Both the position numbers and the translations under genes were made by a program. Of a stretch of 64,000 nt of DNA, positions 1 to 64,000 are shown piece by piece. Each line of letters starts with the position of its first letter. The first letter of the stretch is position 1. The DNA lies in NCBI GenBank assembly GCA_964016885.1, contig OZ024742.1:275280001-275344000 (forward strand), written 5' to 3'. The notes under the pieces are model-generated. The model was not told where the DNA came from. It did no database searches and saw nothing but the letters and a program-made list of their open reading frames with translations. Origin of the DNA: Eledone cirrhosa (Eukaryota).

Positions 1-101
1 GCTGCAGGTAGTGGCTTGATATTCAATCCAACGGACTTTCCAGTTAACCAACATCAATGACTGAGATTCAAGGAATAACAATAACAATAATAATAATAAT
101 A
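1..101 (+). mobile_element. 3' UTR and (TAA)n tail of an R4/Dong family-B copy that begins upstream of the window
   Basis: Nearly identical to the 3' UTRs at 2386-2460, 4462-4535 and 6553-6627 (gctgcaggtagtggcttgatattc...gagattcaagga), followed by AAC/AAT repeats. Confidence 0.85.
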
Positions 102-1939
102 AGAGAAGTTAACATTAATTGTGGAATTTTTCAGGGTGACTCTTTATCACCGCTTTTATTCTGCATCGCACTTATACCATTAAGTAAAATGCTCAATGAA
201 ACAAAACATGGATATAGAGTCTATGACAAAACCATTAATCACCTGTTCTACATGGATGACCTGAAACTATTTGCAAAAAATGATGAACAATTGCAAGGGC
301 TATTATCCACTGTGAAGCAGTTCAGTGATGACATTAAAATGGAGTTTGGACTGGATAAATGCGCCAAAGCAACGTTCACCAGAGGAAAGCTGCTGAAGAG
401 TTCAGACATTAATCTTGATCGGGGGAACGTGATAAGAGAGCTTGATCAAGAACAAACTTACAAATATCTAGGTGTTTGTGAAGGAGACGGAATCAAGCAC
501 TCGACAATGAGGGAAAGGATAAGGAAGGAATGTTACCGCAGAGTCAGAGCAATCTTAAGAACGGAATTGAATGCAAGGAATAGGATCGATGCCATAAACA
601 CGCTTGCCATACCAGTAGTAACCTACAGTTACAATGTCATCAACTGGTCAAGCACAGAGATCCGTAGGCTCGATACAAAAATCCGAAAATTCTTAACCAT
701 GCACAGAATGCATCACCCTAAGGCAGACATAGATAGAATATATCTCCCTAGGAAAGAAGGAGGACGTGGGTTAATCCAGTTAGACATTGCGTTGAAAACT
801 GCAACAATTGGATTATCCACATATCTAAGGTAATCACATGATTGGATGATCAAACTCGTTTTGAAACACGAAAGCACCAAAAGATCATATTCCATTACAA
901 AAGATGCACAAAGATACAGTAATGGACTACAAATTTCAGAAGTCCCATTTACTGCTGAAATGGAAAACACAGAAAAAGCAAAGCAGGTAAAAGTAACTGC
1001 AAAGAAAGAACTGCTACAGAAACTGGCTAAGAAATGGCAAGAAAAGCCTCTGTATGGAAAATACCCAGAGCGAGCTAACAATCCTGATGTTGACAAAACT
1101 TTAACCCATCAGTGGTTGGCATCCTCTGGACTGAAATCGGAGACTGAAGGACTGATTATATCCGCACAAGATCAGTGTCTGCCAACAAAAAATTACCAAG
1201 CCAACATAATAAAAAATGGGTGCAGCCCATTATGCCGTGTATGCAAAAAACAATCAGAGACCATTGACCATATAATTTCAATGCGCAGTCCTATAGCTCC
1301 AACCGAATACCTAAACAGGCATGACAGAGCTGCACAATACATACATTGGATAATGTGTAAGCATTTTGACCTGCCCCATCAAAAGAATTGGTGGGAGCAT
1401 CAACCACCTCCCATACTTGAAAAAGATCACATCTCAATCTTGTGGAACTTTAGCATCCAAACAGACCGAAAAATAGATGCAAATAGACCTGATATAATAT
1501 TGAAGGACTTTCAAAGGAGGGTATGCCTGCTAATTGATATGTCTGTTCCAATAGACAAGAATGTATCTATAAAAACATTTGAAAAATTGAGCAAGTATAA
1601 GGACCTGGAGATAGAAATTGGAAAAATGTGGAAATTGAGAACTAAAACAATACCAGTGGTTGTAGGCGCTCTGGGAATGATACCTAAGGGGTCTAACGAC
1701 TACTTATCGCAAATCCCAGGAAACCCGCGTATAGGAGAAATACAAAAGATAGTACTAATGGGAACTGCCCATATACTAAGGAAGATCCTGTCAATATAAG
1801 TACATCACAAGTCTAAACACTAAGGATGCATGTGTGAATATGTGTGTTCTTTCTTGAACATGGCGGATCTTGTTGTCTCTTGAGGTCACTGGTTGTGACT
1901 TGGTGATAACTCGTATAAACATAAAGCAAGATAAATGCA

Positions 1940-1967
<28 letters not shown>
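102..1967 (+). mobile_element. 5'-truncated R4/Dong-clade non-LTR retrotransposon, family A
   Basis: RT motifs GIFQGDSLSP and FYMDDLKL, thumb DRIYLPRKEGGRGL, Zn knuckle CRVC..ETIDH, RHD, RLE motif RPDIIL..IDMS..K..KY, GALG; short 3' UTR; flanked by (TAA)n. Confidence 0.9.
103..1799 (+). pseudogene. RT-RLE polyprotein fragment with one in-frame stop at 831-833
   Basis: ORFs 57..833 and 846..1799 are in the same frame, separated by TAA plus 4 codons; the N-terminal MTEIQGITI.. is borrowed from the upstream 3' UTR and tail. Confidence 0.85.
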
Positions 1968-1970
<3 letters not shown>

Positions 1971-2467
1971 TGGTATGAGCATAGGCCAGAGGCGGTGATG
2001 GAGAACAATCAGGTGAAGGTGCTGTGGGATTTTAGGATACAGACGGACAAAAAACTGGAACACAATAGACCTGACCTGGTGGTTGTGGACAAAGAAAAAA
2101 GATCGTGTCTGATTGTGGATGTGGCCTGCCCGTTCGACACGAGAGTGCAAGAGAAGGAGAGGGAGAAAATTAACCGATACCAGGACCTAAAGTGGGAGGT
2201 GAAAAGGATTTGGAACTGCCATGAAGTCAAAGTGATCCCGATTGTCATAGGCGCACTGGGGACTATCTCCAAAAGTTTCCAGGGATGGTTAAATAAAATC
2301 GGCCCCTTCACGCTTTTTGGAACGCTTCAAAAGGCATGCTTGATTGGAACAGCAAGAACCCTCCGATACGTCCTGAATATCTGAGGCTGCAGGTAGTGGC
2401 TTGATATTCAATCCAACGGACTTTCCAGTTAACCAACATCAGTGACTGAGATTCAAGGAATAACAAC

Positions 2468-2515
<48 letters not shown>
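1968..2515 (+). mobile_element. Short 5'-truncated R4/Dong family-B copy (RLE domain, 3' UTR, TAA tail)
   Basis: KWYEHRP..LWDF..RPDLVVVDK..IVDVACP..EKINRYQDL..GALG, stop at 2384, conserved 3' UTR, (TAA)n. Confidence 0.9.
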
Positions 2516-4549
2516 TCTGGAGGCTGATGACATCAAGAACAAACAAATGAAGGAATTGTTAAGAACTGAATACATTCGGAGAATAAGGAGCGTATTGAAG
2601 TCACATCTGAACAGCAGAAATGCCATAAGCGCAGTAAATTCCCGAGCTGTGTCTATTATTAGGTACAGTGCGGGAATTCTGAGATGGAATGTTGCTGAAC
2701 AAAAAGAAATGGATAGGAAAACTAGGAAGCTATTGACTATCTACAACATGTTCCACAAGAGCAGTGATGTCGATAGACTCTACTTAAGGAGATCTGAGGG
2801 TGGAAGAGGTCTTATCAGCATAGAGGACTGTGTTCAGATGGAGAAAAACAACCTACACAAATACGTGACTGATAGTAAGGAGCCAATGCTCAGAACTGTA
2901 CTGAAGGAGGGGACAATAGGCCAGGGGATGTCCAAGGAGGAAATAACATCACGGAGAAAGAGCAGCCTTCAGGAAAAATCCCTTCATAGTACCTTCTTTG
3001 AGAAAACTGAATTTAGAGATCCACAGACATGGAACTGGTTGAGAAGAGGAGACCTTAAAAAGGCTACAGAAGGAATGTTAATGGCTGCGCAGGAGCAAGC
3101 CCTCAAAACGAAGTGGTTGAAACACCATATTTACAAGGAGGAGGCTAGCCCACTGTGCAGGATCTGTGGAGAGAGAGAGGAGACTGTGGCTCACATTGTA
3201 TCCGAGTGTAAACACCTAGCCCAGACCTACTATAAGGGCTGGAGACATGATGTTATGGGCAGGGTGATCCACTGGCACCTCTGCAAAGTAAACAATTTAC
3301 CACATTCTGAGAAATGGTATGAGCATAAGCCAGAGGCGGTGATAGAGAACGATCAGGTGAAGGTGCTGTGGGATTTTAGGATACAGACGGACAAGAAACT
3401 GGAACACAATAGACCTGACGTGTGGTTGTGGACAAAGAAAAAAGATCGTGTCTGATTGTGGATGTGGCCTGCCCATTCGACACGAGAGTGCAAGAGAAGG
3501 AGAGGGAGAAAATTAACCGATACCAGGACTTAAAGTGGGTCTTATCAGCATAGATGACTGTGTTCAGATGGAGAAAAACAACCTATACAAATACGTGACC
3601 TATAGTAAGGAGCCAATGCTCAGAACTGTACTGAAGGAGGGGACAGTAGGCCAGGGGATGTCCAAGGAGGAAATAACATCAAGGAGGAAGAGCAGCCTTA
3701 AGGGAAAATCCCTTCATAGTACCTTCTTTGAGAAAACTGAATTTAGATATCCACAGACATGGAACTGGTTGAGAAGAGGAGACCTCAAAAAGGCTACAGA
3801 AGGAATGCTAATGGCTGCGCAGGAGCAGGCCCTCAAAACGAAGTGGTTGAAGCACCATATTTACAAGGAGGAGGCTAGCCCACTGTGCAGGATCTGTGGA
3901 GAGAGAGAGAGGAGACTGTGGCTCACATTGTGTCCGAGTGTAAACACCTAGCCCAGACCCACAATAAGGGCTGGAGACATGATGTGATGGGCAGGGTGAT
4001 CCACTGGCACCTGTGCAAAGTAAACAATTTACCACATTCTGAAAAATGGTATGAGCATAGGCCAGAGGCGGTGATGGAGAACAATCAGGTGAAGGTGCTG
4101 TGGGATTTTAGGATACAGACGGACAAAAAACTGGAACACAATAGACCTGACCTGGTGGTTGTGGACAAAGAAAAAAGATCGTGTCTGATTGTGGATGTGG
4201 CCTGCCCGTTCGACACGAGAGTGCAAGAGAAGGAGAGGGAGAAAAGTAACCGATACCAGGACCTAAAGTGGGAGGTGAAAAGGATTTGGAACTGCCATGA
4301 AGTCAAAGTGATCCCGATTGTCATAGGCGCACTGGGGACTATCTCCAAAAGTTTCCAGGGATGGTTAAAGAAAATCGGCCCCTTCACGCTTTTTGGAACG
4401 CTTCAAAAGGCATGCTTGCTTGGAACAGCAAGAACCCTCCGATACGTCCTGAATATCTGAGGCTGCAGGTAGTGGCTTGATATTCATTCCAACGGACTTT
4501 CCAGTTAACCAACATCAATGACTGAGATTCAAGGAATAACAACAACAAC

Positions 4550-4606
<57 letters not shown>
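2516..4606 (+). mobile_element. Composite R4/Dong family-B unit 1 (two overlapping truncated segments fused at about 3537)
   Basis: Thumb-CCHC-RLE segment 2516-3537 fused directly to a second segment restarting at GLISI(D/E)DC; frameshifts near 3420 and 3910; TAA tail. Confidence 0.88.
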
Positions 4607-6640
4607 TCTGGAGGCTGATGACATCAAGAACAAACAAATGAAGGAATTGTTAAGAACTGAATACATTCGGAGAATAAGGAGCGTATTGAAGTCACATCTG
4701 AACAGCAGAAATGCCATAAGCGCAGTAAATTCCCGAGCTGTGTCTATTATTAGGTACAGTGCGGGAATTCTGAGATGGAATGTTGCTGAACAAAAAGAAA
4801 TGGATAGGAAAACTAGGAAGCTATTGACTATCTACAACATGTTCCACAAGAGCAGTGATGTCGATAGACTCTACTTAAGGAGATCTGAGGGTGGAAGAGG
4901 TCTTATCAGCATAGAGGACTGTGTTCAGATGGAGAAAAACAACCTACACAAATACGTGACTGATAGTAAGGAGCCAATGCTCAGAACTGTACTGAAGGAG
5001 GGGACAATAGGCCAGGGGATGTCCAAGGAGGAAATAACATCACGGAGAAAGAGCAGCCTTCAGGAAAAATCCCTTCATAGTACCTTCTTTGAGAAAACTG
5101 AATTTAGAGATCCACAGACATGGAACTGGTTGAGAAGAGGAGACCTTAAAAAGGCTACAGAAGGAATGTTAATGGCTGCGCAGGAGCAAGCCCTCAAAAC
5201 GAAGTGGTTGAAACACCATATTTACAAGGAGGAGGCTAGCCCACTGTGCAGGATCTGTGGAGAGAGAGAGGAGACTGTGGCTCACATTGTATCCGAGTGT
5301 AAACACCTAGCCCAGACCTACTATAAGGGCTGGAGACATGATGTTATGGGCAGGGTGATCCACTGGCACCTCTGCAAAGTAAACAATTTACCACATTCTG
5401 AGAAATGGTATGAGCATAAGCCAGAGGCGGTGATAGAGAACGATCAGGTGAAGGTGCTGTGGGATTTTAGGATACAGACGGACAAGAAACTGGAACACAA
5501 TAGACCTGACGTGTGGTTGTGGACAAAGAAAAAAGATCGTGTCTGATTGTGGATGTGGCCTGCCCATTCGACACGAGAGTGCAAGAGAAGGAGAGGGAGA
5601 AAATTAACCGATACCAGGACTTAAAGTGGGTCTTATCAGCATAGAGGACTGTGTTCAGATGGAGAAAAACAACCTATACAAATACGTGACCTATAGTAAG
5701 GAGCCAATGCTCAGAACTGTACTGAAGGAGGGGACAGTAGGCCAGGGGATGTCCAAGGAGGAAATAACATCAAGGAGGAAGAGCAGCCTTAAGGGAAAAT
5801 CCCTTCATAGTACCTTCTTTGAGAAAACTGAATTTAGATATCCACAGACATGGAACTGGTTGAGAAGAGGAGACCTCAAAAAGGCTACAGAAGGAATGCT
5901 AATGGCTGCGCAGGAGCAGGCCCTCAAAACGAAGTGGTTGAAGCACCATATTTACAAGGAGGAGGCTAGCCCACTGTGCAGGATCTGTGGAGAGAGAGAG
6001 AGGAGACTGTGGCTCACATTGTGTCCGAGTGTAAACACCTAGCCCAGACCCACTATAAGGGCTGGAGACATGATGTGATGGGCAGGGTGATCCACTGGCA
6101 CCTGTGCAAAGTAAACAATTTACCACATTCTGAAAAATGGTATGAGCATAGGCCAGAGGCGGTGATGGAGAACAATCAGGTGAAGGTGCTGTGGGATTTT
6201 AGGATACAGACGGACAAAAAACTGGAACACAATAGACCTGACCTGGTGGTTGTGGACAAAGAAAAAAGATCGTGTCTGATTGTGGATGTGGCCTGCCCGT
6301 TCGACACGAGAGTGCAAGAGAAGGAGAGGGAGAAAAGTAACCGATACCAGGACCTAAAGTGGGAGGTGAAAAGGATTTGGAACTGCCATGAAGTCAAAGT
6401 GATCCCGATTGTCATAGGCGCACTGGGGACTATCTCCAAAAGTTTCCAGGGATGGTTAAAGAAAATCGGCCCCTTCACGCTTTTTGGAACGCTTCAAAAG
6501 GCATGCTTGCTTGGAACAGCAAGAACCCTCCGATACGTCCTGAATATCTGAGGCTGCAGGTAGTGGCTTGATATTCATTCCAACGGACTTTCCAGTTAAC
6601 CAACATCAATGACTGAGATTCAAGGAATAACAACAACAAC

Positions 6641-6690
<50 letters not shown>
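4607..6690 (+). mobile_element. Composite R4/Dong family-B unit 2 (2091-bp tandem duplicate of unit 1)
   Basis: Same 5' junction, internal fusion and frameshifts; ORF starts offset by exactly 2091 (3535/5626, 3885/5976); only a few substitutions. Confidence 0.88.
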
Positions 6691-6691
<1 letters not shown>

Positions 6692-8971
6692 CTGATTTGA
6701 GTATCACAGTTGAAACTCTTAAGGGGCAGGCCAAAAAATTAACCAACTGGAAATCACCAGGCCCAGATGGTGTGCAGGGGTATTGGATTAAAAATATAAC
6801 ATCCCTCCACCCGAAACTGACAACCATGTTCAATGACTGCTTGATGTCAGGTGAGGTACCAGAGTGGTTGACAAAAGGTACCACAGTTCTGATAATGAAA
6901 GACCGAATCAAGGGTAATGATGTTACCAACTATAGACCTATCACATGTCTGTCCGTAATGTGAAAACTGTTGACAAGCATTATGTCTGAGGAAATCTACC
7001 ATCACCTCCACACAAACAACTTGTTACCGGACGAACAGAAAGGATGCCGAAAGAAGTCACGTGGTACAAAGGACCAGTTACTTATTGATAAGATGGTAAT
7101 GAGGAATTGCAAGAGGAGACACATTTGTCTTGCCATGGGATGGATTTAGACTAGAAAAAGGCATTTGACATGGTGCCTCATTCTTGGATCACCAAAAGTC
7201 TTGAGATCTTCAAGGTGGCAGATAACATCAGACAGTTGTTGGGCAAAAGTATGTAGTCCTGGGAAACAGAGTTAACATCAACTGGAGAATCCTTGGGAAG
7301 CGTGAAGATCAAGAGATGTATCTTCCAGGGAGATAGTCTGTCCCCTCTGTTGTTTGTCCTTGCCCTGATCCCCCTGACCAGTGTACTGCGAAAAGTGAAA
7401 GCAGGATACAGGTTGGGAAAGGGAGCGCTTACCATCAATCACCTCCTCTTCATGGACGATCTTAAGCTCTTCGGGAAGAGTGAGAAGGAGTTGGATGTGC
7501 TTGTTGACACTGTCCGTATTTTCAGCAATGATATATGTATGCAATTTGGTATTAGTAAGTGTGGAGTCATTGTGATGAAGGGGGGTAAGTTGAGCAGAAG
7601 TAACGGAATCCAGGTACCAACGGGTGAGATGATAAAGGAAATTGACTCTGAAGAAGGATACAAGTATTTGGGCGTTCTGGAGGCTGATGACATCAAGAAC
7701 AAAAAAATGAAGGAATTGATAAGTACTGAATACATTCGGAGAGTAAAGAGCGTATTACAATCACATCTGAACAGTAGGAATGCCATAGTGCAGTAAATTC
7801 CCGAGCGGTGTCTATTATTAGGTAGAGTGCGAGAATTCTGAGATGGAATGTTGCTGAACAGATAGAAATGGATAGGAAGACTAGGAAGCTATTGACTATC
7901 TACAACATGTTCCACAAGAGGAGTGATGTCGATAGACTCTACTTAAGGAGATCTGAGGGTGGAAGAGGTCTTATCAGCATAGAGGACTGTGTTCAGATGG
8001 AGAAAAACAACCTACACAAATACGTGACTGATAGTAAGGAGCCAATGCTCAGAACTGTACTGAAGGAGGGGACAATAGGCCAGGGGATGTCCAAGGAGGA
8101 AATAACATCAAGGAGAAAGAGCAGACTTCAGGAAAAATCCCTTCATAGTACCTTCTTTGAGAAAACTGAATTTAGAGATCCACAGACATGGAACTGGTTG
8201 AAAAGAGGAGACCTTAAAAAGGCTACAGAAGGAATGTTAATGGCTGCGCAGGAGCAGGCCCTCAAAACGAAGTGGTTGAAACACCATATTTACAAGGAGA
8301 AGGCTAGCCCACTGTGCAGGATTTGTGGAGAGAGAGAGGAGACTGTGGCTCACATTTTATCCGAGTGTAAACACCTAGCCCAGACTCACTATAAGGGCTG
8401 GATACATGATGTGATGGGCAGGTTGATCCACTGGCACCTATGCAAAGTAAACAATTTACCACATTCTGAGAAATGGTATGAGCATAAGCCAGAGGCGGTG
8501 ATAGAAAACGATCAGGTGAAGGTGCTGTGGGAATTTAGGATACAGACGGACAAGAAACTGGAACACAATAGACCTGACCTGGTGGTTGTGGACAAAGAAA
8601 AAAGATCGTGCCTGATTGTGGATGTGGCCTGCTCATTCGACACGAGAGTGCAAGAGAAGGAGAGGGAGAAAATTAACCGATACCAGGACTTAAAGTGGGA
8701 GGTAAAAAGGATTTGGAATTGCCAAAGTGATCCCGATTGTCATAGGCGCACTAGGGACTATTTCAAAAAGTTTCCAGGGATAGTTAAAGAAAATTGGCCC
8801 CTTCACGCTTTTTGGAACGCTTCAAAAGGCATGCTTGCTGGGAACAGCAAGAACCCTCCGATACGTCCTGAATATCTGAGGCTGCAGGTAGTGGCTTGAT
8901 ATTCATTTCAACAAACTTTCCAGTTAACTAACATCAATGACTGAGACTCAAAGAGTAATAACAACAACAAC

Positions 8972-9020
<49 letters not shown>
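6691..9020 (+). mobile_element. Longer, decayed R4/Dong family-B copy (RT through RLE)
   Basis: NWKSPGPDG, NYRPITCL, IFQGDSLSP, FMDDLKL, YKYLG, CRICGE..H..C, RPDL; several stops and frameshifts; 3' UTR plus (AAC)n(TAA)n. Confidence 0.9.
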
Positions 9021-9022
<2 letters not shown>

Positions 9023-9854
9023 CGATCTGCAGACTGAAGGACTGATTATATCAGCACAAGATCATTGTCTGCCAACAAAAAATTACCAAGCCAACATAAT
9101 AAAAAATGGATGCAGCCTATTATGCCGTGTATGTAAAAAACAACCAGTGACCATTGACCATATAATTTCAATGTGCAGTCCTATAGCTCCAACCGAATAC
9201 CTAAACAGGCATGACAGAGCTGCACAATACATACATTGGATAATGTGTAAGCATTTGACCTGCCCCATCAAAAGAATTGGTGGGAGCATCAACCACCTCC
9301 CATACTTGAAAAAGATCACATCTCAATCTTGTGGAACTTTAGCATCCAAACAGACCGAAAAATATATGCAAATAGACCTGATATAATATTGAAGGACTTT
9401 AAAAAGAGGGTATGCCTGCTAATTGATATGTCCGTTCCAATAGACAAGAATATATCTATAAAAACATTTGAAAAATTGAGCAAGTATAAGGACCTGGAGA
9501 TAGAAATTGGAAAAATGTGGAAATTGAGAACTAAAACAATACCAGTCGTTGTAGGCGCTCTAGGAATGATACCTAAGGGGTCTAATGATTACTTATCGCA
9601 AATCCCAGGAAACCCGCGTATAGGAGAAATACAAAAGATAGTACTAATGGGAACTGCCCTTATACTAAGGAAGATTCTGTCAATATAAGTACATCACAAG
9701 TCTAAACACCTAAAGATGCATGTGTGAGTATGTATGTTCTTTCTTGAACATGGCGGACCTTGTTGTCTCTTGAGGTCACTGGTTGTGACTTGGTGATAAC
9801 TCGTATGAACATAAAGAAAGATAAATGCAGCTGTAATAATAACAATAATAATGA
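9021..9854 (+). mobile_element. Short 5'-truncated R4/Dong family-A copy
   Basis: Highly similar to 1141-1938 (TEGLIISAQD..RPDIIL..GALG..RKILSI and 3' UTR); frameshift near 9255. Confidence 0.9.
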
Positions 9855-10158
9855 TTTCTTTATTGGCCACAAAGGCTGACATCAAGAAAAACATTACAGA
9901 CGGCACAGGACGGTACAGGACGGTACGATGTTGGTTTTGTGCGTGTAAATATTTTTATTATATATATAAGAAAAGAAAAAAAAGGACATAGAAACATATA
10001 TATATATATAAACAATAAAAATGAAAATTGAAACAATGAAAAATGTCTCAATAGGGGGGAAACCTCCGAGGGTTACTCGTGGCGAAAACCACACAAAAGA
10101 CCACGGCTACACTGACCCCCAGGGCAAGCGCCCTCTCTCAATTTTTCCATCTCGCAAA

Positions 10159-12134
10159 CTACAGACGTATATTCAGAGTGGTCCCGTTCACTCGGACCAT
10201 TCTCGCTACATTCACCCACCTTTCAACAAACTTGCTAGAAAGCAGCACTTGCCTCTCCACCCTGATTTTCCTCTTCATTGCTGTGATCCAACCTCTGAAA
10301 ACGGGCCCGAAAGCGGCTGCCTCGAGGACCGCCGCCAGGTACCGATGGTCGACCCTATCGAATGCTTTGGATTGATCCAAGTTGATCAGGGCCCCACCCT
10401 TGCCAGGTTCCTTAACCACCCTCTCTATGATGTATCGTATGAGGTGGAGGTTGTCGTGTATGGATCTGTCCGGAATGGCGCATGTCTGCGCCTCTCCCAC
10501 CAGACCCTTGACGACAACCGCCAACCTCGTTGCTAACACCTTCGCCAAAATCTTGAACTCTGCGTTTAGCAGGGTTATGGGCCTGAAATTATCGATAACA
10601 TCCCCCTTGTTCGGGTCTTTTCTCAGCAGCGCCACTGCTCCCCGGCTCACAAAACTGGGAATGCTCCCGTTCTGCTGCCAGTTGCAGTAGACGTCTGCCA
10701 AGAGGTCACCGAACAAGTCTGGCATAAATGCATAAAGCTCGTAGGGCAGACCATCCAAACCTGGCGATTTACCCCTTGTGCAGTTAGCCATCGCTTCCCG
10801 TATTTCACCGGCTGTTATTGGCTTTTTGCAACACTGTGCTGCGGTAGTCGAGAGCCGAGGCAGTCCGCCGAGGTATGCACTGAAGTCCATCCCCCGATCC
10901 GGGCCGCCGCCGCTCCCGAACAGTTCAGCAGAGTGCTGCTGAAAAGCTTCACACATCCGCTCGGGTTCGAACATCACGCACCCGTTTTGATCAGACAAAG
11001 AGCGAATTGTGGCTTTGTTGCCACGTCGCGCCTCTGCCACCCGGGACCATTGGACGGCTTTTGTCCCCTTGTGTTTCAGAGCAAGCGCTCTAGCTCTGAC
11101 AACGCAGCCTTCGTGTTTTGCGTTGAAGAATTGGTTGAGTGCCAATCTCGCCGCAAGCACGTCATTTGCGATGCCTTTACTAAACGCCTCTTCTAGCTTT
11201 CTGACTAGCTCTCCCTCTACTCTATTTTCCTCTATCACTACTCCTTTGCTAAACCCAATCGACTCTACTTTAATTGCTCTTTTCAGGGCGAACCACCACC
11301 TGTTGTTGACGATCGCTCCCGTCAACGCCCGCTTAACTATTATGCTAATCCGGTCTCTGTAGGCTTTGCGCGCCGGGAAAGACGCGTTCAGCTTCCAGTA
11401 ACCAGGCCCTTGTCTATGAAGTCTGTCTATGTCGATCTCACAAATCACAAATTTGTGGTCTGTGTAGTCGACTATTTTAAATTGTGGACAACTTATACTA
11501 GCCTTATCTAGTTCTCTGCAGAATACCCTATCGAGATACGATCTGGATGACCCGATGCGGTTTGCTCATGTCCACATTGGCACATTCGGGTGATCCAGTC
11601 TATACCTGTCAGACAATTCAAAACGTCTGAGCAGGTTGGTGAGGCTCTTGCACCCTCCTCCCCTATCCACTAGCCCCACACGATCCCAGCCTGCATCCAA
11701 GATACCATTCCAGTCGCCCACTAACACTAAAGAGCGGGACGTACCAAGAAAGGTCTCTAGACGTCTGAAGAAATCTGGCCGTCCTGCCCCTGTTGGGGAG
11801 TAGACGGCTACTAGCCTGAAAGCATTGCCTTCGCTGCCGGTCACGTCCAGCACCACCGACTTACCTTCTGGGTCTAGGAAGATGGCCCGTATCGCGAGAT
11901 CCAAGCCTCTCCGAAAAAGTACGGCAATCCCTCCCCCGATCCTGGACGGATGGGAGATGCGTATGCATCGTAGCCGCCGAAGATCGTGCGAAGGCTCGTG
12001 CTCTCAGAGATTCTGGTCTCGCTGATGGCCACCACATCTATGTTTAGTGACCTGAGGTCGTTGAGCAGGTAACCCTGCTTCCAAGATGACCCCAGGCCAC
12101 GTGCCTTTATACTGCCTATTCTGAGTACGGCCAT
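10159..12134 (-). pseudogene. ORF2 (AP-endonuclease + partial RT) of the Tx1/L1-type element
   Basis: Fragments 11874..12170, 11566..11904 and 10159..11448; RT breaks off after RGWITAM and joins the extreme C-terminus, with no QGCP or YADD motifs. Confidence 0.85.
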
Positions 12135-12242
12135 GTTGGATGAGAAACGGGGCAAGTGAGAAAGGGTCACTTACCTTGATCGTGAGGTGAAGGGACAGTA
12201 GAACCGTCCCTTTCGCTGGTCATGGGTGTTTCCAAGAGGATG

Positions 12243-13388
12243 TCAGTGTATATCCTCTTGGTAACCGAACCTCTGAAGTCTCCAACTGCGTTGGGGAATT
12301 TTCGTTTTAAAGGTTTGTACTGTTCTATTGAGATTTCGATGATGCTTATGTTTGTCGGGAGAGTTCTTGGTGTTGGTGGGGTGTTTTTTTTCTGTGATAT
12401 CTGTGTGTTGCTTTATATATTGTATGAGTACTTTTTTTGCCATGTTTATGGCTGTGTACTTTTTGGGGGAAGGGGTGATTTTGTTGCTGTTTTCTTCTTG
12501 TTGCTGTTTGGTGTGTGTGTTTTGTTTTGTTTGCGTTGTTGGTGTTTTGGGTGATGCTGGTGGTGGTGTGGCTGTTGTTGTCAATGGTGCTTGTGGTGGT
12601 GATGGTGATGGTGTTGCTGCAAGTTTCCTTGCTGCCTTTACCCCTCTTTGTATGCCTTCGCTTTTGTAGGGTGAATCTAAGGGTTTTTTTGTTTTTTGTT
12701 TTTTGTAGCAGACTGTTTGCCACTTTACTCCCGCCTCAAACTCCATGTTGGATTCCGTGGCGTCTGGGAGGGGTATGTGCTCCACGGCTGTTGGTGGTGG
12801 TAGTGGAGCCCTCTTCGGCAATTTTGTTGCTGGTGTAGCTACTTCAAATGTAGCTATTGGTGTTGCCGCCACTGATGCTGCTGCTTTAGTTGTCCGTGGC
12901 CTTGGTACAGGTGCCACGCACGTTGCCCTGCTACTCACCGTGGAAGGGGCTTCTGCGTTTGTTGCCTCTCCTGCTCTTGGTAGCAGCGGACCAGGTATTG
13001 GAAAGAGAGGGACCTTCTTCTTCGCTGTCTTCTGCGGGCAAAAGTCCCTGAGGTGACCCTTCGACCCACAGAGATAACATTTTGGCCGTCTTCCTTCTAC
13101 GCTTATAGGGAGTTGGAGTCCTTCCTCGATGTCTATGATATCGAGGATAGCGTCGATACATTCCTGGTCAGTTTGTATAAGCATTTTCATGCCTATACCT
13201 GACCAGTTCTTTCTCCCTATTTTCTCTACTTGCAGCATGGTCGTCCTGTTCTCGATTCCAGCAAGGAGAGACGCGGCCAGCCAAGGTATGGGCACGTCGG
13301 GTGGGACCTGGGTCACTTTGATCCTCTCAATTTTCTGCCCGCAGTAGGAGGGCACCAAGATTATCTCCTTACTCTTTAGGTTTTCCAA
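12243..13388 (-). CDS. ORF1 (gag-like nucleic-acid-binding protein) of the Tx1/L1-type element, probably 5'-incomplete
   Basis: CYLCGSKGHLRDFC = CX2CX4HX4C zinc knuckle, then a P/T/K-rich tail; directly upstream of the APE ORF. Confidence 0.75.
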   Translation of the reverse strand: MENLKSKEIILVPSYCGQKIERIKVTQVPPDVPIPWLAASLLAGIENRTTMLQVEKIGRKNWSGIGMKMLIQTDQECIDAILDIIDIEEGLQLPISVEGRRPKCYLCGSKGHLRDFCPQKTAKKKVPLFPIPGPLLPRAGEATNAEAPSTVSSRATCVAPVPRPRTTKAAASVAATPIATFEVATPATKLPKRAPLPPPTAVEHIPLPDATESNMEFEAGVKWQTVCYKKQKTKKPLDSPYKSEGIQRGVKAARKLAATPSPSPPQAPLTTTATPPPASPKTPTTQTKQNTHTKQQQEENSNKITPSPKKYTAINMAKKVLIQYIKQHTDITEKKHPTNTKNSPDKHKHHRNLNRTVQTFKTKIPQRSWRLQRFGYQEDIH

Positions 13389-13430
13389 AGAGTGAGACTT
13401 TGCTTCCTGTAATAATAATCATAATAATAA

Positions 13431-14120
13431 TTTCTTTATTGACCTCAAGATGCGTAGTATACGGGAAAATAGAAAAACATGGACAGTTGGTGTTTACAAA
13501 AAGTTATGTACAAAGAAATATGACAACAAAATAAATATAACAATGAAGTTCCCAATTTTTGGAGTACTACCCAGGGTTGACTCAAGATCCCACCAATTCT
13601 AAACCAACCTACTCCCCGTGTGGGGGTGCCCTTCTTAAAAGTAGCCAGCTGAGACACTCATGCCTAGAGTAGGTCCATTCATGCGTGCCATTCTCACTAA
13701 ATTCACCCACAAATGATGATGGGCTGGCAGAAACGGAAAGTGTTTATCTTCAACCGTTCACACAACATACCTCTTTCGCTACAGTCACAAGGCAGAGGAA
13801 AACTGCCTACCATCTACCATCATGGCCTCAAGAAGGCGGAGGTTTGATTTTCACTATGGATTCGGCCGATAGCTGCATCTGTCTTACACCCGATAATAGC
13901 TGTTCAACAATCTCCACAAATCAGTAATTTTCGGACACTAGACGTGCAAAAAGGTGTCATCGTTATGTGTCCATCTCGGACACCTCCGTCTGACCATTCT
14001 TCCCTGCTTTTAGAGTTCATGTCAAACTTGCAGTGCACACGCCCCCTTCCCTTAGTCCTGCCTAGTTGATGCTGGCAGCTGATGAACCGTTTCACCAGTT
14101 GTAGTCCTATGGAAGTAATT
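13431..14120 (-). mobile_element. Older 3' fragment of a related Tx1/L1-type element
   Basis: Minus-strand remnants CPR..LH..CP..LW, AVFLCLVTVAKEV and WVNLVRMARMNGPTL (compare WVNVARMVRVNGTTL at about 10200); same CAATAAAGAAA-(TTA)n end. Confidence 0.7.
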
Positions 14121-14672
14121 TCTATATATAATAAAGATGCTTGTATTAATATGTACACCCCTACCTCCACATTTACTAAGTAAGAGCCAATATAAATGTT
14201 TCTATTCTTTTTACTGCGTATGCATCCCTATGTCGTTTAGCTATCTGTTTATCTGTCAGTTGCTCTTTCTATTAATCTTTAGGATTCTCTTTTTCTGTCT
14301 GTCTCTGTCTCTGTCTCTCTATCGATCGAAAAAGCAATGCAACACTTGGTATGGAACACGAGCTGACAACCTAAAAGGGTCATGAATTCACGACAACCTT
14401 CCTCCCTCTATCCAATTGGGAACAAACAACTATTTAAAAAGCCAATAAACAAATATTTAATCTAACCTAACCAGCAAAACACTATGCAATTTGTCAATGT
14501 TTTCTGCTCTGCCAAATGCAAACAACTTGTGTGAAGAACAACGCTGGTTAAAGAGTTGGGACAAGGTGATTAATTGGTTAGATCGTAGGGAAACAGTTTG
14601 GCGTCGTAATATTGTGTTGGTATAGCTATTTATATATTGATTAATACACACACACTCACAACCAAATATATG

Positions 14673-14770
<98 letters not shown>

Positions 14771-14811
14771 CCAAAAGTTTAACAAGGTTCATTGATTATA
14801 TATATATATAT

Positions 14812-15045
14812 AAGATTGAAGAATAACATGGTTGACAGTACAAAACAAGGATATTTATTTACAGTCTTACAATGGTTTCAATGATAGAAATGTCTATAAA
14901 TTGCTAAATACTGGAGATAGTATAACTCAAATTTACAATACATCTAAGTCTGATCATTTCCTCAGAGACAAATAAGAACTATTAAATATATGTGTAACGG
15001 TAAACTTGAAAATTTAAATTACTACATCAATAATAGTATTAATGA

Positions 15046-15100
<55 letters not shown>

Positions 15101-15910
15101 AGGAAGGGTAACAGATGGAAATGAGAGAGAAAGAAAGAAAATGACGAAAGAAGGAACGAAGATATAGTTAAATATGTAACCGGCAAAATTTACGAAATCA
15201 AACTATCACATCAAAATAAATAAATATAATATTAATAATAATAAAGATATATATAGAAGAGAGAACGGGGGGATATAGCATAGGCAGAGGGGAAGTATAA
15301 GTAAGGAAGATGAGAAAGAAATAGAGGAAAATTAAGAGGGATGAGGAAGCAGAGGGGGATAGAAATTAATCATGAATATGGGGATATGAAGAAGAAAGAA
15401 AAGAAAGTAAACAGACGGACGAATAAACATTACTACGTAAAATAGCTAGTTTGAGATGTATTATACTATAGGGTAAAATAATCGAGATAAAATATGTTTA
15501 AGTGGAGAAATACAAAGACAAAAGGTGAGAGGTTTATAAATATAAGATAATAAATGATGTAAATACAAATAAAAATAAAAATAATGATGTTAATACAAAT
15601 ATGTACTTAATACAGATGGTACTTAGATGTATTGTAAATTTGAGTTATACTGTCTGCAGTATTTAGCAATTTATAGACATTTCTATCATTGAAGCAATTG
15701 TAAGACTGTAAATAAATATCCTTGTTTTGTACTGTCAACCATGTTATTCTTCACTCTTTTATTACTCCAAGATATATTTACATAGGAATACAAGCGAAGT
15801 CATAAAATCGTCACCGAAGCAAACCTCTTGTACCGTACGCTTAAACTGTCCATGATAAATAGTTTTCACAGACTTTTATCGCATTACATTTAAAGGTTTA
15901 TCGTTATCCT
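14812..15910. mobile_element. Non-coding Penelope-type fragment with inverted pseudo-LTR arms (14812-14949 vs 15620-15758)
   Basis: About 138-bp inverted repeat, one-sided tail, (TA)n flanks, hammerhead motif; arms resemble those at 60048/61470. Confidence 0.7.
14864..14969 (-). ncRNA. Type I hammerhead ribozyme motif with long stem II
   Basis: gtct-CTGAGGA-aatgat...atcatt-GAAA-ccattg-TA-agac. Confidence 0.7.
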
Positions 15911-15967
<57 letters not shown>

Positions 15968-15970
<3 letters not shown>

Positions 15971-16132
15971 TTAATATGGAAGAGCTTCTACAGGACTAGA
16001 ACTGTTTCATTCGTGAGAAATCATCGGGGAGCTGGCTGTCCAAGTAAGGTCATTGGTTGAACGATTTGAAGAAAAGGGAATTCATTAAAAGCTAATTCTT
16101 TATGGCTGGAATAAGGGTGACAAAGGCAGAGA
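15968..16132 (-). mobile_element. Deleted inverted copy of the hammerhead element at 18.8-19.3 kb
   Basis: Reverse complement of parts of 18830-19226; core mutated to CCGATGA. Confidence 0.7.
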
Positions 16133-16254
16133 GTGTATATATGTATGTATATGTGTACACGTGTGTATATATGTATGTATATGTGCGCACGTGTATCTAT
16201 ATGTATGTATATGTGTACGTTTGAATGTGTGTATGCGTGTGTATGCATGAGAGC

Positions 16255-17160
<906 letters not shown>

Positions 17161-17404
17161 AAATATGATAATAATGGAGCTGCGGCGTTGCAAATGGGTT
17201 ACATATGAACAAGTTTGTCCTTCATCAGTGGCCTTCCAACTATCGTAGGCATTTCATCGCTTTAAAGGCCATATACCTCAGGTTGGTGCGAGCAACGGCT
17301 AAAAAAAGTCGTTGGGACACGTAAATAAAGGGGATGCTAGGGTAAACAAACAAAATGGTTTAAGCAAATATATAAATATAGGAATATATATATGTATATA
17401 TATA

Positions 17405-18198
17405 AATTTTCGTTTCTGAATTTGTTTAGCAAGATTCTTTATCTGAAAACGTGTGTTGAAACCGATATTGTTATACTTTGGGAGGGTCATGTTGCCAATA
17501 AGAAACACACGCACCAGTTCCTTTCACTTCAATTTATTATTCAAATTAAATTTATAAATTTAGGAATTTATAAATTTCCGGTTGGTTGGTTCCACAACCA
17601 GACGATTGCTCATATATTGTCAATGTTCTTTCGTCACACATTCTGTGACCTCTTCAGTGACTGGGGATTCTTTTCTTTGCTTTTGTGCCTCTCCTTTGTT
17701 CTGTCCTACGCCATCTTGTTTTTGTGTGTGTTGTGTGTGTTGTGTGCTTAGTTTGCGCATAGAAAGCATGAATGGAATAGCAACATCACAACTTACAATT
17801 AAGGACAAAATGAAAACACACACACATAGAACAAACAACCAACCAGTAACATGTAAATAAACAAATAAATAAACAAATATAAACACACACAGACACCCAG
17901 ATGTAACACATGCACAAACTAAGCACACAAAACACACAAAAACAAGATGGCGTAGGACAGAACAAAGGAGAGGCACAAAAACAAAGAAAAGAATCCCCAG
18001 TCACTGAAGAGGTCACAGTATGTGTGACAAAAGAACTTTGACAATATATGAACAATCGTCTGGTTGTGGAACCAACCAACCAACCGGAAATTTATAAATT
18101 CCTAAATTTATAAATTTAATTTATAATAAATTGAAGTGAAAGCAACTGGTGCGTGTGTTTCTTATTGGCAACATGACCCTCCCAAAGTATAACAATAT
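17405..18198 (+). mobile_element. 5'-truncated Penelope-like element: ORF C-terminus + pseudo-LTR, with inverted pseudo-LTR
   Basis: RKHEWNSNITTYN* at 17760-17802 matches the GIY-YIG end at 32730-32771; 17465-17755 is inverted relative to 17915-18198; degenerate hammerhead at about 17998-18042. Confidence 0.8.
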
Positions 18199-18759
18199 AT
18201 AAATTTTAGTACAGCATTAACGAAGCCTTAGGCTGCGGCTAAGCTAACGAATGCAGATTCGGAATGTAGCTTTAGCACTTGATGGAGAATAATACCCCAG
18301 AGTAATAACAATACGTTTAGACAGCTTTGCAAATCAAATATAGCGATCGGCAGTCCAGCTGCATTGCCATAGCAACGAAAAAGACTGAACTCCGGGAAAG
18401 ATTTTTGACTGACCTGGACCATCGCGCGGAGATCGAATGCAACACATAACGCATATCGTATAGCATACGATATACATCACATATAACATACAACATCCAC
18501 GCTAGGTTTCTGTAAATACGAGATCGACTAATTCCGCTTGCAGGAGTCTGCAAGTTAATGGCCTTTGATGTATGTGTGTGTGCGTGTGTGTATGTATGTA
18601 CACATATTTGTATGTATATATATATATATGTGTATATATTTGTATATGTGTATGTGTCTATGTATCATTATGTATGTTTGTTGTGTGTGTGCCTGCCTGT
18701 GTGTGCGTGCGTGTATGTGTGTAAGTGGGTGAGTGTTTGAATGTGCTTGTCGACACCTG

Positions 18760-19293
18760 GAATATATATTAAGAGAAACTTCACAATAAGGGGAATCACC
18801 CCAACACTTCAATCTGTTGTTGGAACCCTCTCTGCCTTAGTCACCCTTATTCCAGCCTTAAATAGTTAGCTTCTGAAGAATTTCCCTTTTCTTTAAACCA
18901 TTGAACACCACCCATCCTGTAAACACCTGTCTTACAGGCATTGTTAGTCTAAGTGATAAACTAGGAGTGGTATTCCAAATATGATTTTATTTACAGTATT
19001 CTTCCTGCCTTGGTTAATACAATTGCTTTAAAGAATTAGTTTTTAATGAACTCCCTTTTCTTTAAATCCTTCAACCAATGACCTCCACCCATCCCAATCC
19101 CCACCCTCTCCTACCACCAGAAAAGAAAAGATATAAATACCACTACTTACTTGGACAGCCAGCTCCCTGATGATTTCTCACGAATGAAACAGTCTTAGTC
19201 CTGTAGAAGCTCTTCTATATTAAAACTTTTATACTCTGCTATGTACTGAGTACCTTACCTACTGTGGTTACCTCCGATTCAACCCGGAATAAC
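18760..19293 (+). mobile_element. Non-coding PLE-type element with hammerhead, ending ..gattcaacccggaataac-(TA)n
   Basis: Same 3' part recurs at 15968, 42591-42780 and 49662-49861. Confidence 0.7.
19161..19211 (+). ncRNA. Type I hammerhead ribozyme motif
   Basis: agctcc-CTGATGA-tttctcacgaat-GAAA-cag-tcttagtc-ctg-TA-gaagct. Confidence 0.7.
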
Positions 19294-19338
19294 TTATATA
19301 TATATATATATATTATATATATACATATATATATATAT

Positions 19339-19768
19339 ATAATATAAGATCAAAAGATGGTTAAAGGAGTTCCATGTATTTTATTATGCGCATTTCAAAA
19401 ACAAACATCATCATGCAATAATATTTGTGTTTTCATCAGATAAAACAGGAGAACATGATATGAAGGCTAAAAAACACTTGTGGATAGTGCAGTTTTAAAT
19501 CAACATATCATATGTTATGTTGATTTAAAACTGCACTATCCACAAGTGTTTTTTAGCCTTCATATCATGTTCTCCTGTTTTATCTGATGAAAACACAAAT
19601 ATTATTGCATAATGATGTTTGTTTTTAAAATGCGCATAATAAAATACATGGAACTCCTTTAACCATCTTTTGATCTTATATTATGCATACTCCAGTCCTA
19701 CAAACTGTAGAGTGCTTCTTATCCGATATCTGCATTGCTTTATTGTACTACAATAAAACTCACCTCCT

Positions 19769-19770
<2 letters not shown>
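19339..19770. mobile_element. Fold-back PLE-type element (about 168-bp arms centred near 19511, plus one-sided tail)
   Basis: Near-perfect palindrome 19339-19684 between (TA)n tracts; hammerhead in each arm. Confidence 0.8.
19380..19445 (-). ncRNA. Minimal hammerhead ribozyme motif
   Basis: tttat-CTGATGA-aaac...gttttt-GAAA-tgcgca-TA-ataaa; the mirror copy at 19579-19643 has G12 mutated. Confidence 0.7.
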
Positions 19771-19854
<84 letters not shown>

Positions 19855-19856
<2 letters not shown>

Positions 19857-20323
19857 AAGAAAGTGTGGTGAGGAAGCAAGTGGACCATAACGCACCCGAT
19901 ACTCGATACTACCCAGAGTACTCGATACTTTGGGTAGTAGAATATATAATAGGAAAAGGTTCAGGACCCCGACGGCAGAGCCTAAGCCGTTTCGACGGCT
20001 ATTTGTGGATTCAGTCCAGAAATAGTCGTCGAAATAGCTTGAGCTCTGACGTCGGGGTCCTGAACCTTTTCCTATATATATATATATGTATATATATATA
20101 CATACAACATACATGTATATACGTATATATATATATATATATATATATAACGAAGGAAGAGTGGTAAGGAACCAGATGGACCATAACGCACCAGAGTACT
20201 CTATACTTAGGGTAGTAGTGTGGGTAATAGGAAAATATTTGTCCCCGACGGCAGAGCTCAAGCCGTTTCGATGGAAATACCCGTCGAAGCGGCTTCAGCT
20301 CTGTCGTCGGCTTCAAACATTTT

Positions 20324-20327
<4 letters not shown>
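19855..20327. mobile_element. Two adjacent short fold-back elements of one family (third copy at 34616-34725)
   Basis: Hairpins 19948-20074 and 20228-20327, each with the same one-sided extension (ggaccataacgcacc..gagtactc); they contain the 3' half of a hammerhead (GAAACGG..CCGTC); (TA)n flanks. Confidence 0.65.
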
Positions 20328-20384
<57 letters not shown>

Positions 20385-20527
20385 CTTAAAATGGAGTCAA
20401 AATAAGACGCTTTAAAGACAAGATATCTTGTCTTTAAAGCGTGGGAATATGCGAGACTCCCATTAGATAACTGATGAGGAAAACTCCACCCGTTCTTGCT
20501 TTCTTCTTATTCTCACTGCATCTTGAG

Positions 20528-20615
<88 letters not shown>

Positions 20616-22407
20616 GTATGTATATATATATATGTGTGGGGCGGGCGTTGGAGGGGGTCGTGTGTGTGCGTATAAGTGGGTGTATGTGAGGGAATTTATA
20701 ATCAGACACAAATTTACTCTGTACTTCATCTGATGTATATATTTAAATATAAGTATATATAAATATTGCATGGGCATAAACTTTTTAAATTGTGAAACAC
20801 ACAAACTCCATCAGTCCGAAAATTACGTCCATACGAGATATATATACGCAGACGCCTTCGCTAAAAAAAAAACACATATGCGCCCATGGAAACGAACGTG
20901 TCCTCATACAGATATACGCACACATGTGGCAATGGAAACTATGTCGTCATTAATGTCCGCATAAACGGAAAAGAAACTGGACGTAGTAGTGTTCGCAAAA
21001 ATGTCGATTGAACACTATGTACCTCAGTACGTAGAGACAGTATGGAATGTTTTCGTTTTCCCTAATGTAACTCAAGTAATCAATTTGGTTTAATGAATCC
21101 ATTTCCAATTGATATTCATCGTAGTATTTTGAGTAAAATTTGGTATATGGAAACTATATATTGTCCATTTCAAAAAAACTGTAATGTATAATCCATAATA
21201 TACGAAATAGGATAAAATACACAGACACCAACCAGCGAGAAACCGATGAAAAATATGTAGGTATGGTCCATGACCGATTTAAGTAAACGTTCTACCTGCA
21301 CATCTCCCCATTTTGGCACCCCGATATGAAAACCACTCCGGCGCTGGCAAATGTGTCTGGCAATTGAAAGAAAAAGGGGTACCACATAATATTACGTGTC
21401 AGGTGCTCAATCATTCAGTCGCACGAAAATGGAACGAAGAGATGCCCGCCCTGCATCGCCGGATACTCCAAATCAGAAGTCTTTAGACCTTGTTTGCATC
21501 AAAAGGCTCATTTCGCGTCCAACTGGAAGCCCACACCGTAAGATTCCTTCTCACCAGACTTGCCATATCCTCCATGATCCTATTCCTCTTTGTTAACTAT
21601 CCAAGCCCAAAACATGTAAAGACAGCACACCCACGCTAAATAATAGAATTTTGAAAGAGTTTTTAGTATTAGAATATCAAATTGCATCCTAACGACCACA
21701 CATACAATAAACAATTTTACAAATATTTTTACATATTCTGATTTTAGGTATTGGGAAGTTATTAGAGGAAGCATAAATATTATAAATATTTTTAATATTT
21801 GCAATATAGCTGGCAAGCCAAATTACAAACAGGCATTTACACCATCAAATGTTGACCTCCTGATTACCTAGATGTAAACATTCTACAATTTCCGTTGGTA
21901 ACGATTTCATTCAAAGGGGTTAAGTTTTTTAGATGATTAGCACGTTACTCATACCACATGCATTTAACACACATTGAAATTACAAATGAGAGATCAAACA
22001 CTTCGGAATTATATCCCTTGTTTCCGAAATGAGATTTTCACTGTTTAAAACCAAACAGAGTCGACTAAAGAGGATTCATTTTCCTATTTTTGTCAGAACG
22101 CTTGATGAGAAACTAGCTTTGAAGAGACTCATCCACTACACTCTGGTGACCATGAATGGACCTCGAAACCTAAGATCGTGCATACGTGTTAAGTGTGTGA
22201 ATCTTTATTTATACTAAATAAGCTCTCTTGCAAAATATCGAGCATTATTTTTCTTGACTTTTTATCCACGCATACCCTGCAACCCCCATATATATATATA
22301 CATGTGTGTGTGGGTGGGTGGGTGTATGTGTGGGTGAGTATGTATGTGCATATATTTGTGTATTTATATGTGTGTGTGTGTGTCCGCGTCAGTATTTATA
22401 TATCATA

Positions 22408-23290
22408 ACGTAGCGGTTCAGCAAATAATGATTGTTGAAATATATACCAGACTTGAGAAAATAGGAGCTGGGTCGGTATGATCGACCAAGATAACTTTAA
22501 GGTGGGTACCCCAGCATGTCCGCATCTAATTGACTGAAATCAATAAAATAATAAAAGAATTCCCATGACACACTTGTGATCAGAAACATGTAGTGCGCGT
22601 ATTTTTTGACGACATATTTTTCATGACCGATAATAATAATGGTTTCGTACTTAGGCACAAGGCCAGAAATTTTGGTGAGGAGGGGAAAGTCTATTATATC
22701 GACCCAATATTCGAATGTTACATTATTTCATATTGACTTAGGTTGGATGTAAGGCAAAGTTTCTCTCGGCAGGATTTGAAATCAGAATGTGAAGAAAGCC
22801 TACTGCTTGTAGACTTCTATGTTGTGGAGATTCCGTGGTAATTTTGAAAAAAAAAAAGAAAGAAAAAACCGTAAGATTGTGGAAGTTCAGAGAGAGCTAG
22901 GTAATATATAATTTACTTTAGATTGACATGTTTCTGGGTTGCTTGATCCGAATGCTTTCAATAGAGACTCCACGTTAAATCAGATACCAGATGATATCTA
23001 CCAATCAAATAAATTACATTGAGATTTGAGAAGAGAACCAAAGAATAGTAAGAAATACTGCAATCTGTATTCGACGCTCTAACAACATTTTGAATACGCC
23101 ACACTCACCCCACCCCCACCCCACCCTACACACACACACACTCACACCTTCTCCGATACATTGTTATATCAACTACGAAAGGATAAAAGTTAAAGCTGAC
23201 ATCTGCGGAATTTGAACTCAGAGCGCAGAGGACCAGAATAAATACTGCATACCATTTGTTCTACGTTAAAACGAGCTTGACAATTAGACG
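22408..23290. mobile_element. Cluster of decayed tRNA-derived SINEs (octopus-type)
   Basis: ccccagcatg..tgactgaaa..aaaaga tail (22408-22560); ggcacaaggccag..ctcggcaggatttgaa (22631-22800); gaatttgaactcag (about 23200), matching the SINE at 55635. Confidence 0.6.
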
Positions 23291-23546
23291 CCAGTGTAAG
23301 TGTTCGTTCCCCGAAACTAGGAATGTACGATGTTATATGATGTGCAAAATAAGGAAATAATTAAATAATGTCAGGTATAGATAATTATTAGCAACTTCCT
23401 ATCATACAATCATGCAGCTGCACATCCTAATACATTAAAGAAACTAACGAAATAGAGGTTCAGTAATTAATCCAAGCGGTAGTCATACCGATAGATATAC
23501 GAGTGAACACAATCACACATATACACGCTAACAAATACACTCATGC

Positions 23547-23592
<46 letters not shown>

Positions 23593-23636
23593 TTATATAT
23601 ATATATATATATTTATAAATATATATATATACCTCC

Positions 23637-23704
<68 letters not shown>

Positions 23705-23708
<4 letters not shown>

Positions 23709-24345
23709 AAAGTAATTCCGTCGGAAAGGTCCAGGAAAAAAGAGGGCTCTATGTAGGTTACAGAGCTTAATAGCTGTGTAATAAACAACATAAGATAATT
23801 ATTTCATTTACCAGCGGTTTCTTGAAAGCAAACAAATCTGCTTTCATTCATCAGAATGAAAACATCCTGGTGTTTTTATTGATGGGGAATTGAAAACAAA
23901 AATATGAGGAATATGAAAGAGAGGCTGAAGGAAGAAGAGAAAAAGATAATAAATATATAAGTATATAAACACACACACACACACACACATACATATATGT
24001 TTATATGTATATATACACATAAATATACATACACATACACATAAATACACAAACACACACACATATATATATATAAAATTATATAAATAAATATATAAAT
24101 ATAACTAAACGACAATGTGCAGTCACATCACTATACAAAGACAAAATACATATACAAGAAATCAATAAATAAAAGTAAAAAATAATGTCAAATTTAAAAA
24201 ATTTAAAAATAAAGAAATAAAAATAAAAAATAAAAATATAAAATTATCAAGTTGACAGCGATACGAAAGAGGAAAAAAAACACAAATAAAAATAAATAAA
24301 CAAACACACGTGGTAAGCAAAAGCACAAAATAAATATATATATAT
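23705..24345 (-). mobile_element. Non-coding PLE-type 3' fragment with hammerhead
   Basis: Hammerhead plus downstream GCTC..GAGC hairpin; low-complexity 3'-UTR-like body. Confidence 0.55.
23802..23861 (-). ncRNA. Type I hammerhead ribozyme motif
   Basis: tttcatt-CTGATGA-a-tgaaagca-gatttgtt-tgctttca-a-GAAA-cc-gct-gg-TA-aatgaaa (7-bp stem I, 8-bp stem II). Confidence 0.8.
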
Positions 24346-24392
24346 ATACGATATTAAATGAATGGAAACTATATTTATAAAATCATATTTAT

Positions 24393-24452
24393 TTCATTAT
24401 ATATATTTCAGGGATATCATATTAAAAATATGGTATGCCTTCATCAGACAAA
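24393..24452 (-). ncRNA. Minimal hammerhead in the 3' pseudo-LTR
   Basis: tttgt-CTGATGA-agg...cct-GAAA-tatata-TA-atgaa. Confidence 0.75.
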
Positions 24453-25860
24453 ATACAATATAAACAGTCTTATAAATAGATAGATTTGACATACCTTACA
24501 CTTCAACTTCCATTTAAAAAGTTGATTTGGTAGTGAAAAATGTTAGGGACAGTTATAGAAAAAAAAAAAAAAAGAAAAGAAAGAAAGAAAGAAAACGAAG
24601 AAAAAGAAGAAATGCATGCAACGAAAAACCGAGAGAGATAGATATAGAGAGATAGATAGAGAGAAGAAATTCATGTAAAGAAAAAAACAGAGAGAGATAG
24701 ATAGAGAGAGAAAAAAAGAGGGAGATAGATAGAGAGAGAGAGAGAGAAAAGAGAGAGAGAGAGAAAAATAGAGAGAGATAGATATAGATAAAGATAGAGA
24801 GAGAGAAAAATAGGTAGTTGGGCACCAGTTGAATGACGTATCAATGATATATTTATTTATTTATTTAGTTATAGTATTAAGGTAGAGAGAGATATATGTG
24901 GTTATGAGAGAAAACAGCCGTTACATAGAGAGAAAAGAAAAATATCCAGAGATAAACGAGGCAGATTTAAAACATTATGTTTCATCAATCTAAAATATGA
25001 ATTCGTATGAATTAGGTATTATAATGTAAATATCAGTATTCATGAATGAGACACGTATCAATAATGTGTGAAAAAAATAATGATCATATGTCTAGTTTAA
25101 AATTCCTAGGTTTATAATCAGAACTGAGATAAAACTTTAAAAAAAATTGAAATACATAAGTATATATGCACTTTCATGAAAAAAGAAAAGAAAATAGAAG
25201 GTTATCCCAGATTCGACATTATAGACATCCATGTGAATTTACGTGATCAACTCTGCAAATTCTTATTTCACATGAAAACATTCTCATTGTGCTATAAAAA
25301 TTCTAGTATACATATATGTGTACATACACACAAATATATATAGAATCTACATTAATTATAAGAATAATATTCTTGCCTTTACTCTACATGATTATCGTTC
25401 AAGCATAGAATAGACAACAGATATCAATATATCAATAAAAATATTAAAAATATTAAAAATATTAAAAAATATTAAAAATATTAAAAAATATTAAAAAATA
25501 TAATTAAAACGCCAAGAAAATTCCCAGAGTATCTCGGGCCGTAATAAACACAGAAATCTACCCTTCAAATTTATTTGACAATATATTGCCAAGTTCATTA
25601 TAAGCATCAGAATCAAAAGCAAACAAAACCAAAATTATTCACCAAATCCTGTCTAGTAGAAATCATTCCAAAAGTTTAGGATACCCATTTGATCTACAGA
25701 TGGTCTTATATTTATTATAGAAGTTTATCTAGTGTAAAATTTATTCGATATATTTGGAGCATCATCTTTTAGGGTAGTTTAATTATTCATGAAGAATGTT
25801 TAAAAAAAAGAAATCGAAAGATTTATCGGCGAGTTTCATAAATAATCTTAAGTAAATATA

Positions 25861-28083
25861 CTACATTTTAAATTTATATTTATATTTAAAAGTTGAGTTC
25901 AATCTATGTCTGCAGCAACTGAATAAATTTGTCCGTAAATTAAGGGAATTTTTAGATTTTAGTATAAAGAATATCTCCTCCGCGCAGAGGTCACATGTCT
26001 CAGAAGATGAATTAAAAGGAATCCCTCTTGAGACTATATTCCAAGCCGTCGAATATCCAACGTTATCATGCTTAAGTTGCCAGAGTAAGCCTGATAGTGA
26101 TGTTGAAGATTTTTTGCTTGGATCTGTGAAAGAATTCTTGTGGTTATTATAGCGAAGTTTAAATTCTGTCGAGGTGGAACCAACATAGTTAAAAGAATTT
26201 AAGTCCGTTTTAACATTACAGTTGTATATTATATTTTTAACTAAGCAATTGTTATTTAACGGACATTTAGATCTATCTCTACAGTTACATTTTTTTACTT
26301 GGATATTATTTAGGCTATTATCGGTATTTTGGCTAGGTTTTAAATTCCTATTATTTATTCTATTAATATTTTGTGCTAAATTTTTGGTGGATGAGTAAGT
26401 TAATTTTATAGTATGTCTATTGAAAATTGAGTGATACTTATGTGTTCTAGGGAAGCGATTATCAAGAGCATTAAAAAATAGTTTAGCGATGTGGGTTTTA
26501 ATGTTTAGTGAGAAAGGGGGGGCAAACCATATTATGTTTCTAGTTCTATTTCTTTTTTGGCTTTTGGAATTATTGTAATGCTTTCTATTATAGTTGTTAA
26601 AGTTGTTGCCGTAATTAAAATTGTTGTTATTTTGGTTAGTTTGTCTATTATTATCTATGTACATAATTTTATCACTCTATCCAGCTCTAGCTAACGCTTC
26701 ATTGTAATACTGGGCTTTTTCGTCGAAAATCTTTTTATTAGATGAGATTCTAGAGATACGTTTTTGAACAGAGTTCACTATAGTATTTTTAACAGATCTG
26801 GGGTGATTAGAGTTAAAACAAACATAGTTCAAGTTTTCATTCAACTTGTGAAATGGATAGTGAAGACATGTGTTGAGATTTAATGTTACATCTAGGAAAT
26901 TGACTATTCTATGGTTATTCTCAATTTCTATTTTTAGATTAAAGTAATTAAAAAATTGTGTAATTTGTTTTCTTTTTCTATTTAGTTCAGAGTTATTATT
27001 TTCAATAAGTAAAAGCATGTCATCTCTATATAATCCTCCGGTAACACCGGGTATTTTCCTATGCAGCGAATTAATTATAAATAGGCCCACAAGGTCTGTT
27101 ACCTGAGCTGAGTCGGATGATCCCATAGTAATGTCGAAATTGTTATCTCTATCTGCTCTGGTCCATAGTTGGTTATTAAATTCTATCAATGTTTTCCTAG
27201 CCGATAATATAACGTGCATTTCATTGCTAGTTAGGTCTGTATCTTTGAATGCGTAATTTAGTGCCTTATTTAGTAGATTAGGGGTAATAGATGAATAATA
27301 GTTAGCAATATCTAGTTGAATAAATTTATTATTATTGTTATATTTAATTTCTTTAAACCACTCAATCACCTCTCCAGTTCCCTTCCACAAGCTCAAGTTA
27401 GGTAAACAATTCAAGTTTTCAATTTGCTGTATCACCCTGTCTAGAATGTTTTTGCTAAGTTTACCCAGGTCAGATTTTGATGGTACAATCAATCTGACTG
27501 GCAGGTCATTTTAAAAATTTCTTTTGTGATCTTTCATATTGATCTTGGGTTTCCTGGGCACGAAAGGTTGTGTTTTGTTCTCAATTTCCAACTCATGCAT
27601 TATACAAGATGCCTCAACATTCATTTTCTCAAGTTCGGCCTTATCTGCTATCTTGTACTTTTTCCTCAGTTCTTTCAGTATGAGGCCATTATACATGTCT
27701 TTTTGCACTCCATAGAGGTTGTTGGTCTTGTCCGATTTCACCAAGATCTTCTCAGTTCTCTCTAAGCTCTCAATATTATCCTTAATGCCTTTCAGATATT
27801 CCTGGCCTTTGAAGTTTCTCTTGAATTTGACTCCTTGTATGATAGAAATTATATCGTTTTCAAAGTCAATTAAAAGTTTGTTGGGGGGGGGATTTTTTTT
27901 AGATTTGAAAACTTTGTCTAAGTCCGAGAGATTTTCATTTATATTAGATTTATCAAAGTGGAATGCACGCCACCTGATTCTCCTTATAAAAGAGTCCGAT
28001 TTATCTATTAATTGTTTAATAAAGTCTTTGTTTCTAGGTAGAGGTATGTCCTTTAAAGAGGAAGAAATCTTAAAGAATTCCAT
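25861..28083 (-). pseudogene. PLE RT + C-terminal GIY-YIG endonuclease (probably Hydra-type group); 741 codons with two in-frame stops
   Basis: KSDKT, LDIANYYSSI, FDITMGS, GLYRDD, FLDVTL, SNHP, WFAPPFS, CNCR..CPL..C, NIIY..YVGST..FKLRYNNH, CDLC..E, CRH; the three track ORFs are in frame. Confidence 0.9.
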
Positions 28084-28264
28084 TTTTTCAGTTATAATAT
28101 AAAGCGCTCAACAGTATTGGAGCAAGATATATGCAAAGTTTTATTTAAATTGTTGGGTTACAACGAGTAAATATTTATAACTGATATAAAAGCACTCAAC
28201 AAGTATTTGGAGTATATTTACGATATTAAATAAATGGAAACTATATTTATAAAATCATATTTAT

Positions 28265-28324
28265 TTCATTATATATATTTCAGGGATATCATATTAAAAA
28301 TATGGTATGCCTTCATCAGACAAA
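28265..28324 (-). ncRNA. Minimal hammerhead in the 5' pseudo-LTR
   Basis: Identical to 24393-24452. Confidence 0.75.
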
Positions 28325-29820
28325 ATACAATATAAACAGTCTTATAAATAGATAGATTTGACATACCTTACACTTCAACTTCCATTTAAAAAGTTGATTT
28401 GGTAGTGAAAAATGTTAGGGACAGTTATAGAAAAAAAGAAAAGAAAGAAAGAAAGAAAACGAAGAAAAAGAAGAAATGCATGCAACGAAAAACCGAGAGA
28501 GATAGATATAGAGAGATAGATAGAGAGAAGAAATTCATGTAAAGAAAAAAACAGAGAGAGAGATAGATAGAGAGAGAAAAAAAGAGGGAGATAAATAGAT
28601 AGAGAGAGAGAGAGAAAAGAGAGAGAGAGAGAAAAATAGAGAGAGAGATATAGATAAAGATAGAGAGAGAAAAATAGGTAGTTGGGCACCAGTTGAATGA
28701 CGTATCAATGATATATTTATTAATTTATTTATTTATTTAGTTATAGTATTAAGGTAGAGAGTTATAGTATTAAGGTAGAGAGTTTTAATATTTTTTAATA
28801 TTTTTAATATTTTTTAATATTTTTAATATTTTTAATATTTTTATTGATATATTGATATCTGTTGTCTATTCTATGCTTGAACGATAATCATGTAGAGTAA
28901 AGGCAAGAATATTATTCTTATAATTAATGTAGATTCTATATATATTTGTGTGTATGTACACATATATGTATACTAGAATTTTTATAGCACAATGAGAATG
29001 TTTTCATGTGAAATAAGAATTTGCAGAGTTGATCACGTAAATTCACATGGATGTCTATAATGTCGAATCTGGGATAACCTTCTATTTTCTTTTCTTTTTT
29101 CATGAAAGTGCATATATACTTATGTATTTCAATTTTTTTTAAAGTTTTATCTCAGTTCTGATTATAAACCTAGGAATTTTAAACTAGACATATGATCATT
29201 ATTTTTTTCACACATTATTGATACGTGTCTCATTCATGAATACTGATATTTACATTATAATACCTAATTCATACGAATTCATATTTTAGATTGATGAAAC
29301 ATAATGTTTTAAATCTGCCTCGTTTATCTCTGGATATTTTTCTTTTCTCTCTATGTAACGGCTGTTTTCTCTCATAACCACATATATCTCTCTCTACCTT
29401 AATACTATAACTAAATAAATAAATAAATATATCATTGATACGTCATTCAACTGGTGCCCAACTACCTATTTTTCTCTCTCTCTATCTTTATCTATATCTA
29501 TCTCTCTCTATTTTCTCTCTCTCTCTCTTTTCTCTCTCTCTCTCTCTATCTCCCTCTTTTTTTCTCTCTCTATCTATCTCTCTCTGTTTTTTTCTTTACA
29601 TGAATTTCTTCTCTCTATCTATCTCTCTATATCTATCTCTCTCGGTTTTTCGTTGCATGCATTTCTTCTTTTTCTTCGTTTTCTTTCTTTCTTTCTTTTC
29701 TTTTTCTTTTTTTTCTATAACTGTCCCTAACATTTTTCACTACCAAATCAACTTTTTAAATGGAAGTTGAAGTGTAAGGTATGTCAAATCTATCTATTTA
29801 TAAGACTGTTTATATTGTAT

Positions 29821-29880
29821 TTTGTCTGATGAAGGCATACCATATTTTTAATATGATATCCCTGAAATATATATAATGAA
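29821..29880 (+). ncRNA. Minimal hammerhead in the inverted pseudo-LTR
   Basis: tttgtCTGATGAagg...cctGAAAtatataTAatgaa read directly on +. Confidence 0.75.
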
Positions 29881-30289
29881 ATAAATATGATTTTATAAAT
29901 ATAGTTTCCATTTATTTAATATCGTAAATATACTCCAAATACTTGTTGAGTGCTTTTATATCAGTTATAAATATTTACTCGTTGTAACCCAACAATTTAA
30001 ATAAAACTTTGCATATATATATATATATATATATACATGTGTATATATATATGTATATATATATATATATATACGCATATATACACACACATATAAATAC
30101 ATATATACACACACATACATAAACAAATACAGACACACACATACATACACATACACATACATAGAAATATATACACACAAGTATATATACAATACAAACA
30201 TATACACACATAAGTATATACATACAAATACATATACACACACATATATATACATATATATATATACACACACATATACACACATATAC

Positions 30290-30551
30290 ATACTCACATA
30301 CATACACACACGTACGCGCGCATATACTCTCAACCACACGTATAGGTACATATATACAAATGTAGGTGCATATATATATATCAAAAAATATATAAATATA
30401 AAATATATAAATAAATACATTCACACAGTCATATATATGAGAAAAAATACTTACAAACACATACACACATATATATAAATAAATAATTATATATAAAAAA
30501 TATACATACAAACACACATACGCATATATACACATACATACGCATGCACAC

Positions 30552-30646
<95 letters not shown>

Positions 30647-30910
30647 TGCGTATGTATGTGTATATATGCGTATGTGTGTTTGTATGTATATTTTTATATA
30701 TAAGTATTTATTTATATATATGTGTGTATGTGTTTGTAAGTATTTTTTCTCATGTATATGCCTGTGTGAATGTATTTATTTATATATTTTTATATTTATA
30801 TATTTTTTGATATATTATATACACCTACATTTGTATATATGTACCTATACGTTTGGTTGAGAGTATATGCGCGCGTACGAGTGTGTATGCATGTGAGTAT
30901 GTACATATGT
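30290..30910. repeat. Inverted duplication of degenerate microsatellite DNA centred on a (TA)n tract
   Basis: 30290-30547 is the approximate reverse complement of 30644-30910 (e.g. cgcgcgcatatactctcaacc / ggttgagagtatatgcgcgcg). Confidence 0.8.
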
Positions 30911-30925
30911 GTACATGTATGTACA

Positions 30926-30991
<66 letters not shown>

Positions 30992-30994
<3 letters not shown>

Positions 30995-31601
30995 GGTGGC
31001 TGCCAACTCGTTTTCGAGTACGGCCACTACTTTATATCCATGTAGGAGAACCCCTACCGATGCGCTGAACGAGTGTGACTTTTTAGTCCAGCCAGCGACT
31101 TGAAAGCTCTGATACAAACACTACACTTGTGACAACTATTGACACATAGTGTTGGGCCCATGGTACCATGTAACGACAAGTGCAGAGAGATCTCCAGATA
31201 TAAAGCAATGCCTTTGCCATGAAGCTTTTATAGTGAGCAAAGGCACTGCACAAACCCAGTCCCACTCTCGTAACCAAGATGATATTTACCAAAAAGAAGA
31301 ACAAGTCAACATTATTGAATACCATCAGGGTTGCAGGTGTTATATCAGAGTTTTCCTTCTCCTAGAATTCTGTCTTGAAAAAGGCTAAGGGGTCATCTCT
31401 CCCGGTGATTTTGGATGGCCATTGGCTCTTAAGAGCTCCTTTGCCCATTGGCAGGTTTTGTTTTTAGTCCTACAGGATGTCCAAAGTCACCCTCCTCACC
31501 AAGAAACCTTGGTGGGGTTGCCAGTTTAGTCGCCAACGACCGACCATGAGTCAGGTTGTACTGGGATACATATTACCAGTAGCACCAACTGGTGACCTGA
31601 C
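30992..31601. mobile_element. About 610-bp non-coding interspersed repeat (SINE-like or non-autonomous LINE derivative)
   Basis: Copies at 48798-49172, 49436-49475 and, inverted and diverged, 61643-62190; (TA)n flanks. Confidence 0.7.
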
Positions 31602-31617
31602 ATATATATATATACAT

Positions 31618-31734
<117 letters not shown>

Positions 31735-31989
31735 AATACGTATAGGTACATATATACAAATGTAGGTGTATATACATATATAAAAAAATATAAATATAAA
31801 AATATATATGTATATGTATATGTATATGTATATATAAAATGTATATGTATATGTAAATGTATATGTATATGTATATATAAATATATATATGTATATATAT
31901 ATGTATATGTATATATATATGTGCTATTGTCAGTGTGTAATTATTGTGCGTGAATATGCACGTTTTGTTTATATGTTTGTATGTATGCA

Positions 31990-32049
<60 letters not shown>

Positions 32050-32052
<3 letters not shown>

Positions 32053-32447
32053 GGAAAAAATGAAACGAAATTTCATTTCTCACTCTTAGTACCGCTGTTA
32101 CTTAAATATAAGTATGTATACGTACATACATATATGTATAGAGATGTACAGTAGTATGTATATATATATATATATACATACATGCACACATATATATATG
32201 TACGTATGGATTCACCGAACATTTATTATAATAGTCGGTGTGTTTGTAAACAAACATCCCGTATTAAGCCGTACAATGTCTAGCAACCATCGTTGCTCAT
32301 TTGTTCAACACTGACAAAGGAACGCTGTACTAGTTTCAATCTTATTAGCTATCGTCAGCAACGTATACCTTCCTGCCAGATGATTGAACGTCTGAAAGTA
32401 TATACTTTCCTTATGCATATTAACGGCTGAGCAGCCTAATTTACATA
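32050..32447 (-). mobile_element. 415-nt family hammerhead element (ribozyme motif at 32322-32364)
   Basis: Reverse complement of the 33522-34277 monomer; acgttg-CTGACGA..GAAA-ctag-TA-cagcgt. Confidence 0.8.
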
Positions 32448-32449
32448 TA

Positions 32450-33165
32450 CTGAAGGACAATGTAAAGATGTACTGAAGGACAATGTAAAGATAAGAATAT
32501 AGTGTACATAGGTGAGACAGATCGTAGTATAGGAGAACGGTTAAATGAACACTGGCGAGAGCTTCAAATTAGAAAAGAATCATCAGTACTCCACCAACAT
32601 GCTAAAATAGAACATAAGGGCAAATTAGAGAACATAGAAATAAAAATAAAATCTACACACAGAAAAGACACAATGTTTAGACAAATCACAGAGGCAATAA
32701 ACATAAATGAACTCCAACCCAAATTAAATAGAAAACATGAATGGAATAGCAACATCACAACTTACAATTAAGGACAAAATGAAAACACACACACATAGAA
32801 CAAACAACTAACCAGTAACATGTAAATAAACAAATAAATAAACAAATAAAAAACACACACAGACATCCGGATGTAACACATGCGCAACTAAGCACACAAA
32901 AACAAGATGGCATAGGACAGAACAAAGGAGAGGCACAAAACAAAGAAAAGAATCCCTAGTCACTGAAGAGGTCACAGAATGTGAGACGAAAGAAATTTGA
33001 CAATATATGAACAACCGTCCGGTTGTGGAACCAACCAACCAGAAATTTATAAAAAGATTTTTTTAAGAAATTTAAAAAAAAAAAAAATTTTTTATTTTTT
33101 AATTTATAATAAATTGGTGCGTGTGTTTCTTAATGGCAACATGACTCTCCCAAAGTATAACAATA
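32450..33165 (+). mobile_element. 5'-truncated PLE: GIY-YIG C-terminus + pseudo-LTR
   Basis: YIGETDRSIGERLNEH..H..H..RQITEA..LNRKHEWN (32502..32771); hammerhead-like motif at 32958-33002; ends ATGACTCTCCCAAAGTATAACAATAT. Confidence 0.85.
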
Positions 33166-33434
33166 TATATGTGTGTGTGTGTGTGTATTCATTTACGTAT
33201 TATCTCCTCTCTCAAAAATGTATAATCAGGCAAACACTGGCGTTTAAAAACTAGAGGTAAAGTTAATCGATGTAAGCAGTAGGGTTCTCAGAAGAAACCT
33301 CGTCAATTGTAACTACTACATTTTCTTTCCCGAACCTCAGGAGCGGAAAGAAGAATATCTAAATAACGAATCAAATAATGTTGCACTTATATACATTACA
33401 CACACACCCACACACTCACACATATATATATATA

Positions 33435-33518
<84 letters not shown>

Positions 33519-33521
33519 ATA

Positions 33522-34277
33522 TTAACGGCCGATTAACCCACTCGATTTGGGCTACTCAGCCGTTAATATGCATAAGGTAGGTATATACGTTCAACAATCT
33601 GGCAGGAAGGTATACGTTGCTGACGATAGCTAATAAGCTTGAAACTAATACAGCGTTCCTTTGTCAGTGTTGAACGAACGAGCAACGATGGTTGCTGGAC
33701 ACTACGGCTTAATACGGGATGTTTGTTTACAAACACACCGAACATTATAATAAATGTTCGGTGAATCCATACGTACATATATATATGTGTGCATGTATGT
33801 ATATACATACTACTGTACGTCTGTATACATATATGTATGTACGTGTACATACTTAATATTTAAGTAACAGCCGTATTAAGAGTGGGAAATGAAATTTTGT
33901 TTCATTTTTTCCGTTTATCGTTTTCGGTGCACCCGGCCGATTAACCCACTCGATATGCAAATTGGGCTTCTCAGTCGTTAATATGCAAAAGGTAAGTATA
34001 TACGTTCAACAATCTGGCAGGAAGGTATACGTTGCTGACGATAGCTATTAAGCTTGAAACTAGTACAGCGTTCCTTTGTCAGTGTTGAACAACCGAGCAA
34101 CGATGGTTGCTGGACACTAGGGCTTAATACAGGATGTTTGTTTACAAACACACCGAGCATTATAATAAATGTTCGGTGAATCCATACGTACATATATATA
34201 TGTGTGCATGTATGTATATATATATACATACTACTGTATGTCTGTATACATATTTGTATGTACGTGTACATACTTAT
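33522..34277 (+). mobile_element. Tandem of about 1.8 units of a 415-nt hammerhead monomer (candidate non-LTR retrozyme)
   Basis: Hammerheads at 33614-33656 and 34029-34071; predicted cleavage after 33650 and 34065; no coding capacity; (TA)n flanks. Confidence 0.8.
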
Positions 34278-34347
34278 TTATATATATATATATATAGTTA
34301 AAAGAATAGAGGTGTAACACACAAGTTATTATATATTGGTTAGTATA

Positions 34348-34513
34348 TATGGGTTAGTATTCAGTTGTGGTTTTAAGTTTTTAAATTTTTACCGGTTGCG
34401 CATTTCTAAATGCTTTTCAAAAATAATTTAGAGATTATTTTTGAAAAGCATTTAGAAATGCGCAACCGGTAAAAACTTAAAAACTTAAAACCTCAACTGA
34501 ATACTAACCCATA
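34348..34513. repeat. Fold-back element (about 80-bp arms) with GAAA-TGCGCA half-hammerhead
   Basis: Palindrome centred at about 34430. Confidence 0.7.
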
Positions 34514-34722
34514 CAATCACTAATACTCTTTTATTCCTAATTAAACCATTTTTCAACTGTGAACAATTTGTCAGCATTTTCTATTCAGTTTACCAATATA
34601 TATATATATATATATAGGAACCAGTAAGACCCCGACAGCTGAGCTCAAGCCACTCTACTACCTCAAGTATTGAGTACTTTGGTGCGTTATGGTCCACCTG
34701 GTTCCTTACCACATTTCCTTCG

Positions 34723-39846
<5,124 letters not shown>

Positions 39847-39937
39847 TATATTATCTTTATTTATTCTTTATATGAAATATTGATTGCATTTTCCTGTATC
39901 TCATGTCTGTTATTTTTCCTGAGAAAATACCTATATA

Positions 39938-41802
39938 CAGTGGCGTAGCTAGGGTAAATGGCGCCCAGGGCAAGCATCAAAATAGAAATCGTCAACATTA
40001 TTTGAATGCTGATTCGCAAATTGGGAAAAACACATTCATCGCCGTATTGTATGATGAATTGGAGAAGTGCCCCCGGCTTTAAAATTGGGTCAGCTGTCCT
40101 AGTAGCCAGCAAAGATCGGCAGTCCAAGATTTCCTCGTACAATTGCTCTCCGTCGATGTCGGAGTTGTATAGTTCCGCAAGACTGTTGCACCTTTGTTTA
40201 AGGACAAGGATATCAGGAGCAGCCAAATAAAACAGATAGTTGACATCAAGAAGAAAGCCAAAACTTGAGTCGGTTTCCTTAAGTCTAATAAACCGTTCTT
40301 CCATTTCTGTTTGAAGACGATTGAGTAAACTTTGCATTGCTCTCTCTATCTCTTTTCTGGCAGCCACCTCGAAGTCCTCAGTAATTTCGGTATTGGTTTG
40401 TCGTCTGCCTCGCCTCCTCGGAAAATCGACATTCCATTTCTGGCAGAGGTCGAAGCCCATTTCAAGAGACTCGTGGATTAAGGATGTTCCTTCTTCTTTA
40501 AAATAAAGTTGAAGGGCTCCTATATCAGCTGCAGCATCGTGAAAATTCATTCTTGGATTTTGAAGTCTCTTTTGAACCCGTGCAATTCGTGAGAGAATCG
40601 TGTTCCAGAATCAAATCAAGTTCAGGAATTCATAACTCAGTATCCGATTATGGAGATTAGTGGCATCACTTCTACTCTCGCATGTCTCTGTTTCATCATC
40701 ACTAATTTTTTCGAGAACTTGAACAATCAGCGTCAAATAATTCGCCACCGGTCTGACAGCGGTACATCTAGCACTCCACCTCGTGTCGGAAGGATATTTA
40801 ACAACCACTGGAGCAACTTCTTTAAGGCCTTTCCATCGTCGTGTTGAACGAGAAAAAAAGTTGTATAACGAGTCAATGCAACTGAAAAAGTTCATCATAG
40901 CAAAATTGTTTTGGGCTGCATGAAGACCAGCCAGATTAAGTGAATGGTTATCGCAATTAACGAAGTGAATCAAATTATTCTTTTCTCTCATTCTCTGCTG
41001 AACCCCACTGCGGTGCCCAGCCATTATGGCAGCATTGTCATAGCAATGCGATCGACAGTTCTGCAGTGGTAGGTCATCTTTTTCTAGCTCTTTCACGATT
41101 CTTTCAACAAGGCTTGCGACATCTTTTTTGATTACTTGAATGAATCCAAGAAAAGATTCCCTCACAACGACCGTCTTCATGTTGAAATCAACATCGACAT
41201 ATCGCACAACTTTTGACAGTTGTTCTCGGTGCGCCTGGTCAGGGGTCGAATCAATCAGCACACCATAGTATCTTGCATTTGGGATACGATTTAGTAAATT
41301 CTGACGAACTGTTGGTATTATAGAAGAAAACATTGAACAATCTAAACTGAAGTCAAATTGAATTCCTAATAGAAGCTATCCGATCCTATCTGGCCATTTA
41401 GATTATGATACCGTTTCTATACGTCTTATGTACCAGTTGTAAAAGACAAACTACTCTGTTTTGTAAACCAGCTTCATAATTATATTTATGTTGTATTGGT
41501 CATTGCAATGCATTGCTAAAAATAGCGCCTGCGTGTCCACCAGTTGCACGTCCCTTTAGTCAGTGTGTGTGTGTGGGGGGGGGGGGGGGGGGGTGAAGTC
41601 AAATCAGACATCTGCTCTGTTTAGTGCACTAGACATGGCGTGGAAGTCGGCTATCAAGAAATTACATGCTTCATTTTTGGCTTATATTTTTAAAAATGAT
41701 AAAAACGACATAGATGTAAATCGATCTAGGTCGAAATTGTGCCCCCCTAAATATGGCGTCCGTGGCATGTGCTCTGCTTGCCACACTCTAGCTACGCCAC
41801 TG
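39938..41802 (-). mobile_element. Internally deleted hAT DNA transposon (Tip100/ZMYM1-like transposase)
   Basis: 15-bp TIR cagtggcgtagctag / ctagctacgccactg; 8-bp TSD cctatata / cctatatg; transposase motifs DSTPD..EQ..RYV, ESFLGF, YDNAA.M.G, C..HSLNL, TRWS, FPNL. Confidence 0.9.
39990..41333 (-). pseudogene. hAT transposase fragment
   Basis: ORFs 40611..41333 and 39861..40550 are in frame across one TGA; N- and C-termini missing. Confidence 0.85.
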
Positions 41803-42115
41803 CCTATATGTATGTATAAATAATGCGTACATATATTTATTATTTTTCTAATATCTCTATGTGTGTATAGATAGTACATATATTTATTTTTTTTATATCC
41901 AATTGAGTTCTTAAACACGTGGTTAAAATACCTAACAGGCTTCAATGACCCGCGTGTATATTATTTTATATTTTACGATGACCTCCCCTTCCCTTTTTGG
42001 GGACTTTTTGAAGAACTGCTGGGCTATCAAACTTAGCAGTCCTTTTAGCACTGACAGAGACCATCACTGATTATTAATATCGATGTAGTTTTTTTATATC
42101 GATATTGCATGGGCA

Positions 42116-42238
42116 TCCACTGATGAGTTATAAGGGCCCACTTGTGTGTATATCTATGGATTATATACAAGGTTCTACATAACTTGGACATTATTTATCC
42201 CACCTTGTAGAAATCTTATAACGAAACGATCGTATGGA
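42116..42238 (+). ncRNA. Type I hammerhead ribozyme motif with extended stem II
   Basis: tcca-CTGATGA-gttataag...cttataac-GAAA-cgatcg-TA-tgga. Confidence 0.85.
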
Positions 42239-42418
42239 AAGAAAGAGAGATTTAATTAATTATGTCTCATATAAAATAATACGGAATATTATATAGTTAG
42301 CACCCCAAACACAAAATTGGGATTATACTCAGGTATATCCTAATGTTTGTTAGTGAGATGGAGTTGGTCAGAGTATAGCTTAAAGCTTTCTCTGTTAATG
42401 TATTAAATATAAATATAA

Positions 42419-42574
<156 letters not shown>

Positions 42575-42590
42575 GTGTGTGTGTGTGTGT

Positions 42591-42780
42591 GTCAGGTCCA
42601 ATAGTAAGTAAGGTACTCAATACATTAGTAGAGTGTATACAACAAAATTTATGATAGAAATGACTACTACAGGATTAGAACTGTTTTATTCGGAGGAAAT
42701 CATCAGAAAAAGTCCGGATGATTTCCTTCGAATGAAACAGTTTTAGTCCTGTAAAAGCCATTTCTATATTAAATTTTGTT
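42591..42780. mobile_element. Diverged fold-back copy of the 19.2/49.8-kb hammerhead family
   Basis: agtaagtaaggtactcaatacat tail plus imperfect palindrome centred at about 42710; both cores mutated. Confidence 0.7.
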
Positions 42781-42803
42781 ATATATATATATATATATAT
42801 ATA

Positions 42804-42841
<38 letters not shown>

Positions 42842-43169
42842 TGTGCGTTTAATTATCTTGCTACTTATTTGTGGGAATATATGTGTATATTTCTATTAAC
42901 ACATTTGTACATCAACGGAATAATTATTTGCTTCCTTTGAATATCTATCTATCTTTCTCCCCCCCCCCCCCCACTCTCTCTCTCTCACTCTGTCAATTCG
43001 TCTGTCTATTTATCTATCCTTTTGGATATATATATGCACGCATGTGTGTGTGTGTACCGGTCTCTGCGAGATATACTTGTTTATACATATATAAGAATGT
43101 ATGTATATATTTTTGTGCGCAAGTGGAATTTTATGTGTCAACGACCATTCTATAGTGTGTATATGTCCT

Positions 43170-43226
<57 letters not shown>

Positions 43227-43249
43227 ATTCACATCTTTATGTCAATTCA

Positions 43250-46200
43250 CGTAACTGAAGGATGCTCCTACAAGAAACCTTGCCATCTTGCTTTCTTTTT
43301 GTTTGGTACTAGCTTAAAAGATTCAAATGTTTAGAAAGCAAGCTTGTCTTGCCATGCGAGCATTTATTACTATGGTATCTGATATCTATAGTTTCGTTCC
43401 ACCTGAAGTGTTTTTTATCTCTCCCTACCACACACATATCAGGATAAGGATTTCCTCGAGCTACAAACAGATGGGATTTCTCCTGCATCTGTAACACTGC
43501 CATTGTTGTAGTTTAATCACTCATATGGCTTAAGGTAGTCGCAATTATTCGGAAGCTTTGGCTGTTTCGCCCCCCATCAAAGTGCCATTTTTACCTACGA
43601 GGTTGGGTTTTTGTCTTGCCATATTAGATTATTTTCATAATTTTCAGCATACAGTTTTTCTTCCATGGATTCGCTGCGGTATTGCTGGGGAATTTCTCTG
43701 TGTGTGCGATTTGATTATCATACAATAAGTATTTCTCAAGGAGTTGCTACCCAACACTCGTGATCTTATCCGTCTCATATAGAGGGTCTTGCTCAATACA
43801 TAGGCCACAGCACTTGGTGATTCATAGACGATGTCGGAAGGATATAATGTGACACTCAAATGCTGCCTGGATTGGTGTTAGACCTCTATCTCCCTGTTTA
43901 CGTTTCAGGTAGAGGCGGTCTATGTCACTGTTAATGTGGAATTTTCCGGTGTTGTTTAGGATTTTTTGCATTTTAACATCAATGGCTCGTATTTCATCTA
44001 TTGTCCAATCGAGTTTTCCAAATGTTTGTTAGGACAAGCAAATACATGGTGAGCCAATATTTTATTGCGCACAGAGATTTCAGTTGAACATGTTTTTTCT
44101 TAATCGTGTGTAATATTCCCTGGTTACGCGTAGAAACGCGTTACAAATACCATCAGGGGATATATTCTTATACATTCCTAGGTATCTTCAGCATTCCCCG
44201 TAAGATATCGGTGAAACAGTTAGGCCATTGATGACAATGTTGCTAGATTGGGTTGTAGTTTTTCCCCTCTTTACAATCAAATATGCCCATTTATCCTGTC
44301 CAAAATCCATTCCTATATCTTTCAAGATGTTTCTTCATCACATTTATATTCTTGGCATAGAGTTTCAGGTCATCCACAAAGAAGTTATGGATCATGTTTG
44401 TATTCCTGTTCTCCTGTGAGCCAATTATGTATCCTTCACATTTCTTGAGCAGAAAGGACAAGGGGCTTAATGACAGAATAAATAGTAGCACAGAGAGACT
44501 GTCTCCTTCAAATAAACCGGTGATATTTTATTTTATCATTGAAAATAGAAACCACCTCTTCTGTTTTTAACTTTAGGATAGTAGCCCAAGAAGAAGATAG
44601 GTTCTCTATGGCTCTGATAAATTGTCTCAAATTTTAGCAAGTCCGAGGGCCACTAGCTTGCAAATGTATACCGAATCGAATGCTTTTTCTGTGATCCAGT
44701 CACACTAAATCTATATTCCTCCTATGTTGCCGCATCTCTGACATCGCGGTTTTAGGAGTTATTCAGCAAACCACCAAACACATTTCTTCGCAGCTGCTTG
44801 CTTATCTGTGATTATTTTAGTATTGTCACAGTAATCTTGGAGAAATAGTTTCAAACACGCTGTATACATTTTATACGTTAGATTCTGGCTTGCAATGGAT
44901 CGATGTGGAACAATATTTGTTGTGCTAATGTCACCCCTGGTATATATATATCCCCTTGGAGAACTTACTGGTTGATACGATTCATCCGATAGAACGTAGC
45001 CGACCATTAAGTCTATCCTGATGTTTTCTTATCTTGGAATTTTCCTAACGCAATCTCAAGGATATCCTTATTTATGGTGTATGTTTTTGTTGTAGTGTGG
45101 GGGCAGTAGTTCTTTTGAACCTCGTTTAGCCACAGTGCATCTGGGTTGAATGTCTTCTGGAATGGAGTCATAAGTGACATTTATTACTTTGCTCTTCAAA
45201 TGTTTGGTTTCAGCTGAATTTGTTATTAATTTTTTTTTTTCAGTCACCCACTTCTGTTTTTGAAGTTTCTCGCTGACATCCCTCTAGTTTGACAGTGATC
45301 AACATATATTGATGAGTTCTGTTGAACTGTCTCCAAACGTCGTTTCTATTTTATTCTTGGTGAGAAGTGTAGGTTTTTGTTTTTGTTTGCATGAGGAGAT
45401 CATTGTCACATATCCTATAGTTTTCCGCAGGTCAGCAATCTTTTTCTCTTTTTGCAATATATGATTGTATTTTTGGTGGTGTTTTATTTTTGTTATCATC
45501 TCTGATATCACCAAGATAGCGTTGATTTGTAACAATATAGGGTTTTGAATTCGTCGTAAATATTCACCCACAATTTCGTCAATATCACGCATAATTTCAT
45601 TAATTGGTTTATTTTTTATTAGTATTGTTGTTTCCACGAGAGAAATGTTTATACATGAATTAATTTCTCTCTGGAAAGTTTCGCTTACAGAGCTATTCTT
45701 ATTGATAGTGTTTCTCATAGCAGTCGAGGTAAAATCAGTTGATACACGTGGTGTCAAATATTTTACCGCATAGTTGTTTCAAGGGACTAAATATGTATTG
45801 TTGCTGTTTGTTGGTGTTCAGACTGGCTGCTAGAAAGTCTATTAACATGGTGAACTGTAGCGCATATTGCTGTCTGCATGTACGATATGGGAGTCTTAAA
45901 ATGAATAATGTCCATGTTATTTTTATATTCAACAAACGCTACTTGGCGTAAATGTTTCGCTATGAAGAGATTTAATTCTGGATGTATTTCGTCACAATAT
46001 AGCTTCATTCTGTCCATATAGACAACGGAGGGATTTTCTTTTGCCATTTTATAACAATTAGTTAAATCGTTATTAAAGTTGTAACTGCAAGAAAAGTGTG
46101 ACTTATAATTTCGGTTCTTTCTGTAGCTACAACTAAAGACATTTTGTTTAACATTTTCTTTGTTTTTTATTCGGTAATCCACTATTGTTGTTGATGATAT

Positions 46201-46260
46201 TGTTATTATCCATGCTGCTTGTAGCAAATTCTTGGAAAATGAATTTACTATTTAGTCATA
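43250..46260 (-). mobile_element. Old, decayed R4-like non-LTR retrotransposon
   Basis: LLFILSLSPLS..HNFFVDDLKLY, RSIASQNLTYKMYT, RLYLKRKQG remnants with many stops. Confidence 0.65.
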
Positions 46261-46669
46261 TATCTCTACACATTCGAATAAAAGGTGTCTTTCGTGAGTA
46301 TGATTAGAAGAATATCCAGTTATTGAACACGGCTGGTATTTATGGCATTACTGTCGAAGATAGTATTCATCTTAAATTTAATGAATAGTCTCCCACTCGA
46401 ATATGTGTGACTGGTCGAATTATGTGTATGTATATATGGTCTTCTAGTTTTATAAGTTCACCAATGTTTGCCAATAGAGAGAGAGCAGGTTTCTAATATA
46501 GATACAAGACTCTATCATTGGGATTTACACAACATCAACTAGGTAGATATGCATGTATGCCTGCATGTATGCCTGCATGTATGCATGTGTTTGCAGGTAC
46601 GGATGTTATTGTATGTGTGGATGTGGATGTTTTGAGTTGTATGTGTGCATGTGCATATGCTTTGTCTAT

Positions 46670-47215
46670 GTATATGTAGTAGATATACACTTAGATGCAG
46701 AATCTAAGATGTAGATACAGAATTTTTGGAATGTTTTACAAATTTTTACTGTTCCATTAATGGATTGTACTTGTAATTTCCTAACTAGTTGTGTTCTCTC
46801 TGTTTCTGTGAAGCCTAGCTTCTCAAGATTTGTATTGAGGCATTTACTAACAAGTTCCCCAATAATCAACGGTATAAATCTGAATGTATAGTCAGGGTGG
46901 AGTATCTGCAGATTAATTCTTCCTTGATATTCTTCTTTTCGTTAATCTTTAATAATATATTGGCATCTGCTGTGCAGCAAACTTCCACTACTGTGCATGC
47001 TTTCTTTTCCATGTCCGTTATTATTATATCTCGTCTGTTATGCTTGCATTTTATTGGGGTTTTGGCTGGAACATTCCACCAGTACTCTTTTATATTATGT
47101 ATACGTATGTATTCCACATTGCTGTAGCTTTTGATGTGTTTATTGTCGGAGCTATCTTTTCTACGGATTGCATTGTACAGTTTTAGCGGCACTACATCAT
47201 GTCACATAGGTCCAC
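46670..47215 (-). mobile_element. 3' RLE fragment of a decayed R4-like element in TACA/CATA-rich sequence
   Basis: YWWN..KHNRRDIII.D...CTVVEV; IIGELV..GTVKICKTF. Confidence 0.6.
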
Positions 47216-47709
47216 TTCATCATGCCCCATTGGGCCACTACATCATGTATGTATGTACGTATGTATGTTTGCATAATAGTTTATGTATGCATATATAACA
47301 TTTTATTTCCGTGTACACAATAACATTTTATTTCCAACGAGTTAAATATACATGCGTACATATATGTGTGTGATTTCCTGTATGTTTGCATGGATGTATG
47401 TATTTGTGTGAATATCTATGTGTGCATGTATAAGTAAATTAGCAAATTGAAGTTTCGTTTTGATGAATACATACTCGCGTGTATGTATTTATATATGCAC
47501 AATCCTTTGCATGTAGGCAGACATATGTCTATGTATATATGCACGAATGTATGTGTGTGTGTTTGTATGTATGTAGGTATGTATGTATGCATGTATGTGC
47601 ACATGCGAATGGGTGAATTTATATTATTTAATCGATAAATGTAATTATTTGTTATCAGCTTTCGTTGCCACATTTAAGAATGTGTGAAAAAAACAGTAAC
47701 AACAACACC

Positions 47710-48017
<308 letters not shown>

Positions 48018-48020
48018 CAT

Positions 48021-48068
<48 letters not shown>

Positions 48069-48074
<6 letters not shown>

Positions 48075-48741
48075 TTGGCGCGCTGAAATACCGATATATA
48101 TATGAATGTATATATAGTGTATTTTGCAATACACTGTATGCTTAATTAAAAGTATTTCGAAGACGTTACGCTATTGTTTTAGAGTAGTGATAGTCTCACT
48201 TACTTTAAATTTTCAGCAAACGGGGGAGATAAAGCTGACAGAGCTATGTTTCGTACTGATTGGTACTTATCAAAGCCAAGTACTCCACCTGTTTGCTGAA
48301 AATCATGAATGTTTGATTCTTATAGAATTTCTAGTAATAATCAGGAACTGATTATACAGAGCGGTTGCCGGTCAATCAAAAATTGAAAATTAGAATTGGC
48401 GCTCTGAAATAGCGATATATATATATAAAGGTATATATAGTGTATTTTGCAATACACTATATGCTTAATTAAAAGCATTTCGAAGACCTTACACTATTGT
48501 TTTAGAGTAGTGACAGTCTCACTATAAGAATCAAACATTCATGATTTTCAGCAAACAGGTGGAGTACTTGGCTTTGATGAGTACCAAATCAGTACGAAAC
48601 ATAGCTCTGTCAGCTTTATCTCCCCAGTTTTCTGAAAATTTAAAGTAAGTGAGACTGTCACTACTCTAAAACAATAGCGTATGGTCTTCGAAATGCTTTT
48701 AATTAAGCATACAGTGTATTGCAAAATACACTATATATACA

Positions 48742-48745
<4 letters not shown>
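48069..48745. mobile_element. 320-nt hammerhead monomer + partial tandem copy + inverted copy (candidate retrozyme/mini-PLE)
   Basis: 48069-48200 repeated at 48390-48521; 48522-48745 is the reverse complement of 48100-48325; hammerhead variants at 48233-48277 (-) and 48570-48615 (+). Confidence 0.78.
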
Positions 48746-48797
<52 letters not shown>

Positions 48798-48800
<3 letters not shown>

Positions 48801-49172
48801 TGGCTGCCAACTCGTTTTCGAGTACGGCCACTACTTTATATCCATGTAGGAGAACCCCTACCGGTGCGCTGAACGAGTGTGACTTTTTAGTCCAGCCAGC
48901 GACTTGAAAACTCTGGTACAAACACTACACTTGTGACAATTATTGACACATAGTGCTGGGCCCATGGTACCATGTGACGACAAGTGCAGAGAGATCTCCA
49001 GATATAAAGCAATGCCTGTGCCGTGAAGCTTTTATAGTGAGCAAAAGCACTGCACAAACCCAGTCCCACTCTCTTAACCAAGATGATATTTACCAAAAAG
49101 AAGAACAAGTCAACATCATTGGATACCTTAGCCTTTGTCAAGGCAGAATTCTAGAAGGAAAACTCTGATATA
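48798..49172. mobile_element. Second copy of the 30992-31601 repeat with an inverted terminal segment
   Basis: 48798-49125 matches 30995-31322; 49126-49172 is the reverse complement of about 31341-31391. Confidence 0.75.
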
Positions 49173-49189
49173 TACAGGAACGATCGACT

Positions 49190-49393
49190 TTCGTCAAATC
49201 GGACCGAGGGAACAATGTTTCCGTTGGTCTTTCCAATTGCTAATACTATCTATCGGTCGCAACTCCAGGTAGAAGGAGCAACGTGAAATAAAGTGTCTTG
49301 CTCAAGGACATAACGCATCACCTGGTCCAGGAATCGAACTCACAACCTTACGATTGCGAATCCAATTCTCTAACCACTCAGCCACACGCCTTC
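49190..49393 (-). mobile_element. tRNA-derived SINE with CORE-like segment
   Basis: A box tggctgagtggtt, B box gagttcgattcc, then gtccttgagcaagacactt. Confidence 0.75.
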
Positions 49394-49465
49394 ATATATA
49401 TATATATATATATGTATGTATATATGTATATATATTCTGTCAAGGCAGAATTCTAGGAGAAGGAA

Positions 49466-49947
<482 letters not shown>

Positions 49948-49949
49948 CT

Positions 49950-50086
49950 TTAAATATATACAAGAAGGATTAATCATTTTTTAAAAGGTAATATTTGAAG
50001 ATCTAGTTAAACTTTAATTAGTTACCTACCTAGCTGTGTGTGATTACAGACTTTACAAATTATCCCCTGTAATTGTTTCATATATT

Positions 50087-50145
<59 letters not shown>

Positions 50146-50476
50146 GATAAATCTACCAAGAGTTTACGGTAGTGTCCAATCCGTATGGAGAACTCAATGT
50201 AGTCCGGATATCATGGAAAGAAGAGATGCAATGAAAAATCACTTTCGGTGAAAGATAAACGGAATACAGAGTCATTTCTGAAGACGGCATATATGTGTGT
50301 TTGGTATGTATATTTAATCTTGATAGTTTGTATAATTTTGTATAATTTTGTACATAGATCTGTTGAATATGCATGCCAATTCTAACACATATATATCCTA
50401 GAAACGATCGTTAAATAATGAACTTTTTTTGTTTAATATAAGGAACTGTTTCATTGTTTTATTCATTATTTTTTTA

Positions 50477-50532
<56 letters not shown>

Positions 50533-51568
50533 AATCAATTTCTAGTTGATATAAAATGCTCAGATCTATTCAGTGGAATCTTTGAGCTTACTCTACAGTG
50601 GGTATGGCGCATGTCTCGGACATGACACCTTTCATTTAATTTAACTAAATTTATTTCGGATAGATAAACGGCTTCTTATCTGTAGAGCTAAATCGGTTGA
50701 AAGGACTTGGCTGCTATTTATAGCTGTCGACCTCACTATTCACGCCAATGGGAGGACGCTAGCATGTTGTTAGTAGTTTTAAAATTGCAGCACGTGCGAA
50801 GGGTCACTCGCAGGTTTGCATTTGATGCGTAAACACAGACAGTTATTTCTTCCTCCTTGCTGATGATCAAAGATTTAACTACTGTGACTTTACGGATTTT
50901 TAGTGCAATATATTTCTTTAATGAAATATATACAGGAGGATTAATCTTTTTTTAAAAGGTAATATTTGAAGATCTAGTTAAACTTTAATTATCTACCTAC
51001 CTAGCTGTGTGTGATTAAACATTTTACAAATTATCCCCTGTGATTATTTCATGTGTTTATTTTAAATATATATATATATATCAATCAATTTCTAGTTGAT
51101 ATAAAATGCTCGGATCCATTCAGTGGAATCTTTGAGCTTACTCTACAGTGGGTATGGCGCATGTCTCGGACATGACACCTTTCATTTAATTTAACTAAAT
51201 TTATTTCGGATATATAAACGGCTCCTTATATGTAGCGCTAAATCGGTTGAAAGGATTTGGCTGCTATTTATAGCTGTCGACCTCACTATTCACGCCAATG
51301 GGAGGACGCTAGCATGTTGTTAGTAGTTTTAGAATTGCAGGACGTGCGAAGGGTCACTCGCAGGTTTGCATTTGATGCGTAAACACAGACAGTTATTTCT
51401 TCCTCCTTGCTGATGATCTAAGATTTAATTACTGTGACTTTACGGATTTTTAGTGCAATATCTTTCTTTAATGAAATATATACAAGGAGGATTAATCATT
51501 TTTTTAAAGGTAATATTTGAAGATCTAGTTAAACTTTAATTAATTACCTACCTAGCTGTGTGTGATTA
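49950..51568 (+). mobile_element. Tandem array of a 550-nt non-coding monomer, each unit with a hammerhead (candidate non-LTR retrozyme)
   Basis: Units in register at 50531/51081; hammerheads at 50851-50940 and 51401-51491: tcctccttg-CTGATGA...GAAA-tata-TA-caaggagga. Confidence 0.82.
50272..50418 (+). ncRNA. Hammerhead motif with long stem II, in an element (about 50143-50480) nested in the (TA)n of the 550-nt array
   Basis: attt-CTGAAGA-..atatatgtg...cacatatat..-GAAA-cgatcg-TT-aaat. Confidence 0.6.
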
Positions 51569-51579
51569 CTGTGTGTGAT

Positions 51580-52980
51580 TACTGGAAGCTAAACGCGCAG
51601 TTAACAGCGCGCAAAGCCTACAGAGACCGGATTAGCGAATTAGTTAGCGGGTCTTGACGGGCAATAGTCAACAACAAATGGTGGTTCGCCCTGAAAAGAG
51701 CGATTAGATTGGAATCCATTAGGTTTAGTAAGGCGTTAGCAATAGAGAGAAATAGAGCAGAAGGAGAACTAGTTAGAAAATTAGACGAGGCGCTTAGTAA
51801 AGGCATCGCAACCGACGCGCTTGCGGCGAAATTGCCCCTCGACCAATTCTTCAATGCAAAGAATGAAGGATGCGTTGTCACAGCTAGGGCGCGTGCTCTC
51901 AAAAGGGACGAAAGCCATTCGATGGGCCCGAATGTCGGAGGCACGTCATGGGAACAAAGCCACGATCCGGTCATTGGAGGACCCGAGCAAATGTGTTTGG
52001 CGTTTCAGCGGCATTTCACTCGGCTGTTAGGTGGCAGTAGTGGGTCGTATCGCAGAGTGGACATTAGCACTTACCTCGACGGACTGCCGCAGCTCACAAC
52101 CACTGAAGCGGAGTGTTGCTAAAGGCCGATAACAACCGCTGAAATACAGATATCAATGACTGACTGCACAATGGGTAAATCGCCTGGTTTGGATGGTCTG
52201 CCATACGAGATTTATGTACCCATGACACACTTGTTCGGCAAAAAAAACATCTTGGTGGACGTTTACTGCAACTTGCAGCAGAACGTGACAATTCCTGGCT
52301 CTGTCAGGCGAGGAGCGGTTGCGCTGCTGAGAAAGGACCCAAACAAGCGGGAAAAGATATATAATTTCAGGCCCATAAGATTTTTACCCAAGTGGTAGCA
52401 AAGAGATAGGCACTTGTCGTCGGTCGTTTGGTAGGAGTGGCGCATACATGCACCATACCAGAAAGATCCCTCCACCGCATGTGATACATCGTGGAGACGG
52501 TAGCTAACGAAGATGGCACGGGTGGACACTTGATCTATTTAGATCAGTCAAAACCTTTCGATATGGTCGACCATCGTTGTCTGGCGGCGTTACTCAGGAC
52601 AACCGGCTTTGGGCCCGTCTTCAGAGGCTGGATCGCTGCGATGCACAGCGACATCTGCTCTGTTGTGAGAGTGAACGGTCACCTTTCGGAACCGTTCAAC
52701 ATCATGCGGTCAGCCACGGATGTCCCCTCTCGTCCCTGTTGTACGTATTGACTCTCGAGCCATTACTGCGCAAACTGGAGACATTGAGGGGCGTCCCGCG
52801 CGAACTGGGATGCGGGAGAACCGTGTCAGCTTAACCCGACATGTCACCGTACTGGTGTCGAATGCCAAACATATCGAGGTGATCGGCACTACACTATGAG
52901 AATATGAGGCGGTGACAGGAGCAATGACTAACCAGGAAAAGTCGGTGGGCATGCGGCTCGGCACCTGGAAAGGCAGGTCT
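51580..52980 (+). mobile_element. Decayed internal ORF2 fragment of the same Tx1/L1-type family as 9855-13406
   Basis: YWKLNA, WWFALKRAI, GKSPGLDGLPYE, LDQSKPFD, GCPLS..LEPLLRKL. Confidence 0.85.
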
Positions 52981-53199
52981 GGGTGAAGTTGTACAGAAAA
53001 GGAAAAACAACCGTATGAATACGCATGCGCAGAAACGGACAGTTCTCCTAGGCGATATTATCCCACGCTCGAAAGATGTGAGGGAGATAACTGCTAATGT
53101 CCCGTATAAATTATTCAAGTTGTTCAGAATATTAGAATGTTGATGTTATTCAATCTGGAGCTTTGTAATTATCCAAGAGGTGTTTCCAGACGTGTGGAG

Positions 53200-53560
53200 A
53201 ACTAGAGAAATACTCACTCCTTGAATTTAGCCAATCATCATAAAGGAATTCATAATAGACGGGTTTAAATTTATCTTGGAGAATAACTACTTCGAATTCG
53301 ATGCCAAATTCAACAGACAGCAATTCGAGACTGCCATGGACATGAAAACGGCCCCCTCTTACGCCAATAATGTTACGGGATACATGGAAATCACTCTCTA
53401 CCGAAAAGTACTAGATAAATATGGAAACTCCTTCTACCTTCACAGAAAAAAAAATGGAAGAGATATCTGGATGATTGTTTCATCCTCTGGCAATGAAAGT
53501 ATGGAAAGATAAAACACTTCTAAACATTCAATTTATAATGGAATACAGCCATGAGCAACT
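53200..53560 (+). mobile_element. PLE reverse transcriptase remnant
   Basis: FILENNYFEF..QQ..TAM..K.APSYAN and frameshifted WKRYLDDCFILW. Confidence 0.7.
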
Positions 53561-53638
53561 TCCTTCCTCGACATCTACGCAACCTGTCAGAAGAATTCGA
53601 GAATGATATTCTAATTATTTTCAATATTAATTTCTCAA

Positions 53639-53792
<154 letters not shown>

Positions 53793-54509
53793 GTGTGTGC
53801 GTGTGTGCGTGTGTGCGTGTGTGTGTGTGGTATAAACGCTGGAAAGTTAAGACCTCTTAGAAACACCCACACTGCAGGTCAATTTAACAATGCCAAAATT
53901 TCAGACAAGAATAACAAGATAGATATTTATAGAAACAATTACTTCCTCAATCATTCAAACCAATCCCACGTACAGCTTGCCATTGTTGACAGTGACTATC
54001 ACCAGAACAGATTGCTACCACACCTATCTCCTGTCCCTCCCGCTTCTTTTCGTGACGGACCTCTTTTTTTTTCATCCACTTATTCTTCTCTCCCCACATC
54101 GACGTCTCCCTCTTCTACCCCTTCTTCCTCCTTTCCCCTCTCCTACCACTACTACCAGTCGAAGCCAGCAGTCGGAACCAAAAATTTAAACTACTACCGC
54201 CTCTGTCGGCCAACTAGAAGAGAGCGAAAGAGAGCCTCGGACAGAAACAAGAACTTCCTCTCTAAATATGTATGTAAAACTAATAAATTTTTCTCCATTT
54301 TATTATTATTAGTATAAATATGCAATTTAACTGCAACTTAAACTTCCGTCGTTAATGCTGAAACCGGTACAACGATTAAATGCGACGGAAATCCCCACTT
54401 TATAAATAAATGTCTTGATATTATACTGAAAAAAATCCTCCAACATTTCCTACTATACTTTTTTCCCTTTTAATATTTGTATATATATATATTGTATATT
54501 GTATATTGT

Positions 54510-54940
<431 letters not shown>

Positions 54941-55634
54941 CGTGCATTACAAAGTAAACGAGATATCTGTTAAGGTTATCTAAGGTCAGGTTTCGATTAA
55001 TCTGTACAATATATATGTGGAATATTTCAACGTGTGGCGTTGGTTGACTCAACAAAATGTTTACTTAGTTGGGCTTTTTGGATTGTTGTTTCCGGAAAGT
55101 TCCGAGCTTATTAGTTCCTGGAGTATTAATAACGAATAAATGATGATTAACACGGATAAGCGATATAATAGGGATATAATCTAATAATTAACCTGCTTCA
55201 TTGCTTAGTATGCTATTGATTATGTCTTAAAATCGCTATCGGCAATACTTGTTTGGTTATTACGAAACTTAGTTCTAAATACAGCTGACGTTTCTTGAAT
55301 TATTTCCCCGTAGAACCTATGCAGTACCATTCTTGGTCACCTGATTTTATGGTACATAGATAGACTAAATTATATTCAAGGCATTTGTTCTGTAGTGGAC
55401 ATGTATCTGGTAAGTGGCAATTACATTTAGTGACCCTTAACTAATCAGCTGTAAGTGAAGCCGACACTGTATAGATAGATACACCTACCTAAATCCCGAT
55501 AATTTGCTCAGTATGTCTAGTTTTCTCTTATTCACCTCTACTACTATTATTATTATTTTATATTCATATCTTGCTCCGTATATCTCATTTTCTATTCTTC
55601 ACCTTTTTTATTATTTTATTTTATTATATTATTT

Positions 55635-55830
55635 AGGGTGGTGGATTGGCAGAATCGGTTGAGCGTCGGACGCCATGCTTTGCAGCAAAAAGTTACAGCC
55701 CTTTATGGTCTGAGTTTAAATCCCGCCGAGGGTAACTTTGCTTTTCATCCTTACGGGGTCGATAAAATAAAGTACCAGTAATACACTAATATAATTGCTG
55801 ACCTTGTGCCAAAAGTAGAAACAATTATTT
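55635..55830 (+). mobile_element. tRNA-derived SINE (octopus-type)
   Basis: A box tggcagaatcggtt, B box gagtttaaatcc, body catccttacggggtcgataaaataaagtaccag, tail gaaacaattatt. Confidence 0.8.
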
Positions 55831-56151
55831 TATTTTGAATGTCTTTTCACTTTTTTCGCTTCCTCTCTATTATATTCGATCTACCGCCTTCACTGTTTTT
55901 ATATATAAATACTCCGCATTTTCTAGACTCCTAACATTCGAAAACAAGGCGCCACTAAAGACTTTTAACTTACATTATCTCACAAATTTAGTATTTTATC
56001 TATCACTGACCTCAATAGTACCATAAATAGGCAATTCACTTAACCAATCAACTTGCCTCAATGTAGCCATAACTAATCCACGAGTCTGGCAACATTAAAG
56101 GGTGAACTCTTAACTCTGAAGCTGACAACGCATAGACACACCTACCTAAAA

Positions 56152-56345
56152 TATAATTGTTTCTACGTTTGGCACAAGGCCAGCAATTATCCAGTGCATT
56201 ACTGGTACTTTATTTTATCGACCCCGTAAGGATGAAAGACAAAGCTAACCTCGGCGAGATTTGAACTCAGAATGACAAGGGCCGTAACTCTATACGTGAA
56301 AGCATAGCGTCCGACCCTCTACCTATACTGCCAATCCACCTCACC
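56152..56345 (-). mobile_element. tRNA-derived SINE, same family, opposite orientation
   Basis: Reverse-complement similarity to 55635-55830. Confidence 0.8.
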
Positions 56346-56522
56346 CAACCACCCTAAAATATAATAACCATTCAATATGTCTCATCTTCTATTCTTCACC
56401 TTTATTATTATTTCATTTCTATTCTTCGCATTATATTATCTTCAATTTTTCACTTCTCATATATCATTTCCTCCGCAAGTAACAATCCTATCTTTTTTTA
56501 CCCCTCAAACGTATGATTCTCT

Positions 56523-57025
56523 TATGCAAACAAGCCTCATTTTTAAAGCCATGTCAGTAGAGTGAACCCTTCATTCTTGCTCTTGTGTTTGAATAATTGC
56601 AAACGAATCGAATATTATTATTAATATTCGAAAAACTCAGATTACATTTGTTGTATTCGGCCATATAGAGCGAAACTTTATTTGAATGTGGCAAAGCCGG
56701 CCATTTATCGCTCGTATACAGGAAACTGACTGGCCAGTCTGCTGATATGCAAATCTGGCTGATCAGTGGATCTGCTAATATGCAGATCAATCACTGTATA
56801 TTTAGTCACATATATTTTCACTAGCTCTGACAGTTGGCAGGTAAACAGTGAGCTGTACTGACGAAGGGTGATACCCAGAAACATTAGTGTCTGCAGTTCA
56901 GTTTACATGCCAACACAAGAGCAAGAATGATGGGTTCATTCATGGCTTTGAAAATGAGGCTTGTTTGCATAATTGCAAACGAATCGAATGTTATTATTAA
57001 TAATCGAGAAACTCAGATTACATTT
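56523..57025 (+). mobile_element. 377-nt hammerhead monomer with direct terminal repeat and inverted 5' arm
   Basis: 56592-56648 repeated at 56969-57025; 56523-56588 inverted vs 56912-56972. Confidence 0.75.
56852..56897 (+). ncRNA. Type I hammerhead ribozyme motif
   Basis: gctgta-CTGACGA-a-gggt-gat-accc-a-GAAA-ca-ttag-tg-TC-tgcagt. Confidence 0.8.
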
Positions 57026-57247
57026 CTATATTCCTCAGTTATTTACCTATTTGTCAGAGGTCTTTCATCCCACAGTCAGTGATCTGAACAATAACTTTTG
57101 TTTCCTTTCCGTCTCACGTTAACTTAATTTTATGATCATTGTTTCTTTTGTTTTTCATTTATTACATAATTTCCTATTAATCTTATAATTATTGTCAGTG
57201 TATGTGTCTATACGTGTGTTTCTTTGTCATTAATATTGTTACTACTT

Positions 57248-57620
57248 GGGCAGTGGATTGGCAGTATCGGGAGATCGTCGGAAAACATGCTATGCGGCAT
57301 ATTCTTACTAAGTTGATAAAATAAAGTTACAGTAACGCACTGGGGTCGATTTAATCGTATTTTCCATCCCATAAAATGGTTGGCCTTGTGCCTGAATCAG
57401 AAACCATTATTATTGTTATTACCGTGATGTCTTGGAAATATTGTCTGAGCGTTGAACAAAACGACCATGTATGGTTTGTGTTCAAATCCCACCGAAGTTA
57501 ACTGTCCGTATCATCCTTCCGGGTTCTATCAAAGAAAGTGCCGGTTACGTACAGGGGTCAATATAATTAATTTTACTTTCTCTCAAAATTTATGACTTTC
57601 TGCCAATGTTAGAAATATTT
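57248..57620 (+). mobile_element. Two decayed SINE copies
   Basis: ggattggcagtatcgg..ggccttgtgcc..gaaaccattatt and gttcaaatcccaccgaag. Confidence 0.6.
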
Positions 57621-57739
57621 AATCTCCTTACTTTTCTTATTATTTCTTTGGCCAATATGTATTTGTCAGCTCCTCTGCGTGTGAGCTCGCGCATGTGTAT
57701 ATGAGTTTGTATACTCTACTTACGCAAATCTAAGTGTTT

Positions 57740-58940
57740 CCACCTATCTACATATTTTGAGTATTTTTGTATCCTGGCAATCACCACTAACTTTCATATA
57801 CTCATTCTTCAATATGTGCATGCGTATACACCCTTCCACATCTTCGCATTCCGATATAGATTCTTCTATGCATTCATGTGTCGAAAACCTGTTCTCGTGT
57901 GTTACTAGATGTTGAGGTCTTTGCTGTTCCATTCCTGTTTTCTGTTAGAGATGTTGCTTATTTGATCGGTCTAGGTATTGCATCACTTCAATATTTTCTA
58001 TTGCGTCAACATACTTGATATGATTGATATGTTGACGGGCATATTGATTTCTCGCCTGAACTTCTGTCCATCTTTTCGTACACTAAGTTTCTCCTATGTA
58101 CGTTGTGCGGGTGTGTATCTTATACCATATAGCATATTTCTAGTTCTGCAATCTTCCTGTGGTCTTATCTTGCTGGCTACGCAATGTCTATCAGGTGAGG
58201 ATGAAAGTTTTCTTAAAAACGTAAATCCTTCTGGTTAGGGTTTTAATAAATATACTTGGTTTTTCTCCAAACTTAATTCTAAGATTCGGTTTATCTAAAG
58301 TGCTTCTAAAATCATATGCTAATCGACTATAGGAGTAGCCTCAATGAATATCATACTTTTGTACATTTTTAATTATAACCTGAGTATGCTAGCAACATAA
58401 AGAAAAACTACCTGATGAGAAAATATGTACATCAATATACACTCTCAACAGGCGCAATGTGTCCAAACACGGAAGAGCCGAATTCCCATCATCATCACCC
58501 CCATCTCTCTCACCCAACAGCCCCGGCGGACAGAATGGAGGTGTTTCTCCGGAGGAGGGTAAGGCAGATGCGCTGGAAGACCCATTCCATCTCACAAGGC
58601 TCACACCGGGGGCTGGCCAGCTTAGCTCCTATGGTGGTGAGTAGAGAAGTAGCCCTAGGGCCAAGGACACCAGAAGTCTCCATTGCCAAGGGCACGACCG
58701 CAAACCTGTCGGAAGGCGACCGTTGACCTTGATAATTTTCTCGACGGTATTCCCATCCGCATTGTTATCTATGATAGTTTTCAGTTTTGCCTTTGTTCCC
58801 TTGTACACTCTGATCCTATAATATTTGTTGTAACTGGAGAACTGCTTGCGATGGGTGGAGTGATGTGTGTGGCATTCTAGTTCAATGGATCCCACATGCA
58901 GAAAACGTTCTTCTCCGCTCTTACCATATCCACTATTAGG
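57740..58940 (-). mobile_element. Very decayed R4-like remnant interrupted by a CRE-like 3' fragment (about 58410-58722)
   Basis: PLAMETSGVLGP..EP.E..W.FQRI.L..LR.N..IL resembles the C-terminus of CRE-clade RLE proteins; flanks show weak RT/thumb-like remnants. Confidence 0.5.
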
Positions 58941-59677
58941 AAGTAAATTTTAATATCTGAAATTACAAAGCTCTGGTGGATTTGAAGCACATATAGATGG
59001 GTGCAAATGTACATACTCGCAAAAACATACACATACATTTACCCTCTTATGAACACATATAATTGAAAGTATAATATTCCCTCATAGATAGATACATGCA
59101 TACACGCAGATATAGTTGGGTGCATGCATTTCTATATTCATATATTCCTTTATACATAAATACATACATGTACATATGCATACATACAAACATACATACT
59201 TATAATTATACATACATACATACATACATACGTACATGCTGCATAGGTGTAGCTTGTGTTTAGAATCTGGCAGGCTATTTTCGTTTTAATTTAGAACACA
59301 CTGAAAGTGTTGACAAGTAGAAAATTGCTCTTTTCTTATGAAAATGATGACTGATCAGATTATTCGATTCATCAGTCTTTTTGGCATGTTTCCCGGCAAT
59401 CTTCAAGCATAATCTTTCTGCTGAAGAAATTACCACCAAACATTTCTATACAATTCAATCAACTCTTCTACTTTTGCCGTCAAGAGAGTGACCGCATTTC
59501 ATTCTGACACACTTCTGCTTAAACAGTCGTTGGCCAGAATGTATAGCATGCCATCGAACAAAAGGATAGCTTTTTTAACAGAACCCTAATTTCAATTAGG
59601 TGACAGAACCCTACATTCAATTTCGACAAACGTACACAATGCACTATATATACATTCTCTGCATTCGTTGAAATATA

Positions 59678-59845
59678 CCGCATTTCCCGGCGCCGAAGAC
59701 GCTTCGTCCTCGAGGACGCACCCTTATTTTGACAACCAAAAATTTCCTCCAAAATGATAAACAACCTTCGGCCTCCAGGACGCATGGTAGATTTTTTAGA
59801 CTTATTTAAGGGAATAAGTAGCGCCTTCGACGCCGGGAAAGACGG
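59678..59845. mobile_element. MITE, Tc2/pogo-like
   Basis: Imperfect 25-bp TIRs ccgcatttcccggcgccgaagacgc / gcgccttcgacgccgggaaagacgg with TA on both sides. Confidence 0.7.
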
Positions 59846-60047
59846 TACATATACACATAAATACATATATAGAAATTTCTCCCACCATATTTCTTTCTCT
59901 CACATTTGCTCTCTACACACAAACACAGTATCAAAACCGAAAGCACGTGCACACAAAACCACATACATACACTCACACATACACACACACGCGCGCGCGC
60001 ACACACATACACACATACATATATATATATATATTTATATAATAAAA

Positions 60048-61565
60048 GAGAAAAGAATAACATGGTCGCCTTTACAAAAAGTGTTTATTTACAGTATTAA
60101 CAATTGTTTCTTTAATCAGGTCAGTCTAAAGACTGCTGATTACTAGATCGACCTTAATTACAGTGTGTGTCTCTGATCACATCATCTGAATACGAGGAAC
60201 CTGCACACAGGAAGGCCTCGAAGTGTAGTTGCCACCTACCGGATAAATGCCCACTGTAGAATAGATATATGGAATCAAATATTGTATACCTGTGAACTAT
60301 CAAATCTGCCAACCTGGCATGGCACTACATCGGTTCTACGACTGGTAATTTCAAAAAAAGATGGTTTGTGCATAGACACTCTATAAAAACAGTAAGCTTG
60401 GTAATACAACGACGCTGGCCAATAAAATCTGGCAGCGTGATGACATCAACCAGGAATATGAGATTAGCTGGTCGAAGTAATCGAGTTCAAGGGCCTACAG
60501 AAATGGAATGTCCCACTGCGGACTATGCAATATGGAGCTGCTCAATATCTTAAAATATAATAAAATGTTGCTTGATAACAAGATAGAACGAACAATCTTC
60601 TGTAGGCACAAAGCAGCCACCAAATTTTCCAACTTCAAACCGCGACCGGCATAATTCGATCTACCAATCTTAATATTCAATCAAAACCACTCGGACTTAA
60701 ATGTACTAACTTTACACCGCTCCACTGTTATTAGCTGTCAGCTGACCAACTGGTCATTAAATCAACTTCGGGAACCCCTCAACCTTTCTTTCCTTTTCTC
60801 TCTATAGTCGCATCACCTCCATTAAGATAAAACAGTCAAACTACCCGACCTTAATCACCCTTATGTCATCACTGTCCCTTTTACTTTTTATTCTCTATTT
60901 ATCTATTTACTGTTCTCTGATTTTTATTCTTATCCTTTGTTTCATCTTCGAACGTTATTATACGTTATTCTTTATCTCCTGTTCTTTATCTTTTTCTCTT
61001 ATTTCTTTATTTTAACCTTATTATATTTTTGCATATTTATTTCGCCAATTCATGAACTCAATAACTTTATTAGTGCGGCGTCCCTCACCAACATTTCGCC
61101 TATCATATATCGTATTTCTTTTCATGTTATTGTTATCATTACTGTCATTATTCTTTTATACATCCACCTACTCACCATTATAACTTCGACTACCACCACC
61201 ACTTCTACTATTTATTATTATTATTATTATTATTTATTATTTTTTTACTATTGTTGCTTTTGTTTTCATTTATATTATTCTCCGCTGTATCTATAAATAC
61301 CGGTGCCTTGTATTACACCCTTCAGTATCCCGATGATTTGCTCAGAAACACACACTGTATTTAAGGTCATGTGACGTAATTTCTAGCGATCAGCGGCCTT
61401 TAGACTCACCTGATTAATGAAAGAATTGTTAATACTGTAAATAAACCCTTTTTGTACTGCCGACCTATTATTACTCCACGAACTACCTAACTAGGGTAAC
61501 TTCTTGTTGAATCAAAACTATCCACAGTACAGTGTACTCACGACCTCTAGCTGGAATACATTAAA
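60048..61565 (+). mobile_element. 5'-truncated, decayed PLE: GIY-YIG remnant, pseudo-LTR and inverted arm
   Basis: CSC..KCPL..NIVY..YIGSTTGNFKKRW..H and CGLCNME..CRH (60220-60620); 60048-60195 inverted vs 61323-61475; degenerate hammerheads with CAATTG loop. Confidence 0.75.
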
Positions 61566-61642
61566 CGATACTTTGTTATACTTTATATATATATATATAT
61601 ATGTGTGTGTGTATATATATATTATGTATATATATTATATAT

Positions 61643-62190
61643 TTGTCGGGTCACTCTTGAGTGCTACTGGTAATATGTAACCCAGTACAACCTGTCGCAT
61701 GGTCGGCGACTTTATCGGCAACCCCACCAAGTTTTCTTGGTGAGGAGGGTGATTTTGGACACCCTGCAGGACAAAAAACAAAACCTGACAAAGGGCGGAA
61801 GAACTCACAAGAGTCAACGGCCATCCAAAAGTGTGTAAATATGTATATACACATGTACATATGTATGTATATGTGTATATACATGGGTGCATGTGTATGT
61901 ATATGCGCGGGGACATAGAAATAGTCGGGATAGACACCCGATCGCGTGATTAAACCACTGGGAGTGAAGGACACCTAGCCTTTGTCAGGGCATTCTTCTA
62001 GAAGAAGGCAACTCAGGAAACTGGGAATACTTCGATATAAAACCTGCGGCTCAGTATTTACCAATGATGTCGATCTTTTATCTTTTCGGGTTATAGCTAC
62101 TGTCGCCCAGAGAGTGGGATTGGCTCAGTACACAGTCTTTCATCACTTTAAAAAATATCTTCACGCACAGGCATTGCACGCTGGAACTAA
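61643..62190. mobile_element. Diverged inverted copy of the 30992-31601 repeat, with internal microsatellite
   Basis: tgctactggtaatatgtaacccagtacaacctg..caaccccaccaag..ttggtgaggagggtga is the reverse complement of 31480-31600. Confidence 0.7.
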
Positions 62191-62276
62191 TTAATAATTA
62201 TTAATAATGGTATATCGTGCAATGGCTATACTCGATAACGAAGGGGCAGCCATTATATATGAATGCATGTATATAT

Positions 62277-64000
62277 TAGTGGGGGTCGAAATTTTATATT
62301 CTGATTCCAGATATTGCTTGGTGTTCATTTTGATGCGAGAAATAAATTAACAAATTTTCAAAAGTATGCGATCACCCATACACCTCACATAGATCCCCAC
62401 CCCCAATTCTGAGTTTTGAATACTGAAAATTTAAGGGACTGTAAACTTGTTTTAATGCTATTAACTTTGTATTGGTTAGATATTACCTATAAAACTTTTT
62501 TTTATAAATTATATGCATCCCCCGCCTCAGCTAAAAACATTTATTGGAATCCATTTATATTAATTCTTTTCATAAAAAAGCCTACATTAAGAAGAGTCCT
62601 TTCAATGCATAAATAATGAAAATTCTTAATGACTATTATTATAGTCAATAAAAAACCTATGCACGAACATCAAAAGAAATACCTGAACAGTGAACACCAT
62701 AAAATAAGCATTAATAGTATTTACTATTCAATTAAATGACCATTGTCTTTTCCTGTACAAATGAGGTAAACTTTGTCTTGATTTCTGTAAATTTAATATG
62801 ACTTTGTGCCTATTATCGTAGCCTATTCTGACTTCAGAAGATTTTGTCACTAAATTTAAAGCATGCTAAACTCCTTGGACATGAGAGGGAAGAGGTATTG
62901 CTCTTAATGGTCCTGAACGATCTTTGTAAAGTTCCGTAAAACTAGAGGGGATTTTATAATTTCATTTTCCCAGTTAATTAAATCATCATGATCCTGTGCT
63001 TCAAAATTAATTCAGCTTGGTAGTCTGAAATTTCTTGATTCTTCACAAGATATTCGGGGAAAAATTCTTACTTTAATAATTCGCTTAATTGCTACTTCCC
63101 TAATTTGTCTTCTTCCATCATTCAGCATAGTCAGTAAAATATTCTCCAGATGGGCAAAATACGAATTAGTTTTTAACGATTACTCCATAACTTCTTGATG
63201 ATCTTGGTTCATATCTTGCATTAGAAGTTCCATATACCAAACATTACTTGCTCCTTCATGTAACTTTGGGTGTGATTTAATCTAGAACCAGCTTGGAACA
63301 TAAACGTGCGTTATGATTTTAACAAGATCCATAGTATTCTTTGGGGTAGTTTTTTCTGGCACGTGTTAACCACCTTGCATTATGGATTTTACCAGGTGAT
63401 TTTGCTGCTAGCTGCTCAGAAACAAACCCTGTCTCAATACTGAGGGACATTTCATACAGATATTTTTGATCTGAGCTTCTAATGGTAATGATAACTAGTT
63501 GAAGCAACGTTCATATCTAAGCCCATCTTTGCCTTCCTGTTTTCAAATCTTTGCCCTCTTTCTGCAGTTTTTTCTACCTGAAGTTATTTCTCTATCTAAA
63601 AGCCCTAACTGATTAAATATTTTTTTCTGTCCAACAAATGCTTCCCATTCCATTATTAGTATTCTTATGTTACAGCTACAGCCAGATATTTTTACTTGTT
63701 TATTATAACACGTGCAGGGACATATATCAAACATTTCACTGAACTCCTCTACTTTCTTATCAAAACTATTTCCTCTTTGCTTGTTAGGTATTTCATTATA
63801 AGCTGATTCAACCAATCTCTCAATTTTTAGAGCTATTCCCTAAAACCCAATATAAGGAAAAGAAAATTTGTCCCATATTGTTTGCACATCTGCAGCAACA
63901 ATCCGGTAGCATTATTTCGCTGTGGGTGAAATTTGTTTATATGTTCTTCACGTTGTCTTATATATAAATAATGTCGGAATACATCAGCCTTTGATGGGGT
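62277..64000 (-). mobile_element. Decayed DNA transposon, hATm-like transposase remnant (continues past the window end)
   Basis: SSDQKYLYE..PGKIHNARWLT, YFAHLENILLTML, LPSHVQGV..LVTKSS, FDICPCTC; many stops. Confidence 0.6.

Follow-up and report, generated by a model that had tools for sequence, protein, structure and literature searches.

The window analysed here, a stretch of 64,000 nucleotides of Eledone cirrhosa (GCA_964016885.1, contig OZ024742.1, positions 275,280,001 to 275,344,000), contains a tandem array of about 2.2 units, which at about 1190 nt is the longest arm seen among the loci that we examined (Table 1). Unit positions are counted from 50933, the letter directly after a predicted ribozyme cut. 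The units in this array lie 550 nt apart and are about 96% alike, with 13 differences among 403 compared letters. The original prediction of two near-identical units with a 550-nt period followed by a partial third was confirmed by this alignment, and so was the absence of an open reading frame: the longest stop-free frame in a unit dimer spans only 46 aa, and the longest ATG-initiated frame across the whole array only 73 aa. The (TA)n tract at the end of the 5' piece has expanded as far as 50142 and is, as had also been proposed, invaded by another hammerhead element.

Table 1. Features of the array and of related elements, in window coordinates
Feature	Position	Strand	Remarks
Near-complete Penelope-like element	24300-30000		RT and GIY-YIG-like frames 25861-28107 (-), broken by stops
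Second, decayed Penelope-like element	35520-39900		Asn-rich insert; hammerheads 39572(-), 39710(+)
Palindromic hammerhead stub of another element	49662-49861		In the same (TA)n tract as the array; one short and one long arm
Array, 5' piece	49941-50110	+	Last ~9-25 nt of ribozyme and unit positions 1 to ~146; ends in internal (TA)n
Nested insertion	50143-50482		Inside internal (TA)n of first unit; two inverted arms
Nested insertion, inverted "tail" arm	50143-50274		
Nested insertion, + arm	50274-50482	+	Core 50278, GAAA 50401, predicted cut after 50412
Rest of first unit	50513-50932	+	Unit positions ~131-550
First type I hammerhead	50851-50940	+	Core 50860-50866, GCAA 50905-50908, 9-bp stem III, predicted cut after 50932
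Full 550-nt unit	50933-51482	+	Spans one cut site to the next; 34% GC; no ORF
Family 3'-end site A (unit 171)	51098-51103	+	Internal ATATA; first-unit equivalent at 50553
Family 3'-end site B (unit 284)	51210-51216	+	Internal ATATATA
Second type I hammerhead	51401-51491	+	Core 51410-51416, GCAA 51455-51458, predicted cut after 51482
Partial third unit	51483-51568	+	Unit positions 1-86

The third unit lacks its normal 3' end and carries a 13-bp duplication and a LINE fragment in its place. The remainder of this unit was found neither downstream in the window nor in the next 10 kb. At 51584 and at L182:1276, two independent copies of the family adjoin LINEs of one type, with the junction at an identical position in the LINE, and the two pieces are no more than 78% alike. 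A fixed LINE start at this 3' junction is unsupported, with 30 of 30 sampled LINE copies (from another subfamily) continuing upstream, and the common junction may be a product of chance microhomology. Elsewhere, the window holds a tandem run of 5'-truncated LINE copies separated by (AAT)n (48-9688), which we take by their motifs to be R2/R4-like, a remnant at 39861-41375 (-) with presumably hAT-like transposase motifs, and what we assume to be a SINE of the octopod type (49003-49390). It is also dense in further hammerhead-like repeat families (16783, 17657, 18004, 19167, 19439, 32358, 32963, 33620, 34035, 49789 and 49801).

To describe the ribozyme at the level of the family, we extracted 83 copies and aligned 74 of them, omitting nine with deletions, chimeric ends or poor alignment. 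The family ribozyme contains two GAAA motifs, 18 nt apart. With the upstream motif as part of the core, the RNA would form a 9-bp stem III in which 96% of the cells are paired, and the A15.1-U16.1 pair appears with a probability of 0.8-0.9 in four of four copies folded. The original prediction had used the downstream motif, which leads to a palindromic TATA loop and a hammerhead that would depend on dimerisation. We rejected this reading because the same pair then has a probability of 0.0 in all four copies and because the base of stem II is left without pairs (T.T, C.A and C.A in most of the 74 rows). Furthermore, the downstream motif reads GGAA in 10 of the 74 rows, a change that is preserved as a U.G pair in the stem III formed with the upstream motif. 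The cut site is the same in both models, and both cuts initially predicted for the window thus keep their positions. The proposed 9-bp stem I is present in the second ribozyme (51401-51409/51483-51491) and is interrupted in the first by a 1-nt deletion.

An intact core is found in 53 of the 74 aligned copies. At core pair 3/8, 37 rows have CG and 29 have UA (a C3-G8/U3-A8 compensatory change), one pair in stem I is UA in 39 and CG in 26, and one in stem II is CG in 52 and UA in 10, although these covariations correspond to about three events on the family tree and not to 74 independent rows. U3-A8 cores are known from the hammerheads of Penelope-like elements (PLEs; PMC4209133). The 106-nt ribozyme region of the window folds better than 200 of 200 shuffled sequences (z -3.15). 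Stem II is weak, with base-pair probabilities of at most 0.004 in three of four copies folded in isolation. Searches against Rfam returned no match at the gathering threshold in the window, and none at E≤10 on an intact family copy. Three of the 83 copies (L032, L048 and L059), which belong to different subfamilies, have lost 23 nt between the GAAA motifs, a deletion that reduces the 9-bp stem III to the minimal palindromic form of PLEs. According to the alignment, the family carries a predicted type I hammerhead that was retained across subfamilies, and we would expect intact copies to self-cleave. As a measure of how such predictions may fare, only one of nine predicted dimers cleaved in a test with Xenopus sequences, according to a recent preprint (10.64898/2026.07.22.740005).

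The two ribozymes in the window differ from this family pattern. In both units the upstream motif reads GCAA, with C at 50906 and at 51456, where the family has GAAA; this is an A13C change in the core. Among 32 matches to the young subfamily genome-wide, 30 read GAAA, and the two that read GCAA are the window units themselves. Besides its deletion in stem I, the first ribozyme shows a T>A change in stem II. In the second, stem III (51458-51466/51473-51481) contains one mismatch, and the base of stem II is a U.U juxtaposition. An A13C change is known to abolish hammerhead cleavage. A13 belongs to the consensus core (PMC3088659), and a literature search for A13C together with hammerhead cleavage returned no paper. 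The U.U base is present in an active, cleaving axolotl retrozyme (PMC7229834) and would not pass a strict hammerhead filter (PMC3088659). Judged by the core mutation, the ribozymes of the window copy are likely dead, and since both units carry this private change, the locus as a whole is likely dead as well. Two consecutive intact ribozymes, the mark of an "active" retrozyme copy, are absent here. The ranking of this array as the strongest retrozyme candidate fails for the same reason. The window units share five letters, A13C and four others, that are absent from six near relatives, and both units therefore derive from one already-mutated monomer, either through an uncut template or through later local duplication or conversion.

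The array is one member of a large dispersed family. A 22-mer of the unit has 2005 exact matches genome-wide (control: 0), a 26-mer spanning the cut has 619, and a 16-mer of the young-subfamily core has 40. A similarity search with the unit gave at least 109 matches on nine contigs, with 40 scored of 2483 candidates. Three sequencing runs whose library type is not recorded contain contigs that resemble the family; they are uninformative about its expression. For closer analysis, family segments were mapped by profile HMM in two sets of loci. Set 1 comprises the first 100 of the 2005 22-mer matches (75 loci, of which 69 gave 116 segments), and set 2 the first 100 listed of 347 matches to a different anchor (77 loci, of which 76 gave 138 segments). 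Across these 152 loci, copies consist of at most about two units, are truncated at the 5' end and sit in (TA)n. The longest arm is about 1040 nt in the two sets and about 1140 nt among the best matches, so that no long tandem array was found among the loci examined, which represent part of all matches (longest arm ~1140-1190 nt, the window included). A target-site duplication longer than 4 bp, as expected of a non-LTR retrozyme, would be hidden by the (TA)n flanks. The original designation as a satellite is therefore not tenable, and the 2005 dispersed matches also exclude a unique local duplication, the outcome that had been named in advance as fatal to a retrozyme. The assignment to the retrozyme class is supported for the family, which shows a head-to-tail repeat with a 550-nt period, 34% GC and no ORF, and a type I hammerhead with consensus core in the repeat unit of the family.

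The best evidence for how this family moves is the anatomy of its 3' ends and inverted arms, which played no part in the original account. In set 1, 52 of the 116 segments end near unit position 171, here called site A, and another 53 end near position 284, called site B. In set 2, 54 of the 138 segments end at A, 42 at B, 13 in the internal TA run and 29 elsewhere. Both sites are internal ATATA motifs, 171 and 284 nt past the cut, and (TA)n follows after 86 of 115 set 1 segments. The 113 nt between the sites make up a "tail". Many loci contain two segments in head-to-head orientation. Of 40 such pairs in set 1 (69 loci), 32 combine one A end with one B end, none has two A ends, one has two B ends and seven involve another end (p 4e-9). 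The 47 pairs in set 2 (76 loci) consist of 19 A+B, no A+A, no B+B and 28 with another end. Hence, among the pairs in which both arms end at A or B, 51 of 52 are A+B, with the reservation that alignment ends in such AT-rich sequence are uncertain by several nucleotides. A fold-back origin of the pairs was rejected: the 5' ends of the two arms lie within 60 nt of each other in 11 of 32 cases, which is not beyond chance (8.0 expected, p 0.14).

These traits, namely 5' truncation, partial tandems, a head-to-head inverted arm and two fixed 3' ends around a tail borne by one arm, are those of PLEs. In these elements, one of the inverted repeats carries a tail (PMC3846280, PMC8557442), reverse transcription begins at two internal sites that bound this tail, and the enzyme, a predicted dimer, cuts and extends both strands (PMC11167929).

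PLEs are also present in the window itself. The nested insertion in the first unit comes from a young ORF-bearing PLE, whose terminal repeat is present here as two inverted arms. Its hammerhead has an unusually long stem II, a 116-nt hairpin, and in this copy the 5' strand of stem I is reduced to about 4 nt; its two sites lie about +72 and +207 after its cut. Source copies of this insert adjoin frames of 694-824 aa, and the Atlas neighbours of these frames carry HTH_animal, RVT_1 and GIY-YIG. In our reading, RT and GIY-YIG motifs are presumably also recognisable in the PLE frames. No Pfam match was obtained for six of six PLE fragments from the window or for three of three longer ORFs, and PDB sequences gave no match to the PLE ORFs. 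The label PLE rests on the reading of motifs, on anatomy and on the Atlas neighbours. The source family comprises L123, L124 and L127 (G000:C1), many of whose terminal repeats are 100% identical, and offers a good enzyme candidate for in vitro work. The near-complete PLE in the window contains hammerheads at 24447(-), 28319(-) and 29826(+), a palindromic TA stem III, and short and long inverted ends. The layout with two different ends recurs in the nested insertion, in this 24.3-30.0 kb element and in the palindrome at 49662-49861.

An autonomous partner could not be assigned by homology, which weighs against the mobilisation model given below. Outside (TA) runs and weak AT-rich matches, the unit has no significant similarity to nine sampled PLE terminal repeats, and no homology to the unit was found in 30 loci of two PLE families of a genome that holds many more. 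A short resemblance between the unit tail and PLE tails was discarded as not significant against shuffled sequences. At L081 and L107, pieces of the family lie next to 5'-truncated fragments of a PLE RT with no (TA)n in between, through nested insertion or template switch. We dropped these junctions as evidence for a partner, as they involve two different PLE families with ends unlike those of the unit.

The 5' ends bear on the template of reverse transcription. The original prediction held that the window array begins within a few nucleotides of a cleavage site. The cut-equivalent in the 5' piece lies after 49960, and at least nine letters upstream of it (49952-49960) match the unit. Should the T run and the (TA)n in front of them represent expanded unit letters, 20-25 upstream letters are likely. 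Such letters could not come from a cut linear RNA. Other arrays mostly do not start at this position either: of 87 passes over the first cut in set 1, 75 continue beyond it, as do 104 of 112 in set 2, with the limitation that the anchor of set 2 forces many read-throughs. Genome-wide, only three matches end at the cut and continue into (TA)n as compared with the 619 that read through, counted with different patterns. A modest excess of 5' ends at the cut (-6 to +15) is present in set 1 (13 of 115, 2.8-fold, p 0.0014) and not in set 2, whose anchor forces read-through (eight ends, 1.5-fold, p 0.19).

The picture is different at the second ribozyme. Of 31 arms that reach it, 19 stop within 30 nt and 28 between -77 and +31, seven of them clustering at -61 to -77, and this pattern holds for arms started at A and at B. 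In set 1, 15 of 73 arms stop within 30 nt of the first cut and 10 of 16 within 30 nt of the second (p 0.0016). Therefore, the idea that arrays start at a cleavage site holds in so far as long arms usually stop near the second cut, and fails for the first, which most passes read through. Nine of the 31 long arms start after the second cut, four are ambiguous due to TA microhomology and 18 contain upstream letters. Three of these 18, as well as the window locus, extend far beyond the second cut.

Units within a locus agree with each other. At subfamily-diagnostic sites, tandem units show 42 disagreements versus 161 expected (52 overlaps), with no strong directional pattern, and a copy is closer to its neighbour in the locus than the median copy from elsewhere is, in 40 of 46 comparisons for tandem and in 52 of 61 for inverted neighbours. 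From this agreement we conclude that the monomer is the heritable unit. A test for shared private variants (tandem: 10 shared, 184 single; inverted: 29 and 288; control: 6 and 283) is weak and biased by the reference unit.

Two templates can account for these 5' ends. One, the route favoured by the original prediction and to which we assign slightly less than an even chance, is a 550-nt RNA closed covalently into a circle, with reverse transcription in rolling-circle mode. A circle would explain why the cut site is read through while catalysis looks conserved, and why tandem units evolve together. The unit folds well (z -4.0), and circles have been demonstrated for retrozymes of coral, mussel and axolotl (PMC7229834). 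However, a circle gives no obvious reason for passing the first ribozyme and stopping at the second, and the A13C change and four private letters shared by the window units are difficult to reconcile with it, since a dead ribozyme could not circularise its own RNA. The other template, which we consider just as probable, is a linear transcript of about 1.5 units that starts just upstream of the ribozyme or is trimmed there, similar to the pseudo-LTR of PLEs, with an inner ribozyme that remains uncut and no circle. This model accounts for the concentration of long-arm ends around the second cut, including the cluster at -61 to -77, and unprocessed RNA is the main substrate of an anole PLE (PMC11167929). 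On the other hand, a linear template does not readily provide the letters found upstream of the second cut in 18 arms, or the extension of three of them and of the window locus far beyond it. Arrays should also become shorter in each generation unless template jumps rebuild them, and conserved catalysis is less well explained.

With either template, we consider it highly probable that the window locus is a 5'-truncated copy, about 2.2 units long, of a dispersed non-coding hammerhead family, likely mobilised in trans by a PLE and likely dead. The family agrees in its features with non-LTR retrozymes, or non-autonomous PLEs; its cleavage is predicted, and mobilisation by a PLE in trans is the likely route. 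In the mechanism that we propose, an intact source copy would be transcribed across its units and ribozyme, and the ribozyme would cut the RNA, with the 9-bp stem III expected to allow it to work as a monomer. A Penelope-type protein, probably a dimer, would nick both strands of a (TA)n tract, and each of the two DNA ends would pair with a different one of the RNA's internal AUAUA sites (at 171 and 284). From both sites, reverse transcription would run past the ribozyme junction, and its two products would be joined head to head. Extension of one end only would leave a single truncated arm. The monomer would be the unit of inheritance, and copies longer than one unit would be rebuilt in each cycle; a re-ligated circle and a 1.5-mer transcript trimmed by the cut are about equally probable as their template. 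In the anole PLE, the priming sites have no homology to the target, and in vitro the element can do without its ribozyme (PMC11167929). In both respects, this element differs from the proposed model, which counts against the latter.

We also entertain a more far-reaching interpretation, although we regard it as rather unlikely in its entirety. The family could preserve the traces of how Penelope integrates in trans, with a protein dimer that would prime both strands of a (TA)n target from two fixed AUAUA sites of a single ribozyme-processed RNA, strictly one site per strand. In the passenger, a short duplication would have built the 9-bp stem III and so turned a dimer-dependent PLE hammerhead into one competent as a monomer, hence able to circularise and to live without an ORF of its own.

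It is improbable that the family is orphan debris from the terminal repeat of an autonomous PLE instead of a self-propagating non-autonomous element. Its anatomy is indeed the same as that of autonomous-element stubs in the window, and fragments of PLE ORFs often occur close to members of the family. However, the copies close on themselves at a period of about 550 nt without a coding remnant, no shared ORF junction downstream of site B was found in 76 loci, and the closed unit was kept by several successive subfamilies. Finally, a satellite or local tandem duplication whose hammerhead-like motif arose by chance is very improbable: the five letters private to both window units would allow for a local duplication or for gene conversion in the window array alone, but the thousands of dispersed copies, the fixed 3' ends, the inverted arms, the compensatory core change and the absence of long arrays from the loci seen all speak against it.

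The preferred reading, a non-autonomous retrozyme family mobilised by PLEs, has precedents. A paper from 2020 names PLEs as candidate movers of retrozymes (PMC7229834), and a preprint from 2026 argues for this link from phylogeny and calls the mechanism unresolved (10.64898/2026.07.22.740005). Since both the retrozyme class and the PLE link are in print, the gain from the present analysis lies in mechanistic detail. It describes a protein-free retrozyme family with the full insertion signature of a PLE and a replicated rule by which 51 of 52 pairs combine different fixed sites, and this rule permits a direct in vitro test of retrozyme movement. It also illustrates that reading by motif alone can settle on the incorrect GAAA and place a probably dead copy first. 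In the literature on hammerheads with Penelope, octopus or cephalopods, we found no description of the family, and no quantified pair rule, although subscription papers or supplements may hold either. A search combining Penelope-like, hammerhead and twin priming found nothing.

The family resembles the metazoan non-LTR retrozymes described by Cervera and de la Peña (2020, PMC7229834) in being non-coding and low in GC, in carrying one type I hammerhead per unit, in its thousands of copies and in coexisting with PLEs. The U.U stem II base corresponds to that of the axolotl HHR_Amex2. In contrast, metazoan retrozymes as described there have units of 170-400 nt (here 550 nt), form up to 62-mers (here 1-2-mers with inverted arms) and usually have a stem III of 1-2 bp in animals (here 9 bp); cleavage of the present family is predicted. 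The preprint by Li, Clavereau and Pollet (10.64898/2026.07.22.740005) likewise views retrozymes as non-autonomous PLE derivatives, with unit sizes of 51-972 bp that include the 550 nt found here, on the basis of vertebrate co-occurrence and pLTR homology. Here, the argument comes from insertion anatomy, and pLTR homology was not found in nine ends.

With the pLTR of PLEs (Arkhipova 2013, PMC3846280; Craig 2021, PMC8557442; Frangieh 2024, PMC11167929), the family shares 5' truncation, partial tandems, an inverted arm, a tail on one arm, (TA)n targets and two start sites past the ribozyme. It differs in the absence of an ORF and in a tail of 113 nt, as compared with the 30-40 bp given there for PLEs, and its ATATA start sites match the target, unlike those of the anole element (PMC11167929). 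With minimal PLE hammerheads (Cervera and de la Peña 2014, PMC4209133), the family ribozyme has in common that it is of type I, that a U3-A8 core variant occurs and that the 3' strand of its stem III is a TA palindrome; a long intramolecular stem III as found here is reported in that paper for fungal and protist PLEs and not for animals. Finally, the pDo500 repeat of cave crickets (PMC2837043), about 500 bp by its name, is similar in combining a conserved hammerhead with compensatory changes. That repeat is described as satellite DNA, whereas the family in E. cirrhosa is dispersed and carries the scars of PLE insertion.
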